This document shows positions 1 to 64,000 of a stretch of DNA of 64,000 nucleotides, piece after piece (positions within the stretch are counted from its first letter, which is position 1; every line of letters starts with the position of its first letter). The notes under the pieces were generated by a model. It was given only the letters and a program-made list of their open reading frames with translations. It searched no databases and had not been told where the DNA came from. The translations under genes and the position numbers were made by a program. Origin of the DNA: Lama guanicoe (Eukaryota); NCBI GenBank assembly GCA_013239625.1, contig MU055744.1:588355-652354 (forward strand), given 5' to 3'.

Positions 1-710
1 TGGCCGCACGTTCCTGAGGCTGGACGTCTGTCTGGGGGGCGTTAGCCCCTTGCGACGACGCGGGGCTGGGCGGGCAGGCCCTGGCACGGCTCACGGGCCC
101 CTCCTCCCCGGCCCGAGCTGTGCTGTTCCTGTCCCACCGACACGCGGCCCTGGGGGGACCACCGCCATGTATTACTCATACCAAGAAGGTTTTAGGAGAG
201 CCTGGGCGCTCATCGACTGGGAAGCACAATTATGGTTTCATCAAAGATGGATTACACATGCGGCTGGTCATTTAAATAACGGCTCTGCTGACACTGTTAA
301 TTGGGTGATAAATGGTCGCACCCCTGTGCCCGGGTCGGCATCAGAGCTGCTCGGAGAGTCGCGGCTGGCCCGTGTCCCCCCCGAAGATCCGGAGGGCGTC
401 GGGGAAGGGCAGGCAGTGCTCAGGCTACAAACTGAGGGTCAAAGGCACCGGACTGGACCTCTCGGCCTAGCCCAGTGTCCACGGCCCTGCAGCTGCCAAG
501 AACTCAGTCGACCTTAAACGTCTCCGTGAGCAACTTAATTTCAATTTAATGAGGCAGAGACTGGGTGTAGTTCAATGTCACTTTATCATTAAAAGCAGAT
601 TGATGGAGGCTGAAGGTCTGAGACAGCCCTACCAGGTGCCTCGAGGTCTTCCTTCCAGAACCGAATGAGCGCTCCAGGCTGCGGGAGCCCAAGGCGGGCG
701 GCCACGGAGG

Positions 711-737
711 CGTCCGTCCGTCCGTCCGTCCGTCCGT
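711..737. repeat. (CGTC)n microsatellite
   Basis: cgtccgtccgtccgtccgtccgtccgt. Confidence 0.9.
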
Positions 738-3700
738 TCATTCACATGTGATCAGTGGATGAACATGGGAACGGATCAGACCCAGCCTGCACCCTCCCAG
801 GCTCCCGGTCAAGTGGCTAAGGAGGACCAGGAATGGAGAGCAGGCGCGGGAGCCCCGGCTCCTGCAGGAGACGCCCAGGCGCCCTGAGCACAGGGAGGAC
901 CAGGTCCTGCACGGGACACTGGTGGCAGCAGGAGAAGCAGGCACCACAGGAGGCAGGGCAGCCCCCGCCCTCCCCTCTCCACCCCCGCCTCCCTCCAGGG
1001 CCAGAGTCTCCGGGCAGCAGAGCCTAAGCAGGAAGCAGGCAGAGAGACAGTCCGAAGTCCTGGGGTTGCAACTCACAGGTGTGGGGAGGCCCCCAGGAGA
1101 GCGAAAGAAGGCTGGTGGGGAGGCCAGCACGCAGGGAGTCCGGGCAGGCTCCTGGGAGAAGGTGGCCTTTGGGCGGGCAAGCCAGGCGTCCAAACCCCCT
1201 GCCTGGCCCTCCCAGCCTCCCTGCCTGGCCCGGCTTTGCCTCAGGCCCGTCCCAGGCTGACACCCCGCCTGCACCCCTCTGTCCTTACCAGAGAGCAGAG
1301 CTGCGGGTGGCAGTGGCCACGCCTACACCCAGGAGAGCCGTGCTGGAGTTGGGCTACGCTCAGAATCAGGAGGATTTAGAATGTGTCAGCCGCACTGGCT
1401 CACCGAGCATCTCCACGTCCACATTTCACCCCGCGCTGGCAGCCACCAGCTCCCCTCTGACAGATGCAGAAACTCTGGGAGGCGACTGAAAGTCAGCCAT
1501 CAGCAGAGGCGCCGAGGCCTGACGTTTCACACGACGGAGCCCTCCGGGTCCTGCAGACGAGGCGGGAGTCAGAGGACTCTGTCCCGGGTCCCACGTGTGC
1601 CTTTAGTCTCTGCATCCGGACCCAGAGGGTCCTGAGATGTACTGGGAAGAGCGGGACGGGGGCCTGGCAGCGGGCCTCCCCTCAACTGCACAGCTGCTGT
1701 GTGACCTCTAGGAGATCGCCTTACCTCTCTGGGCCGCGCTGGGCAACGTCAGCGAGACACTGAGTCCCAGGGGCTCTGAGACGATCATTTCCCACTGCCT
1801 TCCCAGACTGGGTCCCAACTCACGTGCCCTCCTCATCAGACACGGTCCAGGCCCAGGAGGCCCCCAGAGGCCCGGAGTGCCCTCTGGCGTGGCTGGAGGC
1901 TTGGCTTCCCACAGCTCACCTCCACGTGGCCCTCATGTCCCTCTAGGACAGACGGCAAGCGTCTGATTTGGCACAATTATCAAGTGAAAGCCGGTGGGTG
2001 AGGGCCCGGCCCACTTTCTGCCCGCTAGGCTGGCAGGATGCCAGCTCGTTTCGCATCGCAGAATCAAACGTGGCGACGAACTGCAGGGTGACCTCGCCTC
2101 TGCGCTGGGGCAGGAGGGCGGGGCGGGCTCCGCACCGGGCAGGGCCGCTGCGCTGGAGCTGGGACGCGGCGGCGTCCCTTGTGCCCGCATGGGGGGGACC
2201 CGGGGGCGGGGGGACAAGTCGTGCCGCCGAGGCTGTGCTGGAATCGGCCCTCGCTTCCCCTTTCTCATCACCGACCTCCTGTGCAGAGCAGTTTGCTTTT
2301 TGAGAAGCACAGCTTTGAGGTCGGCTATGAGAGAATGTGCGTAACAGAGACTTGGCCCAAGTACGTCTCCTTTTTTACTTTTTAAGGAAAAGGAAGCCGA
2401 ATTTAGCCCTGTGAAAAACTGGAATACGGAGGAGGCAGCGCTAGGAAAAGCATGTGGCTCCCCGCAGCCCCTCCTGCCTCGGTCAGTCGGGCGACGGGGT
2501 CCCTGGACCGGCCGGTCGTGCTGGGGCTGCGCGTCGGGCGCCCTTGAGCGCGGGTCCGGCGGGCGGGCCGCGCGTCCTCCCGGTCCTCGTCCCACGAGCT
2601 GTCAGCGCTGCCCACGCCTGGCCGCCTCCTGCCCACGGACACGCTTTTTATAAATTGAGGGAGTTGTTCTCTTTCTCGCCGTGGTGGAGAAACCCCGGGC
2701 CGGAGAGCCGGGTGCTCGGAGGCCGGCCCAGTCCTCCAGCCCGACTCGCCGGGGTGAGCGCGGGGCTGGGTGCCCATCAGGGTCGGGGCGGGGGTCGCAG
2801 TCAGCACCGCTGAGCAGCGCTTCAGCCTGTCTCTTTAAACTGATGCCCAGCCTGGGTGGAGGGGCTCTGCTGTGTTCAGTGCCATCTCCTCCCGTCCTCG
2901 GGCAGCTCCGAGAGGGCTGTGTTGCCCCCAGTGTTCTCGTGGAGGGACCCCAGGCTCAGGACACGAGCCGCCCAGTCCCTCCACCGGCTCCGCCCCAGGA
3001 GGGGCAGTGATGGGGGCAGCATGGCGACGCTTTCCCCTCAAAGTCACCGTTCTCCCTGGGCTGGGCTCCTTCGCCGCCACCCCCTCCAGCCCCACCCAAA
3101 GCTGGGGAGCACCTGGGGGTGCATCTATCATTTTCACATCGCTGTGTCTGGCCCCCAAGCCGGCCCCTGGACCATCCCTCACAGGGCGTCTCCAGAGCCC
3201 ACAGCCTCATGTCTTGGAGGACGAAGAGATCAGGACGTGAAAGGTAGGCCTGGGGTTCTTCCCGGGCAGTGACCAGCCCAGGTCCCTGGTGACGCTGCCC
3301 GCCCTGCCCTGCACCGCCACTGTCCCTGCTCAGGGCCGTGGCAGGTGAGTGGGGCAGGCTGATCAGGCTCCAGGCCGCCACCGGGTGCTTCTGCCCGCCT
3401 CCTTCCCTCCACCTCTCAGAGCAAGGCCGTGGACCAGGCAGGCCAGCAAGGGAAACGAGTCTGGGAAAGTGGTTCTTAAACACACTGTGGCCTCAGGCCA
3501 TTAAGCACCTGACTGGCCCATCATGGGGCATCGGGACCAGCCCTGAGTGGCCTTTCCAGAAAGGCCCATTAGCAGGGGGGACGGTCCAGGGATGGGCGGA
3601 CAGTCTCCATCCAGCTCCATTAACAGCGTTTTAGCCGTTCCCAGTCCACATGGACTCACTGGCTCTTGAGCCAATTTCCGATCCCCCTAAGGACTGCAGG

Positions 3701-4260
3701 AAAACAAGCCGCATGCCAGGAGTCAGCGGGGGTCGGGGAGGAGCTGGCGGCACGGACAGGGCCCGGCTCTCCAGGCGGCTCCTGGGAGCCAGTGCTCGGA
3801 GCTGCCATGCCACAGAGTCTCCTGCTCGTGTGGCATCGCTGGATCAGCCCACTCGCTTTTAGATACTTTGTTGCCCCAGTTTTAAAGGTCATGCGTATTA
3901 GTCATAGAAGCTTACAGAACAGAGGGGCGCCTTCATACCTGCGTTTCTCTGCTTGTCCCGTGAGGATGTGTTGAGGGCTCTCGCTGGCTCAGACGTGAGA
4001 AGCCATAGCTACGATGATTCCCCGAGACCCATGTTCAGACTGAGGGCCTCGGAAGGTGCCGGCTGGAGAGCTGGGGAGACCCTGGTGCCACAGACCTGTC
4101 CCGAGAGGCCCTGCAAGACTGTGGCTGGGTTTTACACCCAGCTGGTCAGTTGACTCCCTGAGTCCAGCCAGGGGGTTCTCAGAATTCTGCTCTGTGTGGA
4201 CACAGAGACGAGAGAGGGCACGGCAGAGTCAGAGTCTTGGCCCTTCACTTTGCAAAGATG

Positions 4261-4580
4261 GTGTTAGTCACCTACTGCTGTGTAACAAGTTACCCCAAAA
4301 TGTGGAGGCTCTAACGACAGACATCCCCCATCTCGCAGTTTCTGTGGGACACGAATTCAACAGCAGCTTAAAGGAAGGCTTCTGCCTCCTGTCTCTCCCG
4401 AGGCTGCAGTCAAGGTGGCAGCCGGGCTGCACCATGCGAAGGCCTGGCCAGGGCTGGGAAGCCGCTTCCAAGATGGCGCACCACGTGGCGGGGGCCTCTC
4501 AGTAGGGCTGTTCAGCTGAACTCAGCCCAGGGCAGGTGGCCTCCCAAGCATGAACGGTCCAAGAGAGGAATCAAGGAGGA
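4261..4580 (-). mobile_element. Old MaLR LTR (MLT1 family)
   Basis: tgctgtgtaacaagttaccccaaaa...ctcgcagtttctgtggg...gctgcagtcaaggtggcagccgggct...gcttccaagatggc. Confidence 0.65.
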
Positions 4581-4596
4581 GATGCAAAAAAAGAAC

Positions 4597-5160
4597 CAGT
4601 GCAGCATGATTTACAGCAGCCGAGGCGTGGGGGCGCCTACATGTCCGCCGACAGACGGCTGGGTAAAGAAGGTCTGGTTATATACACACAACGGGATACT
4701 CCTCAGCCATAAAAGTCAGCAAAATAATGCCATTTGCCACAACGTGGATGGACCGAGAGATTGTCACATAAGTGAGGTAAGCCAGGCAGAGAAAGGCAAG
4801 TATCACTTACATGTGGAATCTAAAATATGACACAACTGAATCTATGTACAAAACAGAAACCCGCTCACAGACATGGAAAATAAGCTCCCGGTTGCCACCG
4901 GGGAGAAGGGGTGGGGAGGGATGAATCAGTAGCTTGGGATTTGCAGACACAAACTATTGTATATAAGACAGATAAACAGCACGGTCCTGCTGCAGAGCAC
5001 AGGGAGCCACACTGAAAGTCCTACAATAAACCACAAGGGAAAAATATGAAAAATAACATATGTGTAGTATGTATCTGCACGTGGAACTGGATCACTTTGC
5101 TGTGCACTAGAAATCAACACAACGTGTAAATAAACGGACTTCAATAATATATATATATTT
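4597..5160 (+). mobile_element. LINE-1 3' end (ORF2 tail and 3'UTR)
   Basis: tactcctcagccataaaa, aataatgccatttgc, agtgaggtaagccaggcagagaaaggcaagtatca, atgtggaatctaaaa, gaatcagtagcttgggatttgcagacac; AT-rich tail. Confidence 0.9.
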
Positions 5161-6397
5161 TTCTTTTAAAAAGGAGGAGGCTGCAACTCCATTTCCAGCC
5201 ACGTCTCAGGAGTCCTCTCCGTCACATCATCCACGTTCAGCTCCTTAGACCACTGGTCCCCAAGGCCAGCCTGCATCGAGGGGACGGAGATGAGCTCCAT
5301 CTCTCGAAGGGACAGTTGCCAAAGGAAATGTAGATGCACGTATGTTTTTGTGAAGCTCCTCCTGTATCTCTGCATGCTACTTATGCCTGTGGGTGTAAAC
5401 ACCTACACTTTTAGGGCTTGGGTTGTGTCTCCCACAGGGTGGGGTCCTGGAGACTGAGGAGTAAATGGATGTCGGATGAGCGTCTGATGCCGCCACTAGA
5501 TGCTTGGTTCACTGGACGCTCCAGTTGGGGTTAACGTCAAATTAGTCTAGACAGACTTCACGTGACTGTCACGTCAGGGGTGGCTGGTCCTCTACCCGTG
5601 CGCTCCTCCTCCAGGGCACATGCAACCACCTCCCCGGCATCCTTGGGTCGGGTGTGACGGCGTGCAGGAGTCTGGCCAGCCGGACTCGGGGCGGGGGTGA
5701 GGCGATGCGTTCCACTTCCAGGTCAGCCATAAGCCCACGGGCGGCCCCCGCCCTCTCTTGCTGGCTGTACCAAGGAGGGTGGAGCCCTGAGGCCGGAGGC
5801 CTGGGTCCCTGAGAGGCTGCGTGGATTTTGTGTTGGGAGAAGCCCCCAGAATTTGGGGGTTGTCCCCCATCACACCCTTGTGCCTTCGTCCGACAATCTC
5901 CTGAGATGCCCTTCGAGGGGCTGGGTGCTGGGTCCAAGAGCACATGCTGTAGATCATCCTCCACGTGCAGCATGTGTCCTCCCCCGAGGCTCTGGGGCAG
6001 CAAGGGCGGCTGCCAGCTCTGCTCCCCGGGGCTCGGCACCCACCTTGCTCTCAGGTCTTGGAGCTGCCCCCTTTGTCCTGGTGCCTGTGAACTGCCCGAG
6101 GGGCAGACTGGTCCTGCTAGCAGCTGCCCAGGGATGCAATCCTGAATTAACGAACATTCAAAGAGCTCGCTACAGGCCAGTCCCGAAGGGGTGGCGCCCC
6201 AGGGCTGCATGGCCGACGGGGCGGGCTGGCTCCGACCCTGCTGTGGCGCAGCCGTCCTCCGCTCTCACGTCCACCAGAGGCGGGGCACCTGCGGGCCACG
6301 GCTGCCCGTCCAGCGCCACACGCAAGAGGCGTGGGTGACGTTTATCACGTGAGTGAGAGGACTGGGGGGCCTAGGAAAGGCAGGGTGAGGGGAGCAG

Positions 6398-6740
6398 TGG
6401 GGCTGAGCCGTGTCCCCCTAAACTTCATGGGCTGCAGCCCCGACCCCCAGGACCTCAGGAAGTGCCTGCGTCAGGAGGCAGGGTCTTTACAGAGGTCATC
6501 GACTTAAAGGCCATTAGCGTGGGGCCTGATCCGGCCTGACTGCTGTCGTCTACAAAGGGGGAGACGTGGACACAGACGGGCCCAGAGGGGCGAGCACGCG
6601 AGGACACAGGGAGAAGGCGGCCGTCTGCAAGCCCAGGAGACAGGCCGCCGTCACCTGGGTCCTGGACATCCAGCCTCCAGGATGCGAGGCCCCAAAAGCC
6701 TGTTGTTTGAGCCGCCCGGTCTGTTACAACAACCGAGCCA
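6398..6740 (+). mobile_element. MaLR LTR (MLT1A-like)
   Basis: Hallmark tracts gggtctttacagagg, gaggacacagggagaaggcggccgtctgcaagcc, ggacatccagcctccagga and tgttgtttgagccgcccggtctg. Confidence 0.8.
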
Positions 6741-6780
6741 CCCAGCCCCGAGCGCTCTGCAGCGCGTGCTGGTGGTGGCC

Positions 6781-7228
6781 TGGAGACAGGCGGGAGGGGC
6801 AGGGCACAGCCACTCAGGGAGTGACACAGCAACGGGAGCGGCGACTCCCTGTGACCCTGAGCTGCACGATGCGCTCACTGCACTACGTCAGCGTGGGACA
6901 GGCCCCCACGGGCGCCAGGACGGCCCGGGCCGACCAGGAGAGGCCAGGACATGGGCGGCGGCAGCCTGACTCCTGGGGATCCCCGCCCCCGCATCTGTCA
7001 GCCTACAACGGTCCTCAGCCCATAAACGCCAGCCCCCGCTCTGCACGGACCCCTCTCTGGTCTCTGGGAGGCTGCGCTTTGTCTGTGGAGCGTGTGTCTC
7101 TGAGTAAATCCACCCCCACTGGACTGCGGCTGGCTCCCGGACGCCTTCCTGCGGGAAGCCAAGGACCCTCACGTGGCGGGGCCGGGCCCTGGGACACGCC
7201 GCGCCCTCCCCCACGTTGTCCTGTCTCA
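6781..7228 (+). mobile_element. ERV1-class solo LTR, copy A
   Basis: Starts tggagacaggcgggaggggcagggcacagcc and ends CA. Has a TATA-like cccataaa and a degenerate poly(A) signal gagtaaa; homologous to 49672-50132 and 8995-9497. Confidence 0.75.
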
Positions 7229-7632
7229 GACTGGCTGACGTGGGTCTGAGGCCTCAAAGACGGCTGTGGCCGGTGCCTCGGAGGGTCCCAGGAGGTGCCT
7301 GTCCCAAGGCCCCGTGAAGCCACCGCGTGGCCGAGCCCCCGCCCAGCATCACCCGCATGCCGCCCCCTGGCCGCCGCCGCGGTGCAGCTGCTGCCGTGTG
7401 CTCGTTACCTGCTCTCGTTCTCACTCGCAGTCGTTTTATTTCTGTTCCTCTGGTGCGTCAGCAGATTCCACTTCAACAGCGAGGGCGGAGGCCCTGGGCG
7501 GCCAACTCTTCCCCATTTGGAACAGGTCTCTTCAGCATCGCAGCCGCTCACGGGAAGTTCTTCACTTTATTTCTGGCACCTTGGGGAGCAGTTACGCCCC
7601 AGGATGAGCTGTTGGGAAGAGGCGCCCGCAGA

Positions 7633-7674
7633 TGTGAGTGTGTGTGTGTGTGTGTGTGTGTGAGTGTGTGTGTG
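7633..7674. repeat. (TG)n microsatellite
   Basis: Directly visible. Confidence 0.95.
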
Positions 7675-8053
7675 GACACCGTGGGTGTGAGTCTGCAGCA
7701 CACTTCGTGCGGGTAGCCAGCATCCCCCGGTTCGTGGGGCCTGTTCACGGTCATGGTCACCATCACATGTCGGAGTCAGAGGGACCGTGAGCTGAGTCCG
7801 AGCTGAGCCACGTCTGCGGGGTGGAGGCAGAGTGGTAACTTCTCCGGGTCCCGGTCTCCCGCTCTGTGCCTGGGAACCTGACGACCACGTGATGGGCAGG
7901 GGGCCCGGCCGAGGTGGAGGCAAAACAGCTACACGCGACCTGTCCTGCGTCAGAGCAGACAGCTGGGTGTGACGGAGAAGGGAGGACGCGGGCCAAGCGG
8001 CAGGAATGGGCAGAAAGGAGGGGCCCCGGCCACACACAGGAAACCACACGTCA

Positions 8054-8581
8054 TGTGAGCACCGGGGGCCCTGGGCAGAGAAGGGAAAGCAGGAACCCCT
8101 GGGCTGGTAACTGGCTGGTAACCCCATAGCTTTGGGGTGAAGACTGGCCGGAGCCAACAAAGGAAGGCGAGAAAAGGCAGGAATCTCCAGGGTCCGAATG
8201 TGACCTTTTGCTCATTACACCCTCATCTCAATAAAACCAGCCTTGCAGCTCGCAGGCACCCGGCACGCACCGACGCCACGGCACTTCCGACCCAGACTGA
8301 ATGAGGACAGAAATCCCTCCTCCCTTTGGGAAGAGGGTGTTGGGAAGAAAGTCAGGGAACCGACCCCAAGCCATTCCCTCCCCAGTGAATATTCCGCCCA
8401 TTCATTTTACACCCTGTGTACCAACTTGCCAAAGAAGCTCAGGGCAGCCGCTCCCCCGAGAGTGTGCCGTCCATCCCTTAATAATCCTTTTACTTTCTTA
8501 ACCGCCGAGCCTTGCCTCTGAATTCCTTCTGGGGCGGGACAAGGACCCAGACACCGGCCACCGCTGTCACTGTCGGCAACA
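8054..8581 (+). mobile_element. ERV-type solo LTR (different family)
   Basis: TG...CA termini and an LTR-like 3' part (cttaataatccttttactttctt...ctgaattccttctg...caaggaccc). Confidence 0.55.
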
Positions 8582-8994
8582 CCAGGTGCTTGCAGCCCGG
8601 CTGGGGACGGCCTTATTGCCCAGGAACCATGACCCCGCCGGGCAGAGGGAGCTGAGAGAGCCGGGGCCGGGGGCGGGGGGAGTGGTGGGGCTGGGGGTCT
8701 GTGGGCGGGGCGGTAGCGGAAGTGAGGGCGCCCCCTCGGGATACTGCAGCCAGCGTCCTCTAGACTGGGTTCCAGACATCGTGACTTCGGGCTTTTTAAA
8801 AGCCACAGAAGTCCCATGGAAGGAACTCACTCTGTGTCTTAGTAAGCGCTCACGACTATTAGCACCTCATGGGAGTCTCAGGCAGAGAACCAGCAGCCCC
8901 AGGCCCTCGTCCCGGCTCGGCCACCAGCCCCTGCGCGACCCACTCACGCTGCTCTTGGCCTCAGCTACCCTCTTTGGGAACCAGGAGGCTGGGG

Positions 8995-9497
8995 TGAGGC
9001 AGGAGGGAGGGGGCAGGGCGCAGCCATTAAAGGAATGACAGCCATCGGCCCGAAGGGGGTGGAAGGTTCCACGCCCAGTACCCTTGCGCTCCGGCACAGG
9101 CTTGCTGAAACACAGCAGCTGCTAACGGGTCCCCTCCGGGGCCAGGGCCACGCCGGGCTGACTGGAAACGGCGCAGGGGCAGGGGCGGCCCCGTCCCTGG
9201 GACTCCCCACTCCTCCCCATAGCAGCTTCGATAACCCCCACTTGTCAGCATCTGAAGCTACCAAGCCCATAAATCCAGTCTCCCCGCGCCTCCCGGCGGC
9301 GCCCCGGCTGAGTGAGCCGGCCTGCACCCCGTGTACGGAGCGTGCATCTCTGAGTGAGCCCCCTTCCACTCAGCTGTGGCTCACTGATGAGCTGCTTCCC
9401 GTGGGAGTCCAGGGGCACTCACGTGGCGGGTGTGTCCCGGGGACGCAGCGGGACCTGGGACACGGCCTTCCTCTCGCCCCACGTTCTTTTTCCTGTA
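8995..9497 (+). mobile_element. ERV1-class solo LTR of the same family, more diverged copy C
   Basis: tgaggcaggagggagggggcagggcgcagccattaaaggaatgaca...cccataaa...ggagcgtgcatctctgagtga...cactcacgtggcggg...gggacacggcc is collinear with copies A and B. Confidence 0.65.
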
Positions 9498-12400
9498 GGG
9501 GAAGTTGGTCCCCAGGGCAGGCCAGCTGCAAAGTTCTAAGATTTGGTGACACAGGGCAGGGCAGCTCACCCCTGGGGTTCTGGGGGGCCGCCCAGCGTCG
9601 GGGCTGCTGGCCCAGGATCTCTCCCTTCCCTGGAGTCGGGCGGGCATGCCGCCGGCCCTGTCTCCCAGCTCGCCTGTCCTGTGGACCAGGGAGGTCTTTG
9701 CAATGCTCTGCGCCCCTTCCAGACAGCTCGTCACTGTGCTGGCCGTGTGCTCGCCCCAGAAAAGCCACCAACTCTGCGGCTCCAGGCCCTGGCGGGTTCG
9801 GGAGCAGAGACCTGGGCCCTCCTCCTGGCCGAGCCTCCCCGCCGTCCTTTCATTCAAGCAGCTTTGACAGAAGCCGTTACTGTTTCCGAAAATCAGACAG
9901 GCTGCGTCCCCTTGCCTCTCGGGACTCAGGTCAGGGTGTCCTTGTCTGCTTGGCGTGGCTCTGCAGAGAGGGCCTAATTACTAATTAGAACCCTGGCTTC
10001 CTGGGCTGCACACGCCTCTGACAGCTGCTCGGGCCTTAATCACGCCTCTTCCCGCACAGCACATCCCTGGGGGGGAGCGTGTTGGTTCTCAATTGGCTCT
10101 GCGCAGGCAGAGCAGCCCCTCTCCTCGGGCTCTCAGAGCCCCTGTAAGACCCCTGGGGCGTTGCTTGCTCTCCCTGGGGCCGCGCCCAGAAGCGGAGTGC
10201 CCGGGGGCCAGGGCCTCTTGCCTGCGCTTTGCCTCTCACGTCTCCCCAACGAAGCGACTTTGGCTGGAGAGTCTGGTGCGGGCCTGGCCGGAGGCTGGGG
10301 ACACATCCCATCTGAGGGTCCTGCAGTCCTCACCCAGGTGCCCCACTGGCGTCCTTAGGCCGTCTGCCTCAGATGCACCCTCCCTGGTCCCCAGGCCCCG
10401 CCCCGCCCCCCTCGTGGACGAACATCTCGGAGGATCTAGAAAACGGGGCTTCGCAGGCTCTCGTGTGAGCAGGGAGGTCGGCATGGTCACTCCCGGGTTG
10501 GAGGGGCGAAAGGGCTGGCCAGCCCCGCCCCCGCCGTCCCTACCACGTGGATGGTTCCAGGTGGCCGGCCTGCTCCCCCTCCCCACATTCCCCTCTGGCT
10601 GCCAGAATGCAGAAATGCAAGTCTGGGGCTGCTCAGCCCACGCTTGACGCCCCACCCTGGCCCTGCCTTGGAAAGCACCCCCCGATGCCCATCAGAGAGG
10701 CCCTTCTGGCCCACGAGGCTTCCTGCGGACTTCGCCGCCTGCGGAGTGGACGTCTGCCCTAAGTGTTTGCGTGCCTCTACCTCCGCGTGGACTTGGCCCC
10801 ATCACGCAGTCACTCTGCCTGTCTTGTTCATGGTCGGCTTTCGAGGAGTCAGCCCCAGATCCATATTTGCTCAAGGAAAGGTTGAAAGATGGAAGGAACG
10901 GCTGGATGGATCCCCGTCAACCCTGCGGAAGTCAGAGGGGGCGGTGGGAGCGGCCCTGGGGCCAGGACAAGCGGCCACAGCCTTCACCTGGAGCCGGAGC
11001 TGCCCCCCAGAGGGACACTTCCCGAGGTGACCCCGGCACCAGAGGAGCTGGGAGGCTGTGGGTCAGACCCCTCTGCTGACCCAGCTCCAGAGCCTTCCGC
11101 AGCCTGGGGCCGGGGCTTCCTCCATCCGGAAGGCCGCAGGGCAGCAACAAGGCTCTAGAAATTCGATCACGCGGCTCCCAGGCACCTGCCTGCTCGGGTC
11201 AAAGCACCGCAGCCGCAGTGGGGGATGACCGTCCCCACACACGGGCAGTGTCCCGGTGCCGACACCTGGGGGCGAGGAAGTGGGTCAGGCGTCAGCGAGG
11301 AGCAGCCGCCTGAGGTGCGTGCTGAGGGCAGAGGTGTGCGCGCGGGCTGGGGCGAGCACCCTCTCGGGACACGTGCAGTGCGGATGGGGAGGGGCAAGGT
11401 CGCGAATTTGCGGCTAACCTAGATAGGCCGCCCTCCCGCCCCCAGCTCCCACTTCTCTGCTTCTAACCGAGGCGGGTAACTGTCTCAGTGGGGGGATGGG
11501 GGAGCCCCTAGGGCGGTCCTCTCCTCTCTGTGTTCACGGTCTTGTGTCACGCCCTCCCTTTGCATGCGGGCCGCACTACCGACTCGCTTCTGACCAGTGG
11601 GTGGGATCTGGCAAAAGTGATGTGTGCTCGCTCCCAAGGTTCTGCTGACAAAAGGACAGAGGCTTCTGCCTTCCTGCCCCCGCGCTGCTGTGGGGCCCTC
11701 GCTGCTCCGCCGTGGGGAGCTGCCCCGCTGGAGGCTCGTGTGGCAAGGGCCCGACCACCCAAGCTGACAGCCATGCGGGTGAGCGTGGGGAACCACCCCC
11801 ACCAACCCCGTCCGGCCTGCAGGCCAGACATGGCACCCGCTGGACCCGCGGGCAGCGCTGTGGGACCTTGGGCGGGGGCCCCCGGCAAGCCACGCCCAGA
11901 TTCCTGTCCTCAGGGGGACGGGGGACGCCTCTGAGTTTCGGGGTGAGGAGTTACGCAGCACTAGTGACTAATACACCTGGGGCACACCAAGTCACAGGAC
12001 ACACACGGGGCGTGACTCAGCGGGAGCGGGAGCGAGCAGCACCCGGAGGTGGGGAAGGGCCCCCGAGCCCGCTTTGGGAAGATGCTTAGTGTGCCTTCAG
12101 CTTCGTGAGGGAGGCAGCGTCGTGTTAGGGGTGCGCATGGACTCTGGGTCTGTTTAAATGCGCTTCCTGCGACGCCAGGTCGGCGGGGTGGACTGGGCTG
12201 GGCTTCTGCTGCTCAGCCGCCTGCGCCGCGCTGCTGCCGGGTTCCCGGCCCCGCACAGCCCCGGGCTGGCCTGACCCCGGGGTGGTCCCGCCCGGGTCCC
12301 AGGGCTTTTGCCGAAGGCCGCGGCCACCAGGAGGCGCTCGCTCCCTCGTGTCTGCGGGTGCACCTTGCGGGCCTGGGCGGTGGCGTCAGCACCTGCCCGC

Positions 12401-12648
12401 TCTTCCGTAGGCCCCGACCCAGGGGCCAGGGGTGTGCTCCAGTCCCGGCGAAGGGCCCCAGCCGCTCCCGCAGGACTCTTGGCGTTGAAGCCAGAAGCAG
12501 TAGCCTGGCCACCCTGGAGGTTCCACTCACCCCAGCAGGATGGCCCTGCTCCCCGACTTCGCATTCCACATCCATCTCCCCTCCCCGACAGGCTGCCCCC
12601 TGACTCGGGCGCCACTGGCGGACACAGAAACGAGAGCCTCCCGCAGAA

Positions 12649-13020
12649 TGAGGCCAGCCCGGCTTTCCACTGAAAGAATCACGCAAGGACACCCCATGAA
12701 ATTCATAGAAATTGGCTCTGCCCTTTAGAACACACGAACTAAAGGCCTCCCACAATTGCGTCGGGGCAAATTCCTATAATAAATCCTTTAAATACATCTC
12801 CGATGGCTCTGCCTTTCTGATCAAAGCCTCATACAGACCTCGCCCCTGTAGCAGTGAAGCCCTAGGCCCCCGGGCCCACAGGAAAAGAAAGGAGCTCTCT
12901 GTGGTGTTCAGCCGTCCCCGGATAATGGGACAATGTCTGAGGCCAGCCAGGCTTTGCGCTGAAAGGCTCGCACAAGGACACCACGTGAAATTCGTAGAAA
13001 TTGGCTCTGCCCTTTAGAAC
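12649..13020 (+). repeat. ERVL-type LTR piece with an 83-bp direct duplication
   Basis: 12649-12731 is repeated at 12938-13020. The sequence between them includes the ERVL-like 3' LTR end aaattcctataataaatcc...ggctctgcctttctgatcaaagcctcataca. Confidence 0.7.
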
Positions 13021-13106
13021 GTGCAGATTAAGCCCCCTGTACCAGGGGAGAGGAAGAGGCTCTGCGGTCCTCAGCTCATCAAAGCAAGACCGCGCGGGCT
13101 GGGCTT

Positions 13107-13246
13107 GTGTACACATGCGTGTAGGCACACACACAAGCTCGTACACACACACGCTGGCACACGCATGCTCGCACACACGCACACACACAGACACACCGCC
13201 AGACAGAAGTGCACACGTGCAGGGACACAGACACACAGAAAGATAC
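13107..13246. repeat. Degenerate (CA)n tract
   Basis: Directly visible. Confidence 0.85.
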
Positions 13247-15034
13247 AAAAGCTGACTGCAGCCACATTTTAAAATTGAATCCAATGCCAGAGAAATGGCA
13301 CCTCCAGGGAACCCGGTGGATTTTCGTCGTTCATGTTGATTTTTTGAGACTTTAGGAGAAAAGGATCTCAGAAAACATTTCTCCCTGCTGTTGACACAGT
13401 GAAGGGGAGATGGGCGGAGGATGTCTGAGTTGGGGGATGTGGGACACAGGCTGGGGCGGGGGGTCTTCCTTCATGGGGCCCACAGTGTGGGCGACACCCC
13501 CCATCAGGCCCTCCTGGGCTGCCCCCGCCACCTCCCAGCTTCCTGCTCAGGAGACGCTTGGATGTTCCAAGCACAGTTGTTCTGGTGTCCCTGGCTCAAA
13601 ACACGCCTCCATCCCGGTAGCTCCTTCCACGGCACAGACCACGTGGGGACAAATGAGGGTGGCACAGAAGCACACGGCAGCCCCGTCTGGCTGGACACGG
13701 CTGTCCTGTCGGACTGCAGCGGCCGGATGACCCAGAGGGGCGGGGACCGCGGCACTGCCTTGGGGCCGTGCCCACGGACACAGCACACAGCCGGTTTTGG
13801 AGCGGCCCGGGCGGGGAGAGGAGTCATTCTGCAGGTGCCGCACCCACCGGTCATCCCTGCCTTCTGCATGGGCCACAGGCACCAAGAAACCTCACTTGCC
13901 CTGCATCCAGAATCAATTGCCATTCGTGATTTATCAGCCTGTGTGCACCTCTGTTACTCGGCTGCACGTGAAACTCTGTAATTAATAGGACGGTGTGAAT
14001 CTGGAGTCTGGTTTTAAGACCAGATTGACAGAGAAGAATATGTGTTTAAGGTTAAGGAACCATGTTTAGTCCTCACCTGCCTCTGACATGGTCACTTCCA
14101 GGTGGCAGAGGCTGGAGCTTGGATCCACAGCCCTGGTGCCCACCAGCCTTGCTCCAGGGATGACCCCGCTCCAGCCCCAGGCCCAGGGTCACATCACAGC
14201 ATGATGCTCCTTTCTCCCTCACTCTGCCAGCTGCCTTCCCCGAGGTCAGAGGTCCAGGGCTCGCTAAGGCACGGACACACGGCAGGTCCCTCGGATGGCA
14301 AGCCCTCGGCCATCCTCACTCGGCCGGGAGAAGCCAGCCCCGCCCCCCCTCCCCCCCGCCGACCGGTGCAGAGCGCGGCCTCCCCGGGCGCAAGCCTCGG
14401 AGCCCACGAGGCCTACGTGCCAGAGGGCAGGGCTCCTGTCCAGCCCCCTCACCCGGTTCCCCCAGCACCTGACATGGTAGGGGCTTGACAGATAATCGCA
14501 GAGGAAATGAGCTTTGCATGGATTTAATGACGACTCTGCCGGGGTCAGTGTTGCTGCCAGATTTACACTTTCCCTGCAATAAGAACGCATACTCCACCTT
14601 TATGCATCCGCCCACCCAACGGTGCACTCCTATAGGATCTGTGACAGCTGCGAATCCAGAAGGAGGTGCTGTCTGAATGCCTGTTGTCAGCATTCCCGTG
14701 GCTCTCCTTTGCTCCCCCAAGGAGAGCCCTAGTTCGTGGACTGGAGAACCCCAGTCAGTCAGTCTGCCTTGAGGGCTCAGGCACCAAGTGCTCAGGGTGT
14801 CCTGTGGTTCCAACTTTAGCTGAAAGGTCAGGAGTACTGTAGGAAGCAGCTGGTGGCTTTAATTTGAAACCTTGAGGCAGTAAGGACAGAGCAGAGTGGT
14901 GGCAAGCATGAGGAAGCAGAGAAAGAACAAAGGGTTCTGGACACTCGTTGCTGAAGGATCTGTGGGCACAGTGAAGGAAGACTTTGCTTTGGCACCATTT
15001 AAAAATAACCACTGTGCCCACAGAGAACATCATA

Positions 15035-17480
15035 CTTCAGGCAGAAAGGCTGGATGCTTTTCCCTAAAATGAGGACTAAGACAAGGACGTCCACTCTCAC
15101 CACTTCTATAAAACTTCGCACTGAAGCTTCCAGCCTAAGCAACTAGGTAAGAAAAAGAAATCAAAGGCATCCAGAAAGGAAAGGAAAAAGTCAACTGTCT
15201 CTGCTGGCAGATGACCTGACCCTTGTACACAGACAGTCACAAGGAGCCCACAGTGATGCAGCACCGAGAGCTCTCCTGACCAAGAGAGAGCTCAGCCACG
15301 GGGCGGGAGGAAAAATCAACGTGCAAAAATCAATTATACTTCCACATGCTTGTAACAAACAACCCAGAAGCGAAAACAAGGAGTCAGTTCCATTTCTAAC
15401 AGCAACCTAAGGAGTGGGGCAGCTGGGGGTGCCTCTCGCAGAAGAAGCGCTGGGTTGTGCACGGAAGACCACGGAGCGCTGCTGACGGGAGTTACAAGTA
15501 AATGGAAAAGCACCCCGTGTTCCTGACGCCAGACTTACGCTAAGACGGCGAAGCTCCGCAAGCTTGTCTGCAGACTCGGTGTGCTCCCCATCAAACCCTT
15601 AGCTGGCTTTTTTGTGTGGAAACAGACAACCGGACGCTAAAATGCATGCGGACATACAAGGAAAGCAGAAAAGTGCGAACCACCTTGATAAAGAAGCACC
15701 GGGTTGCAGGACTCCCATGTCCTGGTCTCAGAATCTACCTCAAAGCCAGTGTGGTTCCGACGCCACGGACAGACGCTCAGATCGACAGAACGGGACGGAG
15801 CGTCGGAAGCGAACCCTCGCGCTGGTGGTCGACAGGGGTCACATGAGGGTCCGGAGGCAAAGCGGTGGGAAAGGACAGTCTCTCCAACGAGCCGCGCTGG
15901 GGCCACTGGGCAGCCCCTGCGTGCACAGAAATCACCTGCACGTTAAAACCGTCTCAAAACGTGCCGAGACCTCGGTGTCTGTGAACCTGCTGGAAGAAAC
16001 ACAGGCCGGCATCTCTGTGAGCCCAGACTGGGCACTAGTGTCTTTGCTCTGACGTCAAAAGCACGAGGAACAAAAGGAAAGATACATCAGTTGGACTTTA
16101 TTCAAATTAAAAACTTGGTGCATCAGAGACACAGAGTGAAGAGAAACCACAGAACGGGAGGGAACATGTGCGGGCGGTGTATCTGACAAGGGGCTCGAGT
16201 CTAGACGCCAGAAACGACTCTGACTCCCAATCGTAGCAGAAGAGAAGTGACCTGACTTCTTAAAGGGCGGAGGACACTTCTCCGAGCAACGGTCACAAGC
16301 AGCTGCCGAGCGCCCGGGGAGAGGCCCCGCGCCTTTCGCGGTTGGGAAGACACAGGCGAGCAGCGCGGCGTGGTGCCGTGCGACCCCGCTGCCCCTGACC
16401 CGGCGGTGTCCCCGAAACGCGCAGGTGTCGGGAGTGTGGCTGAGCTGGGAGGGCATCAGGGCAGCGGATGAGAGCGACAGGACGGGAGGGGGAGAGGTCA
16501 GCCTTCGTCGCCGCCCGCGAGGGCGGAAGCAAGCAGAGAAAACTGGACAGACGCCCAATCCCCGTCTCACCGCCCCGTGAACCGCTGCCCCGTCGGGGGT
16601 CCGCTGGATGGGCGCAGATGTGCGGGGCCCCAGCCAAAGGCCCGGCAGTGTCACGGACCCTGGGGTTGGGGTGGGGAGTGGGCTGGCCATGGAGGAAGGG
16701 GCTCCGGTGCTGGGTCAGAGGTGGGGGGCGTGCTTGCAGGGTGCCCTCCCGCAGGGAAGTCTGCACAGACAGGCCTGAAGGGGAGGCCTCCCCGGGTGTC
16801 AGGTGAGGGGACTCAGGGCTGAGCCACGGGGCCCGGGACACAGACACGAGGCAGGAGGGTGACCGGGACCTGGGTCCCTGCCTTCAGCTGCCCAGAGAGC
16901 CCGGTGCACGGCCGTCACCCAGGTGTGGTGCGGTGGGGGGGGCGGCTTCCCTGGGAGCCCCAGGCGGGGCTGCTGTAATCCGCCATGGTCCGGCCTGGAG
17001 AGTCACACGGCGGGTTCAGCGCAGGGGCTGAGGTCCTCAGTGAGCCGACAGGGCAGCAGCAGCGCCCACTGCAGACAGACGAGGAATCAGCCCCGATTCC
17101 ATCAACTGACGGATAAACAGAAGTGGTCAATGCATCTGATGGAATACTGCTCTGTAAGGGGGAGAAACGGACACTGCCACGCACTGCACCGTGGTGGGCC
17201 AGGGACCCTGATGCTGGGGGAAGCCGGCCACACGCGCTTGTGTGCCGTGAGTCTGTTACGGTGGAGCGTCCAGAACAGGCAAGTCTGAGAGCCAGTAAGC
17301 CGGCGGACCAGCACCCGGGGACGGGGAAGTTCGGCTGAGGGCACAGGGTCCCTTTGGGGGTGATGAAAACGCTCCAGAACTAGACCGTGCTGACGGCTGC
17401 ACGGCTCGGTGAGCACCCTGAATTCGCGCACTTGAAGTGGGTTGACTTCATGGCACGTGAATGGTATCTTAGGAAAGCTG
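15035..17480 (+). mobile_element. Old LINE-1 (L1M-type) ORF2 to 3'UTR fragments, interrupted at ~16450-17050
   Basis: aagacaaggacgtccactctcaccacttcta, gaaaaagaaatcaaaggcatccaga, gtaaatggaaaagcaccccgtgttc, ttggactttattcaaattaaaaact, ttggggggtgatgaaaacgctccagaactaga. Confidence 0.8.
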
Positions 17481-17649
17481 CGTGGAAAACGACGGTGACC
17501 GGAAAGGACTCACACTTACAGGGCCGGAATCCGAGGTGACCAGTGGAACGTGAGGGTGACCACGTCGACCCAGGCACCCCTCCGCCCTTGTGCCGGGGTC
17601 CTGCCGGCGGGCGAGCCGGAGCGCAGCTGGAGTTTATGTTCAAGTGCGC

Positions 17650-18060
17650 TCTGTGCTCCTTCATTCGTTATTTGAGAAAAATTTACACACCAAAAAGCAC
17701 AGTTTTAATTAAAAATACTTGACAATTGTAGATACCCAGGTGACCACCACTCCAGCCCCAAACTACAGAAAACTTCCGTCGCCCCAGAAAGTCCCCTGGA
17801 GCCCCTTCCGGTCCCCCGCCCGCGGTGCCTCCGTGTGCCTGCGGCCACCACTGTTGGCTGCGCCCGTTCTGAGACCCGCTCGCATGGCAGCGCAGGGGAG
17901 TGCCGTGGCCGGTGCGCTCTGCCCCATGGGCGTCCCGGGCCTTCGCCGGCGCTGCCGGGGCGCCCCTCCTTTGTGGGGAGTTCCCGCTGCACGGCTGCCC
18001 CGCAGTTTGTTTATCTGGTCTCTGGGCGGACCCTCGGGGCTCTGCGCGGTGGGGTCATCA
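17650..18060 (-). mobile_element. Old LINE-1 3' end, reverse orientation
   Basis: ttatttgagaaaaatttacacacca...gtgaccaccactccagccc...cccagaaagtcccctggagccccttcc. Confidence 0.55.
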
Positions 18061-21000
18061 CGAACAGCACTGCCTGGCTGTCTCCGTGCGTGTCTTCCCG
18101 CCGCCCTGGCTCTGTCCCTCCTGGCGGACGTCTGCCCCCCCGCCCCCAACAGGGACGCCTTTGGGGCGCATCCTCTCTGGGCCCTGCTGTCTCTCCAGTG
18201 CCAACCTGCGCACTCATTTCTTCCATGAACGTCTACGCGGTGCTTTCCAAGGACCGGGAACTGGGTGGACTGGACTCCACACTCATTCTCCTGCGGACGG
18301 GGAGGCAATGAGCAAGCGATCAACGCACACACCGATAAGCATGAGTGTGTTCAGAGCCCCAGGGAGTGGGGCAGAGAGAGGAGGGGGCGGGGTGGGGAGG
18401 GGCCCACGGTCCGTCCGGGGAGACGGGTGGGTCCAGGACCCCAGGGGCAGCACGGCGCTGTGGTCACCTGCGGGCTACCTGTCCCTGTGCTGAGCCAGGG
18501 CTGAGGGTTCCAGGCCGCACCCCGGCTGCTGGGGGGCAGTTGGTCGTCTGTGGGGTGCAGCCCCGTGACCCCAGCTCCCAACAGCAAGCGTCTCAGCCCG
18601 GAGCCACGGGGAACGAGAGAAAGGAGGGCAGCCCTTGTCCAGCGTACGGAACGGTCGCACAGAGCGCAGAGGTCCATCGGCCAGAGAAGGAAGCCGCCGC
18701 TCCCCCTGGAGTGACCGGCAGCAGGGGGAGAGAAAGCCCTCTCGGTGGGGAGATGGCAGCTGGCCCAGCGCTCCCAAAGCCCCGGGGGTGGCCGCTGCCT
18801 GTCACTCCTTGTCCTCGGTCACCGTTCCAGCCCTGAGTCCTGGAAGGTGAGGAGGGAGAAAGAGGATGGTGCCCATCAGTTCCGGACGCGCAGGGAAACG
18901 GCCTCGGAGAGCTGCCAGCTGCTCGCCCAGACGTCTGGGCGCCTCCTCCTGACCAGGGACCACGGTGGACGGGGGTGGCCCAGACCCCGCCCTGGCGCCC
19001 GGCTGCTCCCCGCAGGCCAGCCTCCCCAGCCGCTCTGCGTCCTCCTCAGCAGGGCCTTCGGTTCCTGAGCTCCCGGCCTCCTCCGGGGCCGTCGGAGAAG
19101 CGAGATTTCGTGTTGCGCCTGCTGCCTTCCCCCACGGCGTGCTGTGGGGCCTCCGACAGCTGGACATGGGTGGATTGCAGGGGGACCTGTCACTGCAGGG
19201 CGTGCTGTCGGCCTTGGTGGCAGCGGTGGCGGGAGGCAGGGTGGCGTGGAGGTGCCGTCAGCTGTGGTGACACCATTTGCCTCCCTTTTCACAGGCAGAG
19301 GATGCTCTGAGCACGCGGCTCTATCCCAGGGGCACAGCCAGCAACAGCTCCTGCCGCTGCGTGTGAGCCGGGCTGGCGGGGTGCACCCCTGGGCGCCACA
19401 GCCGAGGCCGGAGCCTGGCCTCACTCCCTCCCCTCTGCGCTCCCGGGCTCCGGGGAGGCCTCCTCCCCAAGCGTTGCCCACGGCTCACTTGCCAACCGCT
19501 GGGCCCCAGGCTGAGAAGCCCTGCCTCCAGGCTCCGCAGAAGGTCTGGTCCCAGCCGGGTGGGTGGGATGCGGCCTTGGACAAGGTGCTCGAAGGGTGAG
19601 CTGGGGTCTCTGCCTGTATGAAGGCGCAAGGGTCAGCCCACGCCAGGGGCACCTGTGGCAGTGCTGGGCCAGGGTGCGGGCCCAGAGCCCGGCCGAGAAG
19701 CAGAGGGTGGCCGGGGGAGGCTCTGCCCTGTGTCTTAGAACCCAGGCCACGTGCCGGCGGCCGGCCCAGGGCAGCGCGGGAAGAGACTGGGGGCGTCGGG
19801 GGGCTCCAGCAGTGGCTGTTTCTGGTTAGTTCTTAATGGGATTCTTTGATTTTCCTGCATCCACCCGAGCTTCCCATATGGAACAGGCAGGGCTGATCAA
19901 ATGAGAAAGCTTTGAGCAAATCCCCAGGATCAAGCCACCCGCCTCGGAGCTGACCGCCTCGCAGTCTGCCGGGCACGGTGCCCCTCCAGGCTCTGCACAT
20001 GCGACAGTGTCTGTCCCCACATCCCACCTTCACAGGGGAGGGGGCTCTGGTCAAGAATGGTGCCCTGTCATGCACCTGGCCACCATTAACTTGGAATGTG
20101 ACCTCAGTGAATAGCACCTGGCATGTTTACAAGAGTCCGAGGCCAGGACCCACCATGTGCCTGGACCCGAGTGGGTTCAGTGGGTGAGCGGGCCCCAGTG
20201 GGCAGACGCTGCCCGTCTGCGGTCAGCGATGGGCTCCCCGAGGCCGAGGGCCTGGGCTGGAGAGGTGAGGAAGTTCCCAGGGGAGCCCGTGGGGCTGGGA
20301 TGTGACCCCCATGGCCGCCTTCCTGGGAAGGGCTCAGGCCAGCAGCAGCAGACGGGTGGCGGACTGACCTGAGGCCACGCGGTGGCTCCGTGGCCCCTGT
20401 CCCTGGCCCAATGAATGCCTTAGCCTCCTCTGTGAAACGCAGTCGTTGGTCACCTGTACCCCCTGCTGACCAAGAGACCCAGCCAGGGGTGACAGAGCAG
20501 GGCAGCTCTCCTGGCCGTGGGGACGAAGGCCAGCCAGGGTGGCTCGTCTGGCGCCGGAGTCCCGGTTAGGGGGTCCGGAGCCGCACCCTGCTGGGCAGAC
20601 GCACTGTTTTTCCAGGAGCTGCCTGAGAAAGCCGGTCAGCCGCAGGTGCTGGTGCAGTAGGAAGAGTCTTCTGGCACGTTCCACGGGAGCCAAAGCCCTC
20701 TGCCCTGCGGCCCCTGCCCCGAGACGCCGGCCTTCTGGGGGCCTCTGGTGTCTGAATGGAAGAAATCTGCAGGGACTCTGGTGCAGGCCGGCGGCTGCCC
20801 AGTACTGCGAGTGCTGGCTCTTCCCCGGTCCAGAGCTCACGCTGCTCAGCTGTCAGCCTGTGACCCGTGGCCTGCCTCCCGGGCTGCTGAGGCGGGTGCC
20901 GGACAGGGCGGGCCGTTCTGAAGGCCGCAGGCGCGTGGGCGGTCATCAGCACAGGGGACACAGCCTGCCCGTCCCCGTGCCCGGGGAGACAGATAGCCAA

Positions 21001-21239
21001 GCCTGTGCCGAGCGCGGGCGGAGGCTCTGCACCGACCCGCCCGGGCGCCCGCCCCCCAGGGAGCACGGAGCCCGTGTCCCCACCAGGCTCGGGCCTCTCA
21101 GCTGCCCCGGGCACGTGGGCATGAGGCTGCGCCCGGGAGGGAACCCCGGGTTCTCCCTGGCTCTGCCCGCCGCCTGCCTGAAGGAGACGTCGGCTGGTGT
21201 GGGGGTCCGGGAGGGGAGAGACCCCGGCAGCGGGCGGGG

Positions 21240-21427
21240 CGTGTGGGTGTGTGTCCTGTGTGTGCGTCAGAGGGCTGTGAGCGTGTGTGAGCGCACACAC
21301 ATGTGCGGGAGTGCGTGCGTGTCTGCGAACGGTGTGCACGGGAACGAGTCTGTCAGCACGTGTGTCTGTGTCTGAGCGAGGGGTGAGCATGCGTGTGTGC
21401 TCCCGCAAGTGTGTGCCTGTGTGTGCG
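21240..21427. repeat. Degenerate (TG)n tract
   Basis: Directly visible. Confidence 0.85.
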
Positions 21428-24400
21428 GCGCCTGACATCCCTTGGAGGAGGGTGCAGGGCCAGCAGAGAAGCACGGCGGGGCGCGCGGGGCCGGTGCCGC
21501 CGAGCCGAGCTCCCCAGCCGTGGCACCCGGAGCGACGGGCAGGTGAGGGCAGGGAGGAAGCCGGCTTCGGTCCCGACCCGTCAGCACCCAGCACGTCCAC
21601 TGCTGCTGAGCGGACGCAGACCAAAGCCCAAGGAAGAGTCTAAGGCAGTGTCTCCACACTGTCCTCTACTTCACCAAGGACATCTTAACGTCAAAAAGGC
21701 GGCAGGGGGTCTCAGAGCAGAGGGCTGTCTTCAAATCGAGGCAAGAAGGGCCCGAGGACCGGCTGCCACACAGGGGCCCCCACGCGAGCCCAGGGCGCGA
21801 CGGGCCGGCGCCCGCCACATCCATCACTGGCGCTGCAGCTGTCGCAGAGGTCAGACCCCACGGGCCCCTCCTGCTGGCCCAGTTGTGGCCGCGGAACCGC
21901 GGCTCCTGTTCCCGGGAAATGGTCAGGCCGCCTCCATGGGCCCTGTCTGCCCACGGCCTCCGCTTCCACCAGGAAGGACCGCTCCCGCCTGCCGGAGCCG
22001 TGCCAGCACCCCGGGAGAAACACCGAGTCTCAGGTTCTGGGCGAGGCCGCCTGAGGGCTGTGCGGGTCTGACCCCCGCAGACGGGGTGGGAGGCTGGCAG
22101 GTGGAGAAGAGACGGAGAGGCAGTGCTTGCTCCAGAAATCAGCCATCTGCCTCAGGTTCCTGCCCCTCCCCGTGTAAAAGAACCAGCGCGGGGGCATCCT
22201 GACCTCTGAGCCCCCAGGATAAGCGCCTACACTTGGAAGATTGCGCGGAGGAAGAAGCCAGGAGGAGCCCTGAGTCAGGACGGCGCCCCCCACCGCACGC
22301 TGGGGGCGCCTCCCAGCGCCCAGCCCAGCCAGGCCTGGGTCCTCTCTGGGCCTCGGTGCAGCCCCTCACCCTCCCTGACAGGTGCAGCGCGTCGCCTGCC
22401 TTCCCTGCCAGCCGTGAGTGGGGTGGGGAGCAGAACAAACGTTTAATTTATCACCCGTCCCAGGAACTGGGGGGAAATAATGATTCTGTCCTGAGCACCG
22501 AGGGAACGTTATTTACAGCCTCAAACACTCACAACAATGTGGATACAAGAGAGGGCGTGGCTGTACTTAGAGCAGTTGGTCCCAAGTGGAAAGGAAGGCA
22601 CTGGAGAGCGAAACAGCACCTCCCTTTAAACTGCTCGCTCCGAGAACGGCAAGGCCGGCGGCCTTCTGGGGAGGCTGCGCGCCGGAGAGGCAGGTGCAAG
22701 ACGAAAATAAGAACAAAGGCGTCGCAAAGGCACCGGCTGTCACGGCAGGGCGGGCTGGGGGCCGGGCGGCTTTCTTGTTATTTAAAGTCACGTCTGTGCT
22801 GACTCCGGCATCCGTGTCCTGGCGAGGCTGGAGACGCACGCGGAGCTCCGTGGCCGCCCGAGCTGGCCGTTGGGGCTGCCTGCCCTGGGTGCCGAGGCGG
22901 CGGGCGGGGTGGGCACGGCTGACTCGGCTTCCCTGCTGCTGAGAAGAGAACCAGCACTTCTCTCCCTGGAGCTGAGATGAATAATGAGCAAGAAAGGAGC
23001 GCTTTGAAGATGAAAAATGCCCTCGCTGTGCTGGGGATTAATCATCATATAATTTGTGCTCCACAGCCACGCGGCGACTTAATTACCTGCAGTCAACAGA
23101 CCGCCGTTGCCCGCGCTCCTCTCCGGGGCGCGGCTCCCGTCAGGGCCCCGCGGTGCAAGCCCTCGGCAGGGAATCAGAGCTGTCCCTGCAGCCGCGGAAA
23201 GGCCCCGGCAGCGTTTTGTACGATGACGGGCAGCGAGCAGCCCGGGCGGAGGCTGGCGGCGGAGGCTCCCGGAGCGCAGGCCCGCGAAGGCGGGAGCGGC
23301 TCTTCATTTGTGATGCAAAGACGACCGGTCCGGTGCCCTCCGGAGCCGGCTGAACAGTCTCCCAGGCCCTCAGAGAGCCTGTCCCAAATCGCGGAGGGTG
23401 TCAGCATGGACGACTCCGGGTCTGTTTCCTGCGCTGAGTCCCAGTTAAGTCTCTCCAGCAAGTCCTTGGGGGCAAGACCCTGGTCACGGGAGAGGCTTGG
23501 GGTAGGGACTTGCCCCGTTGCCCCTTCCTGAGGCCATAACCGCCGAGCACCTGCTCTCTCCTGGCTGGGGGCTGGCTGTGGGCAGACGCCGGCCAAGTCC
23601 TTCATCGAAGGGTCACCCACAAAAGAGCAGGTGCCTCCCCGTGACCGGCAGACAGGACGAGTCCACCCTTAGTGGACGCCCTCAACACCAGCAAACACTT
23701 CCAGGGACCCCTTTCCCCTCCAAGGTGTCACGTCCTCCTGTTTATTAAAAAGGTGAATTTAAACTCGTCTTAAGATCAGACGGGACTTGAGAAGATGCCG
23801 CCCAGGAAGCAGGTGGACACCACAGGGGCAGGTCGCATGACCCGGGTCCAGCTCGGGCTCCAGGAGCCCCACGGAGACTCCACTTCCGGTGATGGGCACG
23901 CAGCCTCCCCGGAGAGAGCCTCAGTGTTCTCACCTGGAAAGTGGGGGTGGTGATACAGTCCTCCGAAAGGTGAGCGATGCCCTCTACAGCGAGCTCCCAT
24001 GGGAGTGCCCCCCCTTCGCCTGGTGACAAAGCCCAGCGCCCAGTCCCACCTCTGTGCGCCAGACGAGGCCCCGCCCCTTCCACCCCCAAGCCCGCCGAAG
24101 CCGAAGCCCACGCGACCTCCCTGGACCCATGCAGACGTCCGGCAGCTGGAGAAGCCTGAGGTCTGGAGCTGCCTCCGTGGAGCAGGGCAGAGAGGCTGAA
24201 CTGAGCAGTGGGGGCCTCAGCTCCTTGCTGTCTGATCCCTGATCCAACCACGTCCATCACTGTCAGCTCCAGGGTGGCGCAGCGCCACCTGCTCTCCCAC
24301 TGACGGCAGCCTGCCCTCGGAGCACCGAGGGACCACTCCCACCCCAAACCGGATCCCTCTGGAGGAGAGGGCCTGGCGGCATTCCAGAACCCCGAAGCCC

Positions 24401-27149
24401 CTTGTGGGCCCTCCTGCAGCCTGCGGGGCTGGGGGCACTGTCCTAGGGTCAGGGAGATGCCCCAATCTGATGAGTCACCTCCCGGATTCAGCCGTCCAGG
24501 TCCAGGTGACGCATGCTCAGACGGAAGGGGCAAGCCTCCCTCTGAAAGGTTAAGCCCCGTGGTCTTTACAAGGAGGTGTGAACTATTTTGGTTAGGTGAC
24601 CTTTTGCACCCTTTTAGGTGAGTGGAACCAGAGAGACTTGATTGGAGGAAGCAGGTTGGAGGAAGGACCCCTCAAGGATGCCAGTGGTGGGAGGGACATC
24701 AGGGGACAGTGGCTGTCCAGGAAAAGGCCAGACTCTCCCCCTTGCAAAGCTGCAGCTCAGTGCCACCCCAGCCAGCACACAACGAATGCCACCTACTGTT
24801 GTCACATGCTCTTGGGTTTTCTGGACAACAGAGATGGTGGAAACTTGCACGTGGATGGTGCTAAAAGCTGTGTGCCCCCCTCCTCTGCAGCATCTCCCCC
24901 ACTGTGTCTGAGCCCAGGTGACCTGAGGTCCCAGGGCCACTCCGCCACCAGCAAGCTCACAGGGACCAGGGGGGCCCAAATGCCCTCTCCTGGCCGTCTG
25001 AGCAGGTCATGGAGGGGCCAGGGGCCTTGATCCTCTTGCTTGAAGGGAAACTGGAACACCTAGATGTCCAACAGTTGTGGCCCAGGACCCCTCTGTCGGG
25101 AGCGAGAGCTCTCATGGCGGCTTGATCGGTGCCTCTCTCGGGAGGACTTGCAGGTAGGGAGCCAGTTATGTCTGATACTCACGCCTGACTGACCCCAAGT
25201 CACAGCTGCGCAGCTCCGGGCTGGCAACGCTTGGAAGAGGAATCTGCCTCCCGCGAGAGGCTGGGGGTCACAGAAGCTCCCCATGGCGGGTCCCGTTTAA
25301 CCCGAGGCGGCTGGGGTTTGCCTTCGGCCGAGGGGCAAGACCCCCGAGACACACCTGACCTGGCTTCAGCTCTTGCTTGCTGTCCCGTTGGACACAGTCT
25401 GTGCAGAAGCTGCCCACGTGAAATGCTTGTGAAACAGGTTATGACGTGCTACAGAACTCACTAAATGAGTTTGGAAATTTCTAGATGGATTCTTGCGTTT
25501 AGAGAGACCCGCCGTCTTGATTGCCAGATGGGACACGGACTGCCACTGCTGAAACTGGGACAGCCTTCGGCAGACGGGACCAGTTGGTCAAGAGCCCCCA
25601 GAGGCGGCCACGTTGTCTGTACACGGCACCTCCACCCGACTTCCCTCCGTCGTGATTGGCCAGCGGCCAGCCAATCAGAGGCTTCCCTGGAATTCTTCAC
25701 CTGGCGTTGCCGGGTCATGTTCTCGCTGCCTCCCCAGCCACAGAGCAGGATGGCGGTGACTTATCTGTGGCTGTGGCCACATTCTCTCTGCCTTCCAGAG
25801 AGCTCGTCTCTGTTGAAGGAGAGAAAGAGCCCAGGCAAGAGACCACGTGGGTGCCAAGGAGAAGGTACTTGCGTGCGGTAAATGCCTAATTCCACCCGGC
25901 GCTTCTCCCATGGCAGCGTGTCTCCGGAATCAGTTTTATTCATTCCACCCACATCTCAATACCCTTCAGCAAGGTTAATCCTGCCCTAATGAAAGTCTAA
26001 AAATTAAATCCGCTGTGATGAACAAATGTTGCGGGCAGCCTCGTCCCATTCGTCTACGCAGAGTAAATGTATTTGCACAAGGCTCTGGGAGCAGCTCTTC
26101 GGAGCGGGCAGCGCCTGCGGTCACCGCGGCTTTGGCCTCTGCTGTTCGCTCCACGCGTTTTATGTGACCGTCCCCGGCCAGCTCGCCGCCGCTCAAGCAG
26201 AGAGCAAAGCGGCCTGTGCTCTGGTCCCTGCGAACACAGCGCAGGGGAGGGTGGGGTTCAGGAGCTATTTAACGGGGTGAGAATGCGCTCCTGGAGTGTT
26301 CTCGTCTGTCCACAAGCTTTACAAATGCCCTCAAAAACGACCAGCCACCACACCACACAAAACAAAACAACACACACACACAAAATCCCTGCTTCCTGAT
26401 TTGTCTTCCCTGAGTTTCCTGAGGGTGAGAATGGCCTCCACCCAAGCAAATCGCAAGGAGGACACAGCGAGACCTGTCTTCCCCGCGGTGTGCTCGGGTT
26501 TGTAGCTCAATTAGGATGTGAAACACAGGCCCCGGGCGGGCAGGGTCTCCCATGGAGCCGCCCCCTGGCGTCCCCCGCCGGCGTCGCGGTGCAAACATCT
26601 CCGGTCCCGAGCACGCTGAGGGCTCTGAAGAGGATTATCTGCCTCCTGAGATATAAATTCCAATTTGCTCTGACACAAGCTATTACTCTGCAAACACGGG
26701 TCGTCTGTCTTCAGGTGCCCGGCAGACGCTCAGGCTGGCGTTATTATCTCTGGGAAATTAAGCTGGCCCGAGGGTGAGGACCGCTTCCTGCCGGAGCCCG
26801 GCCGCCCTGCCTCCCGCCGCCCTGACCTCCAGGCGCCGGGTGGGGGCAGGTGGCTGAGCCCCTCGGGATCCTCGGTCGCAGGAGGGGGAGCCGTGGAAAG
26901 CCCGGTGTGGCTGCCAGCCTCGGGGGAGGTAGGGAAGAGGCCGGCAGGGCTGGACCGGAGACAAGGCAGGAGCAACAGGCAGGGGGAGCGGAGGCCAGCA
27001 GGCCAGGGTCTCTCCGCTGCCCGCAGCCCGCAGCCCCGGGCGGGAGGGACCCTCCCGTCTAGGGCCTTGGGGCCGCCCCCAGCTCTGGGGCCTGTGTGCC
27101 AGCACCCTCGGCCACCGTCACCGTCCTCCCAGAGCTGACCCTTCTCTTA

Positions 27150-28110
27150 GTCAAAGTGTGGTTGTTTGCAGCATTGTGTTAGTTTCCGGTGCCCAGCGTG
27201 GTGATTCAGTCATGCCTGTACGCGCTCCTCTCCACACCGTCCTTCATTTCAGGCCGTTATAAGGCACTGAATATGGTTCCCGCGCTCTGCAGTGAGACCT
27301 TGCTGTTCATCTCTTTCACATGTGTTGCCTGCGAACCCCGGACCCCTGACCTACCCCTCCCCTCCCCCCCGCACCGGCGACCGCAGGGCTGCTCTCCGTG
27401 CCTGTGAGCCTGCCGGCTTTGTGAATATGTTCATGCGTGTCTTTCCCCCTTAGATTCCACGTGTACGCGGCATCGCGGTTTTGCTTCACTTCGGACGGCG
27501 ATCCCCTCTCTCTAGGCGGCTTTGCTGCGCTCTGGTCCACAGCTTGTAACAGTCACTCACGCAGCACGCGCAGCTCGACGCTCTTAGCGTATCTGCCGAG
27601 CGGGGCACGTTCCCGGTTTAGAACTTTGCACCACCCCAGCGGTCGCCCCCCGGGCCCCTCCCCCAGCTGCCAGACATACTTTCCGACTCCAGGGAGCCGC
27701 CTGTTCCGGACGTTCGGTACCAGTGGGGCCAGGTAGCCGTGGTCTCGTGACTGGCTCCTTCCCTCGGCACGTTCTGAAGGCTCGCCCGTGTTGTATCGTG
27801 AGTCAGAACCTCGTTCCCCTTGATGCTCGAGTAACACCCCTCGTGTGGATGGAGCACAATGTTTGTTCACTTATCAACCCGTGGACGTTTGGGCTGCCTC
27901 CACCTCGGCTGTCGTGAGCCGCGATGCCGGACACGAGCGTGCAGGCTTTCGGGGGCACGTCCGCTGTTCAGGTACGTTCAGGAACATCCAGGTACACCCG
28001 CCCGGGGATGTCCCTGGGAGCGGGCTCGCCGGGGGTGCGGTTGCTCTGGGTTCCAGGAGCCACGAGCAGGTTCCCCAGCGGCTGCCCCGTTTCACATCCC
28101 ACCTCCTGAG
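27150..28110 (-). mobile_element. Two LINE-1 3'-end fragments, reverse orientation
   Basis: tgtgttagtttccggtgcccagcgtggtgattcagtc...ttagattccacgtgtacgcggcatc, then tttagaactttgcaccacccca...ttgttcacttatcaacccgtggacgtttgggctg. Confidence 0.75.
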
Positions 28111-28846
28111 CTTCGTTCCACATTGCCTCAAACCGCCACGGAGGCGAACCCCCATAGGCTGGACCCAATTCCTACAGAATTTAGGCTTTTTTACCCCAAG
28201 CAGAGCCCAGATACAAGAGCCGGGGGACTGGCCTCTTCTATGAGGCCCCAGCAGTGGGCGTGTCACGGGGACGGTGCGGGGCTCTGCTGGAGGAGGTCCA
28301 GGGACGCCAGAATCTTGGGGGAGCCAGTGGGGGAGGGGGGCAGGTCCCAGCCTCAGCAGGAAAGAGTCGGAAAGCACCCCTGGTCTAAACGCCCCACAGT
28401 GAACAGGGGAACCGAGGCTCTAGAGGGCTGGGGCGTCCCTGAGGCTGCAGCTTAGGCTGCAGCCAGGGCGGGAGTGCGTGTCTTTGCTGGCCTGGGCTGC
28501 CTGGGGCACCTCAGCCAGGAGGACCCAGGTGGGAGGGCTTATTGCAAGAGGGACCCCTGACCTCCAAGGACGTCCGCTCCCACCTCTCACACGTGGTGGG
28601 TGCCCACTCTCGCCTCCCCAGGAAGAGAGAGGAGGTGACGGCCACTAAGGCTGGCAGAAACGCAAGGCAGAATTCATGCCTTTGCTCCCATGACTCTTTG
28701 AACACGTGTTGTGTTTCCCCGGCCAGAGCTGAGCTCCTGGAGGGTAGGAGCCCACCTGGGTCCCGGCGTGTGCCGCTGACAGAGCGCGTGCCCTGGTGCC
28801 AAGCAGGACCCCAGGACTGTGCAGGAGAGAGGAGAGGGGCTGTTCT

Positions 28847-29364
28847 TGCACGTGGGCATGCGTGTGCCTGTGTGTGCGCATGTGGGCATGTATGTGTGGG
28901 CACGTGTGTGCATGTGTGTGCACGTGTGGGCACGTGTGTATGTGTGCACGTGTGGGCACGCATGTGCATGTGCGTACGCGTGTGGCATGTATGTGTGGAC
29001 ACGCATGTGCATGTGCGTGCACTGTGGGCATGTATGTGTGGGTGCATGGGTGTATGTGAGCATGTGTGCGTGCGTGTGTGGGCATGTATGTGTGGGCACG
29101 CGTGTGCATGTGCGTGCACGTGTGGGCATGTATGTGTGGGCACGCGTGTGCATGTGCTTGCGTGTGTGGGCATGTATGTGTGGGCACGCGTGTGCATGTG
29201 CGTGCGCGTGTGGGCATGTATGTGTGGGTGCATGGGTGTATGTGAGCATGTGTGCGTGCGTGTGTGAGAGTGTCCATGTGTGCGTGCCTGCGTGTGTACA
29301 TGAGTATATATGAGCACGTGTGTGTGCATGCTTGCATGCTTGTGTGCACAGAGTATGTGTGTGT
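28847..29364. repeat. Long degenerate (TG/CA)-rich alternating purine-pyrimidine minisatellite
   Basis: Recurrent gtgggcatgtatgtgtgggcacgcgtgtgcatgtgc units over ~520 bp. Confidence 0.95.
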
Positions 29365-29479
29365 AAGAGAGAATGAGTTCTTCTCATTCCAGGAAAAAAG
29401 GAAACTGGTTTTTCTCAGCTCCCTTTTTAGTGGGTCATTAAAGGTTTTCCTCATTAAATCATCTCTCTAGAAAAAAGCC

Positions 29480-30810
29480 GATGGAATCAGCAGATGTACT
29501 GGGACTGTCGGTTGGACATATTGAGCCTACAAAGTCAGTAACATTCATTTCACTGGTAATGATCAATTAGGAAATATGATTTTTAAAAGGTGCCATTCAC
29601 AATAGGAAGAGAAACCGTAAAGCGTCTAGGAGTTAACCCAAGCTGAATGTGAAAGCGATACGATCTGAGCACAGTGACGCCGTGCTTTCTGATGGGAAGA
29701 GCTATTGTTGTAAAGACGCCAGCTGCCTACAGATTAACCTGTAGTTTCAGTGCAGGCCCAATCAAAACGTTTTCTGGCAGGACTCAAAAGCCATCTGAGA
29801 CTTATGTGGCGGTGCCATACGGACTGTGGAAGAGTAAAGAGTGTGGACTGTCCTTGGAGATCGAAAGACTTTCTGCAAAGGTGCGAATGAGTACCGCGCG
29901 GTCGCGGCACAGAGCTGCGGGCTGGCACCCGGAGTTCAGGGACACAGCCAACCGACCACACGTAGGCTCAGCTGACCAAAGGTGGCGCCACTGACCCCGT
30001 GGGACAGGACGGTGGCTTGGTAGGCAGTTCCAGGAATGGGCCCACGAGCTGGAGGGTAGTTAAGCATCCCTGGGGTGGAGGAGCACAGTGGGTGAACAGC
30101 AGCAGGAGATGATCTCTGGGACTTTGCGGGAGGGGGAGGCTTTGTAAATGAAACTTTAAAAGCGAAAATTACAAGCTCACAAAAGTCTAAGGGCAAAGGT
30201 GATGGGAGAGCTGATGGAGCAGGAGGAGGTGTTTGCGGGGTCTTAAACAACAGGCGATCGCTGTCTGGAGAGGACGCGAGAAGGCAGCAACCATAACAGC
30301 AAAGAAGAAACGGGCGCAGGGGATGGGAGAGGGAAGCTTCGAGGCTCCAGCACGGGGCACGGTCAGAGAGCTGGACGGTGCAGAGCCGGGGAGGGGAGGA
30401 GCCAGCGTGGCCCCTCCGGGGGCGCGGCCGTTCTGAAGGGCCGGCCCGTGTCCTGCCTCCGAGTTAAGGATCCGTAGCCCGCGCGACCTGGAAATCGCAC
30501 TCCTTAGAGCACAGGACCTGGGGACACTGCACCGCGTGCGGCATTGGTGGCGGCGGTGGCAGAGGCCACCTGGCCACTGCGCTGGGCACGTGGACAGGTC
30601 CAAAATGATGTCGGCACACCTTTGGGGAAGACTTGGCAGTCGAAAGCAGCGCACGAAAGGCAGACAAATAGTAAGAGGCGTGCTCTGGAGAGCCACAGGC
30701 GCCCGCGGTGCCCGCCGAGTGGAGAAAGTGGAATTCAGAACGAGGCCCAATGCCGTCTACGCACGTTAAACACACACACACAAAACACACTTTCCGAGAA
30801 CGCTGTTAAA
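29480..30810 (+). mobile_element. Very old LINE-1 ORF2 fragments
   Basis: tacaaagtcagtaacattc...gtgccattcacaatagg...gatgggaagagctattgttgtaaagacgcc...cacacctttggggaagacttggcag. Confidence 0.55.
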
Positions 30811-33579
30811 AGGCACCCTGGCCAGGACCCGGGGAGGCAGGGGGCGGGGCTTGCAGTAGGTACAATTCTCAGATATTGGCCAAGAAATCAGGGCACCCTG
30901 AGGGTCTGGGACACTGAAGAGGTCGTGCTCCCAGAGTCACCTGCCCCCACCCCCAAGGGGACGTGCGGCAGAAGCGGCGAGGACACCTCCGGCTGCCGCG
31001 GCTCAGGGACAGGGTGCCGCTGGCATCCAGCGGGTAGAGGCCGGGATGCCGCTACCAGCCGGCAGTGCGCAGGGTGGTCCCCACGGCGAGGGCTGTCCGG
31101 GCCAAAGTGTAGCTAACACCGAGGCTGAGAAAACCTGCTGTAGGGCCCCGTGTTGGGTGGGAAAGGGGAAGTTTTAGGCCTGTGAGTGGCGGGGCGGGGG
31201 AGAGAAAAACCTCCTCTGACAGCTGACCGCCGGGCGGCAGCGCCAAAGCTCACCTCAGCTTTTCTCAAGATGTGCCGTGGGGTCCTGGGGGAGTCTCCTC
31301 CTTGCGGTCCTGCTGCCTTCCTGGGCCTCTTCCTCCATGGAAGGTATTGAAAATTATATTCTACAACCATGGAGTTTCAAAGACAAATATAAACTGGGTC
31401 AAATTTTACTCAGTTTTTTTCTTCCGATTTTAAAAGAAATCAAGAACATTCTGGTTGGCCCCGAAAAACGTCACAGGCTGCAGGCTCTATGCCCAGTGAG
31501 CCCCGCCCGCTCCGGGGGCTGCCGCGCTCCTGCCCTGTGTCCTCCCGTCCTCTGTCCCCAGGGACACAGCTCCCGACACCCTCGGTGGAGCACCCAGGGC
31601 CCAGCCTGGCTCCGGGGGGGCGGGGCAGGTAGCGAAGCTGTGGGTGGGGGGCGGTTCGGTGCGGGGTTACAGCAGCCACCAGCCAGCGGGCTCCTCCTCC
31701 CAGACTGTGAAACACCCAACGGAAACTGAGGCCTGGCACAGGCGGGGCCAGGTGGCCAGGCCGTGGAGGGCGGTCCTGAAAGCAGGCAGAGAGGATGCTG
31801 GGCGGAAGTCCGGGCCAGCTGTGGAGGGGCAGGTGATGCCCATGTCCACGGTCTGACCTCTTGGTCTGCCCCTGACCCATGCCTCCCACTTACTATCCTC
31901 CCTTCACGGGGCCCGTAAACCCACCCTGTTATCCCAAATCACTTGACCAAGAAGACAGAGAGGTCAAGTGACTGGCCCAAGGCCACACAGCCTGGGTCAG
32001 GAGAACCCAGGCCTGTGTGGTGCTGCCTGGGGCACGTCCAAGGCAAGCCCTGCTTCCTCCTTGGCCCCGAATAGAAGTCAGGGTGCTGGGCGCTGAACTG
32101 GGCTGGGCCTGGCAGGCAGCCTCTCCGCCAGCCAAAGGGCTCCCGGTGTAGACGGTTGTCACAGCCAGAGATGCCTCAGGGGAATCCCCGGCGTACGGGG
32201 TGCTGAACCCGCCAGGTCCAGCCGGGAGCATGGCTGCCCTTCCCACAGCCCTCCAGACACGGGTCCTCGCAGGGGCAGGAAGGAAGGGAGTGGCAACAAA
32301 GGGGAAGGTGCAGCGCGAGCCCGGGGACGCGCCCCGCTGCTGGGAGGGAGCCGGACGCTGCAGGCCGGCCCCGGCGGAAGGGGCAGCAGGTCGCCGTAGG
32401 TGGGGCAGGGAGGCACTTGTGCTGCCAGGTGTCCGGCTGTTCCCGGAGACTCTGGCTCAGGCATGTGGAAGGTGCAAGTGCGTAATGACGCATACTCAAG
32501 GCAGGCACTTCCCCCAGAGACCCTCAACTCATCAACAGAAGTCAGCAGTTTGATTGGAACCCCCTCATCTCAAAGTCCCCACTTTGCTGTATCCGCCAGC
32601 CCTAAGCTATGTTCCAGGCCCCATCCGAGGACCCGCCCTAACCCAGACATCCCGAACCCGGGGCTGGTGTGGTCTTCACCCCGCAACCCGAGCCAGGACC
32701 TTGCTGGGGACACTTGGAGGGCGAGCGCCACTGTCGTCCCTCCTGCATCTGTGGAGTCTTGTACAAAGCCCGAGGAGGGCCCCACTGTGCCACTCCCGGT
32801 GCGCGGGAGCCCCCGCCGGGGACACCTCCCTTCAGATGCAGCACTGCAGCCCTGGGAGGTGCCCGTGGCCTCCCAGGAACGGGGCGCGACAAGGGGCCCT
32901 GGCAAATCCCGGCGCTTCCGGGGACAGCCGCACTGCAGCAGGAGCCATTGCAGGGTGGCTATGGCGTCTGCACGCCCCGTTTCATTTCATTTAAGCTTCC
33001 TTTTTACGGCGAAATACACCACCTCTGCCCCAGAGCACACGAAACCTCCAGCGCACCAGCCCCGCGAAGCCGGAGCCCAGCGCCAGGCCCCGCGCCCTCC
33101 CGAGGGGCTGCCGTCCCACCTGGGGACACCCTGGCTCTTTCGTCCACATTTCCACTCGGCCCGCATCCCCGGACATGTCTGTGCGGCGTTGCTCACTTTT
33201 GAATTTTAAGTGCAAACACGGTTGAACAGCGTTCCCCCGGAAGCTGGCTTCCTCTGCTCAGCACCGCACGTGCAAACCCCCAGCTGGCTTTGCAGGGAGG
33301 GGGGTGTCTGCATCGCCGCTCTGGAGGCTCCCCCGGCGCGCGCATGCCGGGGACCGCGTCTGCCCGGCTCTGGTGGGCGTTTGGTTGCTGCAGTTTGAGC
33401 GGGGTGGTGTCCTGCGTGTGTCCTCTAAGCCTGGGCACACACCGCAGCGGGCAGGACGGAGGTCGGTGAGCAGGCACCTGTGTGACAGCAGGAGGCACTG
33501 CCGGGCCCAGGGCGGGCCCGGGCGCCCGCGCGGAGGTGCGAGGTGACGGTCCCCTCCGCCTGCTGCGGCCTCACCGGAC

Positions 33580-35200
33580 TGCGCGGGCAGTGGTGTCTCA
33601 TGGGGTCTGCACTTGCATTTCCCTGATCCCCGATGAGGTCGAGCCCCTCTTCATTCTTCTATCGGGCGTTTAGCGTCCTCTCTGGGGAGTGTCGGGCAAG
33701 TCACTGCCCCGCTTTCCGCAGGACTACTGCTTCACACCCGTTTTCTACTTACTCCGGATACAAGCATTCCGTCACTTCCGTGTGTTGCAGGCACCTCGTC
33801 CCTGCTCCTGGGTGTGTCTGGGTGCCGTGGGAGAACCCAGAGCTCTCCCTCTTAATGCCGGTGGTCAGGCCTTTCACCCGCCCAGCGCTTTTCGCCCCCG
33901 GAGGCTGTCCTCCCAGGCCGTCTGCTGCTCCGCCTTCCCGTTTGGCCTCTAACTCTCCCACTATTTTTCTGCTGTGTAGTAAGGGTGGAGTCTCCCTTCC
34001 TGTTTCTCCACATGAGGCCCCAGCAGCTCACCTCACTGACTGACAGTTCATTCCCTCCTCATTGCTCTGTAGGGCCGCCGCTGTCTGACCTCAAGGTCCC
34101 TGCACGCCTAATCTGTGTCTCGACTCTTCAGTCCGCTCTGCTGGGTCGCTCTGCACCCTGGAGCTGTTACCAAACTCGGGTCTGGCTGCTCGCTGGTCAA
34201 AAACCAATACTTGAGATGCTGGCTTTTAATCAGAATGCCAGCAATCTGGAGAGACGGTGGGCTCGGCGTCCCCGAAGCTATCTCCAGATGGTTCTGCTCA
34301 GCCGGGGAAGTTTCAAAGGGACCAGGGAAGTGATCTCAGTTGATCGCTGGGATGGGGGCCGGAGTCCCCGCCACCGCCCACCGCGTGCAGGCTTGTCGAC
34401 GCCTCGTGATCTCTTTAGATGCTGACTTGTTCACACAGGTTTTTGCGGATCACAGGAGGGGAAGCCGGGGAGAGATCTGGTCATCTGTGAACTTCTCCTT
34501 CTCCATTTCTACTTCTTTGATCCACAAAGAGAACCAACGGGTCAGGCAAGGTATTGTGCGGCCAGAAGACCTGAAAGGTGAGCGAGGGCCGCAGGTGAGT
34601 AGCGGGTGGGGCGCCTGGTACCGGGTCAGTGACGACAGGGGTTTCCTGCAAAGGCCTGCTGATATGGCTAGTGCCACACTGTCTTAGTGACCATATTTTT
34701 ATGATAATTATTCACATCAGGTAGAGCACGTCCTCCTTGTTCTGGCTCAAGAACATCCCAGTTAAATTCTAAATTCACCTTGCCAAGTTTCACCGTAAAT
34801 TGGGCACTTAGTTGATAATGCGGTGAATCTGCAGATCAGTTAGAGGGAAGTGAAGGTGTGCACGGCACCAAGCACTCCAGTCCACGGGGGTGGAATACGC
34901 TCCGGTCGTTCTGACCTTTCTGAGGGTCTCTCATCCGCACCGGACAGGCTTCCGCGAGGAGGACCCACACACGGCTGGCCGGATTACTCACTGCTATTTG
35001 ACTTGGGCGTCACTAGTGCAAAGTTTAACATTTCAGTTCATGATTCTTTGTGGCTAACTTTTGGAAACAGAATTGACTTTGCAAGCTGGTTCATTCTAAA
35101 AATTGAATTTCAGATTCTCTTGAATTTTCTACATTAAACGTATCTTCTGAAAATTATAGCGGCGGTGTGCCGCCTTTTCAGTTCTCTCTCCTCTTAAAGC
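33580..35200 (-). mobile_element. Old LINE-1 fragments (reverse), split by an LTR
   Basis: gtctcatggggtctgcacttgcatttccctgat...tctggggagtgtc...ctccggatacaagcattcc...gaatctgcagatcagttagaggga. Confidence 0.65.
34163..34685 (-). mobile_element. ERV-type LTR inserted into L1 (reverse)
   Basis: Begins tgttaccaaactcgggtctggctgctcgctggtcaaaaccaatac...ttttaatcagaatgccagcaatctgg and interrupts collinear L1 sequence. Confidence 0.55.
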
Positions 35201-35215
35201 CTTATCTCACGGCTC

Positions 35216-35347
35216 TTTTGGGGGAGGGGGAGGTAATTAAGTTTATTTACTCATTTACTAACTTACTTACTAACAGGGGCGCTGGGGATTGAGCCCGCGC
35301 CTTGTGCGCGCCCCGCATGCGCTTTGCCCCCGAGCTGTGCCCTCCCC
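35216..35347 (-). mobile_element. tRNA-Ala-derived SINE (Vic-1 type), long-tail copy, GC-drifted
   Basis: Same head as the 42.5-kb copy plus the tail taaataaacttaattacctccccctcccccaaaa. Degenerate target-site duplication ctcacggctctttt / cttcccggctcctct. Confidence 0.8.
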
Positions 35348-37247
35348 TCTTCCCGGCTCCTCTGCAGCTCTTTTCCCTTCCTTCCGGCGCGGACCGTGCC
35401 GCTTGCGCGGCACAGCTCTGACCACGGGCAGTGCTTCTGAGCGTCTCTGCTGGCTCCTCACCCCTGAGGCTGTGTTTCCGTCTGCACCAGCACCTGTGTT
35501 GTCGTTCCGGCCCCTCCAGCTTCGGCGTCTGTTTCTGCAGCCAGCTCTTTCTGTTTGTTCTTGCAAGGGGCGTCTTTTACCCTCGCGGACCTGGTTGCCT
35601 CCCAGCGCGCTGACACTTAACGTGAGCAACGTGCGCGTCTGCAGAAATCACGTGAGTCCTGGGAGGATGCGCTTCTCCTTCAGAGAAGGTTAGCGTCGGT
35701 TTAGCTGAGGCAGGGGACACGGGCGATCTTGAAGGACCTTAACAGAACCTCAGGAGCTGACGCTTTCTCTTGGGCACTCAGACGTCTCAAAACCAGCTTG
35801 CAGTCCACGCTAAGGCTGGCCAGCGATGGCTCACCCTTATTCCCAGGGGGACCCCTCCTGGATTCTACCCAAACCCGCTCCCCTGACAGACCTTCGACCC
35901 CCGCACCTGACCTTTAGCTCTGCAAAGCTGGCGAGGTGGCCGGCTGGTTTCTCAGCCGTCTTTCGGGGACCGGCATTAAAGAGGCCCCGCGTGCTGGCTT
36001 CCCCCTCCAGGTTCTGTCTCTCCAAGAGCGTAGAAAGAAGCCTTTTTCTACATGGTTGACTTGGCTGTGCCTTCAAGCAAATCACTTTGGTCATGGTTTG
36101 TCGGTTAGTCCTTATGAGAACAGATGGCCCCAAACACCCAACCGCTGCCAGAAGTCAAAGGACTTGTACTGACCCAACTTTCAGACGTCTGAACTTGACA
36201 GACAGGCCCACAGACGCCTAGGGGCGTTACGGTGCTGGCTGACCGTGCTGTCGACACCTCGCCTGCAGTCACTGTGTCACGAAGCAGAGAAGAGGAGGCG
36301 TCCTGGCACGGAACGGGCATGGTCGCAGGTGGGGCTGAAGGGCAGAGAGCTGCTGCCTCTCTCCCCTGCCTGACAGATGGAACCCGGACCTGTCCTGCGG
36401 GGACAGGCCACCCCGTCCAGCAGCTCAGGGAGGCAGAATGGCACCCAAGGCAGTCCAGCTTGTCTGCGCCCTCGGTCTCAGTGGGCTGGAGCCACTGCAC
36501 AGAAATTTGCAAAGTCTGGAGTCACTCCAGTGCCCACAGAGGTGGACCTGAGGTTCCGTGTCCCCTCTTGTGCTAGCCCTCTGGTCTGGCCATGCCCCAC
36601 TTCTTTCGTACTCGGGTGGTTAGTGCGGGTGGAAGGCCAGCCCACGCAGACCAGCCTGGAGAATTCTCAAACCACGGGACAGTTTGCTCTCAGCTCCTCC
36701 CATGGGGTCACCACCTGACTCTCCTTAGTGAGCACTTCTACGCGTCTGCAGAAGCCCTTCAGAAAACGCCCACCTCGTGTTCAGGCTGAGTGCAAGCTTC
36801 GCAGCACACGGTGTGAAGCACAGCCTCTGGGATGTGGGGGGACGGGGCGCAGCCTCATCTTCAGCTGCGGTGAACAGACCTGGTGATCCCCAGAGCGTTA
36901 GGCCTGAGATGACGCCTAGCCCGTTCTCGCTATGTGACGTCAGTTTTCCGCCTGGGAAATCCGAGCGCTAGCGGCTGGCGTGAGTCGTATCTGGCACGTC
37001 AGGGCTCGGAACTTTCTCCCTTCCTTTGTGGTAAGTGCCCAGTGGCTGCCTCAGTCACTGGTGTATTCTGGAACTCAGAGGAGGGAGGGAGCTGTCTTCA
37101 GCCAGCCCTTCCTTATGCCCCGTCGAGGCGCAGGGCGGCGTCTGGGTCTGGCTGGGTGACAGGAAGGGGTGTGCGGGCTGGGCTTTCCTGAGGCCACAGA
37201 CAAGGCCGACACTTTCCCACAGAGGGGTCCTGGGGGCCCTCCTGCCA

Positions 37248-37346
37248 GGGGAAGTGAGCCTGATTCAGCGGGCAGCCCGACGGGGCCCAGCTGGAAGGAG
37301 CGTTTGGCACCTCCTGTTGGGTTAATCCAAGTGCTTGCAGGAAGTG
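37248..37346 (+). promoter_or_regulatory. ETS/PU.1-type motifs upstream of the FCN1-type exon 1
   Basis: GGGGAAGTG at 37248-37256 and CAGGAAGTG at 37338-37346, 70-170 bp upstream of the dead start codon. FCN1-type ficolins are myeloid genes. Confidence 0.5.
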
Positions 37347-37415
37347 GGCGTCCCAGTGGGCACAGACGAGGGTGGCTTCCTCTGCCTGCAGGAGCGAGGT
37401 CGAAGACCAGAGGAC

Positions 37416-37516
37416 ACGCAGCTGAGCGGGTAGCCGTGGCCCCGGGCCCGCTGGCCAGCTCCCCTGGTTCCTGTGCTTCAGGACCCCGGCTGCCCAGGCT
37501 GCCCACACCTGTCCAG
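37416..37516 (+). pseudogene. FCN1: Ficolin (FCN1/ficolin-beta type) exon 1, disabled
   Basis: ACG CAG CTG AGC / RVAVAPGP / AGQLPWFLCFRTPAAQAAHTCP followed by gtgagg. Matches the recalled pig ficolin-beta leader MELSRVAVALGPTGQLLLFLSFQTLAAQAADTCP. Start ATG>ACG and two 1-bp deletions (101 bp vs 103 expected). Opposite strand to COL5A1, as for human FCN1. Confidence 0.85.
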
Positions 37517-38519
37517 GTGAGGCGGACCTGCGTTTCCTGTCCCTGGAAGCTAGTAACTGGCCACTCATTGACCGAGGATAGCATCCCAGGTTAAACTCTC
37601 TCCATGCATCTTCTTCCGAAGACTCTCAACATCTCCGCTTCACCCTCCAGGCCGGGGAGGCCAGGCGCAAGGTCACACAGGTCACACAGGTCTGAGGGGG
37701 AGGGGCGGGGCTTACTCCCAGGTCCGTCTGCTTCTCAAGCCCGCGGCGGCCCCGCGGAGCGTCCCAGCCGGCTCTCAGCTCGGCCTCTGAGGAGGGGGAA
37801 CGCCCCTCCTTTTCTCCTCTGCTCAGGGGCTTTCTGGAAAGACGCCCTTAGAGTGTTCAGTACAGGGGCTCCCGTGCTTACCTGGGGTCCGTGAGCACAG
37901 AAACCTGAATCTGCAGAATCGGGGTCTCAAGGGAGCGTGGCCTCCCTCCGGATCCCACGCAGGCGGAGGGGCCACACTGGAGAGGGACTGACCGTGAGGA
38001 CAGACCAGCCCCTCGTGCCCCCAGGTTGAGGACATATTTACGGAAGGATCGGTGCCCTCCAGCCCGCCCTCTGGGGAGGGAGTCCCAGAAGGCCAGGCAA
38101 GAGAAGCACCCAAGACGCCGCGGCTGGCGTCTCTGGTGACGGCGTGGCCGACCCCGCGGTCTCTACGTCACCTCATGTGAGGATGTTTTACTTTTGAAAT
38201 CAACAAAATCGATTTTTTCCACAGAAGGAAATGCCTGTCTGGTCCCAGTTCTCCTAGAACTTGTTCTGTGCCCTGGGGTCAAATGTGTCCCCTCTCCAGG
38301 GGAACTACATGGACCCCTTCCTGCTCAGGAACTCTGGTCACAGGCCCAAGGTCTGGGGTGAAAATGTTATGTTGACTCCAATTCCCCAAGTTTCTTATAA
38401 ATATTTATTGTTACCATTTATTGAAAGTACCCACTGTTTAGGAAACTCTTTTGAAACGAATTGTACTAGACTTTTAAAGTTTGTGTTATCTAAATCTAAA
38501 TCTCCCCACAGCCCTAGTC

Positions 38520-38640
38520 CTGTCCTCACTTGGGAGCCCAAGGGGCAGAGCTCAGAGAGGTTGAGTGATTTGCCCAAGGACACACAGTACGGGGGGCGGC
38601 CCTCGGGCAAGGCGGACTCCAAGGCCAGGGCTCTGCCCTG
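38520..38640 (+). mobile_element. MIR SINE fragment (similar fragments near 1640-1760, 23860-23960, 31940-32010 and 60170-60240)
   Basis: gagctcagagaggttgagtgatttgcccaaggacacacag core. Confidence 0.65.
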
Positions 38641-39921
38641 TGTCGCCTCCTCACCTGACTACTTTCAAACACAGGTGGGAAAGCCCACTGCCAGGCTGGC
38701 CCTCCAACTGCGACAGGGACACTGGCCGCGGCCCCCGTGCTGAGCGAGAGCGCCCCTGAGCGCTGCGCGCCGTGCGCCCGCCCCCGGAGGGAGTCCGGCG
38801 CCCGCGGCCTGCACCGTCGCTCCCGGGAGCGAGAGCCAGGAGCTCTGGCCTGCGATGGTGCCACTTTCCCTCGCTCCCAGAGTGGGCACACTTGGCGTTT
38901 CTTAAGAGCTGACTTAGCATTCGTTTGCAGAGATGACCGTCCCCCTAAGCACCTCTCTTCTGACCGCTGTCTCCTGCCCAGGACTTTGCAGTTCGGACAC
39001 ACCTGCCTCCACGGCTTGCTCTGTCTGTGGGGTCTCGTAGAAGTGCTTTCCCACAAGCACGGCAATCCACAGAGGGTGCACGCGTCTTTAGCGCAGACGC
39101 TGCACACGAAAGGCTGGAGTCACAGGCCCCCTCGCCACGAAGCGAGTTCAGGTGTATAGCCGGTCGCCGTGCTGACTGGACCCTGATGCGGTGCTTCCTG
39201 GCTCCCCTTTGACCGGGTCGCTCCTGCCTGCGCCCTGAGCAGTGGCCGAGGAGCGGAGGGGGGACTGCGGCCCCTGGAAGCCTGGGCGTGGGGCGGGCGG
39301 GCTCGGCTGCCACCTCTGCCCGCTTGACACGCTCCACGGCTCATCGTCAGAGTCAACAGGAGGCTCCAAAACCCACAGTTTCTAGGCGTCGCCCACTGAG
39401 ATTTTGGTTTCGTGGGTCAGGGACAGGCCCCCGCGTCTACACTGGAAGTGCTCCCGCAGGTGGTTCGGGGACATCCTGGCCCGGAAGCCGCTGTGGCGCT
39501 CGTTTCAGGGCTGAGGGTGCAGTTGGGTGACCTCAGAGCAGAGCTTGCGGGAAGGAGACAGCAGGGCTGCGGGGGGCACGTTTCGGTGCCATCCCAGGGA
39601 CGCAGGAGCTGCAGAGCCAGACGGGTTATCAGCTGAGGGGCCAGAAGTCGCCCAGACCGCTCAGGACGCCTGAGCGTCTCAGACTCAGAAGGTTCCACTT
39701 AGCTCCCTGCTTGTGCACCGAGGGCTGCACAGGGTCACATCGGCACGGCCTTTGCTTGGTGTGGCTTTGTTTTCTGAAGATGCCTTCCATCCTGGGCCCC
39801 GTCTCGGCCACCTGCTGACATAGGCCTTTCTGGGGCTAGCGGGCAGGCAGCCTGGCCGTCCTGCCGCGCGGGCTCTCGGCCCACTCCGAGGAGGAGCTCT
39901 GCGGAGACGTGGGGCTGAGCT

Positions 39922-39935
39922 CCACGAGGGGGCGC
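39922..39935 (+). promoter_or_regulatory. Candidate CTCF site
   Basis: CCACGAGGGGGCGC(TG) is a near-consensus CTCF core. A reverse-oriented TCAGCAGGTGGCCG lies at 39805-39818. Confidence 0.45.
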
Positions 39936-41389
39936 TGCTGAGGTTGGGCACCTGCCCCGCTGCGCTGGTCAGTTGTCCACGGCGGCCGTGAGCATCCTTG
40001 TCGTTAAGAGGAGCCAGGACGGGCGGCCGTCCGGGGCTGTGCAGGTGCTGGTTCTTGCTCTGCGCGAAAGCCTGAGCCGGGCCAGCTGCGCCGTAGTTCC
40101 AGTTCTGAGATTTGATGATTTATATTTCAACCCCAAGTAAAATTTAGAACAGCCCTGTCATCGTGGCAGGCGCAGGATTCTGGTGGGGGGGGGTCGCTCC
40201 CTTGGGACAGATGGAGACTTCCAGATGGCTCCTGGCTCTCCTGCCTTCCCGGCTGGGACTTCTGCCACATACTGGGGTGGGCGGGAAGCTCCAGGAATCA
40301 GATAACTGGCCGCCCCCACGCGTATATCTGATTAGTCACTGTGACAATGCCGAGCACGGCGAGCAGCTCAAGGTGGGCTGAAGAAACTGGGGGAAACTGG
40401 CAGGAGGCGACGTGGGCTGGAAGCCCGGGGTGGGCGTTTGGGGGGAGCACGAGAGCGCGGGTGTCCTCGGCCCCTCCCCACACCCCGTGCCTCACGGAAG
40501 CCTCCTCTTTGTAAAGGTAAGCGACCGCTGACCATTTACCACGCAGCCTTCGTATCTCAGGGCCGCGGTACCGTAGGAGCTTGTCACAGCCGTGCGGAGA
40601 GTGGGTGGCGGGTCCGCCCCGCGGGGACCTGGGAAGCAGACCCCCAGCCGTCCGGCTCCGCCTGTCGGCGATACGGCGCTCACTGCGCTTCGTACCACTT
40701 TACCTCCACGTCTCCCTGCATCCGTCAAGTCAGGGAGGCCTGCCTAGAGCCTCCAGCTCGGGCAGAAAGGATCTGTCCTATTTCCAAGGCTGAGTCGCTC
40801 TGTTCCAGAAAATACTTCGCTGGTCTTTGGAACTCGACGGCTTTAGAAGAAAGTTCTGCCTCTTGCTGTTTGGCGTCCGGAAATGCCCAGGGGTTTTCCA
40901 GCCTCGTACGACCTCAGACTCCCGGGCTCACTGTTTCCTGCCTGCAGGCGGCTCAGCTCTTCCCTAAGCTCCTCTCCTTGTGACGCCCCCCCAGCCCCCG
41001 ACAGCCAGCACCGACAGACACACGCCGCTGAAGGCGCGCATTTGCAGGCTCTCTCCCCGGGCCTGCGGAGCGTGCTCTGGGGACCCGCCTTCCCAGTCAC
41101 CAGGAGCAGCGCCCTGAGCAAGCAAAACTCGCTGGCGCTCCAGCGCCCGCTCCGGCCGCCAGGCTGGTGCCGTGGGGTTCACCCTTGCCGCAGTGGCACT
41201 GCCCCTCTGACGCCAGTTCTGCATCGGACGGCGGTGTGCGACAGCTGCTGGGACAAGCTGCCGTCACACTGCAGCGCAGGGCACACGTGGGTGGGCCGGG
41301 GGCCTGGGGGCTCTGCGCTGGGAGAAGGTGCCAGGGTTTCAGGGGCCAGTCCCACAAGGGGCTGCGTGACCTCTGTCAATCTGCCATCT

Positions 41390-42085
41390 GTACGGGTGCA
41401 GCTGTTACAGAAAACAGCGTGGAGAATCCTGCAACAGCTGAACACAGACTCACCCTGTGGTCCGGCAGCCCCGCTCCCGGGCATACATCCGGAGGGAACT
41501 CTAATCTGAAAAGACACGTGCACCCCAGTGTTCACAGCAGCACTGTTTACAATGGCCAAGACATGGAAGAAACCTCAAAGTCCAGACAGATGACGGGATA
41601 AAGAAGGTCTGGTTATACATATATACAATGGAATACTCCTCAGCCATAAGAAAGAATAAAATAATGCCACTTGCAGCAACTGGGTGGACCCAGAGATGGT
41701 CACACTAAGTGAAGTGAGCCAGACAGAGAAAGACAAACACCATGTGAGATCATACATACGTGGAGTCTAAAACTTGGCGCAAGTGAACTTATTTATAAAA
41801 CAGAAACAGACTCACAGACACAGAGAACAAACTTACAACTGAGGGGGGAGAGGAAGAGGAATGAGTTAGGAGCTTGGGATGAGCAGAGACGAACTACGAC
41901 ACGTAAAACGGGCGGACGGCAAGGTCCTGCTGCGCAGCACAGGGAACTGCATCCCACACCTGGGAATAACCTGTAATGGGAAAGAATACACACGCGTACA
42001 ACTGAATCGCTGTGCTGCGCACCAGGAACTGGCACAACGCTGTGAACCAACTGTGTACCTCAGTAACAGACGGACTAACTAACAG
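41390..42085 (+). mobile_element. LINE-1 3' end, same family as 4597-5160
   Basis: aaaacagcgtggagaatcct...gggcatacatccggagggaactctaat...caatggaatactcctcagccataagaaagaataaaataatgcc...acagaaacagactcacagaca. Confidence 0.9.
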
Positions 42086-42490
42086 AGCCGCTCCGTCCGT
42101 GTTTGCACTTACACGTGGAAGCCAGCCAGGCCGGGCAGGCAGCGGGAGGTGACGGAGTCCTGACTCCTTGAAGGACCTGAACCTCAGGCCGGGTCTAGAA
42201 GAAACACAGGGCGCCCGTCTGCACGAGCCTTTCGCTGACGACGTGTGAGGGGCACCACGGGGAGACGCCTCGTTCCCCCGGCCAGACTGGGCCCTCCTTC
42301 ACGGTGGGAATAAACTCACCTGCGCACCAGAGGGGGCTCTGCAGCCGGTAGGCACTCTGCGAGGTGGGGGGTGGGGTCAGAGCTCGGCTTTGTCTTTCTT
42401 CATTAACTAAGAAAAGAAGCCCCCCCCCCGGCCTTGAGAAGAGAGGGTCCAGGTTTGGGGTTTTCCTCCGTTGCTAATGACTGGGTTACA

Positions 42491-42577
42491 ATTGTTTCTT
42501 GTTGGAGGTACTGGGGATTGAGCCCCGGACCTCATGCACACTAAGCACGTGCTCTACCACTGAGCTACAGCCCCCCC
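42491..42577 (-). mobile_element. tRNA-Ala-derived SINE (camelid Vic-1 type)
   Basis: Minus strand GGGGGGCTGTAGCTCAGTGGTAGAGCACGTGCTTAGTGTGCATGAGGTCCGGGGCTCAATCCCCAGTACCTCCA plus an A-rich tail. A and B boxes are visible; the B box is mutated. Confidence 0.85.
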
Positions 42578-42611
42578 AGGCTGCAGTCTTAATGGCCACT
42601 GAGCCTCCTCT

Positions 42612-42712
42612 CGGGGTGATCAACCATCCTGGTTTGTCCAGGACTGAGGGGTTTCCCAGGAAGTGGGAAGTTTGGTGCTGAAACCTGGAGGACCCAGGGT
42701 GACCAGGACAAG
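42612..42712. mobile_element. MER81-like (hAT-Blackjack) MITE remnant
   Basis: ggggtgatcaaccatcctggtttgtccaggactgaggggtttcccagg...gtgctgaaacc. Confidence 0.6.
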
Positions 42713-42919
42713 GGGCCCCCCGCTCTTCCTGATCATGGGGGCTGGGAGAGGACAGAAAACTTAGGGCAGAAGGCACCTTGTGTGCAGAGGGATGAAAGGA
42801 TGGGGGGCTGAGCCTGAGGTCCTCGGGCAACCACAGTCCTCCGGGGATGGGGTCACTGTCCCACACACACAGCTCCCCCTCTGAAGCGGGCTGGACTCTC
42901 CCACTTTCAGCCACTTCTC

Positions 42920-43200
42920 CCAGTGTCATTTCCAGCTCTTTGCTCCCATTCCTAGGCATGCCCCCTCCTTAGTGCTACAAAGTGCAAAACTCAGACCCCA
43001 GGGCACAGGTGTGGTTTGGCCTGTGCAGAGAGGAGCATGGCTCTCCCCTCCCTCATTCTAGACGCTATGCCTTCATTAATGCAGCCAAAAAGCAAAACAA
43101 GTGTCCCATTTCTGGTGAGCAGCCTCGTGCTCCACCTGGACCCAACTGAGCCTGAAGGTGACCAGGTGGCCCCTTCCAAGTCCTTTTCTTGTAAATCGCC
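42920..43200 (-). mobile_element. CR1/L3 LINE remnant
   Basis: Minus-strand translation FGCINEGIASRMREGRAMLLSAQAKPHL resembles the CR1 ORF2 motif [28 protein letters not shown]. Confidence 0.65.
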
Positions 43201-44780
43201 CTCAAGGCGTTGGATCGTTGGGACAGCTTGTAACCTAGTGGTGAAGAGGAGGGGAGGGGACTGAGATAAGTGGGTTGTGGTGGGCTGGGGCAAGAGTGTC
43301 ATGCTGGTTCCAGGGTCTGGGGCCAGCCACAGCTCCCAAACTTCAGCTTTCTTGGAGGGAGAGGGTGACGCTCCTCAGGCCAGGAGAGAGACGGAGGGAG
43401 CCAGCATCCCTCGTGGGCTCTGACACAAAGGAGGCTGACAGGCTGGCTCCGGCTCTGACCCCACAGGGCACACCCTGGGCACGAGGAAGCAGAGCCTCCG
43501 CTGGGGCCCTGCCCTCTCCAGGGGGTGCTGCCCTCCTGCCTCGTGTCCTCCTGTCCTGTGTCCCAGCTCCCAACACCCTCAACAGAGCAGCCATGGCCCA
43601 GCCTGGGGGAAGGCGCCTGGGCCGTGGAGGGCAGTCCTGGAAGCAGGCAGAGGCTGCTGGGAGGAGGTCTGGGCCAGCTGGGGAGGGGTGGGCGACGCCC
43701 ACGCCCACGGACTCCCCCCACCAAGGTCGTCTGTCCTCCGGTGGCCCCCGCGTGCGTCCGATGCACGTGCACGTATAATACAAGGGGCTTCACTGCCGCA
43801 GGCGGTTGGTTCCACCAGCCCCTTGCTGCCCCAATGACCTTTGGCCGCATTTCTATAAACACTTAAAAAATAAGTCTTGGCAAGTCCTGAAAGCAAAGGA
43901 GTATTTATAAATAAATTACAGCAAGGCTCAAATTAAATACTTACCAAAATCGTTTGAAAAAGAAAAAGCTCCTAGCCCAGCTCCCGGTTACGCAGGTTCT
44001 AAGCTACCGCTGAAGCAGTTTCAGGCCGGCCGCGCTGAGCACGCCTCCGCGGCCGGCGGTGCAGCTCTGCCCCTACGGTAACAGCGCAGCACTTAAGAAA
44101 TCAAGGTTTCTGGAGGGGAGGGTCCTTCCAGGAGAATCCTTCAGGCCTGAAAGGTCGAGGCGCGGGCTGAAGCTCCGGCTGCCTTCCCAGCTGCGCCGGT
44201 GGGCACTGTCTCCTCCGCTGGAGGCGCGGCCTCTGTGAAAGGGAGGTGCAGCGGGCGGGGGGGGCGGCGGCACATGGGGGAGCCCCCGCACCTGATCACC
44301 CCCGACTGTGGGCCCTGGGGTGTCGTGGGCTCTTTGCTGCCCTAGAAGTTTGCGCATCAAACCCAGGGCCGGAGTGGGAGGAGCGACGCACACGCTCAGT
44401 GACGAGCTCCCACACCCATCCGGGCACTGTCATCGCCCCAGGTCCGCAAAAGGACAAAGACGACTGTTCCGCCGTGGGGCCCCCCCGGGCCCTGGAGGGG
44501 AGCGCTTTGGCCCCGCTCTCAGGTTCCGGGGGCAGGAAGGGCCGTCCTCCCCTGCACCAGCTCCCCAGGCCCGCACCGCTCTGTCCTGCCCTGGCTGAGC
44601 GCCAGCACGAGGAGCAAGGGGGGACGGGCTCCGGGGTGAGACGCGCGCCCTCCAGGAAGGGAGGGCACGCCAGGGAACAGGGCTCAACTCTTCCGCTCCC
44701 ACGGGGATGGTGGTGCAGCGCCCCGCGGTCCCTTCCTGGGGAGGGCTCTGGACCAGCTGCCCCCACTGGCCCTGGCCAGC

Positions 44781-45104
44781 CTAGGTGGCCCGCACCTTCA
44801 CCTCCTACCACTTGTAGCTGTGGTTGGGCCCTTTCCCCGACCTCCAGTTGACGTCGTTTGCAAAGTCTTGTGGGGTTCCGCGAGGTAACGGCCGTTCAGG
44901 CTCGACACGTGACAACTGTTGTCCCCCCAGCCCCCCGGTGCTGACACGTGGCGGCCGTGGTCCCCCCAGGCCCCAGGTGCTGACTCGTGACGGCTGTGGT
45001 CCCCCCAGGCCCCAGGTGCTGCTCCGCACAGTTCACATCACTTTTGTCTGTGTCTTTGTCTTTGGTGGAGAAGGCGTGGTTGTTGTGGGACATCAGGGAA
45101 TCGC
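44781..45104 (-). pseudogene. FCN2: Ficolin (FCN2 type) terminal exon 8 equivalent, disabled
   Basis: cttttccag|DSLMSHNNHAFSTKDKDTDKSDVNCAEQH...NSCHVSSLNGRYLAEPHK.FANDVNWRSGKGPNHSYKW*EVKVRAT*. Frameshifts, an internal 39-bp triplication and a premature TAG. CHV, FAN and terminal RAT resemble recalled FCN2/pig ficolin-alpha. Confidence 0.93.
44905..45021. repeat. 39-bp x3 tandem repeat inside ficolin pseudo-exon 8
   Basis: Units at 44905-44943, 44944-44982 and 44983-45021, each close to acacgtgrcggcygtggtccccccaggccccaggtgctg. Confidence 0.92.
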
Positions 45105-45630
45105 CTGGAAAAGCGGCCCCACAGGCACTCAGGGCTAGGAAGTCCTGGGTGCTGGGTCCAGGTCAGGGCTGTCATGTCCAGGGCTGCCACCCCCACGACC
45201 CCAGTGAACACCCTCTGCTGACACAGTCGCCCTGGGACCCCCTCATCGGTCTGCCGCTGCCGGCTAAGGGCACCCTTCCACTCGGATGGGGGCCACTGTG
45301 GCCCAGGAGCTCGTCCGCTCCTCAGGCAGAGCCCCAGGGCCGGAGGAGGGAGCCCTCAGGGGGGCGTGCCGACTTGCCATCCTTCCGCGTCTTCATCAGG
45401 GCTGGTGATAAACAGTAACGCCCCCGCCTGCTGGGCTTTGCGCATCACCCTCATGGGTGCACTTGGGAGTACACCGTGTCACCTCATCATGTGGATTCAG
45501 GCGCTGGCGGTGCTCCGTGCCCGCCACCATCTCAGAAGAGGCAGAGCCGGGACCCTGAGCGGGCTCCCTCTGCTCCCCGGGCCCGGAGCCGCACCGCAGC
45601 CCAGGCCACCGCGCCCCATGCAGACCTCGC

Positions 45631-45763
45631 CTGCCCCGCCCCGGACAAAGGCCCCAGGACCAGCCTGCGCGTCTCCGCCTCGCTCGCCATCTTGAACGCC
45701 TGCTACTGGCAAGTTGGCGGTTGCCCTCCAATTCCATGAGGCCCACCCGGAGCTCACTGGTGC
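45631..45763 (-). pseudogene. FCN2: Ficolin (FCN2 type) exon 7 equivalent, disabled
   Basis: ttccgacag|GTSELRVGLMELEGNRQLA..*QAFKMASEAETRRLVLG..FVRGGA. Two 1-bp deletions (133 vs 135 bp), Tyr TAC>TAG, and donor GT>GC. Confidence 0.92.
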
Positions 45764-46574
45764 CTGTCGGAAGGAGGTTTTCAGGGCCCAGCAGAGGCGC
45801 CTCTGCCTCCAGGCGTGGGAGATGGGAATCTGGGTAAACTCCTAAGCAATGTCTGAACTTGGCTTCCAGGGGAACTTCCTGCAAGTTCATGTAGAAGGTC
45901 CCGGTTATACGAGGGATGGACGAAGCCCACTTCCCACGGGTCCTCCCGCCACACCTGAAATTCCTCTCGCGTATTCATTTGACGGACACGTCACACTACC
46001 TCCAAAGCACGCGTTTTCCGGGACTGGCCTGCGGAGGGCTCACGGCCCACGCAGGGGGGCCGCCTTAGTCTTTCCTTTACCCGGGGAGGCCCAGCACGCA
46101 CTCGATGGGGCGGCTCAGGTGTCGGGCGTGGGGCCCTGGAGGGGAGGAGCCAGGCGGTTTTGCTGCCTGCCCAGGACCCGTCACAGGCCGGCGCCCCCGC
46201 CGTCTTCTCCCCGGGGCTGTGCAGAGTTGTGTTCTTGGGGGCTGACAGAGGACAGGGGCTGGAGACAAATCTCTCTTCCCTGAGCCTCAGCCTCTAAGGG
46301 AAGACCTGGTGGGACGTGGAATCAGGGCTGGGGTGGGGCCCAAGCGGCAGTGGCCCAGTCCCTCCTGTCCTGGGTTCTAAGACGCCAGTGGCACCGTGGC
46401 TGGACGAAGTCTTCACCCCAGGGTCCTCACGCTCTGACCCTCGTGTTCTGAGGGACTATGGTTGGCGCAGCTGTGACACTGTCCGCTGTCAGGGGGGCCC
46501 CGGGGGGCACTGAGGAGCCGGCTCCTCTGTGCGCAATGGCCCAGGTCTAAGGGCAGGGCAGGTGGGTTCCAGAC

Positions 46575-46615
46575 CCCCAGGACCACAGACCCCGGCCGGG
46601 GCTCTGCTGGAAATC
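46575..46615 (-). pseudogene. FCN2: Remnant start of the ficolin exon 6 equivalent (VFQRR...)
   Basis: ccctcccgcccag|GAT TTC CAG CAG AG resembles GTT TTC CAG CGG AG. Similarity is lost after ~40 bp, so most of the exon appears deleted. Confidence 0.45.
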
Positions 46616-46785
46616 CTGGGCGGGAGGGAGGGGGCTGGGGACACGGGGCCCTGCTGCCCCCCCGGCCCCAGGGGCCTCGGCCGCACGTGATCTCCCCGCA
46701 GGTGGAGAAGCCGGTAGGTGAGACTTCCTGGCCCGGCCCCCTCTGGCCCAGGACCACACGGCCGTCTCGGGGACCCCCAACTCAT

Positions 46786-46911
46786 GGTCCACCCCCCGCC
46801 GTCCGTGTCCATGTCACAGCACGGTCAGGGGACAGCAGCCGGGCAGGTAGATGGTGTGCCAGCCACTCAGGAAGTGTCCCCTGGTGAGCAGCTCTTCACA
46901 GGTCCCAGGTC
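46786..46911 (-). pseudogene. FCN2: Ficolin (FCN2 type) first fibrinogen-domain exon (FCN2 exon 5 equivalent), disabled
   Basis: cttcccag|[42 protein letters not shown] 2-bp deletion in the LCD codons (126 vs 128 bp) gives an immediate TGA, and the donor has changed from GT to AT (acc|atgagt). Confidence 0.93.
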
Positions 46912-47159
46912 CTGGGAAGGGAAGCCGGGAAGCGGAGGCCAGGCCAGGAGCCCCGGGCAGGGCAGGGGCAGCAGGGGGTGAGGGGGAGAACAGAGACACC
47001 TGCACGGGTGGAGGAGGACTCTGAGGCCTGGGACAGGGATGTGTGTGGTGAGGATTTACCTGGATCGGGCTGGGCAGCTGGCTTCTGGTGGGGAGAGGAG
47101 TGCGGGAGCCAGGCCAGGGCATCCCAAAGGGGTGGCGCCCTGAGACTTTGAGGAAAGAC

Positions 47160-47190
47160 CAGTAGTGTGTCAGATTGCAGCTGCTCCGGC
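47160..47190 (-). pseudogene. Possible ficolin neck mini-exon remnant
   Basis: ccccacag|gccggagcagctgcaatctgacacactactg|gt, 31 bp. PEQLQS resembles the recalled pig ficolin neck EPGQLQSCATG, at the expected position upstream of exon 5. Confidence 0.35.
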
Positions 47191-47398
47191 CTGTGGGGCA
47201 TGGAGGTGGGGCTGGGGTCGGGGAGGGGCATTAAACTGACCCCCGGAGGCCACTGACCCCTGCCCCAGGAGGGACCAGGCTGGGTGATTTTCCCATACTT
47301 CTTAAGGAAGAGTCAGATCCTGGAACCAGCTGTTACCCGGAGTCCCAGTAGAGATGGAGGTGGCAGGTCCGGGCCCCACCCCACCCCCGGCAGCCCCT

Positions 47399-48138
47399 GT
47401 CCGGCTGTGGAGTTGGCATCAGGACCCCAAGTCATGAAAGTCACGTGAGCATCGAGGGTCCATCGGAGACCACACCAGTGTCCAGGGGCGTGAGGCCCGG
47501 GACTATGGCAGCTGCTCAGAGATGCTTGCTCTCAGGGGAGGAAGAGTAGCTCTCCCTCCGCCCTGCGTTCTCAGCTGCGCCCCCGTAAACCAAGGCAGAG
47601 CAGCCAGCGAAACGCGCAGAGAAGCTTCCTCGCACGTCCACCTTGGTCCACGCCAGCGGAGTCACGGGGGAACGAGTGGCCCCCGGGGGCTGAGAATCCG
47701 GGTCTCAGCACCTTCTCGGCGGGGAGGGCGGGCAGGCCTCCTGGGCGGCGGCGGCGGCGTGGGGCCTTTGTGGGGCCTTTGTGGGGCCTGCCCGCCGCAG
47801 TGCCGCCTCTCGTCTCCTGTGTCGTGACGAGTCAGTCTTCCTGGTGGATGAAAGTCCGGGGACGGGCCGACAACCCGACTCCCTTCAGACGGGAATGAAG
47901 AGATTGCAGCCGCCCCGAGTGAGGGGAGGGAGCCCAGGACGCAGACGAGCAGGCAGCCCGGCCCCTGCAGGCCCCCTCGGCGCCCCCTGGGGGCTCAGGG
48001 TGGGAAGGCACCGGGCGCGGCCCTGGGCGGCACAGGGGCGGATCAGAGGAGGGACTTCAGTGGCCCAGGCCTTTGCCCCTTCCCGCACACAGACGAGCCC
48101 TCAGTTCCTGAACCTGGGGCCCCCGGTCTTTAATTAAC
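47399..48138 (-). mobile_element. ERV-type LTR-like element directly upstream of the FCN2-type exons
   Basis: gcagctgctcagagatgcttgctct...cagttcctgaacctggggcccccggtctttaattaaca, an MER41-like reverse LTR layout. Confidence 0.45.
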
Positions 48139-48679
48139 ACCCGTCTGTTCACGCTCCGACTCCCTGGCCTTTGTGGCAAAGCCTCCTGTGCATCCTGGCT
48201 CCTCCCCTGCCTCTTCGGAGCGGTCCCTCGGGGCCACCTGAGAGGCCTCTCCTGGGCTTGAGCCCTGCAGACGAAACACCCTCAGCCCTTAGGCTGCGTT
48301 GTTTAGCAGGCGTGAGGATCTGTCTTCAGGCAGATGGAGGGAGCTCAGAGAAAGCCTCTCCCGGCGTCTGCTGCTTGTCGAGTACCCACAGCTCAAAACG
48401 GTCACCTTGTGGAGCACTAGGCACTCCCGCAGCTCAGCGTCAGCTCTGCTCAACGCGCCCAAGTGCTGTGTTTGGAGGGGGGCGTCCCACTGCCCGGACA
48501 GGCAAGGGGAACCCGGGACGTGGCCTCCCCTGGGCGGGGGCAGGACACACCGCAGGGAGGCCCCGCAGAGCCGGGGCTGGAGGGGCCCTCCGCACCCGGG
48601 CCACGTGCGTCGGGACTGCCCACTTGGCGGGCTGTGAGCGTCTCGCCCAGTGCGGGCAGGTGAGAAGCTGACATGCACG

Positions 48680-49260
48680 GTGTTACTATTTCAGCATAAA
48701 AATTGATGTCAATTTGTTAACTTGGGAGTTGGCATAATTTAAGAGAGTCTGGCCTTGGAGTAACAACCTGATAATCTAGTTGAAAATGTGACCTTGAGCA
48801 ACGGGACGATTTTACGTGGGAATCTTGCCGCGTTTACAGTTTGTTGTTCAGAGACCCCCGAGCCATCCCGTTCGCAGGTTTACATTAGCAGATTTCTAAA
48901 AATTAGCTTAGACTCGGAAGCTCTCGTCAAAGGCAGACAACCTGGCAAACACAAATTTGTATATATCCAAGTTGAAAATGCAATTAAAATGTTTAAAGCT
49001 GTTAACTGAGTCAATGAGTGAAGCAAAAATTATCTGTAAGCCTCTGCAAAGTTTATTAAAATGTGCCTGGGCCCTCATGCCTGGCCCGAAATAAGTGCCT
49101 GTTACGTGTAGCATACGGTTCATAAGCGCAGCTTGAAAGCTTAAGGAACCAGTGGACTTCTGAATTCACAAGTTTAATAAATTGAACAAATTGCACGCGG
49201 ATTAATTTTAAAAGGTGGTAGCACACTGAGTAATCTCTGCACAAGAAGGGAAACCAAAAC
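48680..49260. mobile_element. AT-rich block, probable hAT/Charlie-type DNA transposon remnant
   Basis: Sharp compositional island with an LTR-like element nearby on each side; cttaaggaaccagtggacttctgaattcacaag resembles recalled Charlie internal sequence. Confidence 0.3.
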
Positions 49261-49671
49261 TAGCGGCGGAGCTCCGCGAGGAGAGACGGGCTCACGCTCA
49301 CGCTCACGGAGCAGGCGCTGCTCAGCGGGGGAGCCGCGGGGGCTTCTCTAGCCAGGGGTGGGCAGCTGAGCCCAGAGAAGGACAGAGGCTGCCCAGGGTG
49401 GTGAGCCAGGATGAGGGCTCCCCGGTGGCTCGCGGGGTCCTCGGGCCCCTCCCACCCTCCTCCCCGTCCCGACTCCCACACCTGCCCTCCAGCTCCCCGG
49501 ACACGTCTCCACCTGCACCGTGAGTGGCTTAGAAGCCTCTTTCCTGGCCCCTGCACAGGAACGAGACAATCCCAGCCCCCTGGGAGGCGCCCCTGGGGCT
49601 GAAGGCCTGCTCACACAGCAAGAGAAGGGTTGATCCCAGGGCAGTGATCAAAGACTAAAGTCTGGTTACGG

Positions 49672-50132
49672 TGAGACAAAGGGAGGGGGCAGGGCACAGC
49701 CAGCCAAGGGATGGCCCAGCCATTAGCACCAAGGTGGCGGGAGAGTCGACTCCCTGTGACCTTGAGCTGCACGATGCGCTCACTGCACTACATCAGCAGG
49801 GGGAGGGCCCTCACAGGCGCCAGGACGCCCCGGGCGGGCTGACCAGGAAAGGCCAGATTCCTGGGAATCCCCGCCCCCGCACCTGTCAGCCTACGATGGT
49901 CCTCAGCCCGTAAACGCCAGCCCCCGCTCAGCACGGCCCCCTCTGGTCTCTGGGAGGCTGCGCTCTGTCTGTGGAGCGTGTGTCTCTGAGTAAATCCACC
50001 CCCACTGGACTGCGGCTGGCTCCCGGACGCCTTCCTGCGGGAAGCCAAGGACCCTCACGTGGCGGGGCCGTCCCGGCTCTGGCCGGGCCCCGGGACACGC
50101 CGTCCCCTCCCCCACACTCCTGTCCCTGTACA
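49672..50132 (+). mobile_element. ERV1-class solo LTR, copy B
   Basis: TG...CA termini. Collinear with 6781-7228, including a 105-bp identical tract. Confidence 0.75.
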
Positions 50133-53100
50133 GACTGGCTGCCTTGCCCTCGGGGGCTGTTCCTGCTCCAGAACTTCAGAACTCTGCAGCGCTGGTGCTC
50201 CAAAGGCAGTCCCTGGGCCAGGGCACAGGAATTCGGCTCCCAGTTCTGCTGGCCCCGCAGCAGACAGAAGAGGGATGTTCAGTGAGCGCCTGTGCGATGT
50301 GCCGGGCGCCGGTCTGGGCCTGTGACGCGGGGGGACAGAGAAGGTGGTCCCAAGACGCTCGGAAGCTGCTCTATTGAGAGAAGACAGACAATGATCAGAT
50401 GAGCGATGGCACGGCCCCAACAGAACGTGAGGTTTGATGTAACTTGAGACAGGAAGTGGAAGCAGAGTTACCACTGGCGGTCACTCACACTGACGCAGGT
50501 ACAGCCTGAGACCCCGCGACCTCGTACACGGTGGTGGTAACTGTCCACCCCGGCCGCTCCCGCCGGCACCTCCCCGCCCAGCAGGGCCTCCGGGGCCCCA
50601 TGCCTGTGGCGTGTGTCTGTTACCTTCAGACAGGCTGCGGTCCTGAGGGGACCCTCGTCCCAGCCCCTGGGGTGGGGGCGGGGGAAGAGTGCGGAGGGCC
50701 CCGTGGGGGTGCATCGGGCTGGGGTGAGGCGCCCCGCTCGCCCCCGCCATCCGCCAGCCCGCGGCCTGGGCCGTCCACCCGCCAGGGTCACTGGGAACCA
50801 GCCTGGTTGTGGGACCAGGGAGCTCCTGCAGGCGCTGCTGAGAACGCAGGACCCCGGACTGAGGCTCCGGAAAGCGCCTGCGTCATGGCTCCTGTTGGTT
50901 TGAGTGTTTTTCGTTCTTTCCTTCCAACCTGCTTGTTCCAACGTGGTGTCTCCCACCAGCTGCACGTCCTGACTCCTGCATCCTCACCCCCGCTGCCTGG
51001 CTCCGCCGATCGCGTGCAGTGTGACGGCTGGCGCGGCTGTGCTGGGTCTCCCATCGCGCTGTTTGGTTTATATCCTCCCTCTGTTCCCTCTTGCTATATG
51101 TCCTCGGCCCCGTGAAGCCTCTGATGGCAGCCGTCTGCAGGGACCCCACCCCTCTCCACGAGTCTGTGCCCCCTCACCGTGGCCTGTGGGTGCCCGATGG
51201 GCAGTGGGGCTGGGGGACAAGCAGCCAACACCCCACAGCCCCACTCCCATGTGCACGAGGGTCTCCCCCACATGGTGGGCCCCCGAGGGCAGGGGCTGCA
51301 TCCCCTCCGTGTTCACATCCCTGTAGCATTTGCCGTGGCCAAGGTGGGGGCTGGATCGAGCTGGCCCGATGCTATGCCCCTACCCCTGCTGCCTTGGCTG
51401 CAGCCGTGGAAAATGAGGCTCCTTCTGCCAAGCCATGGCCCCTCCCCAATCATCTTTCTTTCTCATCTTCCGGATGTCAGAGAACCAGCTCCAGCGTCCA
51501 GCCTTCAAGGGCAAAGGGCCCGTTCTACTGACAAGCATTCCCATCTTTTGGCAGGCAGGCAGACAGACAGACTGACTGGCATCACAGAGTCATGCCTGAG
51601 GAATTCCAAAGGCGTCTCCTGTGCATCCCTGAATTCCGCCCTCCGGTCTGAGGCTCGGCCACACCTCCTCCCGCACACTCCAGCCCATCCTGGGCCAACC
51701 GCCCCTCCGCCTATGGGTCTGTCACCTCTGGGTGGTTCCCAGCGTACTGGCTGGGAGTCCAGTCCCTGCCAGTGGACCTGAGCTCATTGTGAAAAGGGTG
51801 TCCTCCTATCCCTTTGTCCGCTCACTGGCCGGCCCAGGGCTGCGCCCCTCGCGGGGGCTGGGCCCTTGGCAGTTGCTCCCCGAGTCACATCAGAGGGGCC
51901 GTGCCCAGGGTCCTGAGATCGCTTGTCCAGCACACAGCGGGTGCACAGGTGTGGCTGGTGCCGGGAAGCGAGCTGCCATGCAGCTGGGTGCTGACGCTCC
52001 TGCACAGAAGGCCCCTCGGGCCTGGTCACATCTGGCCCCCCGGCCTGGGTGTGACAGATGAAGAAACCAGGCAGCTGGACATCTCCCCGCCGCCCTGTCT
52101 GCAGCCTGCGGGGCTAACGCGTGCCTGAGGAGCACACCCAGGGTTTGCATTCAGGTCCCATAAACACGCATCTCGTGGAATCTTCCCCCGGTTGAGCCTC
52201 CGGCTGAGACTCAGTCACAGGCGCGGGTCCCGGCCCGCCGTTTGTTAGCAGTCCGGAGGTGCAGGCCGAGCCAGCTGTGCCCAGGCTGCTGCCCCGCGGA
52301 AGGGTGAGAGGACACGGGGCGCTGCCTCCCTCTGCGTTTAGGCGGAGTTTGTTACGGGGCCACACACAGCACAAACGCTGAACGTGGCATCCTCGCTTGG
52401 TCTGTCTCCCGTAATTAGGGTCTTTTAAACAGCCCGGCCCACCGAGGCCTCCCCGTCTAGGAGTTTCGAACCTGAGAAAGTCCAAGGCGCAGCAAGTCCT
52501 CGTGCTGCCGAGCACGTCGCCCCCAGCACACGCCTGGGACGGGCTCTCCCGAGTCTGCGGGAGAGCCGTTTGTCAGCTGCGGGGGGAGCGGTGGGAGGCA
52601 GAATATTTTGTGCTTGTGGGTCTGTTGAAGGATTTGCTCCTGGGGGTTACCGGAAAGGATGTTGTCCTGGCTGGGGCTCCCGGTGCGTCCTGCCGGCCCC
52701 TCCACCCAGACCACATCTTGGGGGACGTCCAGACGAATGTCCTCCAGCTCCAGGTCGGCCTGCCTCCCTCCTACGTGCGCCCTGGGCGCTGGTGGGCTGT
52801 GCACTCGGAGTCCTGACCCGTCGCCAGGCCTGCTTTTCCCTTGCTCCCATTTCCACTCCACCGCGTTTTTGAGTCAACACAGCTAAATCATACCCACCTG
52901 TGGTGCTTGTCGCCCCGCTTTGGGTGTCGGTGCCTGGCAAAGGGCAGGCCCTCGATAAGCTGCCATCGAATGAATGAATGCGCAGTGGCAGAACCTTCAG
53001 GGGTGGGGAGGGGCGGTCGGGGCAAGGGAGGCGGGTGGGGGAGCGCGCTTCCTGCAGGAGTCCTCCCCCGAGGGAAGGCTCCCTGAGCTGCCACTGCCCC

Positions 53101-55868
53101 CTCCTCCCTCCTTACCCGGAGGAGGGCGGGGGTCCCCCCGCAGGAGGAGATGAGCTGGCTCTCCCAGGCTCAGGCCCTGCCCAGCCGCCAGCCTATCCTG
53201 GACCAAGAAGTCAGTACGATCCCAGCCCCCCTGGGCCCCAACCAGGCAGGTTGGTGGAGACGGGCAGGTGTCTCCACGCCCACTCGCCACCCAAATGGAG
53301 GCGCTGCCCGAGGCAGGCTGCCGTCACGCTCAGCTCTTGGAGGTCAGGAGCCCTGGCAGATGTGGAAAGACGTTCGCCCTGACCCCTGGCGCGAGGGGCC
53401 GCAGCTCTGCAGCAAAGCCCCCTGCCCAGGCCCAGCGGGTGTACTCGCCCTTGCCCTCCATCCTTCCTCCCTCTCCGAGGACGCCCTAGGGCACGGGGCA
53501 GCAGCGCTGAGACGCGGGGCACAGAAGTGTCTCTTCCAACACGGGAAGCTTGAATCAATTCCGGCTCCAGACAGTGAACAACGACCTGCTTTCCTTTTTG
53601 TGGGGACAGATATTTTGCCTCATTCAGCAAAGACTAACGCAGCCCCTGGGGATGCTGAAGAGCAGGCGGCCGGCCAGGACCCAGCTCCTGCCGGGGCCCC
53701 GCGGCCCATCCCTCCAGGGCTCCCGAGGCAGGTGCCGGGCACTGAGGCTGCTCAGCCCCTTTGCAGTCGAGACCCAGGCCGGTACCATCATTTCCATTGC
53801 CCCCACCTCTCCCAGTTCGGGAAGCAAAGGCCGGTGTCATGACTCAGCCCGCATCTCCAGAAGACCCAGCCCAGTGTGGGCGGCCACGGGTGCTCGGCGA
53901 GCTCCTGCGGGTGAATTGCTGGGGACGTGATGGTGGGTGCAGGGGAGGGGCCCTGTGCTGGGAGAGCGGTACCCGCGTGGTCCGGCTTCGCTGCTCCCAC
54001 CCCCAGGGATGCGCCCGTGGGAGCGCTCTCTGAGTCCAGGCTCCGGGCTGCACCAGCACCCGCGCGCTCTCATCCTCCAGCCCCGCCACGGGCAGGAGCT
54101 TCCATAGCTAGGTTTCCAGGGTCAGGGAAGAGGCGCAGAGAAGCAGGGGCTCTGTCGGCCTCGCCCCAGAGGGGTCTCACACAGGACCCGACGGTCTCAA
54201 TTGCTACCCTCCTCCCTCTCCTCTTCCCAGGCTCAGCCCCTCACCTTTGAGGTTCACCTGCCTCCAGTGAGGGGAGGCGGCCCCTGGCCTTCCCGGGTGT
54301 CCCTCACCCAGACTGTGGGGCACCGGAGGGCCCGTGCGGCCCCGGCGGCCTGGGAGTCACTGTAAGTCTCGGTGGCCGACTCAGGCCAGGCTGGTGGCTC
54401 CGAGTAGGACTCCTCCCTCCTGCAGGCGAGCAGCTCCAGCCGGCCCCCAGGGCCAGCGCCTGGCCCGTGGCTCCCACCCTCCCCGCGGGCCCCGTCTTGG
54501 CTTCCCTGCGGCAGCTGCAGACCTGGCCGGCTTGGCGGGAGGGCCAGCTGTTTCCGGAGCCACCTGTGGGTGCTGTGACGGCGCCGAGGCTTCCACCGCA
54601 GACGCGCTGCTCCCGCCTGTGATGGACGCGCTTACTCGGCGTTGGTCCCGCAAAGCGTTTCTCAGTTTCGTCTTTAGCGTCTCAGTGGCTGCTGAGAAAG
54701 TTGTCTTTTCCGGCTCTGAAAATCCTCGAGTCTGCGCGTCCTGCATCCTTTCAAGACAAGCGCGGGCGAGCGCGCCCAGCCTGCGGCACCGGCCTCGTTG
54801 CGACCTCTCCCCAGGTCACACGCTGTGACTGCCCGCAAGCCCTCGCCGGCAGCAGACAGCAATCTGACCACGTGGGTTCTGTCCCTGGAGACAGGGAGCC
54901 TTCCGCCCGCTGAGCACAGTCCCTGCCTCCACACCCGACAGCAGGACCCGCCAACTCGCGCTGCTGCTGTGAAGGGAATTCCCCACTCTGGCTTCCCGTT
55001 CCTGTTACTCCAGGGCTGTGCAGGCCAGTGGATCCCCAACCCAGGTGAGCGCCGGAATCACCCAGCGGCCTTGTCAGCACACAGATAACGCGGCCTCTTG
55101 CGAAGTGTCTGGTGCAGAAGGCCTGCCTCCGGGCCCTGGGAGGCTGCGCTGCTAGCAAGGAGACGACGCGGCTGCCGCTGGCCCCCGGACCGTGCTTTGA
55201 GAGCCATGGAGTCTAGGTGTTGCTGCAGCAACAACAGTCCCCACTGTCAGGGGCTGAACATGACAATGTGTGTCTGGCTCCTGCTGCAAGCGCACGGCAG
55301 GTTGGCCGGGGACAGCTCCCTCTGGGAACCTGCCGGGGAGGCTCATGGCTGGTGACAAGAGAGGGAACCACTACATCAGACTTGCCGGCGCTTCTGCTCA
55401 GGGTCAGTGGCCAGGACGAGCCACGCACCCCACTCTGGCCCCGGGGGCTGGGCAGTATGACCCCACTATGAAGCTGGACAGCAGAGTGGGGGACGCGGGG
55501 ACCTGCGGCCGGCCCCAGGACGCCGACTGCCCAGGGCGAGGTGCGCCCCACACACCCCGGAGGTCTGGATGCTCAAGGCTGTGGAAACGCCCCCAGGAAG
55601 CCTGGAGGCCTGGTGCTTGACCACATCCCGAGGGCGCCCCAGGGAACAGCTCTGTCCGCGGGAGGCCCACTGCCCCCTCCTCCGAGGAAGAGCTCCCGCG
55701 GCCTGGGCAGGGCCGCCTTTCCTCTTCCTGTGACCATTGCCAGGACCTGAGAGTTTTCCTACTGTCGCTGAGCCTGGGGCCACATGTCAGTCTGAGCAGG
55801 GGAAGGCCTTGGCCACACTTAAGAAGACAGCCAATCACATCTGTTGACGGTGGAAACAGGAGACTGGA

Positions 55869-55874
55869 TTTATT
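55869..55874 (-). terminator. Distal poly(A) signal AATAAA of COL5A1
   Basis: + strand tttatt at the end of the AT-rich UTR block. Confidence 0.75.
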
Positions 55875-56159
55875 GAAAAGCAGTGACAATTATTCCTCTG
55901 TTACAAAGCTTTAAAATCTCGTAAGAACACCCTTCCCGGGCGTTACAGTTAAAACGTGTGAACACGTCTGCTGGAGTTTCCGGGGACGCACGGCGTGTCA
56001 CCTGACATTCTGTTCTGAAGGGCCTAGTGTCTTAAATCTTCCCCGTGGGCTTTCTTTTTACTGTCTGCTTTTACTTTTTGTCCACGTGTCCGATTATATA
56101 GATTAAGGGGGAAAAAATAAAATTACGCCAAAAGGATTTCTGCAAATATAAGAAGCAAT

Positions 56160-56165
56160 TTTATT
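56160..56165 (-). terminator. Intermediate poly(A) signal AATAAA of COL5A1
   Basis: + strand tttatt; U-rich sequence follows on the minus strand. Confidence 0.6.
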
Positions 56166-56969
56166 GCAATACACAATAGCCAAGTGTTCTGGGGAGAATG
56201 GGACACATTTTGACTTCAGTACAAATCACAACGGCTTCAAAGGGACCAACGGAAGGAAAAGATGGACAGAACAAAAGGAGAACTCGGGCGGGACGAGAAA
56301 CCAGAACGGAATCACATGACCTAGACAGAGCCCGCAGGCCGCGGGCGGCACCGCTCTGATATGGCTTTTCTTTTGAAGGGATGAGGGAGAAGGCCGTCGG
56401 CAGACGCTGGCGTCCAGGATCTGGGAGAACCTCGAAGCCAGACTTCTCTTCGGCGAGAGCGAGCCTGGGTCTCCGGCCCTCGGGGAGGCCTCGCGGGCGG
56501 TGCTCCCTTGCTCCCGGGGTGCTTTGCTGGGGCTTCCCAGGCTGGAGCCACGTTCCGACGGGGCAGGGCGGGCGAGGGCAGCACCGGAACCGGGACCGTC
56601 ACGGCTCCTCCCGAGGGCCTGTCTGGCTTCTCCCGTCATGGAAGGAAAGGGCATTGCACGAGGGCAGCTTTTCACAGTAAAGGGATCGCCTTTCCTCGCC
56701 GGCCTGCAGGTCCCGGTCCTTGCTCCAGGAGGAGGGGGCAGGACGGGCCGGCCAGCCCCGAGCTTCCTCGCAGCTGAGACCTGCGCCTGGGGACATTTGC
56801 AGATGGAAAACTCCAAATTGCTTTGGTGGGGACGAGGCACCGCTGGCAGCCCCGGAGGGACTCAGAGTTCATTGCACATTTGTCTGTCTGCCGAGACGCC
56901 GACGGCACGGCAGCCCAGCTGAGACGCCCCATGCAGCTTCAATTCAGTTCTCGGAACAAACACAGATAT

Positions 56970-57285
56970 TAGCACCACAAACGTTCGTCACACGCGGACC
57001 ACACGGAGAGCGTCTGTGGGGCGCGTGCGTGTGTGTTGTCAAATCACAGAAGCGCAGCCTGATCCTGGGCCTGGGCCCGGGGCAGCGTCACCGCTACCGG
57101 GGAGGACAGCGAGCGGACCTGCGTCCTTCTCAGCAGCCTTGGCAAAACCCCGGGTGGTGGGGGCGAGAGCCAGGAGCGGGGAAGACAGGAGAACGGGGCA
57201 CGGCTCGGCCAGGTGCCCCCCGTGCCGCCTTCAAGGAGATCTCAACAGATAGCACCACAAAAGAGGAGCGTAAAAATCAGCACCA
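56970..57285 (-). promoter_or_regulatory. miR-29 seed-site cluster in the COL5A1 3'UTR
   Basis: TGGTGCTA 8-mers at 56970-56977 and 57250-57257, and a TGGTGCT 7-mer at 57279-57285. miR-29 is an established repressor of collagen mRNAs. Confidence 0.8.
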
Positions 57286-57733
57286 ATTATCGTTAAGTCA
57301 TCGTCTGCAGGAAATGGGGTCTCCCTGCCCTGGCTCTGCAGGAAGGAAAATGGAACAAGGAAGCAGTTGCAATGAATTTAAGTCTGTGTTTTCCTCTAAG
57401 CGTACGTGGGAAAGGCAATGTATAGGATCCTTTTTTTCCTCCCCTTTAAAACAAAAATCCAGAGCTAATCAAAAATGTGTCTGAAAGGGCACTGGCGCCT
57501 GCCTTTTCAGGGCTGGGGTGAGTCCCTGCTGCCCTGGCAAACTTCCCGTTTATGCCCCACCCCCGAGCAGACGGGCTGTGCACTGCATCCCAGAGTGGAC
57601 GCCCCGCCTGCTTGTCCAATTCTCCCAGTGGGACTGCAGCTGGGTTCCCGTGCGTGATTGAAAGTCAGGGACACTGAACGTTAGGACAATACAATACAAA
57701 TATTTACTTAAAACTCACAAAAACAAAAGCACC

Positions 57734-57739
57734 TTTAAT
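57734..57739 (-). terminator. Proximal poly(A) signal ATTAAA of COL5A1
   Basis: Minus strand gattaaaggtgcttttgtttttgtgagtttt: variant hexamer followed by a GU/U-rich tract, ~510 nt after the stop. Confidence 0.55.
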
Positions 57740-58245
57740 CCATCGGAAAGGCACGTGCGGAATGACATTTGGCCCGTGAATGGATCTTGTTAAGACGGAG
57801 GCTCTGGAGGGCGGGGTGACCTTTGCAAGGCCGGCCTCGGACGACTTTTGAAGGTCAGGGGAAACGCACATCTTCAAGTTGAATTAAAAAAAAAAAACGC
57901 CGTGATCTCCAAACACTGCAGCCCCTCCCGCACCCCGTGGGCTCTCCGGGAAGAGATCCCGGGCCGGGGCAGGACGCATGGCCGTCCCCTTCCCCGGGGA
58001 GCACAGCGCAGAGGGAAGGGCCGGAGGAAGCAGCGGCGGCTGTGGGACGTCTAGGTCATGTGATTCGGCTCCGGGGTGGGGACGCGGCTCTTTCCCTTTG
58101 CTCTCTCTGGGCGAGGGGCGGGCCCGGCGCGAGGCCGGGCGCAGACGAGGTCGGGGGTGGGGGGGACGAGGGGCCTTCACTGTCCAGGACACCCACAGGC
58201 GGCGCACTGAGGTCACGAGGTTGCTCTGGGGGCGGGCTCCCGCTC

Positions 58246-58416
<171 letters not shown>

Positions 58417-60024
58417 TCAGCTGGGGCTCAGGGTTAACGGACCGCCCGTCACACCCACCCTGGCCCCGAGAGCCCACCCCGGCACGGGGGGCCACGGGGC
58501 GGCGGGCTCGCCCTGTCCTTGATGGCACGGGGAGCAGGCAGCTCGCCCCAAGACACACCGTCTGAGCCCCCGCAGTCCGGGAGGGGTGTGGGCAGGCTAG
58601 GCAACGCGCCCCCGCCAGCTGGGCCCCCCCCCACTGCTCCACAGGGATCTGCCCCCGGAACCAGGGGTTCCGGGTCCAAAAGGGAAGAACTCCAAGACAG
58701 CGGGAACAATGGCTGGCCCTCCCGGGGCGCCCGCAGGCTGGGCCGCACTTGGAAGAGAGGACTCCAAGTTCACAGGCTCACCCACCACAGAGGGGCGCAG
58801 GGCGGACTGAGGCCGGGGAACGGGGGGCTCGGGGGAGGAGCGCCTGCTGGAAGAAGTCGGCACCCCACACTGCCCAGCCCGCTTAGCCCCTGGAGCATCC
58901 GAGTTCACGGGCAGCGCAACCTGGGAGCGACATGAGCCTCAGCTTCTGACTGGGAGCGTCGGCCCCAGGAGCGGCGACCCCTCCCATGCCGGCCTGTCTC
59001 CCAGCGTCAGGGAGCGCGGGTGCAAGGCGATGCTGCTCGGAGGGCCACCCACACTCACCGAGCTGGTGGGGTGGTTTCTCTGCGATTGATGGGGGCCCAG
59101 TCACCCGAGCGCTTACAGGGCCCGTGTGTGAGCAGGCGGCCAGCGCGCAGCTGCCCCAGGCCCCCCTTATTCCTGGGGCATGAGTAACCACCACAGGCCG
59201 CAACGGCCCCCCGGGGGTTTCTGTGGTGTGGCTCCTCCGGCCTCCTGCCCGGTGATCTGTGCCTCCCCACAGGGCCTGTCCCCGCGGCAGCCCGTCCATC
59301 ACGCGACACAGCCCCCACCCCCACCCCGGCGGCGTCCTAATCCCAACCCTTGGCGCTTGTTAGCGTGAACCAGGCCGGCCTCCGGGCAGGCGGGCCTCCC
59401 TGCCACCAGCATGCGGAGAGGGCGCCGGCCTCCTGCACGATCGCCTGGGAGCGGCAGGGCTTTTCCAGCTGTGGCTGAACTTTTGGGGGTGGGGTTGGGG
59501 CGAGCAGAACACTGGCCACTCCAGGCTGTTCCCCGGAAGCGCCCCGAGGCCGCCTCCGTGCTGCCTGGCCGAGCCCCCCTCCCCGCACCCCCCGCTGGTC
59601 CCGTTCCCGCCATCAGCGGGCTTTGGAGTCACTACTGCTCCACCTTCTCCAAGACAGACTCTTTTCTCTCCAGAAGTGAAAGTGTTCTGAGGAGGGAGCG
59701 GTCCTCCCCTGGGCCGAGGGCCAAGTCTGGATGTTCCATGATGACTGGCCTTGTCCTGCATCGGAGATGCCCAGAGGACCAGCACAGAGCTCAGAAAGGA
59801 CCACCAGGACCCCGCGCTGGGGCAGCTAACTGGATCTGCCTTGTCAGTTTTCTATAAGAAGCTTGTGGCCAGGGTCTCATGTGCACCTCAGCCCTGGGGG
59901 CCCCTGGGCAGCAGGGCTGGCTTCTCCAGATAAAGCAGTGGAGATGAAGGAGCCAGGCACTTCCGGCCCTCGGAGCTTCCCCCAAATCTTTGACTGTCCT
60001 TCCTGCAGAATGGCCGCTCCCCGT

Positions 60025-60165
60025 CAGGGGCAACCTGGCCCCTGGGGCTGCGTGTGGCAATGTCTGGAGGAACTTCTGGTTGTCACAACTGAGCAGGTGG
60101 AAGATCCAGCAGGCCAAGTCCAGGAATTCTGCTCAGCGTCCTATAGCGCAGGGGATCCCTCATAC
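60025..60165 (+). mobile_element. MER20-like DNA transposon remnant in the last COL5A1 intron
   Basis: tggcaatgtctggaggaacttctggttgtcacaactg...gctcagcgtcctatagcgcagggga. Confidence 0.65.
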
Positions 60166-61858
60166 CCCTGCCACACACACAGGGGTCACCTGGCCTGCAA
60201 GGCTGAGAAACTGCCGTCTGGAACCAGGCTTCCTCTGTGTGACTTCAGGGAGCAGAATAGGGACGTACCGGTGGAAATGATGGACAGGCAGAGTCTGGCT
60301 CAGTTCTCAGGAGAGCTTCCTAACACCGAGAATTCACAACCAGGGCCTGGGTGGCCAGTGGAGGTAGTGAGCTCCCCGTAGAGGGAGGCAGTCAAGGTGC
60401 AGCTGTGCCAGGAAGGGACTATGGTGGGAAGAATGCTGCAGCGAGGTTAGGAGAGACTCAGCTCTGCCACAGCCTGACGACCCTGGCAGGTCACTGCATC
60501 CACAAAATAAAGCGAAGACCCTGATCAGTGGTTCTCACCCAGGAGTGGGCAGGGCTCTTAGTGGCGTTTGGTGCATGGAGGCTGGTGACGTCCTGAAAGG
60601 CCCAACCAGTGGGCCGTGGCCCCTGATACTGTCAGTATCCCCACGTCACCAGGAGACGCTGGGCCAGAGGGAGAGGACTTTGGTCCAAGCTGGACCTTGT
60701 TGGGAACTTCGCAGAACCAGGAGGTCAGGTTCTGAGTCAGACAGCATTGCTGGAAATTTCTGGGCAAGGGACTCCCAAGAGAGAGGAATGGGGGCCCCCA
60801 GATCTTCCCAGGAAGCTCTAAGGAGTGGGGAGCCCATCGTGCTGTGCGCTAGGATTGACACAATATGGCAAACTGACTAGACTTCAACTGAAAAAGACTA
60901 GAGGAGGCTTTCTGAGCTGGATTAGGAAGCCGGGGCGGCCTGCCCTCTCACCCCAGAGGGTCCTTCATAAGATGCATTTTTCCAGCCTTCTCTTCCAGGG
61001 AAGGGTCCCCTCTTCTGGAAAACCAACCTGCCCCTTTACCAGATGCTGTGTCCTGGGCCAACCAGAGTGTTTCCCTTTCTGCCGTGGACACCAGGAAGCT
61101 CAAAGCCCCAGTCCAGGCTCCGTCCCCCAGGGCCAGCCTCTCCTCCACGAGAGGCGCCATTTCTCTTCAGCCTCCACTTTGACTGCCTCTGCTAGTGAGC
61201 CCGTCTCTAAACACAGTCACAGGAACGGGGGCTCTTCTAGGGCTCGTGGCAGCAAGGACGGCTGTGAGCTCCTTTTAGGCACGCTCCTCCCGGAACAGCC
61301 CTGGAAGCAGGCGCTATGATCATGTTCCTTTGCAGGAGGCAGGCACGGAGGGACAGTTTCATGTGGTGCCCTGCGACCTTCTGGAAGCAGCCCGGGGTTC
61401 GCGTCAGGAGCGTGAACAGACGCTGGACGGCTGGAGCTCCGGGTGCCCCTGGACCCCTTTCCCCAGGAAGTGCATCGTTCTGACCGTGCGCAGGGACAAG
61501 GTCTGCACGTGGCACCACCACGTCCGAAGGACTGACCCACTCCAGGCCCGGGGCCGGGGAGCAGGGAGGGAGGCTGAGCTTTCAAGAAAGCCGTTCTGCT
61601 GGGTGCCCTGGCCTCATGCTTGTCTCGTGCACACGCACCTCTAACCCCAAGGACGCCTTGAGGGGCTGTAACTAGATCCTTAGGGGGAAAAGGGCTGCGA
61701 AGTCCAGCCTGGCCCCAGGGGCCATCCACGGAGAAGGCGAGCGTGAACCTGGTCCAGCCGAGTCCTGCTCAGCGGCGACGCCGCGGCCCCACCCTCCTGC
61801 TGCCCCGCCTGACCGAGCCCGCTTCGCGGAACCGCCCCGCCGCGGGGCTTTGCCATCA

Positions 61859-62233
<375 letters not shown>

Positions 62234-63054
62234 TCAGGGCACAGGGAGGGGCACTCAGCAGTGACGGGACGCACCTGCCGCAGCGGCAAGGCCCCTCGTC
62301 CTCACTGCCCGGGCTCCGTGCACTTTGGTCATGCACTGTGGCCCCTGGACGGTCAGCCTTGCCAAGGGCAATGCCTGCAAATGTGTGGCAAGCCCAGGCC
62401 CCCAGGCCAGCCCGCGCTGGCTCTCTCGGGAGTTCCCTGGGACAGAGTGAACCACGCCTCATTTCTTTCAGGGACCTAAATAACCCTCCCACTCCTCTCT
62501 GCCTGGCTGGTCTCCACTCACCCTCCAGGGCTCAGCTCATGTGCTTCCTACTCCAGGAAGCCTGCCAGGGTTAGGTGCCCTCCTCAACCTTGGCCTGGCT
62601 CAGGGTCCACCTTTCCTACCAGCTAACGCCCTTCACAGCGGCACTGGCCTCCTGACTTGGAGGCCCCTGGTGAGCCTGGACCGGGCGCCTGGGGGAAGGG
62701 CCTGGCAGTACATCCCTGTCGCTGGGCCCCAAGGCCGGCCGAAGCAAGGAGCTCCTTAGGTCACACTAGTAAATGAAAGCCATTGGCTGAGCATCCGTGA
62801 TGCACAAGGACCTGGCTAGGGCCGTGAGAACTGGAGACAGAAAGGGCAGGAGGCCTCAGGGAGCAACAGGCCAGCTGGGCGTGAGGCAGGGGTGCTTGGC
62901 CTGCAGCGAGGAAGGCCAGCCTGTGAGAGGGTCACAGGCCACATGGCCAAGAGCCAGAGGACTGGGGGGAGTGGGCACCCTCCCGGAGGCACAGGGGAGA
63001 GGCCACCCCTGCCCTTCCTGGGCGAGGACTCGAGGTGGGAGCAGAGCAGGCCTT

Positions 63055-63186
63055 CCTGGGGCCTGGGGCCTGGGGTGGTCAGCCTGGGGCCTGGGGCCAA
63101 GGGCCTGGGGTGGTCAACCTGGGGCAGTCGGCCTGGGGCCTGGGGTGGTCAGCCTGGGGCCTGGGGCCTCGGGTGGTCAGCCTGGC
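63055..63186 (+). repeat. G-run minisatellite built from CCTGGGG/TGGTCAG 7-mers in a COL5A1 intron
   Basis: gcctggggcctggggtggtcagcctggggcctgggg repeated. Confidence 0.85.
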
Positions 63187-64000
63187 CCACGCTGAGCGGG
63201 CAGCCGGGGCGCCCGGTGACAGGACCCTCACTGCAAGGCCCCCCCTCTGGCCTCTGCCCGCAAAGCCGCACGGGACACCCGGGAGCGGACAAGCTGCTTC
63301 TCAAGTGCCTTCTCAGCGCGGCCGCTGGACGGACGCTAGGCTGAGGTGGATCTGTTTCTGTGTCTTTCTGAGCTGCTGGCCACGCCAGGGAGCGGGGACG
63401 GGGAGCATCTGATCTCCCCCCAGGCCCTCCTCACAAACCCAGCAGAGCAAGCCTGGCCCACTGTGTCTCCCCAGCAGAGGAGGGGGCGCGGGTCCCCTCC
63501 TGACAGTGCCCATGGGATCGCTGGCCGCTGTGTCTCGGACCCTGCCCCCCACCCCAAAATGCAGCTATGCTAAACACACCAGGGAGAATCTAAATTGACG
63601 CTGTCCACTTATTTAGAGAGATACATATGTAACTAGAGCTGCATGCGGTGGGCGGGGCCTGAGCCCCCTCCCTCCCTGCGGGGTGGGGAGGGCGCAGAGC
63701 GCCGGCCAGCTCCCTGCGCGGCCACCGGACACTGACTTCCAGCTGGGCTTTGAGGAGAGAGAGTTATACCAACCGCAGTCCGGGCCGTCAGGGTTCCTCT
63801 TGGACGGACGGTGACTGACTGGAGGAGGGACGCATGCGCAGAGAAAGGCCGGGGGGCGGGGGGACGGGTGGTGCACTGGACACAGAAGGACCTGAAGCCA
63901 CCAGTGCCGGGCGGGTACCCGGGGGGCTGGCATGGTGGAGCCTCTGCTCCGTGTTGGATCCCAGAGCCCCGGCGTGAGCCCTGGCCTCCCGGTGGGGAAG

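What the first reader, a model, noticed from the sequence alone, without database searches (positions are those of the whole stretch)
37416..47190. The whole COL5A1-linked ficolin locus is pseudogenised: probable loss of these lectin-pathway receptors in this (camelid-like) lineage
Seen: every recognisable ficolin exon carries disabling lesions. Exon 1 has ATG>ACG and two frameshifts; exon 5 has a 2-bp deletion and GT>AT donor; exon 6 is mostly gone; exon 7 has two deletions, TAC>TAG and a GT>GC donor; exon 8 has frameshifts, a triplication and a stop. No collagen-domain exons were recognised. Established: this syntenic position holds FCN2 and FCN1 in human, and ficolins recruit MASPs to trigger the lectin complement pathway. 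Inference: so many independent lesions indicate an old loss rather than sequencing error, so this animal may rely on MBL/collectins or other ficolin loci. I do not know whether this loss has been reported.
Basis: partly seen in the sequence, partly recalled or inferred. Interest (0 to 1): 0.8.

Follow-up and report, generated by a model that had tools for sequence, protein, structure and literature searches.

The report
Two dead ficolin genes beside COL5A1
Downstream of COL5A1 this (reportedly camelid) genome holds only broken remnants of the two ficolin genes that normally sit there, so this locus makes no ficolin, but I could not show that the whole lineage lacks these complement-activating lectins.

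Summary
They belong to two genes, not one. On the + strand at 37339-37516 lie the 5'UTR and exon 1 of an FCN1-type gene. Its start codon is ACG and it carries two 1-nt deletions. On the - strand lie exons 5, 7 and 8 of an FCN2-type gene at 46911-44781. They carry a TG loss, AT and GC splice donors, a TAG in place of TAC, several 1-nt deletions, a tripled 39-nt unit and a premature TAG.

COL5A1 ends at 58249 on the - strand. The layout therefore matches the human order: COL5A1, FCN2, then FCN1 in convergent orientation. A profile of 67 ficolins finds no other ficolin exon anywhere in the 64 kb: no collagen-domain exons, no significant exon 6 and no FCN1 exons 2-9.

Independent runs hold 91-97% of the sampled words of this stretch.

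Lineage-wide loss is not shown. No camelid ficolin appeared in the protein searches, but those lists are not exhaustive. One Bactrian camel liver atlas names FCN1 as an expressed gene. FCN3 was not tested.

Ficolin losses are already known (FCN3 in rodents, FCN2 in ruminants), so this is a new member of a known kind.

The parts
37339..37415 (+). Upstream/5'UTR stretch of the FCN1-type gene remnant
   Evidence: tblastn of the pig model P0008, whose N-terminal extension is translated upstream sequence, aligns from 37339 on (43.5 bits, E=2e-7 together with exon 1).
37416..37516 (+). Exon 1 (signal peptide) of the FCN1-type ficolin gene: start codon ACG, two 1-nt deletions, donor GT kept at 37517-37518
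   Evidence: Three-frame reading. Local alignment scores are 75-103 to FCN1-type N-termini of dolphin, pig and sheep, against 30-52 to laurasiatherian FCN2-type N-termini. DNA read.
46786..46911 (-). Exon 5 (start of the fibrinogen-like domain) of the FCN2-type gene: TG dinucleotide lost near 46817, donor AT at 46785-46784
   Evidence: PDB ficolin-2 and ficolin-1 chains, E=3e-12. HMM 50.2 bits, E=2.5e-14. DNA read. Frameshift placed by the alignment.
46545..46617 (-). Possible vestige of exon 6, after a good acceptor (...cccag|G); not statistically supported
   Evidence: Read by eye. The frameshift-aware alignment of the exon 6 peptide to 45800-46782 scored 23 against a shuffle mean of 28, so exon 6 counts as lost.
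45631..45763 (-). Exon 7 of the FCN2-type gene: 1-nt deletion in the Lys codon (45707-45706), TAG for TAC (45705-45703), 1-nt deletion near 45652, donor GC (45630-45629)
   Evidence: HMM 11.3 and 7.1 bits in two frames. tblastn 31.2 and 21.9 bits. DNA read. Alignment.
44781..45104 (-). Exon 8 (last coding exon) of the FCN2-type gene: 39-nt unit tripled, 1-nt deletions near 44937 and 44865, premature TAG at 44807-44805, native stop at 44783-44781
   Evidence: Pfam Fibrinogen_C E=2.2e-5. HMM 35.2, 20.8 and 19.8 bits in three frames. DNA read. Best match is to cetacean FCN2-type proteins.
44904..45021 (-). Tandem triplication of 39 nt inside exon 8, covering the conserved ...QGAWWY.NCHVS... segment
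   Evidence: TRF: period 39, 3.0 copies, 87% matches. The copies differ at 3, 6 and 7 of 39 positions.
47166..47197 (-). Possible vestige of the short linker exon 4; not statistically supported
   Evidence: PEQLQSDT against EPGQLQSCAT, flanked by AG and GT, but the score of 17 equals the shuffle mean.
58249..58416 (-).
   Evidence: Pfam COLFI E=3.5e-17, profile positions 187-233 of 233. The peptide ends ...[12 protein letters not shown] followed by a stop. Scan notes place exon 64 beyond the window's end.

Best explanation
The window holds the ancestral ficolin locus in its usual layout. COL5A1 is on the - strand. The FCN2 orthologue follows on the same strand. The FCN1 orthologue lies further on, on the opposite strand, convergent with FCN2.

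Both ficolin genes are dead. Recognisable pieces of the FCN2 orthologue are exons 5, 7 and 8, each disabled by frameshifts, stops, broken donors and an internal triplication. Its promoter, signal-peptide exon and collagen exons are gone, and exon 6 is no longer recognisable. Of the FCN1 orthologue only the upstream stretch and exon 1 remain, with ACG for ATG and two frameshifts. Exons 2-9 are missing from the roughly 7 kb where they should lie.

Shown: the positions, strands, paralogue type and lesions of the pieces, and the absence of other ficolin exons in the 64 kb.

Inferred: each gene lost its missing exons by deletion. The loss is old, tens of millions of years. This locus yields no ficolin able to bind MASPs (no collagen stalk) or acetylated ligands (broken fibrinogen-like domain).
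For: - **Identity of the pieces.** PDB ficolin-2/-1 match, Pfam Fibrinogen_C, tblastn, and a 67-sequence ficolin HMM against six frames.
- **Lesions.** Read on the DNA, placed by the frameshift-aware alignment, with the triplication.
- **Two genes, not one.** Exon 1 scores 75-103 against FCN1-type N-termini (proteins with a SYANG-type C-terminus) and 30-52 against laurasiatherian FCN2-type N-termini. Exons 7-8 score best against cetacean FCN2-type proteins, 402-424 against at most 364 for FCN1-type. They also carry the FCN2 signatures CHVS, FAN, SGKG and KVRAT.
- **Orientation.** The COLFI end of the collagen gene lies at 58249-58416 on the - strand.
- **Nothing else.** No other ficolin exon appears by HMM or by DNA self-comparison.
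- The window has no N. Twenty runs of five organism labels in nine studies hold 0.80-0.97 of the sampled 31-mers of 44700-47300. Runs under three other organism labels, from three other studies, hold 0.91-0.96. That leaves room for only a few point differences, against at least 10 lesions in the stretch.
Against:
The deletions are therefore inferred from absence; breakpoints were not seen.
- The exon 4 and exon 6 vestiges are not significant.
- Paralogue typing rests on short peptides. Gene conversion between ficolin paralogues is known in other lineages and could blur it.
Confidence: 0.85

Rival explanations
1. The remnants are real, but the animal is not ficolin-deficient. A working FCN1/FCN2-type gene survives outside this window, as a further copy in the cluster or a relocated one. 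The remnants are then decayed neighbours rather than the last copies.
For: A Bactrian camel liver snRNA-seq atlas lists FCN1 among genes over-expressed in monocyte-like Kupffer cells, using the NCBI annotation of Ca_bactrianus_MBC_1.0 (PMC13647604). Cetaceans carry more than two ficolin genes, annotated ficolin-1, ficolin-1-like and ficolin-2-like. Only 64 kb of this genome was examined.
Against: The two remnants occupy the two ancestral positions, in the ancestral orientation. No camelid protein is among the best 120 of 2049 relatives of the pig FCN1 fibrinogen-like domain, a list that includes cetaceans, hippo, ruminants, pig, rhino, bats, pangolin, carnivores and primates down to 80% identity. 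None is among the 109 N-terminal relatives either. No paper in the library reports a camelid ficolin protein. All of this is absence of evidence.
Confidence: 0.3
2. One ficolin gene was broken by an inversion. Exon 1 (+ strand) and exons 5-8 (- strand) were once parts of the same gene, and the other paralogue was deleted entirely.
For: The geometry allows it: exon 1 at 37.4 kb on +, then exon 8 to exon 5 from 44.8 to 46.9 kb on -. The same reader raised this in a twin note.
Against: Exon 1 is FCN1-type and exons 7-8 are FCN2-type. In every laurasiatherian protein retrieved, the N-terminal type and the C-terminal type go together. Exons 5-8 already have the strand and position expected of FCN2 relative to COL5A1, so no inversion is needed.
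Confidence: 0.05
3. The lesions are assembly or sequencing errors in a GC-rich, homopolymer-rich stretch, and the genes are intact in the animal.
For: Several of the 1-nt deletions lie in G-runs.
Against: Errors do not produce missing exons, a diverged tripled unit, nonsense substitutions, changed splice donors, or 25-30% amino-acid replacement at residues conserved in all ficolins. Independent runs of other organism labels share 0.91-0.96 of the sampled words. The window has no gaps.
Confidence: 0.03

Closest known systems
FCN2 erosion in ruminants (goat, sheep, Tibetan antelope, cow), Turakhia et al. 2020, PMC7498332
   Same: A lineage-specific loss of a ficolin gene at the same COL5A1-linked locus within Cetartiodactyla.
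   Different: Ruminants keep an FCN1-type gene (sheep P0099 and cattle P0104). Here the FCN1-type gene is also reduced to a broken exon 1. Camelids are not listed for FCN2 in that paper's main tables.
FCN3 (H-ficolin) pseudogene of rodents
   Same: Loss of one ficolin in a mammalian lineage while the lectin pathway persists through other recognition molecules. The abstract of PMC3240626 states only that rodents have two ficolins, A and B; that mouse Fcn3 is a pseudogene is my own knowledge.
   Different: A different locus and paralogue. Rodents retain two FCN1/2-type genes; here both genes of that type at the locus are dead.
Intact FCN1/FCN2 pair of pig and cetaceans (pig FCN1 P0039, pig second ficolin P0064, grey whale ficolin-2 P0075, dolphin ficolin-1 P0072)
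   Same: The window's pieces are their orthologues by sequence type. Exon 1 resembles the dolphin and pig FCN1 signal peptide. Exons 7-8 resemble whale ficolin-2.
   Different: Those genes encode complete proteins of 323-329 residues with a signal peptide, a collagen stalk and a fibrinogen-like domain. The window's copies lack the collagen exons and cannot be read through.

Membership tests
Ficolin (FCN1/FCN2 type), functional gene | C-terminal fibrinogen-like domain (Pfam PF00147) encoded without interruption | tested here: not met
   Only pieces match: Pfam E=2.2e-5 for one fragment and HMM hits spread over three frames. Frameshifts and stops occur in exons 5, 7 and 8, and exon 6 is undetectable.
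Ficolin (FCN1/FCN2 type), functional gene | Collagen-like Gly-X-Y stalk (PF01391) that carries the MASP-binding site | tested here: not met
   No collagen-domain exon next to either remnant. In the collagen part of the HMM there are only noise-level hits of at most 8.8 bits anywhere in the window.
Ficolin (FCN1/FCN2 type), functional gene | Signal peptide exon with a start codon, in frame | tested here: not met
   The FCN1-type exon 1 has ACG for ATG, two frameshifts and three Leu-to-Pro changes in the hydrophobic core. No FCN2-type exon 1 was found.
Ficolin locus (orthology by position) | Lies downstream of COL5A1, with FCN2 on the COL5A1 strand and FCN1 convergent to it, as in human | tested here: met
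The COLFI end is at 58249-58416 on the - strand. FCN2-type exons lie on the - strand at 46911-44781 and FCN1-type exon 1 on the + strand at 37416.
Unitary pseudogene (loss without a surviving functional copy) | No intact copy elsewhere in the genome | not testable with these tools
   Only the window could be searched. Protein searches found no camelid ficolin but are not exhaustive. PMC13647604 names FCN1 as expressed in Bactrian camel.
Unitary pseudogene (loss without a surviving functional copy) | Lesions fixed in the species and shared with relatives | tested here: inconclusive
   Word shares of 0.80-0.97 in 20 runs of five organism labels imply that most lesions are shared among close relatives. 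Per-lesion checking was impossible.

The most novel reading that the evidence does not exclude
All living camelids lack every FCN1/FCN2-type ficolin. Both genes died in the camelid stem lineage, and the 'FCN1' named in camel expression data is a transcribed remnant or another gene. Camelids would then be natural double knockouts, whose lectin pathway runs on MBL, collectins and perhaps FCN3 alone.
Probability: 0.35. Interest if true: 0.6.

Novelty: new member of a known kind. Interest (0 to 1): 0.45.

Why it matters
Ficolins are one of the two classes of recognition molecules that start the lectin pathway of complement. FCN1 is also a standard monocyte marker.

A mammal with both COL5A1-linked ficolin genes dead would be a natural double knockout. 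It could be used to ask how far MBL, collectin-10/11 and FCN3 can stand in for them.

It also bears on camelid immunology. A 2026 review says the camelid complement system is barely studied (PMC13343275).

On the practical side, FCN1 may not be a usable monocyte marker in these animals, and 'FCN1' labels in camelid data sets need checking.

If a working copy exists elsewhere, the finding shrinks to an ordinary pair of decayed gene fragments.

Tried and rejected
- **Outgroup DNA.** All lesion calls are therefore protein-guided.
- **Protein search on the lineage-specific exon 7 stretch.** No hits.
- **Exact look-up of ten window ORFs.** None is in the collection.
- **Species of the odd exon 5 relatives.** They are pangolin and Myotis, not camelid.
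- **Retrocopy idea.** The sequence right after exon 1 looked like exon 2. The similarity is chance: 32 of 200 shuffles reach it.
- **Exon 4 vestige at 47197-47166.** Not significant.
- **Exon 6 vestige at 46617-46545.** Not significant.
- **Apparent collagen-like hit at 44823-44728.** It overlaps exon 8 in another frame, so it was taken as noise from G/P-rich sequence.
- **DNA self-comparison for paralogous ficolin exons in the window.** None found.
- **Literature.** No report of camelid ficolin loss or of a camelid ficolin protein. The supplements of two papers were not held.
Full report
**What is there**

The window has no gaps. On the - strand an open stretch ending at 46817 matches the first 33 residues of the fibrinogen-like domain of human ficolin-2 and ficolin-1 crystal chains (E=3e-12).

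I used that exon alone, by reference, to fetch ficolin proteins. A word search with the pig protein then gave full-length named references. These were pig ficolin-1 (P0039), the second pig ficolin (P0064), grey whale ficolin-2 (P0075), dolphin ficolin-1 (P0072), sheep (P0099) and hippo (P0071).

Three searches covered the window: tblastn, a profile HMM built from 67 full-length ficolins and run against all six frames, and a frameshift-aware protein-to-DNA alignment of my own. All give the same picture.

| Piece | Strand | Coordinates | Support |
|---|---|---|---|
| Exon 5 | - | 46911-46786 | E=2.5e-14 |
| Exon 7 | - | 45763-45631 | weak, split over two frames |
| Exon 8 | - | 45104-44781 | E=9.3e-10, 2.3e-5, 4.6e-5 in three frames |
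| Exon 1 plus upstream stretch | + | 37339-37516 | E=2e-7 |

Nothing else in the 64 kb resembles a ficolin exon. A DNA self-comparison finds no paralogous copy.

**The lesions**

- **Exon 1.** It starts with ACG. The match runs through three reading frames, which means two 1-nt deletions. Three leucines of the signal-peptide core have become proline.
- **Exon 5.** It has lost a TG just before the [11 protein letters not shown] segment, and its donor reads AT.
- **Exon 7.** It lacks one base in a Lys codon, has TAG where relatives have TAC, lacks a G in a G-run, and has a GC donor.
- **Exon 8.** It contains a 39-nt unit three times (TRF), two 1-nt deletions and a TAG eight codons before the native stop. 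The conserved WW-Y segment reads W-G-D.
- **Exon 6.** It cannot be detected above chance.
- **Exon 4.** A possible vestige of this linker exon is no better than chance.
- **Collagen exons.** None are present.

**Two genes, not one**

In all laurasiatherian ficolins I retrieved, the type of signal peptide and the type of C-terminus go together.

- FCN1-type proteins have an N-terminus of the form MELS...LGP.GQLLL...AAQ.ADTCP and the motifs ...CHSS... and ...SYANG... near the C-terminus. In most cetartiodactyls the C-terminus ends ...RLT.
- FCN2-type proteins have an N-terminus of the form ME.RGVA...GPAVLA...APDTCP and the motifs ...CHVS..., ...SFANG... and ...SGKG... near the C-terminus. In cetartiodactyls it ends ...RAT.

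The window's exon 1 scores 75-103 against FCN1-type N-termini and 30-52 against laurasiatherian FCN2-type N-termini. Its exons 7-8 score highest against cetacean FCN2-type proteins, 402-424 against at most 364, and they carry all four FCN2 signatures.

The last coding exon of the fibrillar collagen gene lies at 58249-58416 on the - strand (COLFI, E=3.5e-17). Scan notes place COL5A1 exon 64 just beyond the window's end.

The layout is therefore COL5A1 (-), FCN2 remnant (-), FCN1 remnant (+). From my own knowledge, this is the human arrangement, with FCN2 and FCN1 convergent.

**How it came about (inference)**

- The FCN2 orthologue lost its promoter and exons 1-3, and probably exon 4.
- The FCN1 orthologue lost exons 2-9.
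- The roughly 7 kb between 37517 and 44780 holds no ficolin sequence. It does hold a tRNA-like element at 42503-42575.

The decay looks old:

- About 8 indel events lie in about 510 bp of exons 5, 7 and 8.
- Identity to whale ficolin-2 in exon 8 is 71%, where the pig and whale proteins share 83% (counted).
- The three 39-nt copies differ from each other at 3, 6 and 7 positions.

With usual mammalian neutral rates this points to tens of millions of years. The numbers are small and the sequence is rich in CpG, so this is a rough inference, not a date.

**Is it an artefact?**

There was one slip: a local ARAGORN tRNA scan was given the range 36000-49000 by reference, which contains those places. 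It reported nothing there.

Twenty runs of five organism labels in nine studies hold 0.80-0.97 of the sampled 31-mers of 44700-47300. Runs under three other organism labels, from three other studies, hold 0.91-0.96. One point difference removes about 1.2% of the words, so these samples can differ from the window at only a few sites, while the stretch carries at least ten lesions. Missing exons, nonsense substitutions and a diverged triplication are also not the kind of thing sequencing errors produce.

**Does the lineage lack ficolins?**

This is not settled.

Evidence pointing towards loss:

- The best 120 of 2049 relatives of the pig FCN1 fibrinogen-like domain include cetaceans, hippo, ruminants, pig, rhino, bats, pangolin, carnivores, armadillo and primates down to 80% identity, but no camelid.
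- The 109 relatives of the N-terminal 48 residues include no camelid either. That list also omits species, such as dog and horseshoe bats, whose ficolin-2 proteins appear, so it is not exhaustive.
- No protein model carries the window's version of exon 7.
- No paper in the library reports a camelid ficolin or its loss.
- A 2026 review says camel complement is barely studied (PMC13343275).

Evidence against:

- A snRNA-seq atlas of Bactrian camel liver lists FCN1 among genes over-expressed in monocyte-like Kupffer cells, with reads aligned to the NCBI genome Ca_bactrianus_MBC_1.0 (PMC13647604).
- This could mean that Old World camels keep a working FCN1. It could also be a copy outside this window, or a gene model built on the surviving promoter and exon 1.

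FCN3 was not tested at all.

That the genome is a llama/alpaca-type camelid comes only from other agents' notes. I did not verify it.

**Comparison with what is known**

Ficolin repertoires vary among mammals. Turakhia et al. 2020 list FCN2 erosion in goat, sheep, Tibetan antelope and cow, but not in camelids (PMC7498332). Rodents have only two ficolins, A and B (abstract of PMC3240626); that their Fcn3 is a pseudogene is my own knowledge. Ruminants keep an FCN1-type gene.

The new element here is that both genes at the locus are dead in one genome. I class it as a new member of a known kind, of moderate interest. Interest rises if the whole-genome searches confirm that no FCN1/2-type gene remains.

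Exons were searched one by one, by reference, and the joined step was left out.

Noticed in passing
window 42503-42575 (- strand): A tRNA-like element (ARAGORN tRNA-Thr AGT; Rfam tRNA, 46 bits, E=2e-7) inside the interval where FCN1 exons 2-9 should be. It may be a tRNA gene or the head of a tRNA-derived SINE.
   Followed up: partly
window about 41180-42050 (- strand): Open frames with peptides such as ...IVNSAAVNTGVHVSF..., which I recall from the C-terminal end of mammalian L1 ORF2. Pfam gave no hit, so this rests on memory only.
   Followed up: partly
window 58249-58416 (- strand): The last coding exon of the fibrillar collagen gene is intact (COLFI, E=3.5e-17). The gap from this exon to the ficolin-2 remnant is only about 11 kb. 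From memory, the human COL5A1-FCN2 distance is much larger, which fits loss of sequence here.
   Followed up: partly
proteins P0009, P0010, P0030 (Manis) and P0020 (Myotis brandtii), not in the window: The pangolin and Brandt's bat ficolin models in public databases are truncated or read into introns and lack the last exon. These may be further lineages with decaying ficolin genes, or just poor gene models.
   Followed up: no
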